This document shows, in pieces, positions 1 through 64,000 of a stretch of 64,000 nucleotides of DNA; within the stretch, counting starts at the first letter, position 1; the number at the start of each line of letters is the position of its first letter. The DNA lies in the IMG/VR virus record IMGVR_UViG_3300010883_000011, positions 1-64,000 of that record; one strand, written 5' to 3'. The position numbers and the translations under genes were made by a program. The DNA is from a virus. The notes under the pieces were generated by a model, which had not been told where the DNA came from, made no database searches, and saw nothing but the letters and a program-made list of their open reading frames with translations.

Positions 1-72
1 GGGGGTGGGGGGAGGGGGGGGGGGGGGGGGGGCGGGGGGGTGGGCGGGGCAGGGGGGGGGGGGGTGGGGGGG
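1..72. other. Near-pure poly-G at contig end, probable sequencing artefact
   Basis: Almost all G at the sequence end; typical of two-colour chemistry dark cycles. Confidence 0.7.
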
Positions 73-285
73 GGTCTGGCATGTCGTAGTGGTTCGGCTA
101 TGTCCGGCTCGGCATGTAGCAAGGCTGTGGTGCGGAAAGGCAAGACTCGGCACGTCGTGATGGCCTGGGCTGGCGAGGCGTGTATTGGATGGGCGTTGAG
201 TGTCATAGAGGTTCGGAGTGTGTTGATTCGGCGTGGTCTGTCGTACTGGTGTGAAGTGTGGTGGTTCGGCGGGGTCTGTAGTTAT
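73..285. repeat. 5-nt periodic GGY-NN array punctuated into 33-48 nt units; candidate guide-RNA array
   Basis: Phased pentamers (ggtct ggcat / ggttc ggcta tgtcc ggctc ggcat / ggcct gggct ggcga ggcgt ...) broken by GT(C/A)(G/A)(T/C)+3 nt at 83,116,154,202,240,278. Confidence 0.8.
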
Positions 286-293
286 GGGTGAAC

Positions 294-344
294 GGGGAGG
301 CACTCGGACCTTGTCACAGAAGACTTGGTCACCCGTGCCTCCCC
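294..344. terminator. Long stem-loop between RAMP gene and array (terminator or processing signal)
   Basis: Perfect 10-bp inverted repeat GGGGAGGCAC (294-303)/GTGCCTCCCC (335-344) plus inner GACC/GGTC and GTC/GAC pairs. Confidence 0.7.
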
Positions 345-356
345 ACTCCCTTTGCT

Positions 357-1244
357 CTACGCGTAGGCTACGCCGGTGGCCCCATTGTCGGGCTCATCCT
401 CTACGGAACCGTTCTCGATCTTCTTTTTCAGGCCTGGAGCCTTGCCACCCTTTACCCACGGGATGTTGGTGAGGCGTTCCAAACGCACAATCCAAAACTT
501 TCCGTGACCCTGTGAACGACAAGCTCCCAAGCCGTCTTCCTGTCCGTGTGTCAGGATCTTGACGACTTCCTCGTCCTTGAAGGTAGCGGTTGCGCGGTTC
601 TTCGGCAGGTTGGCGGGAGCCCGAATGCAGAACCGAATCGTGGCACCAACGATGCGTTCATGTTGCTTGATGCAAGATCGCGGTCCCTGTGGCCCCATGA
701 CATGAGCGCACATTTCAACGTAGTCGTCGGCTTCGGTGATGACCTCGCCGTCGCGGTAGAAGTTGATCTGTTGCCCTGCGGGACCGTCCAACGGGTTTCC
801 GTCCTCGTCAGCAGCTACGACTCCAATGAGGTGCTGGAAGGTCTGCTTCAAGCCACGGTGTTGAACGAACAAACCCTGCGTGCTTGCCATCTCCCGAATC
901 ATGGCCTTCACCTGTCGGGGTTCAATGTAGGGGCCAGCCTTGTTGATCTTGAAGATCGTGCGGGTCTTTTCCGTTTCGGCGTCGATGGTGGCCTCCACGT
1001 CAGCGCCGAACATTTCTTTCATTCGACGACCGACGATCTCCTGAATCCTCTCTTCGGTGGGAGGTTCAAGCCCGAGCTTGTTGGCCCGCTTCGCTTCACG
1101 GCGTAGACTCGACTCGATGTGCGTTCGGAACACTTCCGGGTTCTTGGGATTGCCGCCGAGAACGCTATCAAGGAATTCGATCTCCACGGTATACAGGTTG
1201 GTGGTCTTAAGGAGCGTTTCTCCAACATTGTCGGTGAGGTCCAT
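357..1244 (-). CDS. Stand-alone Cas7/Csm3-like RAMP superfamily protein
   Basis: RAMP motifs in order: YTVEIEFLDSVLGG, PYIEPRQVKAMIRE (cf. P.IPGSSlKG.lR), Gly loop GLGACRSQGHGKF; AGGA RBS. Confidence 0.8.
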   Translation of the reverse strand: MDLTDNVGETLLKTTNLYTVEIEFLDSVLGGNPKNPEVFRTHIESSLRREAKRANKLGLEPPTEERIQEIVGRRMKEMFGADVEATIDAETEKTRTIFKINKAGPYIEPRQVKAMIREMASTQGLFVQHRGLKQTFQHLIGVVAADEDGNPLDGPAGQQINFYRDGEVITEADDYVEMCAHVMGPQGPRSCIKQHERIVGATIRFCIRAPANLPKNRATATFKDEEVVKILTHGQEDGLGACRSQGHGKFWIVRLERLTNIPWVKGGKAPGLKKKIENGSVEDEPDNGATGVAYA

Positions 1245-1268
1245 GGTGATGTTTCCTGTTGTTGGTGT

Positions 1269-1631
1269 TCATGGGTTGGACTCACTGTATGTGAGTATCT
1301 GGGCTAACTTCTCCTCATAGGGAAAGAGAAGAACTTGGTTTCCGTCTTCATCGAGAGCCTGCCGGATCTCGTCGTCGACGAAGTGAACTATGATTGGCTG
1401 ATTGCTGCGCCAGATGGTGATCTTGTATGTGATCTCCTCATCTAAGAGAATGGGCTCCTGACAGGCCCACTCATAGATCGCGTCCATACGCCTGCGCTTA
1501 TAGCTACAGTAATTTGCGTAGGACCACACGCATATGATTATCCATACAACAAGGGCAACTATAAGCATCTGTAGAGCTACTATCACGGATTGTTCCCATA
1601 CAAGCTCGCTGATGTGTTCAGGCTGGCCCAC
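1269..1631 (-). CDS. Hypothetical membrane protein
   Basis: N-terminal hydrophobic helix; packed in operon. Confidence 0.5.
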   Translation of the reverse strand: MGQPEHISELVWEQSVIVALQMLIVALVVWIIICVWSYANYCSYKRRRMDAIYEWACQEPILLDEEITYKITIWRSNQPIIVHFVDDEIRQALDEDGNQVLLFPYEEKLAQILTYSESNP

Positions 1632-2338
1632 ACGTCAAAGTACAATGACTTGGACGAATAGGTATCTACGCTCTCGATGAAGTCCATTCCACCAGCCAAG
1701 TCGCCCAGCCAAAACTCTATATACACGGGCCAGTGTTCGTGACTGGACCCATGCACCTTGCGCCATTCGCGGTGGACTTTCACCATGGCTCGATTCTTCC
1801 CGTCGACAACCTCATCCGTGTTAGCGAGATAGACGGTTGCCTGGGGAGTCTCTTTCCCGCCGTATGCTAACGCAGTCACGGTTAGGGTAGGTTGTGCAGC
1901 CCCGTCTTGTTCTGCGCCAACAGCCTTGCGAGTCCGTGTCTGAAAGAACCCGGCAAGCTTCGGTTCCTCGGCCATCAGCTTTCTGGCGTAGAGCGCCCGG
2001 TAGTTGTTGTTCAGCTTGAACTCACCAGATGTCTTGATTGCGTATTCCCACCGCAGTCGTTCAAACAGACCACCGATGCCATACCGCTCCCTGCCACTCG
2101 TTCGCATCTGCAAGGCAAGCTGCTTCAACAATCGGTAGACGTGCGGATTGGCTGCGTGGAACAGCCTGAACGCTCCGTCGATGGTATGACCGCGACCGTC
2201 TATAGAAACGATGTCTTGGAGGTCAAAAAGTTTTCCCTGTTTATCCACGGTGTCTCCTACAGTTTTTTCCAATGGGTTGTTCCTATGCGGCGAAAGGCGT
2301 ATACGCGGGGGTGCTGCAATTCGCATGTTTGAGGACAC
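1583..2338 (-). CDS. Conserved phage hypothetical protein
   Basis: FH.ANP.VY...LRW...FKLNNNYRALYARKLM...GFF.TR motif common in phage ORFs. Confidence 0.6.
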   Translation of the reverse strand: MSSNMRIAAPPRIRLSPHRNNPLEKTVGDTVDKQGKLFDLQDIVSIDGRGHTIDGAFRLFHAANPHVYRLLKQLALQMRTSGRERYGIGGLFERLRWEYAIKTSGEFKLNNNYRALYARKLMAEEPKLAGFFQTRTRKAVGAEQDGAAQPTLTVTALAYGGKETPQATVYLANTDEVVDGKNRAMVKVHREWRKVHGSSHEHWPVYIEFWLGDLAGGMDFIESVDTYSSKSLYFDVWASLNTSASLYGNNP

Positions 2339-2353
2339 CAGCCTTCCATCATG

Positions 2354-2611
2354 TCATCTGCTAAACGGCTTGCGTGGTTCGTGGCGAGCGTGAGGTTGTC
2401 TGCCCAGAACCGGAAAGTCGTGCTGTCCTGTTCTGGTTTCTCGTCGCCGTTTCCGCCGATGATCAGAAGCTCGTAGGGAATACCAATGGGCATCACTCGG
2501 TCCTATGGCAAGAGCAGTCGTGCCAGTCAGGCATAGGCTGTGAACAATGACCGCTCCACCACGGCTTGTTTCGGCGGTGATTGTCAGGGTGGTGCTGGTG
2601 TGGTGTCGCAC
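2354..2611 (-). CDS. Hypothetical protein
   Basis: Co-oriented gap-filling ORF; frame ambiguous with 2257-2496. Confidence 0.3.
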   Translation of the reverse strand: MRHHTSTTLTITAETSRGGAVIVHSLCLTGTTALAIGPSDAHWYSLRASDHRRKRRRETRTGQHDFPVLGRQPHARHEPRKPFSR

Positions 2612-2665
2612 ACGCAGTCACCAGCCACGCCAAAAGCAGGCCGAGTATCACGACTATACGGGTCA

Positions 2666-3076
2666 TTACGCGCCTCCCTTGAAACTGTCATCATCATCCG
2701 GCGTATCGTCTACCGGACTTAAGATTGCCCATGCCCGGTTCTCGTCTGCCTTGCGAACCCAAAGCACCGGAGCATGAAAGCTAAGGCCGTGGAGCCGGTG
2801 TGGGATGCCAGTCTCTTGGAGTTGACGCATCAACCAGCCGAGCTTTGGCAGGTTGGTTCGCCGCGTGAAGACTTCCCAGTGATTCTCTGGATCGCCCTCC
2901 TCAAACGGCGACAACCATGGGCAGTGAACACAGTGCATCGACCCGCCATCGCAGTTGTCTGCTTGGTCTGATGTGAACCCATTGTTCAGGGCGGTTCCGT
3001 TGCAAGCCGCCTCCGATGCTGCGTCCTGGGCATCAAAGTACCGACCCGCTGCTACGCTTGGGCATTCGGCCATCAC
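2666..3076 (-). CDS. Hypothetical protein
   Basis: 4-nt overlap with upstream HTH gene; Cys cluster. Confidence 0.55.
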   Translation of the reverse strand: MMAECPSVAAGRYFDAQDAASEAACNGTALNNGFTSDQADNCDGGSMHCVHCPWLSPFEEGDPENHWEVFTRRTNLPKLGWLMRQLQETGIPHRLHGLSFHAPVLWVRKADENRAWAILSPVDDTPDDDDSFKGGA

Positions 3077-3399
3077 TTGACCCCGCCAACCACATCGTCA
3101 TCTTGAACGATTCGGATCTCACCGGCAGACAACGTGATCTTCTTGTTGCACTCTTTACAGAGCCGCATGATCGCCCACCACGGGGGAATGCGTCGGTCGC
3201 TTCCAGACGCCCACTGGCTGACGTGCTGTGGTCTTACCTCCAACAGCTTCGCAAGGTCTTGGCTTTTTCTGGAATCGTCTTCCTCCATCCACATGCGTCG
3301 CAGTTCCTTGAACAACGAGTTGCGCGGGATATCGGCGTCTGGATTGGCGAATGGGTATTTCTGGGAATCAACGGCGGTTTGGAGTTCTGCGTCTGACAT
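3073..3399 (-). CDS. XRE/Cro-like HTH transcriptional regulator
   Basis: SQDLAKLLEVRPQHVSQWASG helix-turn-helix. Confidence 0.75.
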   Translation of the reverse strand: MSDAELQTAVDSQKYPFANPDADIPRNSLFKELRRMWMEEDDSRKSQDLAKLLEVRPQHVSQWASGSDRRIPPWWAIMRLCKECNKKITLSAGEIRIVQDDDVVGGVK

Positions 3400-3401
3400 A
3401 T

Positions 3402-3911
3402 CTACCTCACTTGTGTTCTAAGGATTTGTCCAGAAAGCCTGTAAAGACGGGCGTTCCTGGCTGTGATACCGCACCCAAGCTGTTCACGAATCTCTGTTCC
3501 TGACAGGCCGACCATCAGGGATTCACAGGCTTCGCGTTGATTGGGTGTGGCGAGTTCAAGGGTTTGCTTGACCAGAATCGATTGCTCGATCTGTCTCGCG
3601 CCGTCGTCCACCCCGCTTAGTGCGGTCTGGTCGACGAAATCTGCTGGATCGGTTGCAAGCTCCCTGCTGTTCTTTCGCACCATTCGTGTCTGAACAGCAC
3701 GGATGCGCCAGACGATGAAAGTGGATGGCTGGCCCTTGGTGGGATCGTATTTGTGGGCTCGTTCCCCGAGGTCTACGACGACTTGCGCGTCCAGTTCCTC
3801 GTTCTCGATGTTGGGGTGACAAAAACGGTTCACCAGTTTTGTGATCCGTTCCTTGTGTTGGAGAACGAAACTCCAGGCTGCTGCTTGTTCTGATAGTGTT
3901 TGTGGGGGCAT
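3402..3911 (-). CDS. Sigma-70 (ECF-like) family protein
   Basis: KYDPTKGQPSTFIVWRIR region-2-like motif and C-terminal HTH; start moved to ATG 3911 with AGGA RBS. Confidence 0.7.
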   Translation of the reverse strand: MPPQTLSEQAAAWSFVLQHKERITKLVNRFCHPNIENEELDAQVVVDLGERAHKYDPTKGQPSTFIVWRIRAVQTRMVRKNSRELATDPADFVDQTALSGVDDGARQIEQSILVKQTLELATPNQREACESLMVGLSGTEIREQLGCGITARNARLYRLSGQILRTQVR

Positions 3912-3918
3912 TGTGGTC

Positions 3919-4122
3919 CTATTGGCGGGGCGTGTTGGCATGAGCGCATGAGTGCCATGCGTCAATGGATTGGGATTCAGGCCAGATCTGGCCGTGGCGG
4001 GATTGCCATGTTTCCATGGAGCGGGTGTGGCAGTCGGTGACCACCAGCAGGGCTTCGTCTTTGCGTTGTAGCCAGAGGCCAAACACGACAACGAGTGAAA
4101 GGGTGAAAGCGATACGAATCAT
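3919..4122 (-). CDS. Small membrane-anchored protein
   Basis: N-terminal hydrophobic segment; 4-nt overlap upstream. Confidence 0.55.
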   Translation of the reverse strand: MIRIAFTLSLVVVFGLWLQRKDEALLVVTDCHTRSMETWQSRHGQIWPESQSIDAWHSCAHANTPRQ

Positions 4123-4853
4123 TCTTCCCCCTCAAAGGACATCGCAAGAGCGCGGTCTACTTGCTTGTCTTGTTCTGGGTTCCCTGACTTGGCGGTTTCA
4201 GCAGCCTGTATCCGCTGGTCTTTTGGGATCTTCCGAAACGCCCTGGCATACAAGGGGATCACGTCCTTCTCCAAGTCGTCAGGTGCCATGTCCTCCGTGA
4301 AGGATCGTTGGCGTCCACCGGGCGGCGGTTCCTGGCAAACGTATCGCCCGTCCCGCATCATGTACGGCAACGTCGGCCACTCCCCGTCTTCGGTGTACGG
4401 GACGAGGCAATAGATATGGTATTGGTTCGCGGTATCTACAAGTTCCGATTCCGGTGGGAACACCTGGAACGCATAAGACTCTGGCCCGATCAATTCGGAC
4501 TTGATCCGCTGTACGTCACGGAAGTCTGTGATGGCGATGTTGTCCAGCCTCTTGAGTGAGACATGGACAAATGGCGGCATTCCATTCGGGGGATGCTCCA
4601 CAGGGTATACAGCCACCTGATACCGACTGTTGAGAAAGATGGCGGCACCCGCCCAATGCGCTTTGTCGCCTTGTGCTGGAACGAGCGGGGTCCACGGCTT
4701 GTCTTGCACTACCATGACGGAGGCGTGGTGCGACGACTCGCTTTTCCGAACAATCGTACTCATGCCGTGACGGCCTTTACGGTTTCTACTTCCCTTGCTC
4801 ATCGTCGTCCTCCTGTCCCGCCTTGTGGTGGTAGTTGAGTGGTTCTGGTTCAA
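4119..4853 (-). CDS. Conserved phage hypothetical protein
   Basis: DVQRIKSELIGPE..AFQVFPPESELVDTANQYHIY motif typical of a widespread phage family; start uncertain. Confidence 0.65.
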   Translation of the reverse strand: MNQNHSTTTTRRDRRTTMSKGSRNRKGRHGMSTIVRKSESSHHASVMVVQDKPWTPLVPAQGDKAHWAGAAIFLNSRYQVAVYPVEHPPNGMPPFVHVSLKRLDNIAITDFRDVQRIKSELIGPESYAFQVFPPESELVDTANQYHIYCLVPYTEDGEWPTLPYMMRDGRYVCQEPPPGGRQRSFTEDMAPDDLEKDVIPLYARAFRKIPKDQRIQAAETAKSGNPEQDKQVDRALAMSFEGEE

Positions 4854-5274
4854 CCGGGGTACCCATCGAGATCTCCAAGACCGCTTTCAGCGCCTGCATA
4901 CGGTCTTCCTCTGTTGGTGGTTTCGGATCTTCGAAGTCGGGGACCGGGCACGCCATGTCATGTTCATGCTCGTCAAAGAAGAAGCCCTGGTCATCCGACG
5001 ACTTCGAAGGTGTGTAGTCTGTGGGGCTTCCCGCTTTCAGCCAGCAAGCCTCATGGTGGCAACAGGGCTCATGTGAGAGCACCCCGTTGACCCACGTTCC
5101 ATAGTCGATGGGGCGGCTCTCCACGCGCCCGTAACCGTCGTAGATTCCTTTCAAGATCGACCCGGTTGCTTCAATCACAACCACGCTCCGCATCCAATCA
5201 TTGCTGGGGCTCGCTGACCATTCACTCAACATAGGGTGGCCGCAGCCTTGGCAGTCCCATGAGAAGAAACCCAT
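4786..5274 (-). CDS. Hypothetical Cys/His-rich protein
   Basis: MGFFSWDC..CGH, YDGYGR, H..CW motifs; probable start MGFFSW. Confidence 0.6.
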   Translation of the reverse strand: MGFFSWDCQGCGHPMLSEWSASPSNDWMRSVVVIEATGSILKGIYDGYGRVESRPIDYGTWVNGVLSHEPCCHHEACWLKAGSPTDYTPSKSSDDQGFFFDEHEHDMACPVPDFEDPKPPTEEDRMQALKAVLEISMGTPVEPEPLNYHHKAGQEDDDEQGK

Positions 5275-5673
5275 CACGCACCCCCTTCGGCAGCGATGTC
5301 TCGGAACGGAACCCACGGGTTTTCAGGGTCGTTGTTTGAGTGCGGATCGCTGTGCTTGCGGTCTACATCTTTGAGTTCACGGGTATACGGGGCTTGCTTG
5401 CCGCCGCTTGTAGTCCAGACCTCTACCCGTCCACAACGGTTGCAGGTTGAATGGACCCAGATGCCGATCCCTTCCATGTCTACGCGGTGTGTCCAGACTT
5501 CGGTGTCTTCGTCCCAGGCTTCCATCATCGTGAAGCCGCAATCGTTGCAAGCGACAGATGACCCAAGGGCTACAGGTGCGAGGTTGAAGTCAACTTCGTT
5601 CGGCACTTCCAGCCTTGACAATAGGATTTGGTTTGGGCGGTGCGTTTTCGGCGTCCAGTCAGAAGGTAGAGTC
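5274..5673 (-). CDS. Hypothetical zinc-finger protein
   Basis: CNDC and CNRC pairs; start approximate (GTG ~5673). Confidence 0.5.
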
Positions 5674-6475
5674 ACTTGCCACCTCCCTTGACTTCTTCGA
5701 TCTTGGATGAGTCCTGGTTCATTTCCTTGGCACAAGCCTTGGAGCAAAAGGCGTCGACATTCGGTCCCTTGAGAGGGTGGTCGTTGTAGTAGCGATGAAG
5801 AATGGCTCGCTTCGGAATCAATGACCATCGGCGACGAGTTGGTTTGCGGCAGCAGCTACACCGGCGCTCGGGTCGCTGGCTTTCTTGCAGTCTCGCTTCT
5901 ACCCACAAAGGGTGCTCGATGGGCTCGCTGTTGTTGTTGCTCCAGTTTGTCTTGACGCTTGGCAGCGGTGGCTCTGCCCTTTGTTGTCCACCCCGCTTTG
6001 GCTTCTCTTTGGCCGGTGGCGTGGTCCCTTCGACGTGTACCGTTTCGTCAACCTCGACGTAGGGCGCAAAGCCCTCAACCAGCGGGATCACAACCCGCCC
6101 CGCTTTCTTCACGGCCTGCACAGTCTTCACCGTCGTCGTGATTGTCGGAAAGACGGACAGAGAATGATCAGCAGCTACAAGTGGGGTTCCTGTCTTGTGA
6201 GTCTGAAAGTCCCACGCAACTTGGTCATAGGACAAGCCTCCGCACTTGGGACACCAGATGTCGGGGCACTTCATGTTGTCCCGTCCTGGCCGTTGTCCTT
6301 TGAAGCTGATGCAGAGGTCATGCTCGATACAGCGCAAAACGTATTTGTGGGACGGATCGGGAGGCTCCAAGCCTGCTTGATCCGCTTTGTAAAGGGCGAC
6401 CCTGCTCTTCGTCAGAGTCGACTTGGAGTGCAGGATGCAACCCGGCTCTCCGTTTGTGTTCCATAGTTTGGACAT
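5672..6475 (-). CDS. Hypothetical Cys-rich protein
   Basis: Several CxxC-like motifs; CA-rich leader with RBS. Confidence 0.6.
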   Translation of the reverse strand: MSKLWNTNGEPGCILHSKSTLTKSRVALYKADQAGLEPPDPSHKYVLRCIEHDLCISFKGQRPGRDNMKCPDIWCPKCGGLSYDQVAWDFQTHKTGTPLVAADHSLSVFPTITTTVKTVQAVKKAGRVVIPLVEGFAPYVEVDETVHVEGTTPPAKEKPKRGGQQRAEPPLPSVKTNWSNNNSEPIEHPLWVEARLQESQRPERRCSCCRKPTRRRWSLIPKRAILHRYYNDHPLKGPNVDAFCSKACAKEMNQDSSKIEEVKGGGK

Positions 6476-6517
6476 TGATTTTCCCTGTTGGTGGAAAAGT
6501 GGTTGGAGGATAGTGAG

Positions 6518-6802
6518 TCAGTCCACACGCCAACCGCGCTCGGCGACTTGCGTTGGGGTGAGGTGGAGGCCGTCCTCTCGGATACGTCGTTCCCCTTCTT
6601 CGGACAGCATGAGGCCGTCAAGGGTAGTGAGGAAGACGTTGGCGTCTTCTACCAGAACAAGGGGCTTGTCATTCGTCCTGTCGCCGCTGAGGAAAGCAAC
6701 CGCGTGCCTCGGAGCACCTTGCCGTTTTAGTGGGACGGCAACGAGGTGGTGCCATTTCTGGGGATCGGAGAGGTAGTCAATACTTTGTTGCGGTTCTTTC
6801 AT
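6518..6802 (-). CDS. Hypothetical protein
   Basis: First gene after promoter at 6850-6879; AGGA RBS. Confidence 0.6.
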   Translation of the reverse strand: MKEPQQSIDYLSDPQKWHHLVAVPLKRQGAPRHAVAFLSGDRTNDKPLVLVEDANVFLTTLDGLMLSEEGERRIREDGLHLTPTQVAERGWRVD

Positions 6803-6849
6803 TGTCGGTGTCCTGAAGGTGTTGGTGGAGGGCTTCTACCCTCTACTAT

Positions 6850-6879
6850 GTTATAACCTTTTTCTGGGTATATCGTCAA
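6850..6879 (-). promoter_or_regulatory. Sigma-70 promoter with degenerate operator
   Basis: TTGACG-18-TATAAC; ATAACC-N7-GGGTAT (6853-6871). Confidence 0.6.
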
Positions 6880-7307
6880 CCACTATTTTCAAAAGAATGT
6901 GGATGAAGTTTTGGTGCGAGTTCCATTGGTGGTTGAGAGCCATACCTGTCAAGCCAAACGCTTTTCAGGATGCCGTATGTTCTGCCGTCAAGTTTTGCTC
7001 TGACGTGTCCACCGAGAACGTGCCAAAGGGCTCGGTCAAGAGCGTGTTCTTGCGGGAGCGTGAGTTGGTTCCTGGTAGCTGCTGAATAAAACTCCCGCAG
7101 TTTGGGATGTAGTGACACCCAGATACGCGTCATGGCTCGTAGCCGCACGATATCGTTTCCTGTGAGTCCGTCGTGTCCCTGGATAGCGCCATAGAGCCCC
7201 TCCAAAAGGGCGCCAACCGGTTGCCATGCGTCCATTTCACGCAAGGGTCGGACCTCAAGCGCCAAGGTGGAAAGAGAGACAAGTTCTTGCAGACGTTTAT
7301 CGTTCAT
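6876..7307 (-). CDS. Hypothetical protein
   Basis: Co-oriented ORF, GGAG RBS. Confidence 0.55.
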   Translation of the reverse strand: MNDKRLQELVSLSTLALEVRPLREMDAWQPVGALLEGLYGAIQGHDGLTGNDIVRLRAMTRIWVSLHPKLREFYSAATRNQLTLPQEHALDRALWHVLGGHVRAKLDGRTYGILKSVWLDRYGSQPPMELAPKLHPHSFENSG

Positions 7308-7542
7308 CGGAATCTCCCTTGCGCGGCATCGAGACGGTCACTTTGAATTCGGTTCCGTTCTGTGCTTTGAAAACGAGACTGTTCTTTTCGCGCCGGAACG
7401 AGTCGGGTGAGAGCCCTCTTTTCGCCCACGGGGAAGATGCCATTACGATCCGCATCGCGGGCGTAGAAGCCAAGACCAACAGGGCGTCTTGAAGAAGATC
7501 GAGCATGTCTCGCTTTCTCGGGTTTCTGGGGGGAAGACTCAT
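7297..7542 (-). CDS. Hypothetical protein
   Basis: AGGAG RBS; short overlap with next gene. Confidence 0.55.
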   Translation of the reverse strand: MSLPPRNPRKRDMLDLLQDALLVLASTPAMRIVMASSPWAKRGLSPDSFRREKNSLVFKAQNGTEFKVTVSMPRKGDSDER

Positions 7543-7582
7543 TGTTCTCTCCTGTCCACCCCGCTTTGTGCGGTGGTGTCGT

Positions 7583-9091
7583 TCATTTGTGCATTCCTCT
7601 GGTCATGCGCCCGAAAGAAGAAGCCGGGTCTTGCGCCCGGTCCAGGTCTTCGGATTCATCGCAAAGGGATTGGACGGCGGATGAGATGGACCCGCCATTG
7701 ACGGTCAAACCGTATACGCGGAGGCCACGTTCCTTGCATTCGTTGAGGTCACGGATGATGTCGGCAGATGCGCTTGCACCGCCATCGGTCACGAAGATGA
7801 GGTCTGCTCGGTCTTCTCGCACACCGGAGTTCAGCGCATAGTCGAAGATGACATTGAAGTCCGTGCCGCCTTCGCAGTTTTGGTTTGCGACAGCAAGCGC
7901 CAGCGGTCCAACACCGCCAAGGTCAGCCCAGACTTCTTCCGGGTCACGCGGCGAAAGCTGCTGTGCCTTGCCACTTGCGGTCAAGCGGTAGACGCTGCGG
8001 ATCCTCGTATCAAAGCCGATGATTGTGACCTCTCGCTTTTGTTGGGCTGCTTGGCCGATGCAGGCGAGGCCGATGGCCCTGGCCCAGAGGTGAGGGTCGC
8101 CGTGCATTGAACCGGACTCGTCAAGCATCACGACTATCGGACCACGTCCCTGCGGTTCGCGTCCCTCCATCGAATACTGGAGTGCGCGGGCCTCGGCGAT
8201 GTTCAAGAGAAGCAGCCATTCCAGATCTTCGTCCATCAGCTTCATTGTCTCGGAGGGGAGGAGCCGGGGGATGTCGTCACCGAATTCGACGCCAACGATC
8301 TCTTCCTTGTTCTGCGTGACAGTGGGCTTTGAGCGGCCAGCGATGCGTTGGATTCTACCTGCTCGCCGGATAGCCTCTTGCATCCTGGGATCGTTCATCA
8401 GGCGTTCTGCAAGGTTCATACGCGCCGGGTCGTGTTGCATGTGTTGTGGCGGGCAGTGTTCGGTTCCGGGTGCCAGACCAGAAAGCGCCTCTTTTCCATC
8501 AGCTACTTCGTCTGCGGCTTTCTGGCAGGCAGACCGCATCGCAGCCTTCATGCCGTCCTGTGCTGACGGTAGACCTTCGGGGCACGGGTCTTCTCCGTTT
8601 TCGCTCCGTTCTTCCTCTTGCCGTGACTTCTCAATAAACTGTTCAAGCTGCTCGGCTGTTCTTTGGATGACGCCAGCAGCAGCCAGAGCGGAGAAGTCCG
8701 GGTCGCCTGCGACTTGTTGACGCAGGCTGTCCCATTCGGGAAGCTCCCCCAGCATGTCCTGCATCCAGGTCATCCACTGTGGAGCGGTGCTGTTTTCGAT
8801 GCGTTCCGGGTTTCCATAGAGGCGTGAAAAGACTTCGCCCCCGAAGACGTTTGCGTCATCGTTGGTGAGGGACGGGAGATCCCTCGGTGCGTCGTCCACC
8901 CCGCCCGCTGCGCCGTCGTTGCGGTATGCGTTCATCAGCGCATCCTCTACCGCAAAATGGGCCATACCAAGTGCGCCTTCCTCGCTCACCCGGCCATCGT
9001 AGAGGCAGCGGTGCCACCGCGAGACATCGAAGGTACCCCGCCGGTTTTCCTCGGTGAAGAAAGCTGCTGATTTCGTTTGGTTGAAAGCCAT
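7583..9091 (-). CDS. VWA-domain protein (ViaA/CoxE-like)
   Basis: MIDAS VMLDESGSM, GGTDF, FVTDG; next to MoxR ATPase. Confidence 0.85.
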   Translation of the reverse strand: MAFNQTKSAAFFTEENRRGTFDVSRWHRCLYDGRVSEEGALGMAHFAVEDALMNAYRNDGAAGGVDDAPRDLPSLTNDDANVFGGEVFSRLYGNPERIENSTAPQWMTWMQDMLGELPEWDSLRQQVAGDPDFSALAAAGVIQRTAEQLEQFIEKSRQEEERSENGEDPCPEGLPSAQDGMKAAMRSACQKAADEVADGKEALSGLAPGTEHCPPQHMQHDPARMNLAERLMNDPRMQEAIRRAGRIQRIAGRSKPTVTQNKEEIVGVEFGDDIPRLLPSETMKLMDEDLEWLLLLNIAEARALQYSMEGREPQGRGPIVVMLDESGSMHGDPHLWARAIGLACIGQAAQQKREVTIIGFDTRIRSVYRLTASGKAQQLSPRDPEEVWADLGGVGPLALAVANQNCEGGTDFNVIFDYALNSGVREDRADLIFVTDGGASASADIIRDLNECKERGLRVYGLTVNGGSISSAVQSLCDESEDLDRAQDPASSFGRMTRGMHK

Positions 9092-9115
9092 GATGTTTTC
9101 CCTGTTGATGTCTAT

Positions 9116-9144
9116 ATTGTAACCGGGGTCCGGTTACTTGTCAA
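9116..9144 (-). promoter_or_regulatory. Sigma-70 promoter with perfect palindromic operator
   Basis: TTGACA-17-TACAAT; GTAACCGG-GGT-CCGGTTAC (9119-9137). Confidence 0.8.
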
Positions 9145-9230
9145 TGCCTTTGTGGGGATTTATTTCTTTTATTTGGAGGGTAGGTTCTGGCCAGACCCCA
9201 ACAGACTGACCAGAACCGTGACACCGTCCA

Positions 9231-9246
9231 CCCCGCCGGAGCGGGG
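9231..9246 (-). terminator. GC hairpin after AAA+ gene
   Basis: CCCCGC-UCCG-GCGGGG (UNCG tetraloop) next to the stop; no U-tract on minus strand. Confidence 0.5.
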
Positions 9247-9248
9247 GT

Positions 9249-10460
9249 TTAGATGCCCAACGCCTCCCTAGCGATACGCGCCACCTTCAGTTGCATCGCA
9301 GCGATCTTGTCCGACAATCCCTCAACCTGTCCCGATTGGCCGAGCTTCTGAAGTTCCTTGACGATCTTCTTCAACTCGGAGTTGATTGCGCCAAGCGCCC
9401 CGGAATCGCCAATCGCCGATGCCTGCTCCACGTTGCGGCGAATCATATCACCCGTTCTCGGATCGAGGACTTCGATGCCGTTTGCGTAGATTTCCACCGC
9501 CGCGTCATGCAGCTTCATAGCTGCTTCAAGGTCTGGACTCACCAGCTTGGCGACACAGTTGAGAACCTTCGGATGGTCGACTTCTGGGTCCGCGACGATG
9601 ATATCTGCCAGCAGCAGGAGATCGGTCGGCTCGCAGACCATGCGACCCTGAACAACGGCATAGGCGCAAAGGGCGTCGATGATGTTGACCAGGGAGCGGT
9701 CACTGACTTCGATTGCGTGCTGCCGCCCGAGTTCTTCCAATACGTCGCACAGTAGTTCCTCAATGGGAGAATAGTCGACGTTCTCGGCGGCGTTCCGCAG
9801 GCATTCCAGGCCCGCCGGTGACAGGGTATTGTGAACCTCGATTGTCTCGCCCTTCCGCTTCATCGCCATAAGACGCAACCGATCTGCCCGGTCCTGCAAG
9901 GGTGTCACCCAGCGCCGAAAGAGGAACCTGTCCCAAAGAGCGTGCAGATCGTCCGACTGCGGCAATTCGTTGGAACATGCCATCACCATTTGGAGGGGGA
10001 TGTCGATGCGCCCGCAGGTGCCGTTGTCGTATTGCTTTTCATTGATGGCAGTGAGGATGCTGTTGTTTGCACCGGACGAGCCCTTCCAGATTTCGTCCAG
10101 CAGCGCCACCTGACACTGGCCGAGACGGTTGGTCAGAATCCGCTTGTATTGCCCCTTCTTCAAGAGAGGGAGATCGTAGGGTCCGAAAAGTTCTTCTTGC
10201 GTGGTGTCCTTGCGGATCAGATAGGTGAAGAAGTCCATTCCGAGCGCCTTTCCAAAAGCACTTGTGAGGGCTGTCTTCGCCACGCCGGGAGGTCCACCGA
10301 AGAAGACGTTTTTGCGGGCGATAATAGCGACGAAAAGAATCAGGATTTCCTGGTTCCGTTGAATGAACCGGCTATCCATTTCTCTCATCAGCGAATCCAT
10401 CTCGCCGTGGGCTGCTTCAAACTCTTTGGTGTCTATTGCCTGGAGGGTCTTGGTGGCCAT
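9249..10460 (-). CDS. MoxR/RavA-type AAA+ ATPase
   Basis: Walker A GPPGVAKT, Walker B LLDEIWK, SNELP, ALWDRF. Confidence 0.9.
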   Translation of the reverse strand: MATKTLQAIDTKEFEAAHGEMDSLMREMDSRFIQRNQEILILFVAIIARKNVFFGGPPGVAKTALTSAFGKALGMDFFTYLIRKDTTQEELFGPYDLPLLKKGQYKRILTNRLGQCQVALLDEIWKGSSGANNSILTAINEKQYDNGTCGRIDIPLQMVMACSNELPQSDDLHALWDRFLFRRWVTPLQDRADRLRLMAMKRKGETIEVHNTLSPAGLECLRNAAENVDYSPIEELLCDVLEELGRQHAIEVSDRSLVNIIDALCAYAVVQGRMVCEPTDLLLLADIIVADPEVDHPKVLNCVAKLVSPDLEAAMKLHDAAVEIYANGIEVLDPRTGDMIRRNVEQASAIGDSGALGAINSELKKIVKELQKLGQSGQVEGLSDKIAAMQLKVARIAREALGI

Positions 10461-10513
10461 TGTCGGCCTCCTTGGTGTTGGGGTTGTTGGTGTTGTTCCT
10501 TGTTGGTATATAC

Positions 10514-10542
10514 ATAGTAACCGGAGCAGGGTTACAGGTCAA
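10514..10542 (-). promoter_or_regulatory. Sigma-70 promoter with palindromic operator
   Basis: TTGACC-17-TACTAT; GTAACC-N7-GGTTAC (10517-10535). Confidence 0.75.
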
Positions 10543-10592
10543 CAGAAAAGTCAGAAAAGATTGATCTTTTTTCGACCCCTTTTTAGCAGCTA

Positions 10593-10620
10593 CGACCCGG
10601 TGACAATCGCCACCGGGTCG
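10593..10620. terminator. Intergenic hairpin
   Basis: Perfect 10-bp inverted repeat CGACCCGGTG/CACCGGGTCG. Confidence 0.55.
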
Positions 10621-10646
10621 CGTCTGCGGGGTGGACCGTAGAGCGG

Positions 10647-11201
10647 TCATTCGTCAATCGAGCCAGAAAGTGGTTCTCGGAGTGGAGCGGTACAATCGTG
10701 GAACCGACCCACAGACTCCGTTGAATCAAATTCAATGACAGCACCAAGCGTGCCATCTTCATTGATCTGACGTTTCCAAAGTCGGCTGGTAGTCGCGCCG
10801 TTGAGACTGGCGAGGACGATTTCCTCCCGTCCTGGGTAGTCCTCAAGACTGCCGCCAGAAGCGATGAACGCAGCAGCCTTCGATGCTTCGCTGGATGGGG
10901 CGTCTTCGTTGACGGTGTACGCTTCACAGATCTGGATGACGAAATCCGGTTCCAGAACTTCCAGTGCGGTTTTTACCAGGAAGGCTTGAACGTCCTTGCT
11001 CACGTCATTCCAATCTTCGAATGGGGGAGGCGGCGGAATCAGTTGAATTTGGCGTTGTCCATCCAATGGGTCGCGGCGTAAAGCAATCCAAGTCACGGGG
11101 ACTTGCAGCCCGTCCTTGGCTCGCTCCTCGCAGACGAAGTCAAAAAGATTCCGTATTGCTTCAGAGGCTTCTTCTTCTGTCATTACATTGTGGGCTGTCA
11201 T
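10647..11201 (-). CDS. Hypothetical protein
   Basis: 184 aa ORF with CA-rich leader. Confidence 0.65.
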   Translation of the reverse strand: MTAHNVMTEEEASEAIRNLFDFVCEERAKDGLQVPVTWIALRRDPLDGQRQIQLIPPPPPFEDWNDVSKDVQAFLVKTALEVLEPDFVIQICEAYTVNEDAPSSEASKAAAFIASGGSLEDYPGREEIVLASLNGATTSRLWKRQINEDGTLGAVIEFDSTESVGRFHDCTAPLREPLSGSIDE

Positions 11202-11231
11202 GGTGTTGCTGTTCCCTGCTGGTGGTGGAAT

Positions 11232-11262
11232 GCCCCCGCCTGACAGAATGCCCGGCGGGGGC
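11232..11262. terminator. Intergenic hairpin
   Basis: 9-bp inverted repeat GCCCCCGCC/GGCGGGGGC. Confidence 0.5.
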
Positions 11263-11279
11263 TGGTGGTGTTGTGGTTT

Positions 11280-12569
11280 CTATGCTGCCAGGATTGCTTC
11301 AATCATGGCGTCCCGAGTCAACGCACCCGGCTCTTCGCCCAGGACCGTCGAGTACGCGGTCTTGAGGTCATCGTCTGACTTGTTGTTCAGCTTGGTAGCC
11401 GGTCCTTCCTGCTCGGCTTCTGGGGTGACCGTGGCGGCAACGTCTACTGCCTGCACGGTGGCGGGCGTGTCGGCGAGCGGCCTGATGACCAGGAAGCCCT
11501 TGGTCAAGGTACCCCGGAACCCCAAAGACCCGAGAGCCTTGCCACCCGAGTTTGTGCGGCTGTAGTAGGTAGCGTGCGTGAACGCAGACTTGGACAGACC
11601 GGACTCCTCAAGGTCAGCCGCCGGAACACGACGGACGCCATCAACGATGGGATACGTCTCTTCGTCCTCGGTGAACGAGGAATAGATCCGCACCAACCGT
11701 GGGCTGGGCTTCCATTCATCGTCTGTACCGAGAAGCAGACGTGCCTCGGCAGAAGCGGTGTCGATTTGATCTGTCAGGTCTTGCAATCCGATTTCAAGAG
11801 CGTCCTGGTACAGTTCAGCAGCTACCTTCAACTCCTGAAAATCGGACAGTACGCCTGAAACCGCGTCGGACCGTGGACGGTTGTTGCGTGCGTCTGCCGT
11901 CCATTCGGCCATCTGCGCCAGCAAAGCACTCAGTCCAGATTCGACTTGTCCACGAGCAATCCCCTGTGCGTCTTGGATTGTCTCGGCATCGTTGGCGTCG
12001 ACTTTCAGGGACCGGAGACTGCATCCACCGATTTGTGACAACACCCTCTTGAGAGCGGCTGTCGTGTCTTCGTGTCCAGGCAGAATGAAGTAGACGCCGG
12101 ACTTCAGGGTCATCTGCCCTGGGATGTTGTCAAAGGTCTTCTGGAGAATGTGCGGTCGGAGGAAATTGTGATCGAGAAAGTTGCGTTCCAGATCTGCCCG
12201 ATCCACGAAGCGGGAGGCGGCATCGCTGGTGCCAGTTGACACCCAAGATTCCGCGCCCTTGTCGAAGGTGACCAGATCAACTTGATCCGCGCCACTTTCC
12301 TTGAAGCCACGCTTCACCTTCTTCAAAATTCCAACGTCGATGCTTGCGTCATCTTCGTGAACCTTGTCACTGTAGAAGGCATCGGCCTTTCCACGACCGT
12401 GCGTAAAATTGGATGCTACTCGCTTGACGGCAGATGCGTGATTGATGTCGGGCACCTTGAATGACAGGCCCTCGCCTGCGAGCAATGAACGCAACTTGGT
12501 TGGCGTCACGCGACTGTCCTCAAGATTCCAATAGATCAAGTATCCGATATTTTTGATTGCCTTTGCCAT
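11280..12569 (-). CDS. DUF6744/DUF3150-like protein associated with AAA+/VWA pairs
   Basis: GYLIYWNL N-terminus, SGVYFI motif, helical core, short HeH-like C-terminus; context. Confidence 0.5.
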   Translation of the reverse strand: MAKAIKNIGYLIYWNLEDSRVTPTKLRSLLAGEGLSFKVPDINHASAVKRVASNFTHGRGKADAFYSDKVHEDDASIDVGILKKVKRGFKESGADQVDLVTFDKGAESWVSTGTSDAASRFVDRADLERNFLDHNFLRPHILQKTFDNIPGQMTLKSGVYFILPGHEDTTAALKRVLSQIGGCSLRSLKVDANDAETIQDAQGIARGQVESGLSALLAQMAEWTADARNNRPRSDAVSGVLSDFQELKVAAELYQDALEIGLQDLTDQIDTASAEARLLLGTDDEWKPSPRLVRIYSSFTEDEETYPIVDGVRRVPAADLEESGLSKSAFTHATYYSRTNSGGKALGSLGFRGTLTKGFLVIRPLADTPATVQAVDVAATVTPEAEQEGPATKLNNKSDDDLKTAYSTVLGEEPGALTRDAMIEAILAA

Positions 12570-12628
12570 GATGGGCTCCTGTTGATTGGGTTGGTGTTGG
12601 GTCTTCGTTGTCCCGAATCCCTACTATA

Positions 12629-12657
12629 CTTATACCCCGGAACGGTTAGATTGACAA
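12629..12657 (-). promoter_or_regulatory. Sigma-70 promoter heading the early block
   Basis: TTGTCA-17-TATAAG; TATACC-N7-GGTTAG (12631-12649); overlapping + strand TTGACA at 12651. Confidence 0.65.
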
Positions 12658-12872
12658 GGGAAAAGGGGGAAAATATGTAGAAAAAGTCCTGTTTTTAGGT
12701 ATTTGCAAGGATTCAAGGTATTTAGCCAATAACTTTTTGTTGGTTATCGCACCACCCTGGCTGCTGATAACTGTCGAGAAAACACGAGGTGGACGAAAGT
12801 ACGGGCATACGCGATCCTCGCTTTTCGGTTAGGATGGCAAACGCGCCATGATAGGGTTTGGTCGGAGGCAAA

Positions 12873-15425
12873 ATGAAGCTGCTAAAGTTTGGGACACCCC
12901 ATGTCCGGGTGAACGAAAACCCAGAAGCTGGCGGGTGGCTTGGGCAGGCGGGCCAGGAAACCAGAAAGCGCAAAGGCCTTTTCGCGGGAAATTTTGTCCC
13001 CGTTTTCCACGGTCCCGATCAGCCACGTTCTTATGCGCTGGCCGACAGATTTCTGACAAACACGGAACTCTGGCAGGTTTATCGTAGAACCCCAGAAGTC
13101 AGATCAGCCGTAGATTCAATCGTGCGGCGTGTAGCAACCTGGGACTGGATTGTAGAGCCCTCTATTGAGCCATCCCACGACGGCTTTCAATACGCGTCAG
13201 ATAAAGCCGCAGAGATTCAACGGTGGCTCTCATATCCAAATTCTGACGGCGATACATGGCAAGAGTTGATGACAACTGTTCTCACGGATCTTCTGGTTTA
13301 TGACCAGGGTGCGGTGGAGGTGGTCAGAAACGGAAGCGGTGAGTTGACCGAATTGGTAGCTCTCAAGGGTTCTACCATTCAACCCATCATCGATGACTAT
13401 GGGCGTCTGTACGAATATCGACAAGACCTCTACTCGGATGATGGCATTGTCGCCGGTGCTGGTGACATGCCCGCGTTCAGCACGGAGGACATCTTGTTTC
13501 TCCGCATGTATCCGACGACTCAAACCCCATGTGGGAACCCGCTGATTGAATCGTTGGTCAACGAGGTGATCACCATGCTTCGCGCTGGCGAACACCTCAT
13601 GCTGACAATGGACGCCGACGAGATCCCGCCGGGGCTTCTCGTCCTCACCGGAATCGCAGGTAACGCCGCGAAAGCAGCGATGGCTGATCTTGAAAACATG
13701 CGGGGGCAGGACCACAAAATCCGAGTTCTAACTACGCCCGATCCTGCGGGCGTTGGTGCAAGCTGGGTAGAGTTACGGCATACCCCGAAAGACCTTGAGC
13801 TACGCGAAACGCTTGAAGATGTACGTCGAGCCATCTGGCGAGCGTTCGGCGTGATGCCTGTCGAAATGGGAATGAGCGATGGAATGCCAAGGGCAACGGC
13901 GCAAGTTCAAATGGACGTTGCCGCTTCCCACCTCATCACGCCCATGCTGGAGCTTCTGCAAGCCAAGATCAATGCGAGGATCATTCCTCTACTTTGCGAC
14001 AATCCAGAACTTATCCACTTCAAGTTTGACAGAGAAGCGCGGCTAACATCCGACGACACCAAGAAGCGTGCAGATACTCATCGCGTGTATGTGATGATGG
14101 GAATGATGACCCGCAACGAGGTGCGGAAGGAGCTTGGATACCTTCCGATTGAGGGCGGAGACGTACCCACCGTCGACACGCCCAACGGACCGGTCCCATT
14201 CGAATTCTTCATGGGCGACGCTCGTGTCGAAGAACCACCGATCCCCGATGCTCCTGAACCTCCTGGCGTAGCCGAAATGGACGAGGACAAGGATGCGCCA
14301 CCGCTTACTGATACGCTTGGCGCAGACGATGGGCTGATGCCCGGCGAGGAAGTGCCCGTCGTTGAATCGATACACCTACAGATGAGCGAGCGTGTTCTGT
14401 TGAAGCTGGATTCGATACAGCGAACCAGGGCAGATTTTGCGCTCTCGGTGATGGAGGATCTGCCCAAGCATTGGGTTAGCGCCAAGTCGCTTCGTGGCAA
14501 ACGGACGTTGGATCTCAAAGAGTTAGGCGATGTGATGGTGCGCTACTACAAAGACATCGCCCCCCTGTACGACCAGACCACAAGCGATGTCTTGGCAATC
14601 GTGGCGGCACGAGGCAAGAAAGACGGCTCCTTTGATATGGCCCATTCAGAGGGTGCGCTTATCGCCATCCAGAATCGTCTTGAAAAAATGGCGATTGATT
14701 GGGACTTGAGAACAGCGAATCTTTATCGCAAGGCCGCTGAAATCGGTGTAGCAGCCGCCGAGACATACACGGGACAACAATCGCTTCGCACAGGTAAAGA
14801 GTGGGGCGAAAACTATCAACAAGAAGCGATGGATTGGCTGATCGGAGAACGTGGACCTATTCAGGCGATTATGACGAGGATCAATAACGCCCTGACCGGC
14901 ACGTCTGACCGCTCTCTTCCCGAACATGATGAATGCGATCACCACCAACGCGCCGAAGATCCGCAATTCGGGGACATCGTCGATGAGGTGCTAACCGACA
15001 GCCCTGCTGTTGCTGCGGGCGTGGTCACAACTGAACAAGCCATGTTGCTGACTGGTGCCGCATTTGTAGCGAATCGTCACCGCATCGGTAACTGGCAAGG
15101 CAAATTGGTGTATCTCGCAAACGAGGCGCTTCGACAAGAAATGATCTCGGCTGGCACTTCCCCAGAAGAAGGCGAAACGCGGTGGTTTGTTGAGTGGGTG
15201 TCGGAAATGGATAAACGAACATGCGCCATTTGCGCCGCAGAGGGCGACAAAGACATTCGCCCACTTGAAAGTCTTACCGTCGAGCCCGGTGGCGACACTG
15301 ACTGTGGAGCCATGTGTCGTTGCGTGCTGGTCATGTGGACCGAAGAAGAAGTGAGAAGGGGTCGTGCCGAGAGGATCGGTCCGTTGTCTGACGAGGCAGA
15401 AGTACCGGGTGGAGATGACGACTAA
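12873..15425 (+). CDS. Portal protein fused to Mu gpF-like head morphogenesis domain
   Basis: Portal motifs (AFGVMP.EMG, TRNEVRKELGY.PI.GGD); C-terminal D.RTC.IC...CGAMCRC; GGAGG RBS. Confidence 0.85.
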   Translation: MKLLKFGTPHVRVNENPEAGGWLGQAGQETRKRKGLFAGNFVPVFHGPDQPRSYALADRFLTNTELWQVYRRTPEVRSAVDSIVRRVATWDWIVEPSIEPSHDGFQYASDKAAEIQRWLSYPNSDGDTWQELMTTVLTDLLVYDQGAVEVVRNGSGELTELVALKGSTIQPIIDDYGRLYEYRQDLYSDDGIVAGAGDMPAFSTEDILFLRMYPTTQTPCGNPLIESLVNEVITMLRAGEHLMLTMDADEIPPGLLVLTGIAGNAAKAAMADLENMRGQDHKIRVLTTPDPAGVGASWVELRHTPKDLELRETLEDVRRAIWRAFGVMPVEMGMSDGMPRATAQVQMDVAASHLITPMLELLQAKINARIIPLLCDNPELIHFKFDREARLTSDDTKKRADTHRVYVMMGMMTRNEVRKELGYLPIEGGDVPTVDTPNGPVPFEFFMGDARVEEPPIPDAPEPPGVAEMDEDKDAPPLTDTLGADDGLMPGEEVPVVESIHLQMSERVLLKLDSIQRTRADFALSVMEDLPKHWVSAKSLRGKRTLDLKELGDVMVRYYKDIAPLYDQTTSDVLAIVAARGKKDGSFDMAHSEGALIAIQNRLEKMAIDWDLRTANLYRKAAEIGVAAAETYTGQQSLRTGKEWGENYQQEAMDWLIGERGPIQAIMTRINNALTGTSDRSLPEHDECDHHQRAEDPQFGDIVDEVLTDSPAVAAGVVTTEQAMLLTGAAFVANRHRIGNWQGKLVYLANEALRQEMISAGTSPEEGETRWFVEWVSEMDKRTCAICAAEGDKDIRPLESLTVEPGGDTDCGAMCRCVLVMWTEEEVRRGRAERIGPLSDEAEVPGGDDD

Positions 15426-15518
15426 CCTTGACGGGGAACTATCCGACGAGCTACTCTACCGCAGACGCCCAACGAGGCGCGTGCGGTCCCGATTCAGATA
15501 AAAGTGGAGGACTCCACG

Positions 15519-17432
15519 ATGTCACAAGAAGGCGCTTTGAGCCCAGAGAACGCAGAATCTGTTACGCCCCTCCCAGGTGGTGGGTCCGAATATACGATCC
15601 GGTGCAGGGAATCTTTCTCCGTACCGATGGATCTGCAAGTACGCGCTCAGATAGTAGTAGCGAACGGCGAACCGGACCAGAAACTCGATCCTGACACCAG
15701 AGCAGAGGCTGCTGGTGGTGGCAACATGATCGAGGGGATCGCGTCAAGTACCAGCATAGACTTCTACGGAACCGAAATGTCCTTGATGGGGCTTCGGAGT
15801 ATGGCCGACCAGATGCAACGAGGCATCCCGGTTATCCCGCGCCACCAAAGCCTCACCGGAAGCGGAATGGCTGAATGGGACGAGGTTATCGGTCGCACTG
15901 TGCAGGCAGAGGTCACGTCAGCAGACGTAATGAACGGCGCTACGTTGGCAGAGCCCGGCTACATCTTGCGTTCCACTACGATGCTCTATTCAGATTCATC
16001 GTTAGCGAATCAGCTTGTAACGCGCCTTGACCGTGGTGAACCTATCGGTCAAAGCATCGGTGGTTGGTTCTTGAGCGTGCGAGTGCAAACGAACGACGAC
16101 GGCGAAGTAGACCGTGTGATTGTTGATCAGGTTGAGCTTGATCACCTTGCGATCACACGAGCCCCCGCCAACCCGGACAGCAACAGTCTTGTCACCATGC
16201 GTTCACGCGCCGAGGCGTTCGCTAAAGACTTACTCCCCGACTTGGAAACGAGGGGACCGGGAGGTAGTAGCGACCTGCCGCTTGCCCCCGAGACAATGCC
16301 CTGGTCTTTCGACGCCAAAGAACAAGACGAGGTGCTTGGCGACCCGCCGGACTGGAAACGCTACCGAAGCGTTCACGCTTGGTATGACTACGACAAACCA
16401 GAAGTGAAGGGCTCCTATAAGTTGCCCTATGCGAAGGTGGTGGACGGAAAGATTCAAGCCGTGTGGCGCGGCGTTGCCGCAGCTATGGGCGCTCTGTTGG
16501 GGGCTCGCGGTGGCGTAGACATCCCCGATGAAGATCGTGAGGGTGTATACAAGTTGCTCTCAAACTATTACAAACGCTTTGACAAACCTGTGCCGGATTT
16601 CAAGTCCTACGACGGCAAAGAGTACGGTGCTGGCGACGATGATAAGAAGTATTCAGTGGACGAAAATCAGGAATACGCATCAGATCCCTCGATGAATGAT
16701 TCCGCTTGTGATACAACAGAAACAGAGGTTTCCATGGAACTTGAAGAACGAACCCCGGAACAGGTCACTGATTCCCAAGATGGCGTTACTGAAGCCCTTG
16801 ACACGGCGAAAGAAACAGCGCAGGATTCCGACTCAATCGAAACACTTTCAAACCCAATCCCGGAAGACGCTCAAAGAAGCGCAGAACCGGCTTCACCCCC
16901 CCCGACCCTTGAGGACGAATCCATGACTGAATCAGATCTTTTGAAGATCGACGAAATGATCAGCAGGGCCGTCAGCGGTCTTGCGGAACGGTTCCAGGCT
17001 TCTGAAGCCAGCACGGGGGATTCCCCAAGCGTAGCCGAGCCCGCAGAGCCGTCTGTCGATACTGTTGACGATGAAACAACCGCACGTTTGCGAACGGAAA
17101 TCGAGGCACTGCGTGCCAAGGTTGCCGAAGCAGACGAGTCGCTCGCTCGCGTAGCCGACTACGGACTGCGCCACGGACGCCGCTCGGCGACCGAGGCCCC
17201 ACAGTCTGGACCCGGCGCAGGTGGCGTTTGGGATCTGATGGTGTCGCGCACAAGGGACAATAACGCCCAGAGCGTTCTTGCTACCTTCGTTGACAGCAAC
17301 AAAGAGCCGCTTGCCGAAGAAGTCGAAACCAATACTCAAAACCGTCGTCAGTTGGTGTCTACGCTGGAGGCTGGTCTTCGGGCCGCCGCAGCCGATGGCC
17401 TCATTGGCAATCACACCGTCGAATGGCGATAG
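15519..17432 (+). CDS. Prohead protease with scaffold region
   Basis: IEGIASSTSID, H, SIGG, PANP HK97-type protease motifs; acidic/coiled C-terminus. Confidence 0.8.
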   Translation: MSQEGALSPENAESVTPLPGGGSEYTIRCRESFSVPMDLQVRAQIVVANGEPDQKLDPDTRAEAAGGGNMIEGIASSTSIDFYGTEMSLMGLRSMADQMQRGIPVIPRHQSLTGSGMAEWDEVIGRTVQAEVTSADVMNGATLAEPGYILRSTTMLYSDSSLANQLVTRLDRGEPIGQSIGGWFLSVRVQTNDDGEVDRVIVDQVELDHLAITRAPANPDSNSLVTMRSRAEAFAKDLLPDLETRGPGGSSDLPLAPETMPWSFDAKEQDEVLGDPPDWKRYRSVHAWYDYDKPEVKGSYKLPYAKVVDGKIQAVWRGVAAAMGALLGARGGVDIPDEDREGVYKLLSNYYKRFDKPVPDFKSYDGKEYGAGDDDKKYSVDENQEYASDPSMNDSACDTTETEVSMELEERTPEQVTDSQDGVTEALDTAKETAQDSDSIETLSNPIPEDAQRSAEPASPPPTLEDESMTESDLLKIDEMISRAVSGLAERFQASEASTGDSPSVAEPAEPSVDTVDDETTARLRTEIEALRAKVAEADESLARVADYGLRHGRRSATEAPQSGPGAGGVWDLMVSRTRDNNAQSVLATFVDSNKEPLAEEVETNTQNRRQLVSTLEAGLRAAAADGLIGNHTVEWR

Positions 17433-17444
17433 AGGGTTCTCATC

Positions 17445-18446
17445 ATGGCTGACTACAACGTACCTACTTGGATGGGTGAATCAGACCCAGCCCGCAGGGA
17501 AGCATTTGAGCGTGCAATCAATGTTTCCAACGCTGGCAGCGTCCTGCTTCAAACCTTCATCAACCGCGTCGTCCAGCAGCTTTCGCTGCGGGAATTCGGT
17601 GTTCAGGCGGTTCTTGACCGCAGACCTGGATCTGGCAACGCGTCCTATGTCAACCGTCGTACCGTTGGGTCGACCGGTGGAGCATGGGTCGCTGACACAG
17701 CGTCGTTGACCGAGGAAACTGGCTCATACGCACAGACCTCGTTCACCTACCGCACTCTCGCCACCCGTGGCAAGGTGACCCGGAAGCTCCAAGCTACGGG
17801 CCGCAGCTACGGTGACGTGTTGGCACAGGAGATTTCGGGAAAAGCCGAAGACTTCGCCGCTGCACTTGAGAGCGCACTAATCATCGGTGACACCAACGCG
17901 TCTGCTGTCCAACTGAACGGATTGCTGACGCTTGTTTCCAACGTCGGTGCCAACGCTGTCACGTCGATTACCGACGCGGCTGGCGGTGACTCCCTGACGC
18001 TGGCGAAGCTCGACACTACGATTGATCAAGTGAAGGGCTCTGCCGCCCGTAGCGATCTGGTCATCGTGGGATCGTTCAACGGTATCCGCAAGGTCAACGC
18101 AGCACTCCAGTCGCAGCAGCGATTCATGGACACCACGGAAGTTGCCGCTGGTTTCCGCGTTCGCACCTACGATGGAATCCCCCTGGTCGTGTCAACGGCC
18201 ATGCCGAACGCCCTGGTCGTGACCTCTGGAGGAGCCGCCGTGAAGGCGTTTTCCGGTGGCTCGTCGACTGCGCTCGCCGTCATCAACAAGCGGTACATGT
18301 GGATCGAGGAACTGACCCCGACCACTGTGATGCCTCTTGCCAAGGACAGCAGCCAGTACGACCAATTTGATATGTTCTGGGATGGCGCATTGACCCTGTC
18401 AAACACCAAGGGCGCCGCCCTGTTGGTTGGCATCGCCGGCTCGTAA
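17445..18446 (+). CDS. Major capsid protein (HK97 fold)
   Basis: Position after protease; 333 aa; LIIGD...LNGL, TYDGIPL. Confidence 0.85.
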   Translation: MADYNVPTWMGESDPARREAFERAINVSNAGSVLLQTFINRVVQQLSLREFGVQAVLDRRPGSGNASYVNRRTVGSTGGAWVADTASLTEETGSYAQTSFTYRTLATRGKVTRKLQATGRSYGDVLAQEISGKAEDFAAALESALIIGDTNASAVQLNGLLTLVSNVGANAVTSITDAAGGDSLTLAKLDTTIDQVKGSAARSDLVIVGSFNGIRKVNAALQSQQRFMDTTEVAAGFRVRTYDGIPLVVSTAMPNALVVTSGGAAVKAFSGGSSTALAVINKRYMWIEELTPTTVMPLAKDSSQYDQFDMFWDGALTLSNTKGAALLVGIAGS

Positions 18447-18475
18447 CCGCGCTACACTGACCCCGCCCCCCACAT

Positions 18476-18508
18476 CGACCCCGTTAGGCACTGTGCCTCT
18501 CGGGGTCG
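18476..18508 (+). terminator. Hairpin after capsid gene
   Basis: CGACCCCG..AGGCA/TGCCT..CGGGGTCG. Confidence 0.55.
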
Positions 18509-18538
18509 TCGTGCTATGGTTGGAATGGAGGTATTCAA

Positions 18539-18850
18539 ATGCCCGAACAGCAAGTTCCGCCCACTCATTCTTTCAACTTCGTGTGTCGCCGATACGACAA
18601 GTCACCGGACCTTCCGTGGCTTGAAGCGACATACGAGGAAACCGTCGAAGCACGGCCCATTGAGTTGGACGGCGTTGTTGCCGCCACCCTGTTCATCAAA
18701 CGCGAAGACATGCGCGAACGAGCGGTTGCCCTCGGCTGGAAAGACGAGACAACGAGATGGAACGCACAGAACGTTACTGCGTCTGAAGAAATCACCCTGA
18801 CAACTACCGACGAACGCCCAAAGCGTCGCAGGTTACCACGGAAAAAGTAG
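18539..18850 (+). CDS. Hypothetical protein
   Basis: GGAGG RBS; abuts next gene. Confidence 0.6.
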   Translation: MPEQQVPPTHSFNFVCRRYDKSPDLPWLEATYEETVEARPIELDGVVAATLFIKREDMRERAVALGWKDETTRWNAQNVTASEEITLTTTDERPKRRRLPRKK

Positions 18851-19429
18851 ATGCCGGTTTTCAGTACGTTAGCGCGTTGCAAGTCGTTGCTGTCCATTCC
18901 GACTGCGGTGACGACACACGATATGCTGCTCACTACGCTGCTGTCCGTTTCGGATCAGATGATCCTGGACGAAATAGATCTCACTGGCACGAGCGTTACG
19001 ACCTACAGCGAAAAGTTTGACATTGATCGGGCGGGGACAAAAGATCTACAGGTCAACCGGACACCGCTTGTCTCGGTTACCGCACTTACCGTCTCGGAGG
19101 CGTTACAGGCGGCTACCACCTACTATTCGACAGCTTACGGGCAAGTGCGGCTAACGCAAGACGACGGCTTTTTTCCGGTAGGCAGGCAGGTCGTTGAGGT
19201 CTGCTATACAGCGGGCTTTGCCACAGTGCCTCAAGACCTACACCATGCGGGCACTTTGATTGTCGCAAGTCTTTTCAACTCTGGTCCCCATGTAGGGTTT
19301 CAGCGCGAAAGTGTTGGCTCGTACAGCTATGCGATTGGAAAAGCAGGAGCAGGCAATAGTCTTCCAACTATCGCACAACGTATTTTGTCTAAGTATAAGC
19401 GGGTGTTTGTGAAGCATCCCGGTCAATAG
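18851..19429 (+). CDS. Head-tail adaptor
   Basis: YTAGFATVPQDL..A, ESVGSYSY, IL.KYKR. Confidence 0.8.
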   Translation: MPVFSTLARCKSLLSIPTAVTTHDMLLTTLLSVSDQMILDEIDLTGTSVTTYSEKFDIDRAGTKDLQVNRTPLVSVTALTVSEALQAATTYYSTAYGQVRLTQDDGFFPVGRQVVEVCYTAGFATVPQDLHHAGTLIVASLFNSGPHVGFQRESVGSYSYAIGKAGAGNSLPTIAQRILSKYKRVFVKHPGQ

Positions 19430-19437
19430 GAGTTTCA

Positions 19438-19872
19438 GTGGCACTAACAATCATGCGACGCTCTACGAAAAACGGCGACAGAGATCCGTTCTTTACTCCA
19501 GAGGAAGCGGTAAAGATTCGTCTGCTGCCTGGAAATGTCACCGAGGCACACGTCAGGACGGGCGGCGCAAGGCAAATCTTGGAACGCAACGGGTTTGAAG
19601 TTGTAGTGGCACAGTCGGCCCCTGCGAAGAAAGCTGCTCCCGCGAAGAAGCCAGCACCCACACCAAAGCCAGCAGGCCCCCCTGCGCCGGAACCGTCTCT
19701 CGGTATTGAGTACGAAATTTTGCGTGGGTCGGTAACCGATTTGGAAAGGGGTCTTCGCACAGGTGAATACGACCACCAACTTGACGAGCTTCTTGAGTGC
19801 GAGAAGAATGGAAAGGGCCGGAAGACAGCGGTAGAGGCCATTCAAACGCGTATCGATCAAGCCGGGATGTAG
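19438..19872 (+). CDS. Hypothetical head-associated protein
   Basis: PAKK linker and E..GKGRKT...AI motif. Confidence 0.6.
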   Translation: MALTIMRRSTKNGDRDPFFTPEEAVKIRLLPGNVTEAHVRTGGARQILERNGFEVVVAQSAPAKKAAPAKKPAPTPKPAGPPAPEPSLGIEYEILRGSVTDLERGLRTGEYDHQLDELLECEKNGKGRKTAVEAIQTRIDQAGM

Positions 19873-19874
19873 AG

Positions 19875-20603
19875 ATGGCGAAAGCCCTCCAGAAACGAAA
19901 ACGGGAAAGCGAGCCTGCCCACCGAGCCTTGTTGTTGTTCTCTATGCAACAGGTTGGTCGACGCAGCGCCCGTGCTGCTGGGAGGGCTGTAGGCAGGTCC
20001 GAGTCGACTGCCCGTGAGTGGCGCAAGCGATGGGATTGGGACGAACGGTCTGAAGGAAAGTTGTCGGAAGTACAGGGTATCGCTGTTTACCGCGCTCTTT
20101 ATTATCAAGAGTTCAAGCTGCGCGAAGTGATCGAAGTCGAAGACCGAATGGCTGCTCCATTCATGCCCGACACCCCGGTTCCTGCGTCCGTCGCCGCCGC
20201 CGTGAAAGACGCCATTCATCCAGACAAACGAAAAGACAAAGAACGTGAACGCGAAAAGCTCAACCAAACGCGGCATGTTGCTTTGATCGATGGAGCATTG
20301 GGCTATATCGCCCAATCGCTACAGGCTGGTGAGATTAGAGCAAGCCTACGAGACATCCCGCTTCTTCTTCGGATGCGAGAAGAACTCCAACTGGCTCTTC
20401 ACCCTTCAACATCGAGTAACGGCGTGTCTCTTATAGAGTCGACCCGTGTGCGTTATGCAAAGGAAACAGGGTCTGACACCCTAATCGCGATGCACGAAGA
20501 CTCCGTGGAGATCACGACCATTCTTGGCGCACTTGTGGCTGCAAAGCAGCTTCAAGCCGAACGTGCAGAAGAAAGCGCGGCTGTACTTGAAGAGGCGCAG
20601 TAG
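19875..20603 (+). CDS. Putative terminase small subunit-like HTH protein
   Basis: ES..A.RA...RS..A....GRSEST..EW...WDWDER N-terminus. Confidence 0.5.
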   Translation: MAKALQKRKRESEPAHRALLLFSMQQVGRRSARAAGRAVGRSESTAREWRKRWDWDERSEGKLSEVQGIAVYRALYYQEFKLREVIEVEDRMAAPFMPDTPVPASVAAAVKDAIHPDKRKDKEREREKLNQTRHVALIDGALGYIAQSLQAGEIRASLRDIPLLLRMREELQLALHPSTSSNGVSLIESTRVRYAKETGSDTLIAMHEDSVEITTILGALVAAKQLQAERAEESAAVLEEAQ

Positions 20604-20644
20604 CGGACCTCGCCTGGGGCGCTATAACAGCACCGGAGGTATAG

Positions 20645-21763
20645 ATGCGCGTTTTAGTTACGGGTGGTGCTGGGTTCATCGGATCGCATGTTGTAGACAT
20701 GCTTGTGCAGAACGGAGAGGACGTTGTCGTCTACGATTCTCTTGACCAGCAGGTTCACGGGCAGGACGCAGATTGGCCCGACTACTGCAACGAGAAGGCA
20801 GCATACATCAAGGGCGATGTTCGTGATAGCGCCTTGCTTCGAAAGTCCTGTGTTGGTGTAGAAGCCATCATTCACCTCGCCGCGAAGGTTGGGGTGGGAC
20901 AGAGCGCCTATGACATCGCCGACTATGTAGACGCGAATGTTGTTGGAACCGCAAAGCTGTTTGAAACTATTGTTTCAGTTTGCCCAGATCTTCAACGGCT
21001 GATTGTGGCGGGCAGCATGAGCACCTATGGCGAAGGCATGTACCTACGCCCAGGACAAGGCAGCGTGCCCGGAATCGTCAGATCGACCAAAGACCTTCTC
21101 AACCGTCGCTTTGAAATGTACGACAGTGTTTCTGGAGAAGCCCTCCAGCCAGTCGGAACACCAGAATGGAAACGACGTGATTGTCAATCGGTCTACGCCC
21201 TTACAAAACGGGACCAGGAAGACATGACACTTCTGTTCGGCAAACAGCGAAACCTGTCTGTGTGTGTTCCACGGTTCTTCAATGTCTACGGACCAAGACA
21301 GGCACTTGGAAACCCATACACGGGCGTCGTAGCCATCTTCTCCAATCAGATCAAGGCAGGTGACCAACCGTTGATCTACGAGGACGGACAACAAACACGC
21401 GACTTCATTCACGTTTTCGATATCGCACGTTCAGTGTTGGCGATGTTGTACGGCGGCTCTATGGGCATTTTGAATGTCGGCACAGGTGTCCCCACAACCA
21501 TTCTCGGCCTCGCCCTGAAGCTGCTTGGTCTGCATGACCGTTGCGACCTTGCGCCAGACGTGCGTGGTCTTTACCGTAGCGGCGATATTCGTCATTGTTA
21601 TGCCGCGATAGAGAAGCTTGAAAAGGAAGTCTTCGACTGGAAACCTATGACGCTGGACGATGGGCTGCCCGATTTGCTTGCGTGGACAGCCACCCAAGAG
21701 GCGCGTCCAGAAATGTCGTTCCAGGCTCATCGAGAGCTATTGCGTGAGGGAATGCTTCAATGA
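20645..21763 (+). CDS. NAD-dependent nucleotide-sugar epimerase/dehydratase
   Basis: TGGAGFIG, HLAA, YALTK, RFFNVYGP, RDFIHV. Confidence 0.92.
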   Translation: MRVLVTGGAGFIGSHVVDMLVQNGEDVVVYDSLDQQVHGQDADWPDYCNEKAAYIKGDVRDSALLRKSCVGVEAIIHLAAKVGVGQSAYDIADYVDANVVGTAKLFETIVSVCPDLQRLIVAGSMSTYGEGMYLRPGQGSVPGIVRSTKDLLNRRFEMYDSVSGEALQPVGTPEWKRRDCQSVYALTKRDQEDMTLLFGKQRNLSVCVPRFFNVYGPRQALGNPYTGVVAIFSNQIKAGDQPLIYEDGQQTRDFIHVFDIARSVLAMLYGGSMGILNVGTGVPTTILGLALKLLGLHDRCDLAPDVRGLYRSGDIRHCYAAIEKLEKEVFDWKPMTLDDGLPDLLAWTATQEARPEMSFQAHRELLREGMLQ

Positions 21764-22419
21764 TTGTTTCCATAGGAGATGTTCTGTTGAGGTCGGAGGG
21801 AGACTATTTGGGGCTCTCGGTCAGAATAGCTGATCGGCTCTCTACACTTCCTGGTGGCGGGTGGCACGAAACAGCCGAGATCACAACAAGCCAGGGTATT
21901 AGAGATCTTCTCAATCTCATCGCTGAAAGTAACGTGTTTAGCAGGCTCTCAGAAAATGATACAGTCGTCTTGTGTGTTGGCGTCCACGACGCGAGAGGCA
22001 ATATGCCCCAAGGTCCGTGGTTCAAAGCGTATGATCATCTCTTGGAGTCCACAATTCGTAGTGGGTGCGGCACCATCGTTGTATTGATTCCGCCAAACCA
22101 ATCCAAACCACACGGCACTGCGGCATCGCGTAGATGGCTTCGGAGGGCCGCCGAGCATATCAAGACCAGCGCAAACGGTGTCGTTGGTGTTCAGGTGGTA
22201 GATCCAAACACCAGCCAAGGATTTCTCCCCAACGTCTGGGTCAATGATTGTGAACTCACGTCGCAGGGATATGTTGATTTAGCAATCGAAGTTGTCGGTC
22301 ATATTGCGGCTGACAACGTCAAAACGGACGTACCCGTGGTGGTTGCCTCTGTACCAGGACCCGCGCATGGTGTTACCATTACCATGCCTGCTGACCGAAA
22401 AAGATGGAGGGGCGCATGA
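21760..22419 (+). CDS. Degenerate SGNH/GDSL-hydrolase-like protein
   Basis: SIGDV, VGVHD and ND.ELT..GY at block positions; catalytic Ser and His appear absent. Confidence 0.5.
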   Translation: MIVSIGDVLLRSEGDYLGLSVRIADRLSTLPGGGWHETAEITTSQGIRDLLNLIAESNVFSRLSENDTVVLCVGVHDARGNMPQGPWFKAYDHLLESTIRSGCGTIVVLIPPNQSKPHGTAASRRWLRRAAEHIKTSANGVVGVQVVDPNTSQGFLPNVWVNDCELTSQGYVDLAIEVVGHIAADNVKTDVPVVVASVPGPAHGVTITMPADRKRWRGA

Positions 22420-22943
22420 CCACAAGAATCGTAGTCACCGGGGGCGTTGACCGAACCTCACACCCCGGACACCCAGATCTGTTGAGGTGCGATGCTATCG
22501 TAGCTTTTGAATGTCTCGGTGAGGACACCAAGGGCTCGCACTACAACAACAACCCCATCTTCTATCCTGATGACGACCCAACCGTAGTGGTCGTAGCTGG
22601 TGTCTCGCTTGTCATGGGGCCAGATAAAAAGGAAACCGCAGACTTGGCTCTGGCGTCGCCGCATGGATCTCTTGTTGTGGTTGTGACAGGCAAGAAAGCC
22701 ATCAATGTGGCACGAGCACTCAAGGCGGAAAAGAAAAATCGGAATGTGGTTATCGAGGTGATTGGTGCCGACGTTGTTTGCGAGGTGATGGGAAATGCGT
22801 CATCGGAAGTGCGTCGATACCCACTGTTTCACCAGGACGAGCCAATCGAAATCGCGGTTGAAGAACCAGAAGCCGAGCAACCGCCCGAACCGGAACCGCA
22901 ACCTGCTGGCGACGAGCACCAAGAGGAGTCCCCTGAAGGATGA
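22416..22943 (+). CDS. Hypothetical protein
   Basis: ATGA-coupled at both ends; acidic tail. Confidence 0.6.
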   Translation: MTTRIVVTGGVDRTSHPGHPDLLRCDAIVAFECLGEDTKGSHYNNNPIFYPDDDPTVVVVAGVSLVMGPDKKETADLALASPHGSLVVVVTGKKAINVARALKAEKKNRNVVIEVIGADVVCEVMGNASSEVRRYPLFHQDEPIEIAVEEPEAEQPPEPEPQPAGDEHQEESPEG

Positions 22944-23569
22944 ACTACGCGCTAGCTGGCAGGGCTTTCAATGTCTACCGTCAAACAGCGTTTATCCTTG
23001 ATTCTACCGCTGCAACGGCTTCTATCACCATCACACGCCAACCCAAGCGTGAGTGCGTTGTTCAGATCAAGATCACAGGTGGTACGACCAACACGGGGAC
23101 GGTTCTGCTCACTGGCACAGTGGGGGGCGCCACAGGCCAGACGGAGACGCTGACCTTTACTGGAGCCGGTACCCAGCTTTCCACAAAGCGGTTTACAGCG
23201 ATTAGCGCCGCCACTACCAGCGGGCTGGCAGACGAGGCAACGCCACCAACTATGACGATTGAGGCGGTTGGGACCGGTGGTTCTCGTCAGAACGCAAGCT
23301 ACTTATTTCGGTCTGGTGTCAAGGTAAGCATGAATCACGCTGGTACGCAGTGGGCCATTGGAGACATTCCTGGTTCCGCCGAGCGTGAGAAGGTTGGGTT
23401 CCTCATTCCATTCGACCCGTCTTGGACGACGCGAGAAGGAGATATTTTCATCGATGATTGGAACGCCGAACAGTATATGGTTGAGGGAGTATCGTTGATG
23501 CGCGGGCCAAAGTTTGGCTCACCCGTCTTTTATCAGGTTAGAGCAGTACGGAGAGATGGGTCAGTCTGA
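22940..23569 (+). CDS. Virion structural protein (head-closure-like C-terminus)
   Basis: T/G-rich N-terminus; REGD.F.D...YMVEGV. Confidence 0.5.
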   Translation: MNYALAGRAFNVYRQTAFILDSTAATASITITRQPKRECVVQIKITGGTTNTGTVLLTGTVGGATGQTETLTFTGAGTQLSTKRFTAISAATTSGLADEATPPTMTIEAVGTGGSRQNASYLFRSGVKVSMNHAGTQWAIGDIPGSAEREKVGFLIPFDPSWTTREGDIFIDDWNAEQYMVEGVSLMRGPKFGSPVFYQVRAVRRDGSV

Positions 23570-23592
23570 TACACTCTTTGTCGGAGGTTCAA

Positions 23593-24003
23593 ATGGGAAA
23601 TCCACGCGCCGCAGGCGGCAGCAGACTTTACGTCAGGCACTATACTGGCTCGGGAACGAGCGTCGGCTCCTCGTATGCGGAGGTGGAAATCTCCGTACCA
23701 GACCGTGGCATGTTGAGGCGCATTCGCGCCGATGTGACTGCGGGAACCTCTATTAGTCAGGTATCGCTGGAAATCCGCGAAACAACTGGAGCTACCGGAA
23801 ACGGCGTTATCGCCCTCTATCCGCTTCAGAGTGAACCGCTTGACGATGATCTTTCTGTGGGTCCACTTTTTTATCAACTGGCCGGTACCGGGAGTCTTCC
23901 CGATGAGACTACGTCTGGCACGTTGTTTGTCGCTGTCAAAGTCGACGACGCCACAGCAGACCATACTGTCGCTATCAGTCTCGACATTGAAGCGGTGGAT
24001 TAG
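23593..24003 (+). CDS. Hypothetical structural protein
   Basis: Beta-rich; GGAGG RBS. Confidence 0.55.
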   Translation: MGNPRAAGGSRLYVRHYTGSGTSVGSSYAEVEISVPDRGMLRRIRADVTAGTSISQVSLEIRETTGATGNGVIALYPLQSEPLDDDLSVGPLFYQLAGTGSLPDETTSGTLFVAVKVDDATADHTVAISLDIEAVD

Positions 24004-24011
24004 GAGGCAAC

Positions 24012-26054
24012 ATGGCGACCAGAACAACCCCGCCGAGGGCTCTTGCATCGGCCCAATGGAAAGAGCCAGTCGCCACGCAAGGTGCGTTGCCATCTAGCGG
24101 AAACACTGCCGGAGATATCCGAGAGGTGCTTGATGATGGCGACGGCAAACCGGCCATCTACCAGTGGGGCGGATCATCCTGGCTGAAGATTGCCGACCCT
24201 GACGCGGCGGGAGGCAGCGGCACCGTCACCAGTGTGACTCTCTCGTCGGACAGCGGCTCGACATCGGCTATCACAGCCTCTGGAACGTTCACGGTTGCTG
24301 GTGGAACCAACGTGTCCACCTCCGCTACTGGTACAACGGTCACAGTTACATCGACAGATCAATACGAAGGCACCGTCACGAGCGTAACCCCAGCCGCAGA
24401 CAGTGGGTCTGGTACGGCGATCACTTCAACCGGCACGCTTACAGCTACTGGTGGAACAGGAATCACCACTTCGGTGAGTGGCACGACAGTTACCATTGAT
24501 GCAGACAACAATGGGACAGTCACCAGCGTCACACCAGGGGCGGATTCTGGAAGCGGTACTGCCATCACTGGCAGTGGGACCATCACTGTCGCTGGCACCT
24601 CCAATGAGGTAGACACGTCCGTATCCGGCACCACCGTGACGGTGGGCCTACCCGACGACGTGACCGTGGGCAACACGCTCACGGTAGACACGGATGTCAC
24701 AGACACAACAACCCACACGACCGCCGCTTCCCATATTGACTTTGACGCGACGGGCATCATCGCAACAGGTCAAACCGGAAACAACATCGGCCTAAACCTG
24801 GACCTCAACTCCGACTCACCCACAATGGTTGGAACGGTGAACAACACCGGGTTGGATATCGACTTGGTGGGCGGGGCTTCTGGTACTCAAACGAACACCG
24901 GAATCGATGTCAATGTCTCCGGCGCTGCCACGAACTACTCTGCCATTTTCATGGGCGGAAACGTGGGCATTGGAACGACGGAACCAACATATGCCCTTGA
25001 GGTCGCTGGTAATGTCGGGTTCGACGAGTATCTGTACCACAACGACGATCCCGACACGTTCATCCGACTACAGGCAAATGCGCTTGATATCAACTGCGGC
25101 AATGTAAAGCTAATCAGCTACTACGAGACGGGCAACGATGCTGTCCACGTCAACCCACAAAACGGGGATGTCAACTTCCAGGTTGATGCGAGTGGAGGAG
25201 TAGAGGCAGACTATGCGTTTTTTGTTGATGCCGGGCTAAATAAGGTTTCAATCGGTACTGGCACTCCAAAGACCAAGTTGACGGTTGCGGGGGCGATTAC
25301 TCTTGTAGAGCAAGCCGCTGCCGATGCAAGCGTTGAGACCTACGGCCAAATCTGGGTGAACACGGCTACGCCAAACGAACTCTACTTCACGACAGATGCT
25401 GGGGATGATATCCCGATTACATCTGGTACGGCTGTTGCTTCGGTGACGAGCCTTGACTTGGCATCTGATAGTGGAAGCACCAGCGCAATCACTACCAGCG
25501 GCACGCTCACGATTGCAGGCACCGCCAACGAGATCGAAACGAGCGCCACCGGAACAACTGTGACTGTTGGTCTTCCGTCCAACGTGGTTATCGCTGGCGA
25601 CCTCAAGGTGAGCGGGAACGACATTGAGGACTCTGGCGACAACAACATCATTGGGTCGGACGGAAGCGGAAACATTGATATCGCGGCGTCGACTAAAACC
25701 ACATCCATTTCTGGTCCGACGATTCATGGAGAGGGAATTCGTCAGGCATTCACAGAGATTAGTGTGCTTGGGGCGACTGCGTTAGACACGACCAACACCT
25801 GGATCAACGCTAACGCTGCCAGCAATGCCGTCAACCTCACCCTTCCAAGTGCGGCTGGGGTTGGTCCTGGGTTCTTGTTGTTTATCCATGACTTCAACGG
25901 AACCGGGGCTACGAATAACATTGTGATCTCTCGCGCTGGCTCCGACACGATTGGCGGGGCCGTCAGCAAGACCATCTCAATGGCTAACGGGCATCTGGAA
26001 GTCATTTCCAATGGCGTAAATGCGTGGGGCGTTATCAGCGAGCTACTGTCTTGA
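24012..26054 (+). CDS. Fibre/adhesin-like protein with internal repeats
   Basis: Four VTS...DSGS..AIT.SGT.T repeats; GNVGIGTT.P...LEV.G fibre motif. Confidence 0.7.
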   Translation: MATRTTPPRALASAQWKEPVATQGALPSSGNTAGDIREVLDDGDGKPAIYQWGGSSWLKIADPDAAGGSGTVTSVTLSSDSGSTSAITASGTFTVAGGTNVSTSATGTTVTVTSTDQYEGTVTSVTPAADSGSGTAITSTGTLTATGGTGITTSVSGTTVTIDADNNGTVTSVTPGADSGSGTAITGSGTITVAGTSNEVDTSVSGTTVTVGLPDDVTVGNTLTVDTDVTDTTTHTTAASHIDFDATGIIATGQTGNNIGLNLDLNSDSPTMVGTVNNTGLDIDLVGGASGTQTNTGIDVNVSGAATNYSAIFMGGNVGIGTTEPTYALEVAGNVGFDEYLYHNDDPDTFIRLQANALDINCGNVKLISYYETGNDAVHVNPQNGDVNFQVDASGGVEADYAFFVDAGLNKVSIGTGTPKTKLTVAGAITLVEQAAADASVETYGQIWVNTATPNELYFTTDAGDDIPITSGTAVASVTSLDLASDSGSTSAITTSGTLTIAGTANEIETSATGTTVTVGLPSNVVIAGDLKVSGNDIEDSGDNNIIGSDGSGNIDIAASTKTTSISGPTIHGEGIRQAFTEISVLGATALDTTNTWINANAASNAVNLTLPSAAGVGPGFLLFIHDFNGTGATNNIVISRAGSDTIGGAVSKTISMANGHLEVISNGVNAWGVISELLS

Positions 26055-26115
26055 TAGAATAGCTACCCGCATACAATGTGCGGGTTATTGAACCGGCAAT
26101 ATAGACGCCCAGGAG

Positions 26116-29100
26116 GTGCAAATGCCAACCGAACCGATGCTGCCAGCCACCAATGAAATCACGCTCGACGAAGACAACCTTGTCTTGATCGTTGTTCCAA
26201 CCGTCGCGGACCCAGATGTTCTGGTTCCAACTATTGTGAGCCTTGCGACTCGTCTGCCGTACTCCACACGGGTTGTGCTGGCTGTCAATTCGGATCGCCC
26301 CGAGCTTGCGAAGAAAGCAGTCGAACAGTGCCAGAATGTGAAGCTGCCTAACGGCGACCCAATGAACCTTGATGTGTATTGGGATGATGGCCTTGTTGGA
26401 TTCGGAAACGCGATCAACCACGGCATTATGCACGCCGCACAAACTGGTGGTCTGCCCCCGTACACCATCGTTTTCAACGATGACCTGCGTGTCACAGAGG
26501 GGTGGATGCAGGGGCTTATTGCGGCAGCGGAAGCCGACTACATTCACCTGTTGAGCGAGCCAGCCCAACCTATACGGTCGACCATGAACATCGACACCGA
26601 CGATGACGCGCTGGTTCACCCCCCACGGGACCGCAACCTCTATGGGAGGGTGGGCATGGTTGGTCCCGTGACCGACTGTGCGGCTGGGGTGCAACAGGTC
26701 GTGCATGACCAGGGCTCGCGAAAGGCCATGATCTCATCTGTGGACGGCTACGAACAGTTTGCCGCCGGATGGAGAGCCGCCAACGAAGGGAAAATATTTT
26801 CGACTTCCTTCTTGTCTGGCTACTGCATGATGTTCACAAGGGACTGCCTTGTAGACTTGTTTCTCAAGGACGCCTCTGGAGAAAACTATACAGGCCCCTT
26901 CGATGGTGACCAGTACCCGGTAGCGGGATTTGAAGACAACGACATCTGCCTGCGTGCGGAGTTGTTGGGTTGGCGTCAGGCCGTGGCCTATGACACCTTC
27001 ATCGGGCACCTTGGTCATCAGACCTTTGACCGGGCGTTCCCAGAAGAGTTGCGCGGAATGCGGAATCGATTGCAGTACCTTCGACGGTGGCGCGATTTCA
27101 ACAACCACGAAGAACCCCTCAAGCTGGTCGGGATGTACCGAGCCCGCATCGGGAACGTCAACGATCTCCACGTTTTTCGACAGTCGGTATTGCGCCACTC
27201 ATCTGTGTTGGATGGGTTCGCGGTGATGCTGACAAACAATCCTCTCGATATGCAAGACGGCAACGATTGGGAAATGTTGAAGCCGTCTTTGCGGCCCGAA
27301 GACCTTGAAATGCTGCAAGCGTGTAGCGAGGCTTCTCAACAAGAAGTCACGGCTGCTTTGCAGACATGGCTGACCCGGCTTGTGGAACAGAACCCCGGCG
27401 GCTGTTGTGGAGACATTCAAGTCGACGCTTGGACCGGCTCATTCAATGAACGGGATGAACGAAACGCGGGTATCGCCCTTGCGGAGTCCATGGACGCGGA
27501 CTGGATTATCTCCATTGACACAGACGAGTTTTTGGAAGACCGCGTTACGCGCAGGTTGCTTGACAGGATCATGCTCCATCCAGATCCTATGGTCGATAGC
27601 GTAGACGTTGGTTGGTTGAATCATTGGGACTCCACCCGCTCGGTACGCATTGACAGACCGTGGGGAGACGACGGTACGCACACGGGCGGTATGCGTGGGC
27701 CCCGGCTGTGGCGGGTCTGCAAAGCTGCTCCCAAGCGCATCCAGGCTGGAAACTACCTCGGGCTCCACTGCGGCAACGCCCCGGAGTCAAACAACTTTTC
27801 TCGCGTGATTAGCGGAATTCGATTCCGGCACTTTGGGTACACAAGGGACATGGATCGGGCGACAAAATATGCCCGCTACATGCAAATCGATCCGACGCCG
27901 GATCTGAACATGGTCGGACCTAACGGCTACACGCACATTGTCGACGACGAAGGGATGCGTCTACGCCCATACGTTTCATCGAACGGAATCGGTTTCTTCA
28001 TGTTGTGCCACGCTGGGGAAGACATCGGGCAACTCATGAACTGGCTACACCAGACATACGCGCTCGTTGACCGTCAGATGCTCGTATGGACCGATGCGTG
28101 GAACGACGACGACAAGTCCTGGACCGAGATGTCAGGGGCAAAGATCGAGGCGATCACAGAATGGCCCGCCACCGGACCAAGCCAGGAGCTTGCAGAGTTC
28201 TGCGCGTACTATGGCGTTCAGTGGGTTCATAAAGAGCTTGACGATAACTTGGCCGAGGCACGCAACGCTGGTATCGATGCCATGCGTGAACACCACAAGG
28301 AAGGTGTTGGTTGGGCGTGGTTTATGGACCCAGACGAATGGGTAAATTGGGGGGAAGCTGCTTACGCTATCCGCTCGATGGCGGAGATCTCGGATTCTTG
28401 GGGTTGGATGTTGAAGTTCCGAAACATCCACAACGACGGCGAAGACTTCAGCTATTCCGAACGTGTTTCTCTTTGTCGGCTCGACAAGGAGGGACGGATG
28501 AGAATGAATGGCAGGGTGCATGAGGGCTTTGACAAGTCGCTCGCTGCTATCCAAGAAAGCGGAATACACCCACGTCTTCGGTATGCTCCATTTGAGTCGA
28601 TCCATCTTGGGCTCAACAAGACGCCGGAACAGATCCAGAAGAAGCTGCAATACTACACTGGCTTACTTTTGAAGCAGCTTGAAGAAGACCCGCTGTCTCC
28701 AGGTAGCTGGACCTCACTCGGGCTTCAGCTTGTCAATGAGGGACAAGTCGAAAAGGCTATCGAGTGCTACGAGCGTGGAATCTTGTGCGCTGGTAACTCC
28801 TATCTGCCATACAAAGAACTCGGCCTTGTCTATCTACGATTGGCACGCCAACTGTTTGAACAAGTGCGCGACCTCACTATCGAGGAACACAAATTTCATC
28901 AGTACGCAGTGGAGATCGTCGAGTCCGTTTCGCGCTTTGCCCCGGAACAAGCCATCATTGGTATGCCGCATCCAGATGGAGAAACCAATTCGTTTGAGCT
29001 ACCGCATTTTCCGTTTGAGATGATGGTGCAAAACGAGGTTCTTGAGGTAGAGGCACCGGTTGTTGAGGTAGAATGCACAAATGGCAAAACCACTCATGCA

Positions 29101-29163
29101 GATAACGGCAACGTCCATGCGGGCAACGGTAATCGCGTTCAAGAACCTCAAATACAAGGCTAA
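26116..29163 (+). CDS. Multi-domain GT2-like glycosyltransferase with TPR
   Basis: Three GT-A-like modules (GF..AIN...FNDD; ERN......DWIISIDTDE; A.ARN...MDPDE...GRVHE) and TPR. Confidence 0.85.
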   Translation: MQMPTEPMLPATNEITLDEDNLVLIVVPTVADPDVLVPTIVSLATRLPYSTRVVLAVNSDRPELAKKAVEQCQNVKLPNGDPMNLDVYWDDGLVGFGNAINHGIMHAAQTGGLPPYTIVFNDDLRVTEGWMQGLIAAAEADYIHLLSEPAQPIRSTMNIDTDDDALVHPPRDRNLYGRVGMVGPVTDCAAGVQQVVHDQGSRKAMISSVDGYEQFAAGWRAANEGKIFSTSFLSGYCMMFTRDCLVDLFLKDASGENYTGPFDGDQYPVAGFEDNDICLRAELLGWRQAVAYDTFIGHLGHQTFDRAFPEELRGMRNRLQYLRRWRDFNNHEEPLKLVGMYRARIGNVNDLHVFRQSVLRHSSVLDGFAVMLTNNPLDMQDGNDWEMLKPSLRPEDLEMLQACSEASQQEVTAALQTWLTRLVEQNPGGCCGDIQVDAWTGSFNERDERNAGIALAESMDADWIISIDTDEFLEDRVTRRLLDRIMLHPDPMVDSVDVGWLNHWDSTRSVRIDRPWGDDGTHTGGMRGPRLWRVCKAAPKRIQAGNYLGLHCGNAPESNNFSRVISGIRFRHFGYTRDMDRATKYARYMQIDPTPDLNMVGPNGYTHIVDDEGMRLRPYVSSNGIGFFMLCHAGEDIGQLMNWLHQTYALVDRQMLVWTDAWNDDDKSWTEMSGAKIEAITEWPATGPSQELAEFCAYYGVQWVHKELDDNLAEARNAGIDAMREHHKEGVGWAWFMDPDEWVNWGEAAYAIRSMAEISDSWGWMLKFRNIHNDGEDFSYSERVSLCRLDKEGRMRMNGRVHEGFDKSLAAIQESGIHPRLRYAPFESIHLGLNKTPEQIQKKLQYYTGLLLKQLEEDPLSPGSWTSLGLQLVNEGQVEKAIECYERGILCAGNSYLPYKELGLVYLRLARQLFEQVRDLTIEEHKFHQYAVEIVESVSRFAPEQAIIGMPHPDGETNSFELPHFPFEMMVQNEVLEVEAPVVEVECTNGKTTHADNGNVHAGNGNRVQEPQIQG

Positions 29164-29617
29164 GGACATGGAGGCTATGGCCATGACCCAAGCGGGAGTC
29201 ATCTACAAGACGCAGGTTATGATCAATGCGTCTGTGAAAGGCCCGAGCCTTGATCGCCTGCAAAGGATGGGGTACCCGTACAGCAAGCGGCGTCACCCAG
29301 GCGGGATCGATACCTCAACGCTCGGCGGAAAATACATCCGGCAACGCTACCTTGTGCATAAACGGAGCGGGAAGTTTGCCCGCTCAATCAAAGGAAAGCT
29401 GGAGCTTCACAAGGGGAGACAGAGCTACCTTGTCTATGCCAACAAAGGCACCGCAAAGCACATCAAGTTTGTGATCGAAGGAACCCGGATCATGCACGGT
29501 CGCAACATTATCTGGATGACTGGAAAAGAGAAAATGGTACAGCGTCGAATGAAGAAAGCAATCGTGAAAACATTTGGGGCACAGTTGCGAGCCCAAGCGA
29601 TGATTAGGATCGGATAG
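29081..29617 (+). CDS. Tail-completion protein (HK97 gp10-like)
   Basis: Basic; RSG.F.RSI and FVIEGT..M..R. Confidence 0.6.
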   Translation: MAKPLMQITATSMRATVIAFKNLKYKAKDMEAMAMTQAGVIYKTQVMINASVKGPSLDRLQRMGYPYSKRRHPGGIDTSTLGGKYIRQRYLVHKRSGKFARSIKGKLELHKGRQSYLVYANKGTAKHIKFVIEGTRIMHGRNIIWMTGKEKMVQRRMKKAIVKTFGAQLRAQAMIRIG

Positions 29618-29625
29618 GTATTTGA

Positions 29626-30051
29626 ATGGCTTTATCAGTAGCGAGTAGTACAGAAGATGTCATGCAAGTGCTTAGGCACGCGCTGGTCACAGATAGCACT
29701 ATCGCTGCCGTGGTTGGCGACAACGTCTGGACCTCCCATGTCATGGATGCGGATGCTGCGTCAGTGCCGTTTCCCTGCATCGTAATGAGCGTGGAGGGTG
29801 GCAGCGGATTCTACAACGGGGTGCTGCAATTCGTCACCATCGATATCTACGCGTACTCCAAGATCAGCCAAGGCCAAGCAGCCTCTATCTATGACAAGAT
29901 CTACAAGGTTCTCCAAGCAAATCGATTGGCTCTGGACAACGTAGACGCAAAGGGCGTGATCACCGAGAACGAGCGCCCAAGTGCCATGTATAACGACTCC
30001 CTCAAGGCTTGGGCTATGCGTGGTATTTGGGTAGCACTGACGGCGGGCTGA
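29626..30051 (+). CDS. Tail terminator
   Basis: 141 aa; L..D..IAAVVG, FP.I, IDIY; position. Confidence 0.65.
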   Translation: MALSVASSTEDVMQVLRHALVTDSTIAAVVGDNVWTSHVMDADAASVPFPCIVMSVEGGSGFYNGVLQFVTIDIYAYSKISQGQAASIYDKIYKVLQANRLALDNVDAKGVITENERPSAMYNDSLKAWAMRGIWVALTAG

Positions 30052-30056
30052 AGCGT

Positions 30057-30584
30057 ATGTCTACTTCCCACGCATGGGCTGTCATTCACAGCAGCAAAGA
30101 CACCTCTTGGCGTACTCCTCGGGCACTTTTCGACGCACTGGATAACGAGTTTGGATTTCAACTCGACGCCGCAGCGGCGAGCGATAACCGCCTCTGCGCT
30201 TCCTATTTCGGACCAGACCACGTTCTCCCCGAACGTCGCGATGCTCTAGAATCGCCCTGGGACCGTGCTGTGGTCTATTGCAATCCACCTTATGGGCGTG
30301 GGGTTGGCAAGTGGGTTGAGCACGCCTGGAGGCAAAGCAGGGCTGGTGCAACGGTCGTTCTTCTGGTCATGTCCTGCACGGATACGGCTTGGTGGCACGA
30401 CTTTGCTTGGAAGGCGGATGAAATCCGGTTAGTGCGTGGTAGGCTAAGGTTCACACGAAGCGATGGCACACCTGCTGCTGCTGCGCCAAAAGGCAGCGCA
30501 ATCATCATCTTTAGATCTCATGTTCCAGGGGACGGATGGCCCGATGGTCCCCGCGTACGAAGCTGGCAAATGGAGGCCAAGTGA
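30057..30584 (+). CDS. Phage DNA N6-adenine methyltransferase
   Basis: WRTP..LF..LD.EFGF.LDAAA, NPPY, TDT.WW, GRL.F. Confidence 0.9.
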   Translation: MSTSHAWAVIHSSKDTSWRTPRALFDALDNEFGFQLDAAAASDNRLCASYFGPDHVLPERRDALESPWDRAVVYCNPPYGRGVGKWVEHAWRQSRAGATVVLLVMSCTDTAWWHDFAWKADEIRLVRGRLRFTRSDGTPAAAAPKGSAIIIFRSHVPGDGWPDGPRVRSWQMEAK

Positions 30585-30787
30585 AAACTCAAGCGACACA
30601 CCCCAGACAGCGTTCCACCGCAGACCCGGTAACCAATGTGCGTTGCATGGAGTGTTCCAAGGTTTGCGCCGTGGTTCCAACTGGTTATCGGATTGCAATG
30701 AGCAAGGATAAGGCGCTTAGTCGAATCGTGGGCGTATGCGAATGCGGTACGAAGTTTTCCTTTCCGACAACCGAAGAGAGTGAATAG
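30581..30787 (+). CDS. Small zinc-ribbon protein
   Basis: CMEC...CECG; GTGA coupling. Confidence 0.55.
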   Translation: MKTQATHPRQRSTADPVTNVRCMECSKVCAVVPTGYRIAMSKDKALSRIVGVCECGTKFSFPTTEESE

Positions 30788-31185
30788 TGCCCGCGCCGAA
30801 GGGAGAAGAACGCATTGGGAAGCTGGAAAGGCATCTGGCGATGCAAGAGCATGAGCTACAGACGCTAGCCGCTCTTGTTTCAATCGCCATCAACAACAAC
30901 AGCGAACCAGACGAGCAGGACGACAGTAAACGCGGCAACGTAAATCCAGACCATATCTGGTCTTGCAAGAAGTGTGGGTCGCGGTTGGGGTTCTACGATC
31001 CGAATGAAGATATGCTCCGCGTGAGGTACAAGGACTTCGTCGCGTACATTCGTTTGGGAGAGGGAGGCATGTTCAAAGTCTTATGCCGCTCATGCTCCGA
31101 AATGAATGAGGTAAATTGGATCAACGAGATTCCCAAGGAAGCAACCACAAACGGGACACCCGATCCAAATCTACAGCGAAGGTAG
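30787..31185 (+). CDS. Zinc-finger protein (Com-like C-terminus)
   Basis: CKKCGSRLG...CRSCSEMN. Confidence 0.55.
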   Translation: MPAPKGEERIGKLERHLAMQEHELQTLAALVSIAINNNSEPDEQDDSKRGNVNPDHIWSCKKCGSRLGFYDPNEDMLRVRYKDFVAYIRLGEGGMFKVLCRSCSEMNEVNWINEIPKEATTNGTPDPNLQRR

Positions 31186-31278
31186 ACTGGAGGGATGCAC
31201 TGTGATAGGTTTTTGAAAGACGCCTTTTAGGTGCGACCCGCTCCATAAATCCAATGATCTCAAGCGAGGCGCAGCACT

Positions 31279-31833
31279 ATGCCACTTAATATTCCCTCCG
31301 GCTCTACTTCCAAAATCAGCTTCGGTCCTGGCGTTGTCAAGATGGGAAGTGCGGGCGCGACTCCCGGAATCGATGTCGGCTACCTGTCTGAAGACGGTGT
31401 GTCCGTAGAAGTCACCAATGAGAAGAAGGATATTCTCCAGGGAAATCCAAAGCTCGTTGAATACACCTTCTCCCAGACCCAGGGAGCGACCCTTTCGTTC
31501 ACGAGTATCGCATGGGACTTCACCAACTTCTGGTGGGCGCTCGGAGCAGGTGTCACCAGCATCAGCGGTACCAACCACAACATCTCCTATGGCGGTGATC
31601 CGCTTGTCAAGACGGTTGCGATTCATTTGCAGCACCAAATGGCTGTGAGTGGCAACACCATCAACGTCTATGTCTGGCAGGCTGTCAGCGACGGAGGGCT
31701 CACGTTCCCGTTTGGCTCGGACGAGCATTCGTTTGAAATGACGTTCAAGGCGCAGCGGGCTGCTACCGATTGGGCGAGTGCGTCGTTGGCATACAACAAG
31801 CAGCTTATTTATATCGAACGTGACATGAGCTAA
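31279..31833 (+). CDS. Major tail (tube) protein
   Basis: ISFGPG...VGYL..DGV; upstream of chaperones and TMP. Confidence 0.75.
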   Translation: MPLNIPSGSTSKISFGPGVVKMGSAGATPGIDVGYLSEDGVSVEVTNEKKDILQGNPKLVEYTFSQTQGATLSFTSIAWDFTNFWWALGAGVTSISGTNHNISYGGDPLVKTVAIHLQHQMAVSGNTINVYVWQAVSDGGLTFPFGSDEHSFEMTFKAQRAATDWASASLAYNKQLIYIERDMS

Positions 31834-31846
31834 GCCGGGGGCGCGT

Positions 31847-32071
31847 GTGATATGCCCCTTCTGCGGGGCTCACACTATCGTCACAGATTCCAGAACTCCA
31901 CAGTGGCCCGGCAACGCAGCGACGCTTGTTGAAAGTGTATCTGAGGCTGCGGAAGAGTTAGCAGGCGAAAACGCGCCAACACGGATTCGGAGACGAAAGT
32001 GTAGGTCTGGACACACATTCGTGACTGTCGAAGTTTCACTTCCGACTTTGATGGGATTGATACAAAAGTAA
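31847..32071 (+). CDS. NrdR-like zinc-ribbon protein
   Basis: CPFCG...VTDSR...RRRKC..GH.F.T.E; no ATP-cone. Confidence 0.7.
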   Translation: MICPFCGAHTIVTDSRTPQWPGNAATLVESVSEAAEELAGENAPTRIRRRKCRSGHTFVTVEVSLPTLMGLIQK

Positions 32072-32159
32072 ACGCTTTCTACATAGACGGCGTTGCTGGC
32101 TTTTCCTGTTGCGTTACTGTGGTAGTGTCAAACCTGCCACCCGATGCCCAGGAGGTACC

Positions 32160-32744
32160 GTGGCCGATAAAGAAACGCCGCCCACCGATCCGTCTACACC
32201 AACCGCCGAAGAGGCGGTGCCCCAAACTGATTCGCCTAACCAGAATGGCGCACCTACTAACGGGGCAGGTGAGCCAGCCGCGACGGCGGATTTTCAAGCA
32301 CTCATGGAGATGCTTGTACCTCCAATGTCTATCACCGTTGTAGATATCTTTGGAGAAACCTACGAGGTTCCTTCTGCGATTCCAGCGAGAGCGCAGATCA
32401 AGGTGATTCGGCGCTTGGAGTCCATCAAAAGTCTTCCGGTGGCGAGCCAAATCAATTTGGAGGGCGGGCTTAATGGGCCGGCGATTGCGAAGTTGATTCT
32501 GACGTTGGCGCAAGACCCACGGGTAATGGCGGCGCTTGCGGAATCGTTTGAGTTGGCACACCCTGCGCCGTTTGCCGCTACGAAGAAACGCGCTGAGACA
32601 GAGGGTACCCCATTTGAAGATGCCGCTGACTTGTTTCCCATTGAGGAAATCGTAGGTGCGCTTGTCCCTTTATTCGTGCGCCTCGCTCAGAAGGCGGGGG
32701 CGGCAGTCCGGGGTCTGGGCGAGGTGACGAATCAAATGGTCTAA
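32160..32744 (+). CDS. Tail assembly chaperone (G-like)
   Basis: Position; GGAGG RBS before GTG 32160. Confidence 0.65.
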   Translation: MADKETPPTDPSTPTAEEAVPQTDSPNQNGAPTNGAGEPAATADFQALMEMLVPPMSITVVDIFGETYEVPSAIPARAQIKVIRRLESIKSLPVASQINLEGGLNGPAIAKLILTLAQDPRVMAALAESFELAHPAPFAATKKRAETEGTPFEDAADLFPIEEIVGALVPLFVRLAQKAGAAVRGLGEVTNQMV

Positions 32745-32797
32745 CGTGGGAGGAGGTATACCAGCTTGCTGGTGGACTGTTCTCGTCTGGCTGGACG

Positions 32798-33073
32798 ATG
32801 GAAGACATGCTCGATCTGACAATCGATCAGATTCAGTTTGTCTCTCACTCAATAGTGTCTCACAAGGTGTGGCAACTGAACTTGGTGTTAGAGCCGATTT
32901 CTCAGGCTCTTGATTCTGGATTCAACAAGGGGAAGGTGAAAGGCAAAAAAAACCAGAGACGCCAGACGCCAAGCAAGGCGCAGTCAGAGAAAACCATGAC
33001 TCCTGAACAACAAGATGCGCGTCTGTCGCTCCAGCTTCAAATGATGGGGATGCCAATACACGACCCCAAATAG
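32798..33073 (+). CDS. Tail assembly chaperone second part (T-like)
   Basis: -1 frame to upstream gene; GWT.EDMLDLT.DQ. Confidence 0.6.
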   Translation: MEDMLDLTIDQIQFVSHSIVSHKVWQLNLVLEPISQALDSGFNKGKVKGKKNQRRQTPSKAQSEKTMTPEQQDARLSLQLQMMGMPIHDPK

Positions 33074-33135
33074 CGCAAATCGTTCGGGCTAAAGACCACC
33101 GCACGATATGATAGTTCTGCGCTATTGGGAAAGAC

Positions 33136-36100
33136 ATGCCAACTTCTGAAACTATTGCTCAACTTGCCGTCCGACTGGTCATGGAGGACCAGGACTTTCA
33201 GCGCAAGCTGACAGCAGCGCAGACCTCTACCACCAAGTTCAGCGGAGGCATCAAGAAGCTCGGCAACATGCTCGGCACCGTCTTGAAGCGGGCATTTGCA
33301 GCCGCAGCGGCATCGATGGCTGCATTTAGCGCCGCAACAATCGTTACCGGGGCGCGGTTTGAATACGAGATTCGAAAAGTTGCCGCGATCAGCAAAGATG
33401 GTTCTGACCGTATAGGGGATCTGACAGATAAGGCGCGAGAGCTTGGTTCCCAAACCTCGTTCTCGGCTACCCAAGCCGCCGAGGCCATGCTGAACTTCTC
33501 GCGTGCTGGTATGTCGACAGTCGACATCCTAAGCGCCACCCGCCCGGCCCTGTTGCTGGCCGAAGCTACTGCGTCCGATATGACGCTGGCAACGGAATCG
33601 ATGGCTGCGGCTCTTAAGGTTTTCAACCTCACAGGGGATCAGGGTACCAGAGTAGCAGACGTATTTTCAGCCACGCTACGCAACAGTCTGTTCAACCTAC
33701 AGGGCCTCACGGACGGTATGAAGTATGCCGGTGTCGCGGGTTCTGCTTTCGGCATTAGCCTTGAGGAAACCGCTGCTGCACTGGCCACCTTTAGAAACCA
33801 GGGGCTTGAGGCGTCACAGGCCGGCGTGTATTTCCGGGCGATGCTGGCGAAGGCTGCCAACGTCACCCCGAAAGCTAGCGCGGCTTTGTCGGAGCTTGGC
33901 CTAACTGCACGCGACATCAACCCAGAGCTTCACGACTTTTCAACGATCATGCAGACTCTTGGGGACTCGGGAATCTCAGCCTCACAGGGCATGAGGATCT
34001 TTGGGCAACGAGCCGGCGCGTCGGTCGCAAACATTGCACAACAGTTTCAGGCCGGGGCTACCGACTTTCACGACATCACGGATTCAATCAGTGAGTCTGC
34101 CGGGGAGACGGAACGCATTTGGGAAGAGATGACCGATACGGTTCAGTATCAGTCCATCGTCGCAAAGTCGGCGTTCCAGGAGCTAATGCTCACGGTCTTT
34201 GACGTGTGGGGTGGTCAACTCAAAGAACTGTTCATGGCCCTCACGGATGTCATCAACTTCACGTCGATGTATATCCAAATGCAAACGACGCAGATGAAAA
34301 AGGACTTCGATGGTTCTCTTGGTTCTGTGATCGATATGCTGAAGAACAACAAGGAGGAAATCGCAGTAGGGTTCGTGAAGCTCTTGACCGTAATGGCGGA
34401 TGTGTTCGCGTGGACAATCAAGATCATTCCGCATCTGGACAACATCTTCCGCATACTCTTTTCGATCTTTGTGGGGCTCAAGGTCACGGGCTTCGTGACC
34501 GCTATTTACACAGCCGTCATTCCCGCGCTGGCGGCTGCTGGGACGGCGGCTGCGTTCTGGGCAACGGCGGTGAACATAGCGACGTTCGGGGCGGCTGCGC
34601 TGGCTGGTGGAGTGATTGCCTTCGGTGTTGCCATGAGCGTGACAAGCGGCATGGTCAACGAGGCCGGTGGGGAGGTAGAAAGCCTGCGGTCGACCATGGC
34701 GGCTCTTGCCAGAGAAACAGAGAAACGGGAGTTCCATAACGAAGACGAATGGAACACGCTGATCTCAGACACCAAGACGCACACCCAGGAGGTTCGCGCA
34801 CAACTGATCGAGCAGGGAAATCTCAATCGGGCTCTGGATCGAGAGCTACAAATTCTTCTTCAACTGAATCCCGCAGAAGCGGAACGAATGCGACTCAATG
34901 GTCAGCTATTCGAATCCGAGGGACGACTCATCACTGTTCGTCAGGCGCTCATAAGTGGCGACGAAGCACAGTTGGCCGCGCTTGAAGCCAACAGGACAGC
35001 GATGGTTGAAAACATCGCCGGCCTGGAAGCCGAACGCCAGATGATGAACTACCGCCTCGCTGATATGCGGAGCATTCATGGAGCGCGTGTAGAAGAAGGC
35101 GATGTAACCGCGAACATGCTGCAACTGTTCAAGTTGGAGTACAACTCCGTTGAGGAGGTCAACGCGGCGCATAAGGCCCTACGGGACTCCATCGTGGCCG
35201 AGGGTCAGGCGTATCTGAACCTTGAGCAACAGATCGAGGCTGTCAACCAAAGCATCGCCGAGCAACAAGCCGCGAGAAAGAAGCTGGCTGGCGAAAGGGC
35301 CTCTGCCGATGCTGCGCGTGCTTGGGCGAAACTGCAAAAAGATCGAATTTCAGCCGCCGAGAAAAGAGCCAAGATCGAAGCGGCACTTGAAGAGCGGGGC
35401 ACGCTTGCCGGAGCCACTGCTCTTGAAACCTTCAAGCATCAGCTAAACGAAAGAACAGCAGCCATCACAACGCAGATTCAGGAAGAGATGAATCTGTACC
35501 ATGGACGCCGTGGTAGCCAAGAGAAGCTGCTGGAGCTTGAGGTTGAGTTTTATCGCCTCGCTGATCTGGAAAGATCAACGAGTCGCCAAGAGATCCTGGC
35601 CGAAATGGACTCCCAGGAAGCGGAGTTCTCCCGGAACCGTAAGGGCGACATTCAGGACGAGAAAAATGCCATTCTCACCCGCTATACAGAAGAACTGGAC
35701 GCCATAGACGAATTGCACGCCAAGGCGCAGGCAACAATCGACGCGCAAAGCGACATGAACGTCGATCATTTTGCGGAATCAATGGCGTTGGCTAAAGAGA
35801 CATCGGCACACCGCGAAGAAGCCGCCACCACCGTAGCCATACAGCTTTCCCGTCTCGACAGGGATCAACATGCTCTCGCGCAATCGGAAATCGCGGGGCT
35901 TACAGAGGGGAGACTCGATCAGACCAAGGCACTGGAACAGGAATATCGAGATTTCGTCTATTCGCTCCAGGTCAACGGCTATCAACTCTCACAGGAAGAA
36001 CAGCAACGAATAGCCGACGAATTTCTAAAGCGACGACAGGCGCGAGAACTGCAAATCGCCGACAACGTCCGAGCCATCACAGGGGAGGAGTTGAGTTGGC

Positions 36101-37866
36101 GTGAGCAGGCGCAGCGCGAGTATTCAGACTGGGACAAAGAAAACTCGGACGCTACAGAGGAGCAGAAAGAAACCGCCAGAAAGGCGTTGATGAAGAAGTT
36201 TCTTTCTGAAGAGCTACGAGAGCGTCTTGCGAAGCTGAAGAAGTACGCTGGTGCAGCTATCGCTGTTTTCAAGACGATAGCGAAAGCTGGGGCAGCGGTC
36301 TTCAAGGGCTTGGCGTCAGCGTCGCAGGCGGTATTCGGGCTCTTTCAGTCGATTTCTGGATTCTCGTTCAACCTTGTTGGGATGATTGGCGACCTCACAT
36401 CTGCGGCGCAAGAAGCCGGTGGCGCGTTCAACATCACCGAACAAGCGCAAACCATGGTCGATGACATGGTTGGCGGCGCGATCACCATGATGGAAATGTT
36501 TGTCGCTGGCGCTCCTATCTTGATCGCACGACTCGCAGAAAGCATTCCCGAGCTTATGCGAAAATTCGCTGCCGCCTTGCCACAAATCGTCCGGGCTCTT
36601 GCGAACGGTGTCCCAAACGTTCTTAGAGCAATCGCAAGCAACATCGGAATCGTGATCGACGCGCTCGCGTCCTCCATCCCGATCTTGATGCGTGGGGTGG
36701 GAGAGGCAATCCCCATTGTGGTCACTGCGATTGTCGAGGCTGTTCCGCAGATCATCTCGGCGATTCTTGAAGCGTTGCCTGCGGTGTTGTCCACCATTCA
36801 AGATGCCATTGGCCCGCTTATCGAAGCGATAGTGGGAGCGGTTGTTCAAATCGTCGCGGCGATTCCAGAAATCATCACCATGCTCTTGGCGTCTCTACCA
36901 GCGATCATTGTAACGCTCATGGATGGGGTCACAGAGATCATACGTTCCGTCATCGAGGCGTTGCCGCTTATCATCCTCGCTATTGTTGAGTCGTTTCCCT
37001 ACATTATTCGGGCGTTGATGGAGGGGCTCGTCGGGCTTGTAGTCATGCTTGTGGAGATGATTCCGGTTCTCATCGCCGAGATCATTAGCCTGATACCGGA
37101 GATTGTCCTTGCGCTCATCATGTCGATTAGCGAGATCATGACCGCTCTTGTTCTTGCGGTACCAGATCTCATTATCGCGCTCGTACAAGCCATTCCTGTG
37201 ATTATGGTGGCCCTGGTTGCGGCGATTCCAGAAATAGTCATGGCGCTCGTTTTCGGCATCGTCGGTTCCATCGGGCAAATTATCAGCGCGTTGGTGGTGG
37301 GCGTGATTGGCCGCATACCGGAGATCTTGGCAGAGGTCTGGCTGGGACTGATGGACCTTCTCTACAATGCCTGGGACAACATCATGGTCCGCATCAGGGA
37401 GTTTTTCGATAAGTATCTCGGATGGATCACAAATGTTTTCGGCGGAGGAGAAGACGGCGAAAAGGGAATGATAGGTAAGGCGTGGGACGCGACCGTCGAT
37501 GGCCTTAAATCCGCAGGCGAGAAAATGGCTGGCTGGTTTAGCTACAGCGGGATTGATTATGTCCCAGCCACCATGCGTGTCACGGTCCATCCGGGTGAAG
37601 CTGTGGTACCAGCCGACCGCAACGCCAGAGGCGGGAAGTCGGGCCAGGGCGACCCCGCTACGCCGGGATATGGCCCCCCATCCGGCGGTGGGCAATCACA
37701 ACCAATAGACATCGCAATCATGGCAGAGGGTAGGCTGTTAGATGCTGTCCAGGTAACCGCTATGCAGCGTGGACATGCTCCCAAGATCACCCGCGAGCTT
37801 CGGCGTCAGAGCGGCGTGAAAGTGGGATTCAATCGCGGTAAGTTTCAATCTTGGAGTAAAGCCTAA
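33136..37866 (+). CDS. Tape measure protein
   Basis: 1576 aa; TP901-type core (ARELG..T.FSA.QAA); Pro-punctuated hydrophobic repeats; G.DYVP..HPGEAV. Confidence 0.92.
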   Translation: MPTSETIAQLAVRLVMEDQDFQRKLTAAQTSTTKFSGGIKKLGNMLGTVLKRAFAAAAASMAAFSAATIVTGARFEYEIRKVAAISKDGSDRIGDLTDKARELGSQTSFSATQAAEAMLNFSRAGMSTVDILSATRPALLLAEATASDMTLATESMAAALKVFNLTGDQGTRVADVFSATLRNSLFNLQGLTDGMKYAGVAGSAFGISLEETAAALATFRNQGLEASQAGVYFRAMLAKAANVTPKASAALSELGLTARDINPELHDFSTIMQTLGDSGISASQGMRIFGQRAGASVANIAQQFQAGATDFHDITDSISESAGETERIWEEMTDTVQYQSIVAKSAFQELMLTVFDVWGGQLKELFMALTDVINFTSMYIQMQTTQMKKDFDGSLGSVIDMLKNNKEEIAVGFVKLLTVMADVFAWTIKIIPHLDNIFRILFSIFVGLKVTGFVTAIYTAVIPALAAAGTAAAFWATAVNIATFGAAALAGGVIAFGVAMSVTSGMVNEAGGEVESLRSTMAALARETEKREFHNEDEWNTLISDTKTHTQEVRAQLIEQGNLNRALDRELQILLQLNPAEAERMRLNGQLFESEGRLITVRQALISGDEAQLAALEANRTAMVENIAGLEAERQMMNYRLADMRSIHGARVEEGDVTANMLQLFKLEYNSVEEVNAAHKALRDSIVAEGQAYLNLEQQIEAVNQSIAEQQAARKKLAGERASADAARAWAKLQKDRISAAEKRAKIEAALEERGTLAGATALETFKHQLNERTAAITTQIQEEMNLYHGRRGSQEKLLELEVEFYRLADLERSTSRQEILAEMDSQEAEFSRNRKGDIQDEKNAILTRYTEELDAIDELHAKAQATIDAQSDMNVDHFAESMALAKETSAHREEAATTVAIQLSRLDRDQHALAQSEIAGLTEGRLDQTKALEQEYRDFVYSLQVNGYQLSQEEQQRIADEFLKRRQARELQIADNVRAITGEELSWREQAQREYSDWDKENSDATEEQKETARKALMKKFLSEELRERLAKLKKYAGAAIAVFKTIAKAGAAVFKGLASASQAVFGLFQSISGFSFNLVGMIGDLTSAAQEAGGAFNITEQAQTMVDDMVGGAITMMEMFVAGAPILIARLAESIPELMRKFAAALPQIVRALANGVPNVLRAIASNIGIVIDALASSIPILMRGVGEAIPIVVTAIVEAVPQIISAILEALPAVLSTIQDAIGPLIEAIVGAVVQIVAAIPEIITMLLASLPAIIVTLMDGVTEIIRSVIEALPLIILAIVESFPYIIRALMEGLVGLVVMLVEMIPVLIAEIISLIPEIVLALIMSISEIMTALVLAVPDLIIALVQAIPVIMVALVAAIPEIVMALVFGIVGSIGQIISALVVGVIGRIPEILAEVWLGLMDLLYNAWDNIMVRIREFFDKYLGWITNVFGGGEDGEKGMIGKAWDATVDGLKSAGEKMAGWFSYSGIDYVPATMRVTVHPGEAVVPADRNARGGKSGQGDPATPGYGPPSGGGQSQPIDIAIMAEGRLLDAVQVTAMQRGHAPKITRELRRQSGVKVGFNRGKFQSWSKA

Positions 37867-40800
37867 TGCCAACGACTCCAGGACCACAGCAGTTCTTCAT
37901 TATGCCTGACCCCTATTTAGTGGGGAAAGACAATGTGACGGCTTTCACCAACGCGTCGGGTTCGTACCCGGCACGGGCGGTGCCCGCGACGACGAATGAA
38001 GGATCTGGCTCCGCGTTCCTCACGGGCACCTACTCGACGCCAGCCGGTTTCAACATTCGTTGCATGGCGAGTGGGGGCGTCTATTCCGGTGGAACATGGG
38101 GATGGAAAGGCTCAAAGGAAACGCCGACGCAAACCTATGTCGCGGTCGATTACAACTCCTACCGCGCAGGCGAATCGGTTGATAGCTTTTTCTATAACTG
38201 GACGGGCTATTGGCGTGGCATGAATGACCTTCGGTATGGTCATGCGTACAACCCGCCAACCTTCACCACCGGAATCGTTCCATACACCGAAAAGTGGTAC
38301 AGCCTGGACGGGTGCTACATCCCGCATCTTCGGCGCGAAATCTACTACATTACGCAATCGTCACTGACCATCACTGCGGCTTATCGCGATGAACCGCATG
38401 TTCCTGGCAACGAGGAAAACTGGACAGTCAAGAACATCACCATCGCAGATACAGGGAACGATTTTTTCGTCGATGAAACCTACCTGGGACGACCGGATTC
38501 CTTTTTCGCAGTTTGCGTATTGCGGGATGGAAAACTACGCATGGCGACGCGCCGTGGTTCAGACATCGACATCTACGAAAGCACGGATGGTCTATCGTGG
38601 TCGAAGATCGCTGATGACATCGTAAACAGGTTCACGACGACACAGTGCCGTCAAGTAGAGCAGGTCTGTCTGGCTGCAAGCGGTGACTGGCTGCGTTTGT
38701 GCTGGGTAGACCACCACAAGGCGGCTTCTGCACCAACAAGCACCTACCCTGTAAGAACCCTAATCAGCGCAGATCGTGGAGCATCTTGGGTAGAGGTAAA
38801 CAACCCGGATGGGGCAGGGGAGATTTTCCCGTTTGAGATTGGTCGTGTCGCGAATCCATATTGCTATACGCTTGTTGCTGCTGACGACGACGCGGGTACC
38901 TTCATTCTGTACGCTGGACAAAGCACAAGCGCGTGTACCGTCTACACAGCGACTCGTGACGAGTCTTGGCTGGAGGCCCCGGAAATAGGTGGGTCGTCTG
39001 GTGTTCTGTTAGTGCATCCCTATTCTGTGGCCTACAACGCTGGCGGGGCGAGAGGGGCGGGCTGGATTTATTTCGTGCGTCATCAGCGCAACTTTGGGAC
39101 GGATTGGGCCAGGAGTGACCAAACCGGGCAAGGTAGCTCTATAGCCCACGCTTGGGACAGCCCGTCCACGGTGGCCTTTTCTGGGTGGGACGATGGCGAC
39201 ACGCTTGAAGTCTGGTTGGTGGACCCGGCAAATATTCGTAGTGCCAAGGGTTGGAAGCGTCTGAAGCAAGACAACAACCACAATGTCTGGGTGCCACGCG
39301 ACAAGTGCAACATCACAGTTGTGAACTGTGGTTCCTACATGGGGATCTCCTGGTCAAACCTGGACAACTTCGCTTATACGCAGGACAACGAGGGTAACTA
39401 TATCGCGTCGGGCGGGTATTTCCGTCTTGGTGGGTGGGATACGCGCCCCATCAAAGAAGCGTTCTCTCCCAAATTCAGTCCGCCTGCTGTCGAGGAAGGT
39501 ATCGCTCTAATGGGCGGTGCTGGGAACATTATTCCTCACCAACCAGGGCATGATCTTTACCGCATCAAGTGGTTCGCGTCGATGGGTATGCCATCGGCTG
39601 GTGGCGACAACTACCCGCTCCCAAATGCGCTCGGTACGATTTACCACGGATGGCCGTGGGAGGAAGTATTGACAGCAGGCGCGGGCGGCTTCGCCTCGAA
39701 TCCTGCCCATCTGTTGATCTACAGCGATACCGTCGTGGGTGGCGGTGACTATCAGTATTTCAAATATAACGGAGCCGAGTCCAACTCACGCGAATCGAAT
39801 AGCTGGACTACTACCAGCACCATAAACGACGCCCCCGGTGGCTCCTGCATCGAATGGGTCTTCAACATGAATGCGGGCGGTGATTGTACTCGTGACGAAG
39901 TTGCCCTAAAAGTGCGCGGGACACCCTGGGCGTGGGGTGGAAGCAACACACACGTCATGATTGAGGCGTACCACGATTCGGGTTGCGTAGCGGTGTGGGA
40001 CACCAGTGCCACTACAGAAGCCACAGCTACAGTCACAGTCGCGGACCCCCTAACTGCCGCTCCCGCAGACAAGATCACTATCGGCGGTATCGACTTGGTG
40101 GGTGTGGTCGGTCCAAGCCTGTTGGCCGACCAGTTTATGGTTGGTGCGAGTGCTGCCGCTTGTGCAACGAATATGGCGAGCGCCATCAATACCGCGACCA
40201 ACAGTTTCACATCTATAGCGACCGCAACATCTGTTGGGAAAGTCCTGACCCTAACCGCAGTACCCACCGGCACAAGCGGAAACTCAACAACCCTAACGGC
40301 TACCGTGGCGGTGGCTGGCGCTCTTGCTCCGTCTGGGGCTACATTTGCTGGCGGTCTTGATACTGCCATGCTCTTTGCCATCACGGGCGACATGGTGAAC
40401 TACTGGTGGACGTTCCGGTTAGTGTTCAGGCCGATCCCAGGCACGAGCGGCACCACTGACGATACGCAGGTGTATTTCGCAGCACGCCGGAACGACCAGA
40501 CATATTGGCGATCTAAGAAGACCGTTGTAACGCCCGCAACTGGTGTCAACCGAATCTCGCAGCACATCTCGTTCGGTCATCACGGTCTGGGGACGGGTGG
40601 AGCCGCCGGCCAGAACATGAGTCGCTGGAAGTCTGTTTCTGTCCTGGGGTTCAGCGATTGTGTGCAGACTGTTGGGACCACCGCTGCCCTATCGGCCCTG
40701 TGGACAACACCAGACAACACACGCGGCCAACTGATGGTTCAAGACCCGGTCTATATCGAGAGTGGGGCGAACGCCCATTGGGTCGGGTTGGGGACATTTG

Positions 40801-41834
40801 AGAACGACCATTTTCTGGCAGAACCGGAGTACAACTTCCATCCAGGCAACGTGTTCCTTCAAAGCCCGCGTGTCCAGTGGCGTTCTACCTCTGACGGTTC
40901 AACCGCATTTGTGGGTTTCCAGGCAGCGTCCGGCAACACCTACCTTTCTTTTGACCACAACGCGTGCGCGGTATTTGGGACTAACGTACCGGAAATCACG
41001 GTTCAGTACGACACCGACTCAACCTTTGCCTCACCACCAGCGACGTTCACGTTGGATGCGAAACTCTACGATGGTCTACGGATCGCATCTTCTGGATATC
41101 AGAAGATCGTTCTGGACACCGGAAACGCCTCGCTACCCTCCGATGGTGAACTGGTTTCGGGTATGCCTCGCCGCACCAGAAACGCGCCAAGTACCACCTA
41201 CATCAAAATTACAACCGGGTCCTACAGCGGAAAGGTGTACCGGATCATGCGACAAGTCGGTCAAACGACTCTTCACATCGATGATGTTGGAACCCCGTTT
41301 GCATCACTCGCGGGTCAAAGCTGCTTGATCTTCGGTGACCGGGCGTCTGTCGTTTATGGTAGCGGTGTTGATTCATACCCGTACATGCGTCTGTCGATAA
41401 CCGCGACAGAGACTGCGGAGGACTACTACAAAATCGGAACGGTAGTCGCGGGGATCTCGCTGCCCATTTCGGTTCCGATGGATTGGGCATTCCAAAACGC
41501 GCAGCAGCCAAACATCACCGAATACAGAACAAGAAGCGCGGTGAGGTGGGGGTTTGTAGAGGGGCCGCCTCAACGCGTAATCAGTGGGCGCGTGATCGGC
41601 GATGTCCAACAATGGCGCGTAAAGTTCAGGCGCTTGCTACAACAAACAGCGGAGTATTCCAATCGATGTCTCGCGTTGTGTCTGGATGACCAGCAGCTAA
41701 ACCATCAGGACTCATTGATTCTTGGCTATGTCTCAAGCGGCGGCGATCTGGACAATGCCGCATGGTACCTGGACAGTGCTGGCACCTGGAGGTCCGCTGG
41801 GGATATCTCAATCCAGTTTGACGAGGATGTGTAA
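37866..41834 (+). CDS. Large minor tail / tail-tip protein
   Basis: 1322 aa directly after TMP; Asp-box-like STDGLSW and SADRGASW. Confidence 0.65.
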   Translation: MPTTPGPQQFFIMPDPYLVGKDNVTAFTNASGSYPARAVPATTNEGSGSAFLTGTYSTPAGFNIRCMASGGVYSGGTWGWKGSKETPTQTYVAVDYNSYRAGESVDSFFYNWTGYWRGMNDLRYGHAYNPPTFTTGIVPYTEKWYSLDGCYIPHLRREIYYITQSSLTITAAYRDEPHVPGNEENWTVKNITIADTGNDFFVDETYLGRPDSFFAVCVLRDGKLRMATRRGSDIDIYESTDGLSWSKIADDIVNRFTTTQCRQVEQVCLAASGDWLRLCWVDHHKAASAPTSTYPVRTLISADRGASWVEVNNPDGAGEIFPFEIGRVANPYCYTLVAADDDAGTFILYAGQSTSACTVYTATRDESWLEAPEIGGSSGVLLVHPYSVAYNAGGARGAGWIYFVRHQRNFGTDWARSDQTGQGSSIAHAWDSPSTVAFSGWDDGDTLEVWLVDPANIRSAKGWKRLKQDNNHNVWVPRDKCNITVVNCGSYMGISWSNLDNFAYTQDNEGNYIASGGYFRLGGWDTRPIKEAFSPKFSPPAVEEGIALMGGAGNIIPHQPGHDLYRIKWFASMGMPSAGGDNYPLPNALGTIYHGWPWEEVLTAGAGGFASNPAHLLIYSDTVVGGGDYQYFKYNGAESNSRESNSWTTTSTINDAPGGSCIEWVFNMNAGGDCTRDEVALKVRGTPWAWGGSNTHVMIEAYHDSGCVAVWDTSATTEATATVTVADPLTAAPADKITIGGIDLVGVVGPSLLADQFMVGASAAACATNMASAINTATNSFTSIATATSVGKVLTLTAVPTGTSGNSTTLTATVAVAGALAPSGATFAGGLDTAMLFAITGDMVNYWWTFRLVFRPIPGTSGTTDDTQVYFAARRNDQTYWRSKKTVVTPATGVNRISQHISFGHHGLGTGGAAGQNMSRWKSVSVLGFSDCVQTVGTTAALSALWTTPDNTRGQLMVQDPVYIESGANAHWVGLGTFENDHFLAEPEYNFHPGNVFLQSPRVQWRSTSDGSTAFVGFQAASGNTYLSFDHNACAVFGTNVPEITVQYDTDSTFASPPATFTLDAKLYDGLRIASSGYQKIVLDTGNASLPSDGELVSGMPRRTRNAPSTTYIKITTGSYSGKVYRIMRQVGQTTLHIDDVGTPFASLAGQSCLIFGDRASVVYGSGVDSYPYMRLSITATETAEDYYKIGTVVAGISLPISVPMDWAFQNAQQPNITEYRTRSAVRWGFVEGPPQRVISGRVIGDVQQWRVKFRRLLQQTAEYSNRCLALCLDDQQLNHQDSLILGYVSSGGDLDNAAWYLDSAGTWRSAGDISIQFDEDV

Positions 41835-43612
41835 TGGCGACAACTCCCGCGAATAGGCGAGGGGCTATCGTCGAACAATGGAGGGAGCGTTGGTATGGAC
41901 CGCATGGTCGCTTCAATAGCGACTGGACGCTGATCCTCAACGAAGACCCGGTTCTAGACACTGTTTCTATGTGTATTGATCTGGTGTTCGGGCCAAACAT
42001 ACGTCTACGCGTCTCGACTAAGCCGCTCACCCTCAAGGACGTTCTTCGGACAGGTGATCCGAAACGTGGCTATCTCCCGTTATTGATGGAGGAGCCATCT
42101 ATCACGATGGACTACTCTATCGGAAGTGGCGCGGCATCCTTGCGTTCATTTAGTATCAGCGTGAGCGAGCAGCTTCTCGATCCGTGGGACATCATTCGAA
42201 AGGGAGGGATGCTCGCTGGTTGGGCAGAGGTATTCCTGGCTCAAGACGGAATGAACTTTGAAGATCGATTCGTCATAATGCGTGGAGACATGGCGGGGGG
42301 AATCACGTTCGGTGGGGTAGACGAAATGCTGGAAGTCGAGATCGTAGATCCATCACTCACCATCGACTACAGCATCACGCCCTATGTCTGTTATCGTAAA
42401 AATGAAACCTCTACATCAATGCCAGACGCCAACTTCGGTGACCTTCCAGACGAGGCTGTTGGGCAACGCTTTCCGTTGATCATAAATGGCTATCCCTTCA
42501 CGGAGTGTCTGCGTCTTGATAGGTCGGACTATCCGATGTTCATGGCCTGCCTTGGAACCAAATTTGCCAGCACGACGCTCTATATAGACGGGGTTGTCAG
42601 TGGAAGTTTGTCGCTTTCGGCATCAACATCACTGGATGGCATCGTGTTTCTTTCTGTGCAGTCTTCTGCGGCCATGCCGCTTGACGACACACAAACCGTT
42701 CACGCGAGCCTTGTTGCTACCGACGACCCAAAAGACGCCATTGACTGTATTCGCTACTTAGTGGAGACATGGAGCCTTATGGGCCCCGCTGGAACCAATG
42801 ACGAATTGTTCGAATTGGCGAAGGCGAAATTCCCAGCCACCGGGTACCCATTCATTCTCATAAATGGTTCCAGCACAAATAATGGCGCGAAGGCGCTTGA
42901 GTACATTGAGTCTACGTTGTGTGGCGAATTTCCGATGATAAGCATGACTTATTTTGGGGGAGGCTACGGTCCCATCGTGACGGACAGACGTAGCAAGTTG
43001 ATTCGCGGGCGATTTGTCGTTGGGCAGTATCCATTCGTTGACCGCAATACCGCGTTTCAAGAAACCTCTAAGAGTGAACTCTACAACCGTTTCGTTATCA
43101 AGTATAAATACAACGCGATGGACGATACCTGGGGTGGGGCTATCGTGCGCGACCCGTCAAACAGCAGCTTCTGTTTGTTGTCAGAGGCTATGACAGGGCC
43201 ACGCGACTACGCAACAATGGAATGCATCACTGTTCATGATGACAGCACGGCTGGCTACATAGCGGATTGGCTCGTGACACACTTCGCGGTTCCGAGCTAC
43301 TACGTCGAATATGATTGCTACGGTGGGGCGCTCATGGCTTTACGCCTTGGCGACAACATCAAGATCCTTGAGCCAGACATTCACGAAACCGATTATCTGG
43401 ATGCGACTGTCGAGAAGATAGAATACTCCTCCGGTAAATGCGTCGTTGGAATCAGGCTGTGGGTTCTCTACCCGGATCTTGGAGGAGCCTCGACTACTGG
43501 TCTAACCATTGGTGGAAAAGAAGAAGAAGACGAAGAGGGGGTAGGGGGTGAGGAAAAGAAAGCGCAAGAAGTCGATGAATACATCACCGGAGACTGGTTC
43601 ACGGGGTGGTAA
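41834..43612 (+). CDS. Minor tail protein (hub/Tal-like)
   Basis: Coupled to previous gene; YNRFVIKY, LRLGD.I.I. Confidence 0.6.
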   Translation: MATTPANRRGAIVEQWRERWYGPHGRFNSDWTLILNEDPVLDTVSMCIDLVFGPNIRLRVSTKPLTLKDVLRTGDPKRGYLPLLMEEPSITMDYSIGSGAASLRSFSISVSEQLLDPWDIIRKGGMLAGWAEVFLAQDGMNFEDRFVIMRGDMAGGITFGGVDEMLEVEIVDPSLTIDYSITPYVCYRKNETSTSMPDANFGDLPDEAVGQRFPLIINGYPFTECLRLDRSDYPMFMACLGTKFASTTLYIDGVVSGSLSLSASTSLDGIVFLSVQSSAAMPLDDTQTVHASLVATDDPKDAIDCIRYLVETWSLMGPAGTNDELFELAKAKFPATGYPFILINGSSTNNGAKALEYIESTLCGEFPMISMTYFGGGYGPIVTDRRSKLIRGRFVVGQYPFVDRNTAFQETSKSELYNRFVIKYKYNAMDDTWGGAIVRDPSNSSFCLLSEAMTGPRDYATMECITVHDDSTAGYIADWLVTHFAVPSYYVEYDCYGGALMALRLGDNIKILEPDIHETDYLDATVEKIEYSSGKCVVGIRLWVLYPDLGGASTTGLTIGGKEEEDEEGVGGEEKKAQEVDEYITGDWFTGW

Positions 43613-43947
43613 TGACTGAACGGAAAAAAACTCTTCTTCTGATAGCCGCGATTATTTTGGTCGTCGTAGCGGTCATGGCGGCGGTTTTCGGGTTCGGGTG
43701 GCAGTCTGGGGCGGCAATCGGGGCTGCGGCTGGCGCTCGCCTTGTCGCTGGAAACGTCAAAGCAGCCAACGAGGTTGAAAATGCGCTGAAAGAAACATCC
43801 GATGCACTAAAGGCAATAGCGGCTACAACAACAGAGGCGGATGAGAGCATTCGTTTGTTGCACGCAGAGATTGACGAAATGAGTCCAGAAGAAAAAATCG
43901 CACTTGCCAGCAAGGTACTAAACCGTGTCGAGCAGGACGCGACATGA
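43606..43947 (+). CDS. Membrane protein with coiled coil
   Basis: N-terminal TM segment. Confidence 0.6.
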   Translation: MVMTERKKTLLLIAAIILVVVAVMAAVFGFGWQSGAAIGAAAGARLVAGNVKAANEVENALKETSDALKAIAATTTEADESIRLLHAEIDEMSPEEKIALASKVLNRVEQDAT

Positions 43948-44057
43948 AGTGCGTGATTCAACGAATCTGCTTTGAGTGCGACCACTGTTACATCGGAACG
44001 ATTTATTGTCCGAAGTGCTTCAAGGCTTCTGGTGAACCGTTACCGGTGACCTCTTGA
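43944..44057 (+). CDS. 37-aa zinc-finger mini-protein (not in ORF track)
   Basis: MKCVIQRICFECDHCYIGTIYCPKCFKASGEPLPVTS; ATGA and TTGA overlaps on both sides. Confidence 0.55.
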   Translation: MKCVIQRICFECDHCYIGTIYCPKCFKASGEPLPVTS

Positions 44058-44458
44058 TTCTGTTGATCGTTGTTGGGTCTGTTCTGGCCCAGGATGTTCC
44101 GGTGTTCGTGGATACCGGCGACAGTGTGACTGCTACCGTACCGTCATATCTATTGCCATCTCCGATGTTCGATCTGTGTTTGAAGAACACCGTAGCCGCG
44201 AACGATATTCTGCGTCCCGCTTTAGATGGATGCGAATCTACTTGCACGACCGCACTAACAGAGGCTCAAGAAGCCCTGGAGACTTGTCACGCAACCCTGG
44301 AAATTGACCGAGACGAGATTCTTGACATGAGCACTCATGTTCTGGGTCTGCAACGATCCGTTGCAACTCTAAAGCGTCAACGCAATACAGCGTGGGCAGT
44401 GGCTGGTGGTATCGTCGCAGGGGTTGGCGTCACTACATACGTTGTCTCCGTGCGATGA
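44054..44458 (+). CDS. Signal-peptide coiled-coil protein with C-terminal TM (lysis-accessory candidate)
   Basis: Hydrophobic ends around a coiled coil. Confidence 0.5.
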   Translation: MILLIVVGSVLAQDVPVFVDTGDSVTATVPSYLLPSPMFDLCLKNTVAANDILRPALDGCESTCTTALTEAQEALETCHATLEIDRDEILDMSTHVLGLQRSVATLKRQRNTAWAVAGGIVAGVGVTTYVVSVR

Positions 44459-44461
44459 TTT

Positions 44462-44947
44462 ATGGCAAAGCATCTTTTTCCACTTAGCTCTCTCTTCCAT
44501 GCGCTACATAGCGCCGTTATCGAGGCCACAAAAACGGCGAGGGAAACCGGCCTTGCGGCGTTGAAAGAAGACTACTTCGCTCAAGTCCACAACGAGGCTG
44601 GTGAGCCCACAGGAGTCTGGAAGGCCAAGACCATGACCATGACTCTTCCCACCCAGGAGAAGGGCAACGTCGAGCAACAACAGTATGACGTGCCACTGTT
44701 TGCAATGGTCAAACACCAATCAGTTGCGCTCGACACGCTCAAACTCGAATTCGACGTAGAGTTGCATGGCCTATCACCGACCGATGACGACGCCGAGTCA
44801 GTGTCAAGCTATATGGTCGCGTGTACCCCGACGGGGGCGTTCAGTAGAAAGACTGTCGCAAAAGTCGAAGTTACATTCAAAGGTGAAGACCCGTGTGAGG
44901 GGATTATGCGAATCAATGATAAGATCCTCAAAACCTTTCCAGTTTAG
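44462..44947 (+). CDS. DUF2589-like protein
   Basis: VPLFAMV....LDTLKLEFDV and PCEG.MRI, paralogous to next gene. Confidence 0.7.
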   Translation: MAKHLFPLSSLFHALHSAVIEATKTARETGLAALKEDYFAQVHNEAGEPTGVWKAKTMTMTLPTQEKGNVEQQQYDVPLFAMVKHQSVALDTLKLEFDVELHGLSPTDDDAESVSSYMVACTPTGAFSRKTVAKVEVTFKGEDPCEGIMRINDKILKTFPV

Positions 44948-44956
44948 GAGTACAAC

Positions 44957-45565
44957 ATGGCTGATGGTCTTGTGAGTATGAGTAGCCAGTTTTCCGGTCT
45001 TCCCATGAAGGACTTGATCGGAGGCCCGCTACAGGCGGCGTGTGATGCACAGACATTGCTGGCAAACGCCAGTGCGAACTTCATCAAAGAGATCGGGCTT
45101 GAGGCGGGAGCGGACGGCTCGTACTCGGCGCGTACAGTAGACTTTGGTTTCACCCGCCCCAAGCAGTTGCCAGACGGAACCGTTGGTCAGGAAAAGGTAG
45201 ACCTTGAGGTACCGCTGCTGGCTATCATCAATACACCCTCTCTTTCCGTGAAAGAAGCCGAAGTCAACTTCACCATGAGTGTGTCTTCAAGCACAAGTGA
45301 TGAGAGCACCACAGACAAAGAAGCTGATTTCGACGCTACCGCAAAGTTGAACTATGGGATCTTCTCGATGAAGGTTCATATTCACGGGCATGTAGCTTCT
45401 CATAGTGCCCATACACGCAAGTCCGACAACAGCGCGAAGTACGATGTTCGGGTTGTTGCGCGAGACGATGGACCCCCCGAAGGTTTGATGAAGGTTCTCG
45501 ACATGCTGAACGGTGCTATCGCCCCTACTGCTGTGTCAGCCGATCCCCCGCCACCCACCAAGTAG
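44957..45565 (+). CDS. DUF2589-like protein
   Basis: F.GLPM.DLIGGPL.AACDAQ, VPLLAI..PSL, DNSAKY, PPEGL.KVLD. Confidence 0.8.
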   Translation: MADGLVSMSSQFSGLPMKDLIGGPLQAACDAQTLLANASANFIKEIGLEAGADGSYSARTVDFGFTRPKQLPDGTVGQEKVDLEVPLLAIINTPSLSVKEAEVNFTMSVSSSTSDESTTDKEADFDATAKLNYGIFSMKVHIHGHVASHSAHTRKSDNSAKYDVRVVARDDGPPEGLMKVLDMLNGAIAPTAVSADPPPPTK

Positions 45566-45568
45566 AAC

Positions 45569-45865
45569 ATGGACCCTGTCTCTTTATTGCCATCACTGAT
45601 TGGTTCAGAAAACAAGAACCCGCATTTAGCAGAGCTTATCTCGGTCGCGAACACGCAGCAGGTTGACGCCATTCGTGCCGTGATTCGGGAAGCGTATGAC
45701 CAGGGGCGGAAGGATTCCGACCGGTATGCTGCGTCCTTTGTGGGACTGGTTCTGAACGTCATGCTCGGTGCCGAGACGCCGGACGAGGAGGACACTGAAC
45801 GCGTGTCTCTACGCAGACAGGGTATTCGTCAGGTGGTTCGTTTATTCCGACCAGAGATTCGTTGA
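45569..45865 (+). CDS. Hypothetical protein
   Basis: Fills gap exactly up to convergent gene. Confidence 0.55.
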   Translation: MDPVSLLPSLIGSENKNPHLAELISVANTQQVDAIRAVIREAYDQGRKDSDRYAASFVGLVLNVMLGAETPDEEDTERVSLRRQGIRQVVRLFRPEIR

Positions 45866-46477
45866 CTACTTGATGATTTTACGCAAAACAGCGATATCGT
45901 AGCCACCACTCTCAACGGCTCCGGTCTTGTGGTCAATGAGTTTCCAACTACGCAGAATCCAAATACGGTTCCGGTTGTCGAGATAAGTTTTCACCTCCAT
46001 GAGAGGTGTGCCGTCGTGGCACTTGATTTCGAAGATCTCTTGAAAGTTCAAGCCGAAATCGACCTGTTTTAGTTCAAGTCTTTTGATCAATGCACAGGCA
46101 CCATCCATTGAGACAGGGGCATAGACAGAGCCGTAAATATCTTGTTCAAGGTTCAATGGGGTCAGAAGGGAGGATGGAGATGTACCATGAAACTCATAGC
46201 CCTTTTTGAGTTTGGACTTTGCTCGCTTGATTCCTACGTCGGCCTCAACATATTGCATGGTCTGCTTGGCCCCAAGCGCACCGAATGAGACATACGACTG
46301 CCCTGCTGGCAGGTATACGAAGCTCCATCTTTTACGCGAATGCCCGCCATCGACTGTCGGATTCGCGCCAACATAAATGAGCGTGACATACCACCCATTC
46401 TGGGGTCGCTGCTCATAAAGACGAAGGGCACTTTCCATTGAAGACATGGATGCCCCTGGTAGGGTCTGTTTTGCCAT
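45866..46477 (-). CDS. WGR-domain-like protein
   Basis: S.K.W...V.FGALG...Q...KLKKGY. Confidence 0.55.
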   Translation of the reverse strand: MAKQTLPGASMSSMESALRLYEQRPQNGWYVTLIYVGANPTVDGGHSRKRWSFVYLPAGQSYVSFGALGAKQTMQYVEADVGIKRAKSKLKKGYEFHGTSPSSLLTPLNLEQDIYGSVYAPVSMDGACALIKRLELKQVDFGLNFQEIFEIKCHDGTPLMEVKTYLDNRNRIWILRSWKLIDHKTGAVESGGYDIAVLRKIIK

Positions 46478-46535
46478 CGATCTGCCCGTGTGGTGTAGTT
46501 TGTTATAGCCACACGACCAAAAGGCATTCCGTTCT

Positions 46536-47951
46536 CTAAGGGGTGCTGGACCCTATCAGGCTAACCCTATACGGCTCTCCCCAATCAAGCAGCCGCCAAC
46601 CGGGTCGCCTACCAAATCTGCCCCCTGCAAACGCGGATTGATCGACGATTCCGCCAGTACACCCCATTTCCCCAAGGTAGTCGAGCGATCCCTTTCCAAG
46701 ATCGTTCAACCACTTGCGGGTACGCCAAGAGCGGAAGAACGGTTCTGGGTCTTTGGGGTTAGCCAATTCGTACCAAATCTGGATTCCATTGGGACTTGTT
46801 CTCACGGACGCAAACTTGCCAGACAGCTTGTTGTCTCGCTCCGCTACAGCAGCTACCCACGAAATGAACTTCCTTTTGCCGTACATAATCGGCGTGCGGT
46901 CTAAGTTGTCCAAATCCATGAGAACCCACCTTTGCCGGGTGGCCTTGAAACGAGACGGGACAAACACTTCTCGCTGCCCACGCTGAAAAGATCTCCACGA
47001 AGACGCCCTCATCTCACTTACAGAAACAAGACGGTCAGGAAGGAAGGTTGTTGGTGTGTTGTCATGCCACCCTGTCGCATAGTAAGCGGAAGCAGAGTAA
47101 GCACGGCGCTCCGCGGCCTCGCCACATCGGTCGGCCCACTTGAGCGTTTCCAGGAGTCCCCCTTTGGCGTAGTCCCCCACCAAACCAGCCGGGGACAACC
47201 TTCCCAACACGACCCGACCGGGTGAACCCACCTTCCCCAAAGCCCCCTGATTATGTATTCCATCAATAGGTGAGTACGAATTCACGGGCTGGAGGTTTTC
47301 TGCGGCACTTTTGGCCGCTCTTGAGAGTCGTGCTTCCCAGGATACCCCATCGTGTGAAAGACGAATGAAGGCAGAAAGTCGCTTGGCTCCTACATGACAA
47401 GCCATGCAGACGCCGTAGCCGGTGCGTGGATCATCCTGGTTGATATTGATCAACATGCTCGGAGTGTTGTCTTCGTGCCAGGGGCAGTGCGCCACCAATC
47501 GGTTGCGTCCCCGGACAACCCGAAGAGGGGTCCAGTCAACTTCGCTGATATCTGGTGACGGTGGATACCAGAGCCCGTTTACGATCATCCACTCCGCAAA
47601 CTCTTGTAGCTGCTGATGGACGCCCTCCTCAAAGAGAAGGTGTTGTCCCCATTTGCCACCTTTTCGAATCTGGCGTGGCATGAAGCCCAGCCGTTCGATC
47701 TTGTTCCGGTGTATGGGGTGCCAGGGAAGCCGAGACGAGGTGATATGCCATGCCGAATTGGCGCTTCCGTAGCTGACCTCTGCAAGTCGTTGGAGGTATC
47801 CAATCGACAACTCAACGTAGACTTGTCCATCGTGGAGTTGGTGCGGATGGGTAGCAAGACGCCAAAGTAGGGCGCGACACGCAATAGATACGGCAGGTCT
47901 GGATGATGTTTCTGCTATGATTGACAGAGCAGAATCTGCCACTTTCGCCAC
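46536..47951 (-). CDS. CHC2 zinc finger plus AEP/primase-like domain protein
   Basis: CPWHEDNTPSM...CMAC; VLMDLD and RTSPNGIQIW. Confidence 0.6.
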   Translation of the reverse strand: MAKVADSALSIIAETSSRPAVSIACRALLWRLATHPHQLHDGQVYVELSIGYLQRLAEVSYGSANSAWHITSSRLPWHPIHRNKIERLGFMPRQIRKGGKWGQHLLFEEGVHQQLQEFAEWMIVNGLWYPPSPDISEVDWTPLRVVRGRNRLVAHCPWHEDNTPSMLININQDDPRTGYGVCMACHVGAKRLSAFIRLSHDGVSWEARLSRAAKSAAENLQPVNSYSPIDGIHNQGALGKVGSPGRVVLGRLSPAGLVGDYAKGGLLETLKWADRCGEAAERRAYSASAYYATGWHDNTPTTFLPDRLVSVSEMRASSWRSFQRGQREVFVPSRFKATRQRWVLMDLDNLDRTPIMYGKRKFISWVAAVAERDNKLSGKFASVRTSPNGIQIWYELANPKDPEPFFRSWRTRKWLNDLGKGSLDYLGEMGCTGGIVDQSAFAGGRFGRRPGWRLLDWGEPYRVSLIGSSTP

Positions 47952-48056
47952 TGATGCGCTCCTGTTGGTGTGATGGGGGTTTACGTCATCGTCCAGTTAT
48001 AGGACGTTCTGGCGTGAATCGCCAAGACACAAAGTTAGTCGAAGAGAGTACCCTAA

Positions 48057-48926
48057 ATGCCCCTGACACAAAACCGACCCGACTATACCGCAGCCCGGCT
48101 CAACAATATCTACGAGACTATCCGAGACGGGTTTGCGCGGTTGCTGCCACGCGAATTGTCGGGGGCCGGGACACACAGCAACGGAACGGCCAAGCAGCGC
48201 ACATACAAGGCGATCTCCGATCTGACGATGGACGAGGCGGAAGCCTCAGCGGTCGCGGCACCAATGGATGTAGTCAGGTTCTTCAAGGAGCAAATGAACG
48301 CGAGATGCGTTGCATACATTGAAACAGAAACCACCAAAACAGACACCTTCACGATCTATGCGGGAAGGCAGGCCGTCAAAGCCGATGTGGCAGCGCCACA
48401 GATTTTCCGTGGTAAAAAGAAGGGGTCCTATGCCTGGACAGAGAGCGCAAAACGGGTCGTTGTCGCTCCGCAAAGGTTGGTTTCTCTCGTGGTGTCCGTG
48501 GCAGGAACGACCGTGGGGGTTGATGACGTGTGGTCAACGACCGCCGGGAACAACTCAAACAACCTTTCGATAGGAAAGGTAGAGACATTCACTTCGTTCA
48601 TCTACCAGCCGCTCACACGGACGGGACAGGTTGAATACTTTACCGACTTCACGCCCGCCAACGAAATCGTACAAACCAACCAACCATACAACGTCCTATA
48701 CACGCAGGCGAAGCTCACGGTAGCGGATCTGTCCAGTCAGTGCGACGGCGCTATTCAGACATTCACCACCGGCAAATACATTTCCGGCACGCTTCGGGTT
48801 TATTGGAACGGGCAGAGGCAGACCACAGGAGAACAAGTGACCGAGGTGACTACGACTACATTCAGCACAACATTTGTACCCGCGTCGGATGACGTGTTGT
48901 TGGTTGACTACCGCCCTGACTCGTAA
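48057..48926 (+). CDS. Putative virion structural protein
   Basis: C-terminal LRVYWNGQRQ...P..DVLLVDY beta module. Confidence 0.55.
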   Translation: MPLTQNRPDYTAARLNNIYETIRDGFARLLPRELSGAGTHSNGTAKQRTYKAISDLTMDEAEASAVAAPMDVVRFFKEQMNARCVAYIETETTKTDTFTIYAGRQAVKADVAAPQIFRGKKKGSYAWTESAKRVVVAPQRLVSLVVSVAGTTVGVDDVWSTTAGNNSNNLSIGKVETFTSFIYQPLTRTGQVEYFTDFTPANEIVQTNQPYNVLYTQAKLTVADLSSQCDGAIQTFTTGKYISGTLRVYWNGQRQTTGEQVTEVTTTTFSTTFVPASDDVLLVDYRPDS

Positions 48927-49077
48927 GTTCTGGTGTTTCGGTTCCATATATTGTTCGTTCGGTAGGGTCGCGTAGGAGCCTGTTACAGTGAGAGCGTACT
49001 TGTAGCCATGGTGACATCCAAAGATGGGTGGGGGCCTGGGTGTACGCTGCCATTCACACTAAATCAAGGAATCCCCC

Positions 49078-50637
49078 ATGGCTCTCCAGTTTGTAACCGA
49101 CCAGATCAAAGACAATGCAGTCACCGCCGGGAAGATGGCGAACAGCACCATCACCTCGGCCCAGGTAGACCTGACGGCGGGCTTCGCTTTCTCTGGCGCA
49201 CTGACTTCGTCTGCTGTGCCTTCGACTGCGAACGATGTAGCCAACAAGACCTACGTTGATAATATCGCGGCGGGCCTGCACTGGAAGGACTCCTGTGCTT
49301 CCGCCACCACCGCCAACTTCGCAGCAACCTACCACAACGGAAACGGCACGCTGACCGCGAGCAGCAACGGTGCATTCACCACCGATGGTCAGGCAGGCGT
49401 TCTCGACCAGCGGGTTCTGGTCAAGAACCAGAGCGCAGCCGCCGAGAACGGAATCTACACCGTCACCACCGTCGGAACCGGTGAAGCACCTGCTGTGCTC
49501 ACCCGCGCCGGCGACATGAACGCAGCCGCCGAGTTCCCTGGTGCAGCCTGCTTCGTGCGAGCCGGAACGACCCTGGCCGACTCTGGCTGGACATGCACTA
49601 TCGACGCAGATCCTACGCTTGGAACAACCGCTATCACCTTCGTGCAGTTCACGGGTGGTGGTCAGTTGACTGGTGGCGACGGAATCAGCATCGTTGGCAA
49701 CGCGGTCGCTATCGACCTTGTGGACAGCGGCTCGGGCCTCTCCTTTGACACCGGCGAACTCCAGATCGCTTCGACTGGCGTGACGAACTCCATGCTCGCG
49801 GGCAGCATTGCCAACGCCAAGCTCTCCAACAGCGCCGTCACGGTCACTGCTGGCACGGCCCTGACGGGCGGTGGCTCGGTGTCCCTGGGTGGCAGCGTCA
49901 CCCTCAATGTCGGCGGGATTGTCAACGCCCAGCTTTCTGGCTCTGCGGGCATCGTGAACGCCAATCTGGCCAACAGCGCGGGCACTGTCCCTGCTGGCGA
50001 CGGCTTGAGCGGTGGTGGCTCGGTGGCCCTGGGGGCGGCTGTGTCCCTGGCTGTCGGAGTCGACGATAGCTCGATTGAGACGAACCTCGACGTTCTGCGA
50101 GTCAAGGCAAGTGGTGTCACCAACACCATGCTCGCGGGCAGTATCGCGGACAGCAATCTGTTGACCATCGCCACCAGCAACAAGGTCAGCGGCTCGGCGG
50201 TACAGTTGGCCTCGTCCAACAGCACCATCGAGAACTCGACCGGGCTTCAGGTGAAACTGGTCGCAAGCAAGGGCCTTGAAGCCGTTGCTGGCGGCCTTCA
50301 AATCAAGCTCGACGGCGCCTCGCTGGCGCTGGGTGCAGCCGGTATCAAGATTCCAGACGCTGGGGTGACCCCTGCCATGCTGGGCTTCCAGCCCCGCAAG
50401 GAAGGATTCACTGGCAACGGATCGGCCACCGCCTTCACTCTTGGCTTCCGCATCTTGAGCAGCGATTGGCTTGACAGCGGCACCGTTTCACGGAACGGGC
50501 AGGTGGTTGACCAAGTCGGCGACTCCCCCACAGGGAACACCGAGTACACCGTCACCGACAACGGAAGCGCCACCACCCTGACCTTCGGGGCTGCGCCCCT
50601 GACCGGCGACGTTCTCCGCATTCTGTATTTCGCGTAA
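49078..50637 (+). CDS. Fibre/decoration-like structural protein
   Basis: NKTYVD...GL.WKDS, RVLVKNQ..A.ENGIY; Gly/Ala repeats. Confidence 0.75.
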   Translation: MALQFVTDQIKDNAVTAGKMANSTITSAQVDLTAGFAFSGALTSSAVPSTANDVANKTYVDNIAAGLHWKDSCASATTANFAATYHNGNGTLTASSNGAFTTDGQAGVLDQRVLVKNQSAAAENGIYTVTTVGTGEAPAVLTRAGDMNAAAEFPGAACFVRAGTTLADSGWTCTIDADPTLGTTAITFVQFTGGGQLTGGDGISIVGNAVAIDLVDSGSGLSFDTGELQIASTGVTNSMLAGSIANAKLSNSAVTVTAGTALTGGGSVSLGGSVTLNVGGIVNAQLSGSAGIVNANLANSAGTVPAGDGLSGGGSVALGAAVSLAVGVDDSSIETNLDVLRVKASGVTNTMLAGSIADSNLLTIATSNKVSGSAVQLASSNSTIENSTGLQVKLVASKGLEAVAGGLQIKLDGASLALGAAGIKIPDAGVTPAMLGFQPRKEGFTGNGSATAFTLGFRILSSDWLDSGTVSRNGQVVDQVGDSPTGNTEYTVTDNGSATTLTFGAAPLTGDVLRILYFA

Positions 50638-50640
50638 GTC

Positions 50641-50982
50641 GTGGCGTTTCTTGTCCGATGGAACACAGGAACATCAGAGGCGACGGTACGGTGCATCGAC
50701 ATCGTACCGTCGCCTCTCCTGGGAGGGTGCCTCCGGCTAACTGGAGTCGCGGGTGTTTCCGATCCAGATCACCCGGATATTCAGGTCCAGACAATGGACA
50801 TTCGGAAAGACCACATCACATACATCGTGCAGGGGGAAAGTGATGGAACCACTGTCGGTGATAGCGAGCTACCCGGCCTTGGTTCTGTCGATGCTGGTGA
50901 TGGCGTGAATAATGAGAACGGTACGCAACAGAGCGGGGTAGACCATGAATGGGGGCGAACCGGAAGCCGCGAACACCGATAA
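50641..50982 (+). CDS. Hypothetical protein
   Basis: Co-oriented ORF 3 nt after previous stop. Confidence 0.5.
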   Translation: MAFLVRWNTGTSEATVRCIDIVPSPLLGGCLRLTGVAGVSDPDHPDIQVQTMDIRKDHITYIVQGESDGTTVGDSELPGLGSVDAGDGVNNENGTQQSGVDHEWGRTGSREHR

Positions 50983-51087
50983 AGCTTAAGAATCGGACCG
51001 AAGAAGACCCTATCGTAGAAAGACCATCGAGAGTTTGTTAGACTCTTGACATGGTCGTGTTTGGAGTAAATACACAGGGGATTCATT

Positions 51088-52530
51088 ATGGCGAAGGCTG
51101 ATTGGACACAGCAGATCTGGTACAGCTTTCCCGACCCTACCGGAATGCTGGACAGCATTGTTGTCGGGCAACGCACGGTAGCGGGGAAGGTCTGCAAGAT
51201 GATCTCTCCGACCAGCGGCTTTTGGTCTGACAGTCTGAAGTATGAGATCGGTAGCGATCCGCAGGCCCTTTGGAGCCAGACAGACTACCTCGTCACCTAC
51301 CAATACGCCTGGAAGGGCGGGGCAATGACTGTTCCGCGTATGCAGGTTGCGGATGAAATCTACATTTGGTCGCGCACCTCTGGGGCAACCTACATTGGGA
51401 CCAACTACCTGTTCACGGGTGGCTATCGCGCCAAAATGGTGGCTGGAGCAGACAACGCGGCCACGCTGACCCTGGAACGGATTGTGGGTGGTGCGGCCAC
51501 TTCTCTTGGAACTACAACGATCACCAGCGGAGCAAACGCAACGTGGTTCAAGCCAGGAACCAGACATACCTATACGCTCTCAGCTTCTGGTGGCGCTTCC
51601 AATGTCGCGCTTGTTGTCCAGATCGATGGAGTCGAATGGCTCAACATCAACGACACACACGAAGCCGCAATCACGACAGGAGCCCCCGCTATGGGCATCA
51701 AGTCGGGTGGCGTGAGTGGCGGCGGTGCTGTCTTTGTAGACAACTTTGAGGTGCGAAAACTCACAGTGGAGGCGGGGCCAGAGGCTTGGCTACCAACACT
51801 TGTCACCGGGCTTTCGTTTTGGACGAAAGCGACAGACGGCTACACCAAGACCGGGTCAAATGCAGTTTCAGAATGGGCGGACCAGTCGGGGAACAGCAAC
51901 AACGCAGGACAAGCAAATCTCACGCTTGCCCCGACCTGGACCGGAAACGCGATCAACTCCATGCCTGTTATGGATTTCGACGGCGTAGACAACACAATGG
52001 CAGCAGCGGACGCCGCAACGCTCGACCTAACCGCGATGTCGGTACTTGGCGTTGTCAAGGCCGATACATTCGGCGGTGCGTCTGGAGAGAACTTCACTTC
52101 CGACTTCGTTTCCAAGGGCACTAATTTTGCGGTAGGCATTATCAACTCAGCCTCTACCGGCTCTGGACAAATGATCTTCACCGCTGGCGGTGAAAACGAA
52201 GAAAGCTCCTCAGATGTCTTCGCCACGGGCAGCGATACCATCATCTGTTGCATAGCCAAGGTTGGCGAGGCCAACGGAGCGTTTTTCATCAACGGTACGA
52301 CATCTGGCACTGTCACCCAGACAGTGGGGGGGGTAAATAGTACCGCTATGTCGCTCGGTACGGACGGAGCCCGGTTCTACAATGGAGAAATCGCAGAGCT
52401 TCTCGTCTACAGCACCAAGCTGTCCGATGCAGACAGAGCGAAAGTCGAAGGCTACCTCGCGTGGCGCTACGGGTTGGTGGCAAACTTGCCCGCCCTCCAT
52501 CCATACAAGACGGCTCCACCCACCCCCTAA
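51088..52530 (+). CDS. LamG/concanavalin-A-like lectin protein
   Basis: VSEWADQSGN.N.A.Q, FDGVD, GEIAELLVY..LS...VEGYLAWRYG. Confidence 0.75.
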   Translation: MAKADWTQQIWYSFPDPTGMLDSIVVGQRTVAGKVCKMISPTSGFWSDSLKYEIGSDPQALWSQTDYLVTYQYAWKGGAMTVPRMQVADEIYIWSRTSGATYIGTNYLFTGGYRAKMVAGADNAATLTLERIVGGAATSLGTTTITSGANATWFKPGTRHTYTLSASGGASNVALVVQIDGVEWLNINDTHEAAITTGAPAMGIKSGGVSGGGAVFVDNFEVRKLTVEAGPEAWLPTLVTGLSFWTKATDGYTKTGSNAVSEWADQSGNSNNAGQANLTLAPTWTGNAINSMPVMDFDGVDNTMAAADAATLDLTAMSVLGVVKADTFGGASGENFTSDFVSKGTNFAVGIINSASTGSGQMIFTAGGENEESSSDVFATGSDTIICCIAKVGEANGAFFINGTTSGTVTQTVGGVNSTAMSLGTDGARFYNGEIAELLVYSTKLSDADRAKVEGYLAWRYGLVANLPALHPYKTAPPTP

Positions 52531-52693
52531 GCGATTCAACGATGGGGATGGCTATTCGTCCCGGTTGTGGCTATAACTATAGTGTCATGGCCTATTCCCG
52601 GCAGGGAGTAGAAACTGTGACGCCCTGTTGGTGTTGGGCCCTCGGTGACGGTGTTGTTGCCGGGGGTCCACTTTCTATGGGGGTAGATAGGGC

Positions 52694-54295
52694 ATGTTGA
52701 TTCTCATTCGATCTGGCTTGCAGATACCCAAAGAGCATCTGACTCCAGAGATAGACCGCGCACTGCGTACCCGTTTGTGCAAACCCAACCCGGCTTATGA
52801 GTCGAGTCAGCGATATGGCCGGTACACAGGGAACATGGAGCGGCTGCTTTGCTTCTACGAAGAACAGCCCGATCATCTTAGGATTCCCAGGGGCGCATTA
52901 GGGCTGGTAAGAGAAACGCTTGCCAGATTTGGTATCGTGCCAGACTTCGATTCTGGTGTTCATACAAACACGATGCGCTCCGTACCCATCGAGGACTTTG
53001 ACGTGGAGTTACGCCCGTATCAACGGGACTGTGTTGAGGCCATGCACAGCCGGGTTCAGGGTGTCGTTCAAATGCCATGTGGTTCTGGTAAAACAACTAC
53101 TGGTGCGGTTGCTCTTTTATCTACTGGAGAACCTGGGTTGGTTCTCGTACATACAGAAGACATCCAGCAACAATGGGTCCAGGCAATCACCGAGCTTACG
53201 GCAGGGGATCGGCCCCGCATAATCCAAGGCAAAGGAAGCAACCTGAAGCCCCTGCGACCGGGGGAAATTGCGGTCGCTATGGTGCAGACCCTTGCAGGGG
53301 CTCGTCAAGTGAGGCAACTCATGCAAAGCGTAGGTGCATTGATCACAGACGAAGCCCACCATGTACCAGCGAATCAATGGAGGCCCATTGTAGATCTCTG
53401 TCCTGCTCGGTACAGGTGGGGACTGACAGCGACACCAGACCGCGCCGATGGTCTTGGCTTTATGCTCCACTTCTTGATGGGTCCTACGATTTTCAAGATC
53501 GGGACAAACGAGCTTATCCGTCAGGGCTACTTGTTCAGGCCGCACATTATTCCGGTGGCGTCGGGATGGGAGCCTGGGGACGACCTATACCCAGCTAACG
53601 TGCCCTGTTATAGCTGCGGTGCCAGAGTCCAAGTTGTACCCGCTCGACACACAAGAGAGGGAACGACCTGTCCGAAGTGCAACAACTACCTTTCATCGCA
53701 ATCGGACACTGAACGCGGAAGGCTCAACTATAGCAAAGCGGTCACGGTTTCGTCGAAAGACAAAGATCGAATGGCGCTAATCTCCGATCTCACGGAAGCT
53801 GCTGTTGCTGATGGTCGCACGGTCCTGGTGTTGGTACCCAGGAAGCAGGCCGTTTGGAGCCTCGTAAAACGCCTGGAGTCGCGTGGAATCATCGCTATAG
53901 GGATAACGTCACAAGACGGAAAGGAACTACGCAGCAACAAACTGCGTGACGCAAGAGCGGGTCGGGTGGAGGCTGTGGTGGCGACACAGCTTGCAGACGA
54001 GGGGCTGGACCTGCCAAGGCTCGACTGCGCCATCAACACGAGCGCGGGAAGAAGCAAGGGACGGGCGCGGCAGAGAGTTGGTCGTACCCTGCGGCCTGTA
54101 GGCAAGACACCTATTGTCTTTGAACTGGTAGATGGTGGGGAGTTTCAAAGTCAATGGGACAGCCGAAAGCGTGCCTACATACAGGAATATGGGCCATGCG
54201 TACACGGTAGCGAGCCACTTGGATTGACGGAGGCCCTGGACGCTCTACGAGCCGTCAACGCCAAAAGCCAAAAACTGTCCGGGGTAGGTTTTTAG
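52694..54295 (+). CDS. SF2 DEAH-box helicase with zinc-ribbon insert
   Basis: LRPYQ, MPCGSGKT, DEAHH, GLTATP, EGLDLP, QRVGR. Confidence 0.9.
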   Translation: MLILIRSGLQIPKEHLTPEIDRALRTRLCKPNPAYESSQRYGRYTGNMERLLCFYEEQPDHLRIPRGALGLVRETLARFGIVPDFDSGVHTNTMRSVPIEDFDVELRPYQRDCVEAMHSRVQGVVQMPCGSGKTTTGAVALLSTGEPGLVLVHTEDIQQQWVQAITELTAGDRPRIIQGKGSNLKPLRPGEIAVAMVQTLAGARQVRQLMQSVGALITDEAHHVPANQWRPIVDLCPARYRWGLTATPDRADGLGFMLHFLMGPTIFKIGTNELIRQGYLFRPHIIPVASGWEPGDDLYPANVPCYSCGARVQVVPARHTREGTTCPKCNNYLSSQSDTERGRLNYSKAVTVSSKDKDRMALISDLTEAAVADGRTVLVLVPRKQAVWSLVKRLESRGIIAIGITSQDGKELRSNKLRDARAGRVEAVVATQLADEGLDLPRLDCAINTSAGRSKGRARQRVGRTLRPVGKTPIVFELVDGGEFQSQWDSRKRAYIQEYGPCVHGSEPLGLTEALDALRAVNAKSQKLSGVGF

Positions 54296-54355
54296 GTCGG
54301 TTCAGATACTTGATCTGGGGCTATAACGAAACACACCGACAGCACCGGACAGGAA

Positions 54356-55630
54356 ATGAAACTGGTTCTACCCCGCTATGAAGATACCCCCGTTCTCGGT
54401 CTACCAGACCGAGCATGGCCCATCACCAACAGTGAACGGATGGGGGCTGCTTGTCCTCGCAAGTACCTGTTCAGCTATATCGAAGGGCTGCGTGCCAAGG
54501 TAGACGCTACCCCCCTGCGGTGGGGTACCGCATGGCATCTCGTCATGGAAACGATCTATGGCTACTGGAAAGAACGAGACGAGCCATGTCCGATGTCTCG
54601 TGTCGAGCGCGTTCTGTACGACATAGACCAGGAGTGGACGATGAATGTCGGCCAGGGCTTGTTGGACGCAGAGGACACCAAGAAGGATCTTCAGCGGCTG
54701 CGTCGGTGTGTCCAGGGTTGGATTCATGTATATGGTCTTGACCCGCTGGAAAACTTTGAAGTCATCGCCGTGGAGCTTGCGGTATCGCGGCCCGTTCTCA
54801 ATCCGTCTAGCGGCAAGCCCTACTGTCCCTCTATGTGGGTGGTTGAGCAAAACGGCGTCTATCGGCCAGCCCGCACCACGGAAAGGTGGACCGCCCAGAC
54901 AGGTGACACCACAGTCAAGCGTGTCCAGTGGCCTATGTACCAAGTCGGCAGGCTCGACTTTGTCTTACGGCACCGCCACACCGGGACCATCTGGGGCGGC
55001 GACCACAAGACCAGCAGTCGACCAGAATCCTATCTCCAGGGGTTGTCCGTTGACCCGCAGATGCCTGGATATATGTGGATGCTGGAAGGGTGCGTGCGGC
55101 GTGGTCTGTTGGAGGGCGTTGATCCACAGTCTCGCATCGGTGGGTTCTTTTATGAGGTCGCGTATAGTGGGATGCAACACGATCCAGATCTATTGAAATC
55201 TGGCAAACTCTCTACCGCGAGAAAGAGGAAGACACCTTCTTGGCGTTTTGAGATGACGGCAAAAGCCCTTGGACTCCCGCTCGCGGAATACGATGAACAC
55301 CTCCGGTACCTCATGGACTCTATTGATCCGGGGTTCTATCTGCGAGAATGGATGACGGTAGGACCGGAACAGCGGCACCGTTATTCAAAAGAAATCTTTG
55401 CAGAGGCAAAGAGGCTTTCAGGTTTGCGTCGCCTCGCGGCACAGTCCAAATCCGAAGAGACATACGAGACTCACCCGAGAGTGCCTGTATGTAGACTGCC
55501 TGGAGGGTCGTGTATTTATCGCGGTCCTTGTTTCGAAGACGGGGTCAACGCCCGCGCAAATTTCAATCTGGCCCCATCTATCACCTGGAACATCAACAAG
55601 TCCACCACAGGAGACTCCAATGGACAATAG
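54356..55630 (+). CDS. PD-(D/E)XK (RecB/Cas4-like) exonuclease
   Basis: CPRKY, G...H, GRLD, DHKT, Q..GY, C-terminal C..C..C. Confidence 0.8.
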   Translation: MKLVLPRYEDTPVLGLPDRAWPITNSERMGAACPRKYLFSYIEGLRAKVDATPLRWGTAWHLVMETIYGYWKERDEPCPMSRVERVLYDIDQEWTMNVGQGLLDAEDTKKDLQRLRRCVQGWIHVYGLDPLENFEVIAVELAVSRPVLNPSSGKPYCPSMWVVEQNGVYRPARTTERWTAQTGDTTVKRVQWPMYQVGRLDFVLRHRHTGTIWGGDHKTSSRPESYLQGLSVDPQMPGYMWMLEGCVRRGLLEGVDPQSRIGGFFYEVAYSGMQHDPDLLKSGKLSTARKRKTPSWRFEMTAKALGLPLAEYDEHLRYLMDSIDPGFYLREWMTVGPEQRHRYSKEIFAEAKRLSGLRRLAAQSKSEETYETHPRVPVCRLPGGSCIYRGPCFEDGVNARANFNLAPSITWNINKSTTGDSNGQ

Positions 55631-56414
55631 CCCACAAGAACCCGCGCCTAACGGCGCACAGAAGAAAGAACAGAAGAAACCCCTTTTTCAAACCGCTGGC
55701 GAGATCGCCCTTGAGTTTCCCTTCAAGGTGATGCTCTTTGGGGATTCTGGTGCTGGGAAGACCTGGGCTGCTGCGACTGCACCGAAGCCTTGTTTCCTCT
55801 TGACCGAACGGAACGGTCTTCATTCCATTCGTGCTTGCAATCCAGATGCGCTTGTTCGCTACTGTGAATCTGCAAACGATATCCGTGAGGTGCTGATGAT
55901 GGCACAGAATGGTGAGTTGCAGAGTCATGGCGTGGAAACGCTTGTGGTGGATTCGTTGACGGAGGTTCAACGGATCTTCCAAGACGAGATCCTGAAAAAG
56001 AAGCGTGGGTCTGGTGGGGAGGACGCCATGCAGCTTCAAGACTGGATGACCCTGACCGAAACAATGAGACGCTTCATTCGGTGCATTCGTGACCTTGACA
56101 TCCACGTTGTTGCTACTGCGCTCGTTGAGTTCAAGCATGACGAGGCCAACGGGGTATCGAGGGTTTGTCCCGCATTTCAGGGGCAGAAGCTCCACAACGA
56201 AGTGGCACAGTTTTTCAATGTCGTTGGCTTCATCTTCCGCCGGGAGGCAAAGGATGATGATGGGAATGTGTCCATCGAGCGGGCCGTGATGCTGGAAGGT
56301 CCGAGCCGCTATGTTGTGAAGCCCTGTGCGCCCCTTCTTGGAATTCGTGAGCCGGATCTTGGCAAGTGGTTTGCCGATGTCCAAAACTTCAACACCAACC
56401 AACCGGAGAACTAA
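55620..56414 (+). CDS. Sak4-like AAA ATPase / annealing protein
   Basis: FGDSGAGKT, LVVDSLT; lies between nuclease and SSB. Confidence 0.8.
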   Translation: MDNSPQEPAPNGAQKKEQKKPLFQTAGEIALEFPFKVMLFGDSGAGKTWAAATAPKPCFLLTERNGLHSIRACNPDALVRYCESANDIREVLMMAQNGELQSHGVETLVVDSLTEVQRIFQDEILKKKRGSGGEDAMQLQDWMTLTETMRRFIRCIRDLDIHVVATALVEFKHDEANGVSRVCPAFQGQKLHNEVAQFFNVVGFIFRREAKDDDGNVSIERAVMLEGPSRYVVKPCAPLLGIREPDLGKWFADVQNFNTNQPEN

Positions 56415-56416
56415 TC

Positions 56417-57025
56417 GTGGCACTCATTGATCCGAACGCCCTCGCGGGCGAGAACAGCACCAAGTCAGAGGTACGCAAATGCGGCTCTGGTCGAAAAACA
56501 CTGGTACCCGTTGGGTACGAACACCGCACAGCCGGTGAGAAACCTGTAGTGGACATCAGGTATGTCTGCGTCGAAGACCACGAAGGCAACGGGGACGAGG
56601 GAGCAGAGGTGACCGACACCTTCTGGCTCAACTCTCCGTCGTTGTGGGTGATCGCCAGTTGGGCGCTTGCTATGGGTCAGGTCGAACCATTCGATCCAGA
56701 AGTCGGTGAAGACTTGACGAAGGTACTGATGCGTGGCGCTGTCACCGCACAGGTCGGCGTCACCGAGAGGAACGGGTACACCGGCCATGAGATCAAGGCC
56801 AAGGCGTACACCAAGGCAAGCATCGAGACGGACCCCGCGACACAACAGCCCAACTACACCTCTGCTCAACGCGATATGATCGCAGCAGCCGAGAAGAGGT
56901 GGACTGGCTACCTCCGCTGGCGCTCACAGAACCCAAGAGGCGGAAACGCCCCTACGGGCTCTACGCAGCAAGGAAGCACCAGTGGAGCAAGTGCCCAGAC
57001 AGACTACTCGGACATCCCGTTCTAG
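56417..57025 (+). CDS. Single-stranded DNA-binding protein
   Basis: Low-complexity tail ending DIPF; position. Confidence 0.7.
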   Translation: MALIDPNALAGENSTKSEVRKCGSGRKTLVPVGYEHRTAGEKPVVDIRYVCVEDHEGNGDEGAEVTDTFWLNSPSLWVIASWALAMGQVEPFDPEVGEDLTKVLMRGAVTAQVGVTERNGYTGHEIKAKAYTKASIETDPATQQPNYTSAQRDMIAAAEKRWTGYLRWRSQNPRGGNAPTGSTQQGSTSGASAQTDYSDIPF

Positions 57026-57614
57026 CGGCTATGCCATTGGGGTCGACCCTGGGAAAGAGGGTGCGGCGGTAGTGTTGCTCGGCAGGTCGGCTGTCGCAGC
57101 CGCATGTTGGAAACAAGTGAAACGCCAACGCAAGTCGGTGTTTGAGTTCAAGCTGGCAACACCTGAACAGCTTGTTTCCGTCGAGTACCTACCCCGCGCT
57201 TCGGCTGTTGGACAGTCGCTTTGCCAGTTCCTTCGTGCCTTTAGTATTGGAGAATCCTTACTTGCTTGTGAAGACATCTTTTTCAGTAAGAATGTCCGTA
57301 GCGCCGTATCGCTGGCGCGAACAGCAGGCGAAGTAGTTGGGGTTCTTGAGAACCATCTGGACACCAAGTCCGAATGGGTCATGGCCGGGGAGTGGCGGTA
57401 CGACATTCTCGGCCTCGCCAGAAACACCAAGAGGGAGATAGCCAAGGCGGCTTCTCTCAAACTATTGCCTGCGAGGGTCAAGTTGCTCGATCAGATTTTG
57501 GATCGGGTCGGGAAACTTGACCACGTTACCGACGCGGCTGGCGTAGCCGCTTGGGTGCAGGCACAGGAAACCAGCAGGAACAATGAACATGTCTACAATT
57601 CGCGTGTCTTCTGA
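56982..57614 (+). CDS. RuvC-like Holliday junction resolvase
   Basis: IGVDPG, CED, D..TDA; start uncertain. Confidence 0.75.
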   Translation: MEQVPRQTTRTSRSSGYAIGVDPGKEGAAVVLLGRSAVAAACWKQVKRQRKSVFEFKLATPEQLVSVEYLPRASAVGQSLCQFLRAFSIGESLLACEDIFFSKNVRSAVSLARTAGEVVGVLENHLDTKSEWVMAGEWRYDILGLARNTKREIAKAASLKLLPARVKLLDQILDRVGKLDHVTDAAGVAAWVQAQETSRNNEHVYNSRVF

Positions 57615-57972
57615 GGACATAGAAAAGGTCTTTGAGAAATGGCGTAGCCACCAGAAACGCCCCCACCTCTGTCGCCTCACAGAAGATCGGAAAGATCTAA
57701 TTCGAAAACGAATGCGCCTCGGCTATTCAGTCGATGACTTCTTGGCGTTGATTGAGTACGCGTACCGGTCCAACGATCCCGGTCCCCGGTGGTGGCGCGG
57801 CGAGAACCCCAACACCAGAACGTATTTAGGCGTTGACAACCTCTTTAGAAAAGAGCCGCTTGCAAGCCGGATTGAAGCCGCCCTGAACTGGCAAGAGGAT
57901 GGGTCGCACACCGTAGAGGAACAGGACGACAACTTCGGTCCGTTTCGCCTTATAAGTGGCGGGAAGCCGTGA
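57583..57972 (+). CDS. Replication-initiator-like small protein
   Basis: VFE.W...LT.DR...IR.R...GYS, WW.G, LF; upstream of primase. Confidence 0.5.
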   Translation: MNMSTIRVSSEDIEKVFEKWRSHQKRPHLCRLTEDRKDLIRKRMRLGYSVDDFLALIEYAYRSNDPGPRWWRGENPNTRTYLGVDNLFRKEPLASRIEAALNWQEDGSHTVEEQDDNFGPFRLISGGKP

Positions 57973-59891
57973 GTGGCGGGACTTGGCTGGAACAAGTCAA
58001 GCGAACCGCCGTTTCCGACGCTGGGCGCGCTTTGGGTCTACACCCTGGCAGGATGGGTAGCCTCGGCCCTTGTCCCGCCTGTAAAGCCCCCAAGAGGGGT
58101 TCGTCGGACCCACGCGGGCCAATCGGGGTGGGAGGATCTGGGCAGGCGTGGGAGTGCTTCCGTTGTCACGCGAAGGGAGACGTGGTTGATCTTGTTTCCC
58201 ATATTCAGGCCGGTTGTCGTTTCCGAGAGGCTTCACCGGAAGCGAGACAGTCTGTACGGGACTTGTGCTTCCGTATGAAGTGGTGCGACGACAAGCCGGT
58301 CCCGGTTCAGTCTATCGCAAGAATCACAGGACGAGGTACACCAGACGCCAGCGTCGTTTCCCATGCGTCGGAGTCTGCGCCCGAGACTGGTTCCTTTGCG
58401 TGGCGAGACAACCTCCACGGACAGGCCGTGCATACGCTTCACAACACCCAAGAGGGGGAGCAGGTTTGCAAGTACCTACGGGAACGCGGTTTTGAACAGT
58501 GGATTCTCGATGACTATGGCCTTGGCGCACTTGTCATAGACTCGCAGACGTGGCTTGTGATTCCTTTGCGTGACGCCAAGGGAACCGTGGTCAATCTACG
58601 ATTTCGTTCTATTCCTCCCGCGAAGAAAACATACAGAGTATGCCCAGGACGACCACTCCCTCTCTTTGGTGGGGACTGCCTCTCGGCAGATACCAGCGCA
58701 GAAGTCTTGATAGCTGAAGGGGAGTTGGACGTTCTCGCTCTCTACCAGTACGGTTATCAAACAAACTGTGTAAGTGGAACCGCAGGGGCGTCGGCAAACT
58801 GGAAAGAGTCCTGGCTGGATTTACTGGAGCCATATTCATCGTTTGTCTTGTGCTACGACGACGACGAAGCAGGAGAGGCTGGGGCGAAGAAGCTCTCTAC
58901 GAAGCTCGGAGACTACCGATGCAGTCGAGCCAAGTTCCCTCACAACGATGCAAATGATTGTTTGATGTTGGGTGTAAAGACCCAGAGCATCGTTGACTCT
59001 ATTGCAAACGCAGCCCCCATGATCGGGGTGTCGTTGCTACGCGTTCACCAATTTACCGAGGATTTGGAAAAGCTCATCACTAATCCAGACGACTTGGTTG
59101 GTAGACCTACTGGCTCGCTCAAGCTGGACAAGCTGCTTGGCGGTGTTCGGCCCGGTCTGTGGGTGTTCACCGGGGAGACAGGGCACGGAAAGACCACCTT
59201 CGCCACTTGGCTTATACGAGAACAAGCCCTGCTCGGCGTGCCTGTCATGCTTACGTCCTTTGAACAGCGACCTATCGGTACGGTCCAGAAGCTACTTCGA
59301 AGCCAAATGGGAGGAGACTTCCTAAAACATACAGTGGAGGAACGTCGAGAGGCGTTAGCCGAGTTGGGGCGATTGCCGATCTTCATCATGGATCATTATG
59401 GCGAAGCGTCCGCGGAGAAAATCGTAGACACCCTTCGCTACGCCAGAAGAAGACACGGGGTACAGGTGGCGCTCATTGATCATCTTGGATTCTTGACCAG
59501 GGGATCCGGTGACAGGGAGCGGCAGGCTATCGAAGAAGTGGTCAGGACATTGGCCCTAAACGCGGTTCAAGACGGCATTACTATAATCTTGATCTGCCAC
59601 CCGAATCGTACCTTCTCCGCACAGCAACGGCGTGTCCTGATATCAGATCTCAAAGGCGCATCTGCCATCGAGCAGGACTCCCACGTTGGGTTGGTTATCG
59701 AGCGGCAGGCAATAGTCTCCACAAGGGGGTTTCCGGCAGCGAAGATTTACGTCGACAAGGTGAGATCAGAATTCGGGTCGCCCGGCGGACATATTCTGCT
59801 TCCATTCGATCCGTTGGCGTGCGTCTATTCGGACACCTGGGAGGACACCCCAAGCGGAATGAGTGGCCTAAAGCCTGTTTCTCCATGTTGA
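57969..59891 (+). CDS. Primase-helicase (T7 gp4/Twinkle-like)
   Basis: Zn finger, TOPRIM EGELD / YDDDEAG, GETGHGKT, IDHL, HP, DLKGA..IEQD. Confidence 0.9.
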   Translation: MSGGTWLEQVKRTAVSDAGRALGLHPGRMGSLGPCPACKAPKRGSSDPRGPIGVGGSGQAWECFRCHAKGDVVDLVSHIQAGCRFREASPEARQSVRDLCFRMKWCDDKPVPVQSIARITGRGTPDASVVSHASESAPETGSFAWRDNLHGQAVHTLHNTQEGEQVCKYLRERGFEQWILDDYGLGALVIDSQTWLVIPLRDAKGTVVNLRFRSIPPAKKTYRVCPGRPLPLFGGDCLSADTSAEVLIAEGELDVLALYQYGYQTNCVSGTAGASANWKESWLDLLEPYSSFVLCYDDDEAGEAGAKKLSTKLGDYRCSRAKFPHNDANDCLMLGVKTQSIVDSIANAAPMIGVSLLRVHQFTEDLEKLITNPDDLVGRPTGSLKLDKLLGGVRPGLWVFTGETGHGKTTFATWLIREQALLGVPVMLTSFEQRPIGTVQKLLRSQMGGDFLKHTVEERREALAELGRLPIFIMDHYGEASAEKIVDTLRYARRRHGVQVALIDHLGFLTRGSGDRERQAIEEVVRTLALNAVQDGITIILICHPNRTFSAQQRRVLISDLKGASAIEQDSHVGLVIERQAIVSTRGFPAAKIYVDKVRSEFGSPGGHILLPFDPLACVYSDTWEDTPSGMSGLKPVSPC

Positions 59892-59943
59892 TCGCGTTAC
59901 GGTTGGCCGCCAGATTGCTAAAACGAAACGAGGATTTCACCCC

Positions 59944-60843
59944 ATGATTATCGATCTCACAGAGCGCACGACCGAAGGGCAGGGCATGTTGTCGCGGATT
60001 GCTGTCAGAAGAGACGGGACCAGCGAGGACGACTTGCTCTTTGACGCCGACATTGGATTCGAAATTCAATCGAGCGACGACGCGAAGATCATTAGTAAAC
60101 TCATCCCAGGCGCCAGCGAGTTGTACGAACAGGTAGAGGCGGGTGACGAGCGTAAGACAACTATTCGTGCATCCCTGGCCGACCGGAGCGTCCACGTTGA
60201 GCTTTGTGATCTGAATGGTGAGGTGTTGGCGGCTGGACCGACAGAGATTCGGTCGGTTGTCTACAAGGCTGATCCGGTCGCAGTTTATATGACCGTGAGG
60301 TTCCGGTTCTTTGGTATCTCGGAGGACAAGTCTGGTCAGATTGTCAACGCTCTCGGTCGCCGTGTCGCTGTGCTCGCGGAGCATCTACAGCAGGTTTTCG
60401 ACTATGCCAACCCAGGAGATACTCCCATAGCTGAAAGAAGCCCAGACATGAACGATGTGGTGACTTTTCAGAATGGAGAGGACCACGAATTCGGCATGGT
60501 CGTTGGGGAGGGGAACGGGCAGATCGAGGTATCCAATTTTACAAGCGTCAAGACCATTGATGACTCTACTGTCGTGTCCCGAATCTCTGTGACCGGGGAG
60601 GCGGGTGTGCCGCTGGCAACGACACTGATGAACTACCACATGGAATGCAGGACAATGGATGTCATCCCTAACTGGCAGTGGTTGTTGCTTGCGCTTGGGG
60701 AAACCTATGCGACCGCAGAAGAAACAGAGGCTCCGTTGGTCATCGATGGCGCCGTGATTGCACTTGCTGTGTCGCGGGCAAGGTCAGTGCTGACCCCAGA
60801 CTTCTCGGACAAGGATCGCTCCGGTGAAGCACAGAGTCATTAG
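59944..60843 (+). CDS. Hypothetical protein
   Basis: 299 aa acidic ORF. Confidence 0.65.
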   Translation: MIIDLTERTTEGQGMLSRIAVRRDGTSEDDLLFDADIGFEIQSSDDAKIISKLIPGASELYEQVEAGDERKTTIRASLADRSVHVELCDLNGEVLAAGPTEIRSVVYKADPVAVYMTVRFRFFGISEDKSGQIVNALGRRVAVLAEHLQQVFDYANPGDTPIAERSPDMNDVVTFQNGEDHEFGMVVGEGNGQIEVSNFTSVKTIDDSTVVSRISVTGEAGVPLATTLMNYHMECRTMDVIPNWQWLLLALGETYATAEETEAPLVIDGAVIALAVSRARSVLTPDFSDKDRSGEAQSH

Positions 60844-61102
60844 AGATATGGACTACTTTGACCCAGACGCAAGCCCGGCAAGGATGGTTACTATCAAGCA
60901 GGGCACTGTGATTGAACAGGTGCCGTTGAGTAGCCTGACTCACGCCGAAATGGGCGCCTATGAACGAGAGGGAAGGGCTCATGCTGGCAATGCCCGCCCC
61001 GTAGCGTTTCGATGGGATGGTCATGTTCGGATAGCTTCAACGATTGTTGATCTTGAACCGGTTTCTCGTTCGTCCATATCCGCTGGAGTGGTTAGACATT
61101 AG
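60824..61102 (+). CDS. Hypothetical protein
   Basis: Co-oriented, short overlap. Confidence 0.5.
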   Translation: MKHRVIRDMDYFDPDASPARMVTIKQGTVIEQVPLSSLTHAEMGAYEREGRAHAGNARPVAFRWDGHVRIASTIVDLEPVSRSSISAGVVRH

Positions 61103-61132
61103 CACCGCGAAACGAGTCCCAGGAGGACCTAA

Positions 61133-61387
61133 GTGGCGAATTGTAGACTGTATAAACTTGACGCAAGAGATCTGGATCGCGCAGTAGACGATCCAGCGTT
61201 GACCGCTATTCTTAGGCAGGGCTGGTCAGTAGTTGCTCCAGTTGCCTTAGAGGACAAAGGAGTGGTGTCGGTCGCGCTGATCTTGGCACCACCGCCCCCA
61301 TTGGATTGGAAGAGAGGGCTTCTGCTCGGACTCTCTGTAGCTATAGGCTCGTTGGTTGGTGGATTCCTTCATGGGGTTCTCTTGTGA
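61133..61387 (+). CDS. Small membrane protein
   Basis: AGGAGG RBS; C-terminal TM; GTGA-coupled to queE. Confidence 0.6.
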   Translation: MANCRLYKLDARDLDRAVDDPALTAILRQGWSVVAPVALEDKGVVSVALILAPPPPLDWKRGLLLGLSVAIGSLVGGFLHGVLL

Positions 61388-62055
61388 TTATCAAAGAGAT
61401 CTTTCCCACGCTCCAGGGGGAGGGTAGCAAGGCTGGTCGGCCTGCTGTCTTCATTCGGTTGGCTGGCTGCAATCTGTGGTCTGGAAAGGAAGCGGGGCGT
61501 TCTACAGGGAAAGGCACTTGTGCGTTGTGGTGTGACACAGACTTCGTCGGCGGAACCAAATACAACACTCAAGAACTTTGGGAAACGGTGAATAATCTGA
61601 TGCAGGGATGGGCCGCCCCATTCGTTGTCATCACGGGCGGGGAGCCAGGGCTACAGCTTCAAAAACCCGAAAACCGCGAAACCGTTACCTTCCTTCTTGA
61701 ACGTGATGTTGCCGTCGCTGTGGAAACCAATGGCACGATATCATGTGTCGCTTTCGATCTCTTGATGGACTTTCCTAACGGACACCTCACTGTCAGCCCA
61801 AAGATGTTGGGCAACGATATCGAAAGCCTCCACCATATCGTTCAGCGTCGCGGTACAGATCTCAAAGTGGTCGTTCCGAGTGAAGCGGCCCTGCATCTTT
61901 CTGAAATGGATACCTGGGACTTTGAACACAAGTACATCCAACCGCTGGACATAGGGGACACCGGAAGCGAGGCTTTGCCATCGTGCATGGGTGTCGCACA
62001 GGGTCTTGGGTGGTCTGTGTCGGTACAAACACACAAACTGATAGGTCTACCATGA
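61384..62055 (+). CDS. queE: 7-carboxy-7-deazaguanine synthase (radical SAM)
   Basis: EIF.TLQGEG, RLAGCNL...CDTDF, TGGEP, ETNG, SPK, QP, QTHK. Confidence 0.92.
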
Positions 62056-62636
62056 ACGAGAAACCTTCAAGAGAAGCAGCAGAAGAAGCAGTCAGAACCC
62101 TCCTGCGGTACGCAGGCGACAACCCAGACAGGGAGGGGCTGGCCGGGACACCGGGCCGGGTGGTACGCGGCTATGACGAATGGTTCGGCGGGTACCGCCA
62201 AGACCCTGTGTCGCTGATGTCTACCACCTTCGAAGAAATCGAAGGGTATGACGAGATCGTCGCTCTACGAGACATTCGGCTGGAGTCCCATTGTGAACAC
62301 CACATGGTTCCGATCATTGGCAAGGTTCATGTTGCGTACCTACCGACCAATCGGGTCGTTGGCATTTCCAAGCTGGCGCGGGTGGTAGAGGCGTATGGAA
62401 AACGTCTTCAGATACAAGAGGTCTTGACAACCCAAATCGCCGACGCAATCGAGGAAGCTCTTGAGCCACGGGGGGTGGCGGTCGTCATTGAAGCATCGCA
62501 CATGTGCATGTCCACTCGGGGCGTCAGAAAGCACGGCGTGTCAATGTGGACTTCGGCTATGCGTGGCGTGTTCAGAGATAAACCAGAAGCCCGCCAGGAG
62601 GTTCTTTCTCTTCTTGGCGTCAGCCGATTGCGCTAA
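62052..62636 (+). CDS. folE: GTP cyclohydrolase I
   Basis: TP.RV, SHCEHH, GISKLAR, RLQIQE, HMCM..RGV. Confidence 0.95.
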
Positions 62637-62660
62637 CCCCTACGCCACACTGGAGAACTT

Positions 62661-63404
62661 ATGGCACTTAGTATGGGACATATAGACAACCAACACGAAT
62701 CAGATCCTCGCTCCAAGCGAGCGATTGTTCTGCTGTCGGGTGGGCAGGACTCCACCACCTGTCTGTATTGGGCGCTGGATCGGTTTGAAACGGTACATGC
62801 ACTCTCAATCAACTACGGACAGAAACACCACATCGAAAACGATGCCGCGAAGAAGATCGCTGAGATGGCAAACGTGTCGTTGGAGATTCTGGATCTGCCC
62901 CGCCTTCTGGTTGGTACCAGCCCGCTTGTGAGTGATAATGAGCTTGGCAAATACGACAACGCAGAGGAGCTACCGGGGGGGATTGAGCCAACCTTTGTCC
63001 CAGGACGCAACGCCCTGTTCCTCGTCATTGCCGCCAACCGCGCCATGGCAAAGGGCGCACGGCATATCGTGACGGGCGTGTGCGAAGAAGACTATGGGGG
63101 CTATCCGGACTGCCGACAGGTCTTCATCACTTCAATGCAGAAGTCTATCGGGCTCGCCATGACTTCCAATGAAGCAGAGCTTGAGATCCATACACCGCTC
63201 ATGTCCCTCAACAAGAAAGCCACCGTCTTTATGGCGCAGCGGTTCGACGGCTGCATGGACGCCATAGCGTGGTCGCATACCTGCTATGAGGGGTCGTGCC
63301 CGCCGTGTGGTGAGTGCCATGCGTGCATTCTACGCTCAAGAGGGTTTGAGCAGGCCGGGGTAGCAGATCCGCTTGTCGAACGATGCGAGGCCACAAATGT
63401 CTGA
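62661..63404 (+). CDS. queC: 7-cyano-7-deazaguanine synthase
   Basis: SGGQDSTT, YGQKH, VPGRN, YPDCR, CY...CGEC.AC..R. Confidence 0.95.
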   Translation: MALSMGHIDNQHESDPRSKRAIVLLSGGQDSTTCLYWALDRFETVHALSINYGQKHHIENDAAKKIAEMANVSLEILDLPRLLVGTSPLVSDNELGKYDNAEELPGGIEPTFVPGRNALFLVIAANRAMAKGARHIVTGVCEEDYGGYPDCRQVFITSMQKSIGLAMTSNEAELEIHTPLMSLNKKATVFMAQRFDGCMDAIAWSHTCYEGSCPPCGECHACILRSRGFEQAGVADPLVERCEATNV

Positions 63405-63531
63405 AAAGATGAACGTCAATGAAGCGATGAGTGGTTGCCTAATGCTCTGCGCCAGCGCCAGCATCATGTTGCTGGGGATTGGAGGATTCGTTTTCCTTCT
63501 GTCCAAGTCTGGTTGTATTGGTGCCGGGTAG
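63397..63531 (+). CDS. 44-aa membrane peptide (not in ORF track)
   Basis: Bridges queC and dpdA-like gene; hydrophobic helix. Confidence 0.45.
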   Translation: MSEKMNVNEAMSGCLMLCASASIMLLGIGGFVFLLSKSGCIGAG

Positions 63532-64000
63532 GTGGGGCTATACGCGCCAGCCAGGGATCGTGAGTTTGGTGTCTTGATGTCATTTCACTATTTCCAAAAG
63601 GACGATATCTCGCGCATGGTAAATGGTTGGCCGTGGCGACCTAAGATCTTCACGGACTCGGGCGGCTTCTCTGCCCATACGCAGGGGTGCGACGTAGACC
63701 TGCACGACTACGCCCGCTGGATACGCAAACACCAAGGCGTCATAGACCATTATGCGAATCTGGATGTGGTGTATGACTGGAGAAAGACTCTCCAGAACCA
63801 GCTTCGAATGGAACGGCTTGGCTTGAGGCCGATGCCCGTGCTTCACTTCCGGTCGCCTGTAGAGGAGATCGAGAGGTACAAGAGGCGTGGCTATGACTCC
63901 ATGTGCTTGGGGGGGCTTGTTCCCTACAACCTCTACATTAGCCGGGCCTTGGCCTCGCTTGCTGGCTCAAGAGATCCGGCAAGTCTTCCCAGGGCGGAGG
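63532..64000 (+). CDS. dpdA: DpdA-like TGT-fold DNA transglycosylase, truncated by window end (not in ORF track)
   Basis: Own translation: LMSFHYF...IFTDSGGFSA...YANLDV...PVLH...LGGLV; follows queE-folE-queC. Confidence 0.8.
   Translation, partial: MGLYAPARDREFGVLMSFHYFQKDDISRMVNGWPWRPKIFTDSGGFSAHTQGCDVDLHDYARWIRKHQGVIDHYANLDVVYDWRKTLQNQLRMERLGLRPMPVLHFRSPVEEIERYKRRGYDSMCLGGLVPYNLYISRALASLAGSRDPASLPRAE

What the first reader, a model, noticed from the sequence alone, without database searches (positions are those of the whole stretch)
83..285. Second-level grammar in the array: an 8-nt punctuation splits it into 5n+3 units
Seen: the pentamer phase shifts only at GTCGT-agt (83), GTAGC-aag (116), GTCGT-gat (154), GTCAT-aga (202), GTCGT-act (240) and GTAGT-tat (278). 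Spacings are 33, 38, 48, 38, 38, giving 5, 6, 8, 6, 6 pentamers per unit. NN series on +: tc-ta-cc-tc-at; gt-gc-aa-aa-tc-ac; ct-ct-ga-gt-tt-tg-gt-gt; tc-gt-tt-tc-gt-ct; gt-gt-gt-tc-gg-ct. Inference: the punctuation marks processing sites or handles defining individual crRNA-sized RNAs. An ordinary microsatellite would not be expected to show this.
Basis: partly seen in the sequence, partly recalled or inferred. Interest (0 to 1): 0.85.

Follow-up and report, generated by a model that had tools for sequence, protein, structure and literature searches.

The report
Punctuated VIPR guide-RNA array in phage
The five-base repeats with an eight-base "punctuation" are real and are the guide-RNA array of a VIPR system (a CRISPR-related, phage-borne RNA-guided DNA binder first described in 2026); the punctuation most likely marks the borders between many short individual guides.

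Summary
Observation confirmed. Window 83-285 is the vipr-proximal quarter of a ~770-nt GG(Y)NN pentamer array that runs across the ends of an 85.8-kb marine phage contig. The pentamer phase jumps by +3 at GTCGT-like motifs: 18 of 20 spacings in this phage and 109 of 121 in 14 related loci are 5n+3.

The punctuation is an in-phase G-T-Y-G-Y pentamer plus a 3-nt linker. Its 8-mer differs between systems: GTCGT-NNN here, and GTCATATT, GTCGCAAT, GTTGCAWT and GTCGCTTC in relatives. Three related marine arrays share identical punctuation-bounded units, in the same order, interrupted by whole unshared units. The unit is therefore the evolving module.

RNA ends, the transcribed strand and the targets remain untested.

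The class is already published, and this scan has noted VIPR-type arrays in at least 312 other genomes. This is a new member, possibly the paper's unverified "staggered" array type.

The parts
75..285 (+). vipr-proximal part of the vrRNA array: five full units of GG(Y)NN pentamers (5, 6, 8, 6, 6) plus a short terminal remnant. The rest of the array lies outside the window at G000:C1:85166-85772.
   Evidence: independent assemblies
83..90 (+). punctuation 1, GTCGT-AGT (in-phase GTYGY pentamer + 3-nt linker)
116..123 (+). punctuation 2, GTAGC-AAG (degenerate copy)
154..161 (+). punctuation 3, GTCGT-GAT
202..209 (+). punctuation 4, GTCAT-AGA (degenerate copy; GTCAT is the regular form in relative L271)
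240..247 (+). punctuation 5, GTCGT-ACT
278..285 (+). punctuation 6, GTAGT-TAT, the last one before the hairpin. Relatives also end their array with a punctuation followed by a hairpin.
294..344 (.). strong stem-loop (10-bp GC-rich outer stem) between the array and the stop codon of vipr. A hairpin at this place is conserved in relatives L203/L276 and L272-L275. Probable bidirectional terminator or insulator.
   Evidence: 101-nt fold, -45.4 kcal/mol, z -3.4
357..1244 (-). vipr: 295-aa stand-alone Cas7-like RAMP protein

Best explanation
The stretch is part of the guide-RNA (vrRNA) array of a VIPR system.

By homology with the characterised SUSP1 system, the G-rich strand is transcribed. One Vipr protomer (the 295-aa RAMP encoded at 357-1244) binds each pentamer. 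It sequesters the GG(Y) bases and presents the variable bases for gapped pairing with double-stranded DNA of a competitor, which silences it.

The 8-nt punctuation is the boundary between guides. Its first five bases (G-T-Y-G-Y) occupy the next pentamer slot but lack the second G. The following three bases are a linker that resets the phase. I infer that this ends one Vipr mini-filament and starts the next, so the ~770-nt array encodes about 21 short guides of 4-9 pentamers (28-48 nt each). These guides would either be cut apart in the exposed linker or act as beads on one transcript. In this clade the punctuation replaces the ~40-nt structured 3' tail of SUSP1 vrRNAs.

Shown: the anatomy, its conservation, the RAMP fold and unit-wise turnover between strains. 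Inferred: the transcribed strand, filament termination, cleavage and targeting.
For: 1. The 5n+3 grammar is highly non-random. A motif-blind HMM places 16 of 19 phase shifts as +3 at GT[CA][GA].

3. The papers describe Vipr plus GGY/NN pentamer vrRNAs with one protomer per repeat. My HMM recovers the four published SUSP1 vrRNAs.

4. A DNA-pattern scan for the grammar alone found two viral contigs (L143, L151) whose arrays adjoin homologues of the 295-aa protein.

5. Arrays lie beside 13 of 19 distinct viral homologues and 3 of 14 genomic ones. 73 of 90 phase shifts are +3, and 109 of 121 punctuation spacings in 14 loci are 3 mod 5.

6. The 8-mer is system-specific: GTCATATT, GTCGCAAT, GTTGCAWT, and GTCGCTTC x10.

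7. Arrays L274, L275 and L284 share 100%-identical units in collinear order, separated by whole unshared units.
Against: No RNA evidence was available: no RNA holder was listed.

In every member of this clade the G-rich strand is antisense to vipr, unlike SUSP1. No sigma-70-like promoter was found on either strand.

Units of 3-9 pentamers specify only 6-18 target bases under the published 1-nt-skip rule, fewer than the published 9-16 repeats. This raises doubt that each unit acts alone.

No target was found. Own-genome matches equal those of permuted controls. An IMG/VR scan with the 8-pentamer unit gave 33 hits, about the chance level, with no convergence of other units.

SUSP1 residues D177 and W178, which hold the two G's, are not conserved here (A241, C242), and position 3 is only 62-76% pyrimidine.
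Confidence: 0.7

Rival explanations
1. The locus is a VIPR array, but the punctuation is an internal hinge rather than a guide border. Several units, or the whole transcript, act as one long guide, and the +3 linker relieves strain or matches a fixed gap in the target.
For: Units are short. In L257 some have only 3-4 pentamers, which is 6-8 coded bases and too few for unique targeting. There is only one hairpin, at the array end, rather than a structured tail per unit.
Against: Unit number and length vary freely (20-40 nt bodies). Strains swap whole units while keeping their neighbours unchanged, which would scramble a long composite guide. An 8-nt insert cannot keep a register of one protomer per 5 nt.
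Confidence: 0.15
2. The functional RNA is the C-rich strand, read through from vipr. It would act as an NN-RCC guide array of a diverged Vipr, or simply as a long C-rich, G-poor Rho-dependent terminator between vipr and the next gene.
For: The C-rich strand is the sense strand of vipr and of the next gene in every clade member. In L257 the array starts 11 nt after the vipr stop codon. The G-binding residues of SUSP1 Vipr are not conserved. Established knowledge: Rho loads on C-rich, G-poor unstructured RNA.
Against: All characterised and catalogued vrRNAs carry the G's in the RNA. A Rho site needs neither a 5n+3 grammar nor system-specific octamers nor unit turnover. A strong hairpin separates vipr from the array here and in relatives.
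Confidence: 0.08
3. The array is a DNA-level element, such as a packaging or replication site with iterons, a G-quadruplex or R-loop-forming region at the genome terminus.
For: It lies at the contig ends, between the two transcription blocks. GG runs every 5 nt could form two-tetrad quadruplexes.
Against: In relatives the same arrays travel with the vipr gene. They lie in mid-contig in relatives (L205, L207, L215) and beside a vipr homologue in a betaproteobacterial MAG contig (L257), on either side of vipr. The variable bases turn over between strains, which is unlike iterons.
Confidence: 0.04
4. It is a degenerate microsatellite or higher-order satellite, or an assembly artefact linked to the poly-G end.
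For: Poly-G at window 1-74. Two assemblies break at the same place.
Against: Two other assemblies give the same sequence. The grammar is conserved across distant relatives while the sequence is not.
Confidence: 0.02

Closest known systems
VIPR systems (Vipr RAMP protein + vrRNA), reference type II of Escherichia phage SUSP1; bioRxiv 10.64898/2026.04.26.720920, 10.64898/2026.04.26.720927, 10.64898/2026.10.15.759431
   Same: Phage-borne stand-alone Cas7-like RAMP gene flanked by long non-coding arrays of GG(Y)NN pentamers with variable NN. Several guides are arranged in series. The genome has no CRISPR repeats, and I recognised no cas gene among the ORFs I screened.
   Different: SUSP1 vrRNAs have 12-15 pentamers followed by a ~40-nt structured tail and lie on the vipr strand. 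Here units have 4-9 pentamers, the 'tail' is an unstructured 8-mer, about 21 units abut directly, the G-rich strand is antisense to vipr, position 3 is only weakly pyrimidine, and Vipr is 295 aa rather than 195 aa, with extra helices and a different G-loop.
'Staggered vrRNA arrays with overlapping vrRNAs' mentioned in the VIPR discovery paper (fig. S18 legend)
   Same: [quoted passage not shown] That fits units that abut with no spacer. The paper says this architecture was not confirmed by RNA sequencing.
   Different: The figure is not held, so I could not check whether its arrays show the GTYGY+3 punctuation, the 5n+3 rule or this Vipr clade. The legend speaks of a 1-nt overlap, not of an 8-nt separator.
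CRISPR arrays and type I/III crRNAs
   Same: Serial guides separated by a short conserved element. The effector protein has a Cas7 fold. Unit-wise gain and loss occurs between strains. An 8-nt constant tag recalls the 8-nt 5' handle of type I/III crRNAs (from my own knowledge, a resemblance only).
   Different: There are no 23-50-nt repeats and no cas1/cas2. The 'spacer' is itself a pentamer scaffold whose information sits in 2-3 of every 5 bases.
TRAP-type RNA binding (11 (G/U)AG triplets with 2-3-nt spacers, Bacillus trp leader)
   Same: A 5-nt periodic triplet-plus-spacer RNA motif, each repeat read by one subunit of an oligomer (from my own knowledge).
   Different: The protein fold is unrelated, and TRAP sites have no punctuation and no variable information-bearing bases. 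Considered early and dropped once the RAMP fold was shown.

Membership tests
VIPR system | Sequence relationship to experimentally characterised Vipr (SUSP1) | tested here: inconclusive
   hhalign of two 35-sequence profiles: probability 63%, E 6.8e-5, 125 columns covering thumb and G-loop. The single-sequence comparison was not significant (E 0.083). R179 is matched by R243; D177 and W178 are not conserved.
VIPR system | Non-CRISPR context: no CRISPR array and no other cas genes | tested here: met
   No 18-mer recurs three times, or twice within 120 nt, anywhere in the 85.8-kb genome. Pfam, PHROG and NCBIfam scans of neighbouring and large ORFs gave no cas family. Not every ORF of the genome was scanned.
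VIPR system | Tandem YNNGG/GGYNN repeats (at least 4 units) flanking vipr, with conserved GG(Y) and variable NN | tested here: met
   123 pentamers: G 91% at position 1, G 80% at position 2, and under 0.2 bit of information at positions 3-5. Y at position 3 is only 75% even among clean GG pentamers, so the motif is closer to the paper's 'NNNGG' variant.
VIPR system | Invariant 3' tail after each repeat tract (~40 nt, structured, in the SUSP1 clade) | tested here: not met
   Only an 8-nt unstructured GTYGY-NNN element follows each tract. No Rfam family and no hammerhead. This fails the SUSP1-clade form. The paper allows other array architectures.
VIPR system | vrRNAs expressed and bound by Vipr as a filament, one protomer per repeat | not testable with these tools
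   No RNA run holds the phage.
VIPR system | Targets matched by the 1-nt-skip rule, absent from the own genome | tested here: inconclusive
   No self-match above permuted controls, as the paper also reports. No convincing external target.
VIPR system | Accessory vap gene beside vipr | tested here: inconclusive
   The upstream genes (120 aa and 251 aa) have no informative family. A ~190-aa upstream neighbour is conserved in 7 related loci (6 distinct; L208/L209 duplicate one locus) but absent here.
CRISPR-Cas | Direct repeats of 23-50 nt separating unique spacers, with adaptation genes cas1/cas2 | tested here: not met
   no such repeats. The only conserved element is 5-8 nt long.

The most novel reading that the evidence does not exclude
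This Vipr clade (marine and other phages, plus some chromosomal copies) uses a distinct array design. It has dozens of mini-guides of 4-9 repeats, each closed by an in-phase G-U-Y-G-Y 'stop pentamer' and a 3-nt linker, instead of a structured tail. The stop pentamer would set the filament length. The A/U-rich linker would be the only exposed site for host RNases. With position 3 nearly unconstrained, the code may read up to three bases per repeat. Whole guides are exchanged between strains like CRISPR spacers, although no adaptation genes were recognised. If so, the punctuation is the simplest known guide-delimiting signal, and these arrays would be a compact way to multiplex many guides.
Probability: 0.3. 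Interest if true: 0.6.

Novelty: new member of a known kind. Interest (0 to 1): 0.4.

Why it matters
VIPR is a newly described RNA-guided DNA-binding system proposed to predate CRISPR. Only its type II form, with long guides and a structured tail, has been studied in depth.

This locus and its relatives show that a whole clade packs many very short guides into one array, separated only by a system-specific 8-mer that shifts the repeat phase by three. That gives a clear and cheap experimental handle on three questions: how guide length and filament ends are set, how guides are matured without Cas6 or a ribozyme, and how guide repertoires turn over between phage strains.

For annotation, the 5n+3 rule gives a simple way to call individual guides in such arrays. 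The system itself is already known, so the gain is incremental.

Tried and rejected
1. CRISPR reading: rejected, because the genome has no repeats of CRISPR size.

2. Coding repeat: rejected. The periods of 5 and 5n+3 are not multiples of 3, and the long open frames across the array come from base composition. Two pattern hits elsewhere (L150, L159) were 15-nt coding repeats and were discarded.

3. TRAP- or CsrA-like binding sites, Rho site, origin or packaging site, G-quadruplex or R-loop: considered before the literature search. They were demoted once the RAMP fold and the VIPR papers were in hand.

4. Rfam: no family and no hammerhead in the arrays.

5. Promoter and terminator scans: nothing on either strand, here or in L257, so the transcribed strand is not settled.

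6. RNA evidence: no RNA holder listed. The DNA contigs laid were short and only confirmed 185-397.

7. Targets. Own genome under skip rules 0-3, with NN or NNN words: no better than permuted guides. An IMG/VR scan with the 8-pentamer unit gave 33 hits, about the chance level. Other units did not converge on those loci (6 extra near-matches against 4.25 in controls). The skipped bases did not match position 3.

8. The 251-aa neighbour as an accessory protein: its N-terminal domain occurs in 80 phage loci, of which only L026 has clear arrays (three more, L022, L040 and L042, have only short array-like stretches, and L048's is a 15-nt repeat). Not supported.

10. The paper's supplementary files and figures are not held. 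I therefore could not assign a VIPR type or check identity with the 'staggered' arrays.

Full report
**What is there.** The window is the first 64 kb of an 85,772-bp IMG/VR virus record that CheckV rates as complete.

- Bases 1-74 are almost pure G.
- From 75 to about 285 the + strand is G/T-rich (43% G, 16% C) and reads as pentamers that start with GG.
- The last 64 bases of the contig repeat window 78-141 at 92% identity, and the 600 bases before them have the same design.

So the finding is the end of a ~770-nt array that spans the junction of a circular or terminally redundant genome. It holds about 21 punctuation marks. Poly-G also contaminates 85668-85704, so the exact join and the unit count are uncertain.

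**Is it more than chance?**

- In 83-285 the autocorrelation of G is 0.35 at lag 5. It averages 0.44 at lags 33/38/43 but -0.07 at lags 35/40/45.
- None of 2000 dinucleotide-preserving shuffles reached either value (z 4.9 and 9.5). For the whole array z is 7.5 and 12.
- A hidden Markov model that tracks only the GG-Y phase, with no knowledge of the motif, found 19 phase shifts. Sixteen add three bases (p 1e-7 if shift sizes were random), and all sixteen lie within 4 nt of the end of a GT[CA][GA] motif.
- Eighteen of 20 motif-to-motif spacings in this phage are 3 mod 5.
- The sequence itself is confirmed by an independent JGI contig (two substitutions in 328 nt) and by a Logan contig.

**What it is.** The gene that ends 13 nt beyond a strong hairpin (294-344) encodes a 295-aa protein with no Pfam, PHROG or NCBIfam match.

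- With 35 homologues it gives a confident model (pLDDT 86.8).
- Every listed Foldseek match in the PDB is a Cas7-type RAMP such as Cmr4, Csm3 or type VII Cas7 (69 hits at E<=1e-3).

My HMM recovers the four published vrRNAs of phage SUSP1 around its two-gene locus. A profile of the SUSP1 Vipr family aligns to the profile of the present family over 125 columns, including the thumb and the glycine-rich loop (E 6.8e-5, probability 63%). The genome has no CRISPR-like repeats. The locus is therefore a VIPR system, and the finding is its guide array.

**The punctuation in homologous loci.** A scan of IMG/VR for three GTCGT-NNN-GG marks at unit spacing returned, among many coding repeats, two contigs with the same grammar. 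Both encode homologues of the 295-aa protein beside the array.

Searching with the protein alignment gave 20 viral, 14 genomic and 80 metagenomic loci.

- Arrays lie within about 1.3 kb of vipr (most within 100 nt) in 13 of 19 distinct viral loci and 3 of 14 genomic loci. Ten of the genomic loci are Poribacteria MAGs without detectable arrays.
- The G-rich strand is always opposite to vipr, and the array may lie upstream or downstream of it.
- 73 of 90 phase shifts in own + viral loci are +3; all 20 shifts in three genomic loci are also +3.

Aligned on the motif, three distant systems show the same logo. GG sits at -20, -15, -10 and -5. Then G-T-C-G fills the next pentamer slot, and GG follows at +8, +13 and +18. 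The mark is therefore an in-phase pentamer that has lost its second G, followed by three extra bases.

The octamer is specific to each system:

| Locus | Octamer |
|---|---|
| This phage | GTCGT-NNN |
| L271 | GTCATATT |
| L272/L279 | GTCGCAAT |
| L273-L276, L283, L284 | GTTGC-AWT |
| L257 (betaproteobacterial MAG) | GTCGCTTC, ten times |

Over 14 loci, 109 of 121 spacings are 3 mod 5. With the octamer removed, the unit bodies in L274, L283 and L284 are almost all exact multiples of five, from 20 to 40 nt.

**Units as modules.** Three related arrays (L274, L275, L284; arrays and the sequence printed on either side are near-identical) share units that are 100% identical and collinear. Between them lie whole units present in only one or two of the three. 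Gain, loss or replacement therefore happens in punctuation-bounded cassettes. This is what one expects if each unit is one guide. It argues against a single composite guide.

**How it most likely works.**

- Shown: the anatomy, its conservation, the RAMP fold and the cassette turnover.
- From the literature: one Vipr protomer binds each pentamer, two neighbouring protomers clamp G1, G2 and Y3, and the NN bases are presented for pairing.
- Inferred: a pentamer with U in place of G2 cannot be clamped. It ends the filament, and the 3-nt linker lets the next filament start in a new phase. The result would be about 21 mini-guides of 28-48 nt, cut apart in the exposed linker or kept on one transcript.

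In the marine relatives the linker is A/U-rich (AAU, AUU). From memory this resembles the RNase E preference, but I did not test it and it fits this phage less well.

The hairpin between the array and vipr, also present in relatives, would end both convergent transcripts.

**Open points.**

- Strand. The G strand is favoured because all known vrRNAs carry the G's. In addition, a 0.8-kb C-rich, G-poor untranslated RNA should be a strong Rho substrate (general knowledge). However, the C strand is the sense strand of both flanking genes, and I found no promoter on either strand.
- Guide length. Units of 4-9 repeats code 8-18 bases under the 1-nt-skip rule, fewer than the published 9-16 repeats. 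Position 3 is only 62-76% pyrimidine in this clade against 91-100% in SUSP1 and L026, and two G-binding residues of SUSP1 Vipr are replaced. The reading rule may therefore differ.
- Targets. None was found in the phage's own genome or in IMG/VR beyond chance.

**Comparison and novelty.** The system belongs to a published class, and this scan has already noted VIPR-type arrays in at least 312 genomes.

Compared with the studied type II, this clade differs in several ways: very short guides, an unstructured 8-nt separator in place of a ~40-nt tail, the antisense position of the array, a weak Y at position 3, and a larger Vipr protein.

The discovery paper mentions 'staggered arrays with overlapping vrRNAs', not confirmed by RNA sequencing. 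That may be this design. The figure is not held, so I could not check.

I rate the finding a new member of a known kind. Its molecular role is still untested.

Noticed in passing
window 1-74 and G000:C1:85668-85704: Near-pure poly-G at the contig start and G-runs at the contig end, probably a two-colour sequencing artefact. The two ends overlap (85705-85768 matches 78-141 at 92%), so the 'linear' record is really a closed or terminally redundant genome with an uncertain join inside the array. An independent assembly (L270) breaks at the same base.
   Followed up: partly
L026:2401-3454 (+) and L206:1378-3876 (+): A different VIPR array style. These are unpunctuated tracts of 12-39 strict GGYNN pentamers on the sense strand of the flanking genes. 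In L026 each ends in GG plus the hairpin GTGCCAATGGCAC, often just upstream of a ribosome-binding site and ATG. L206 carries these on one strand and a punctuated GTCGC array on the other.
   Followed up: partly
L257:2277-2668 (betaproteobacterial groundwater MAG): The cleanest example of the grammar: eleven units of 3-6 pentamers separated by GTCGCTTC (10 of 12 octamers identical). It starts 11 nt after the vipr stop codon. GCTTCGGC could form a UUCG mini-hairpin with the next unit's first bases.
   Followed up: partly
L258-L268 (Candidatus Poribacteria MAGs): Ten sponge-symbiont genomes carry chromosomal homologues of this Vipr (24-27% identity). My detector found no GG-pentamer array within 3 kb of them. 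They may use another repeat consensus or be orphan genes.
   Followed up: no
L208:2041-2607, L210:2423-2980, L215:2324-2890 and four more loci: A ~190-aa protein with no Pfam match lies directly upstream of vipr, on the same strand, in 7 related loci (6 distinct; L208/L209 duplicate one locus). It is a candidate accessory (vap) gene of a subclade. It is absent from this phage and its closest relatives.
   Followed up: partly
G000:C1:84733-85044 (-), i.e. L002:529-840: An FmdB-type zinc-ribbon protein (Pfam Zn_ribbon_8, E 2e-12) is the next gene on the vipr strand beyond the array. In L274/L275/L284 the gene at the same place is preceded by the palindrome GTGAACA-AAG-TGTTCAC.
   Followed up: no
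window 146 and 191 compared with L270: The only two differences between the two assemblies of this phage fall inside the array. One changes a GG to CG (GACTC GGCAC to GACTC CGCAC). The other changes position 3 of a degenerate pentamer (GTATT to GTGTT).
   Followed up: no
window 7583-10460 (-): A MoxR-type AAA+ ATPase (bpMoxR, E 7e-40) lies next to a VWA-domain protein in the early block, as another first-reader note says. Not examined further.
   Followed up: no
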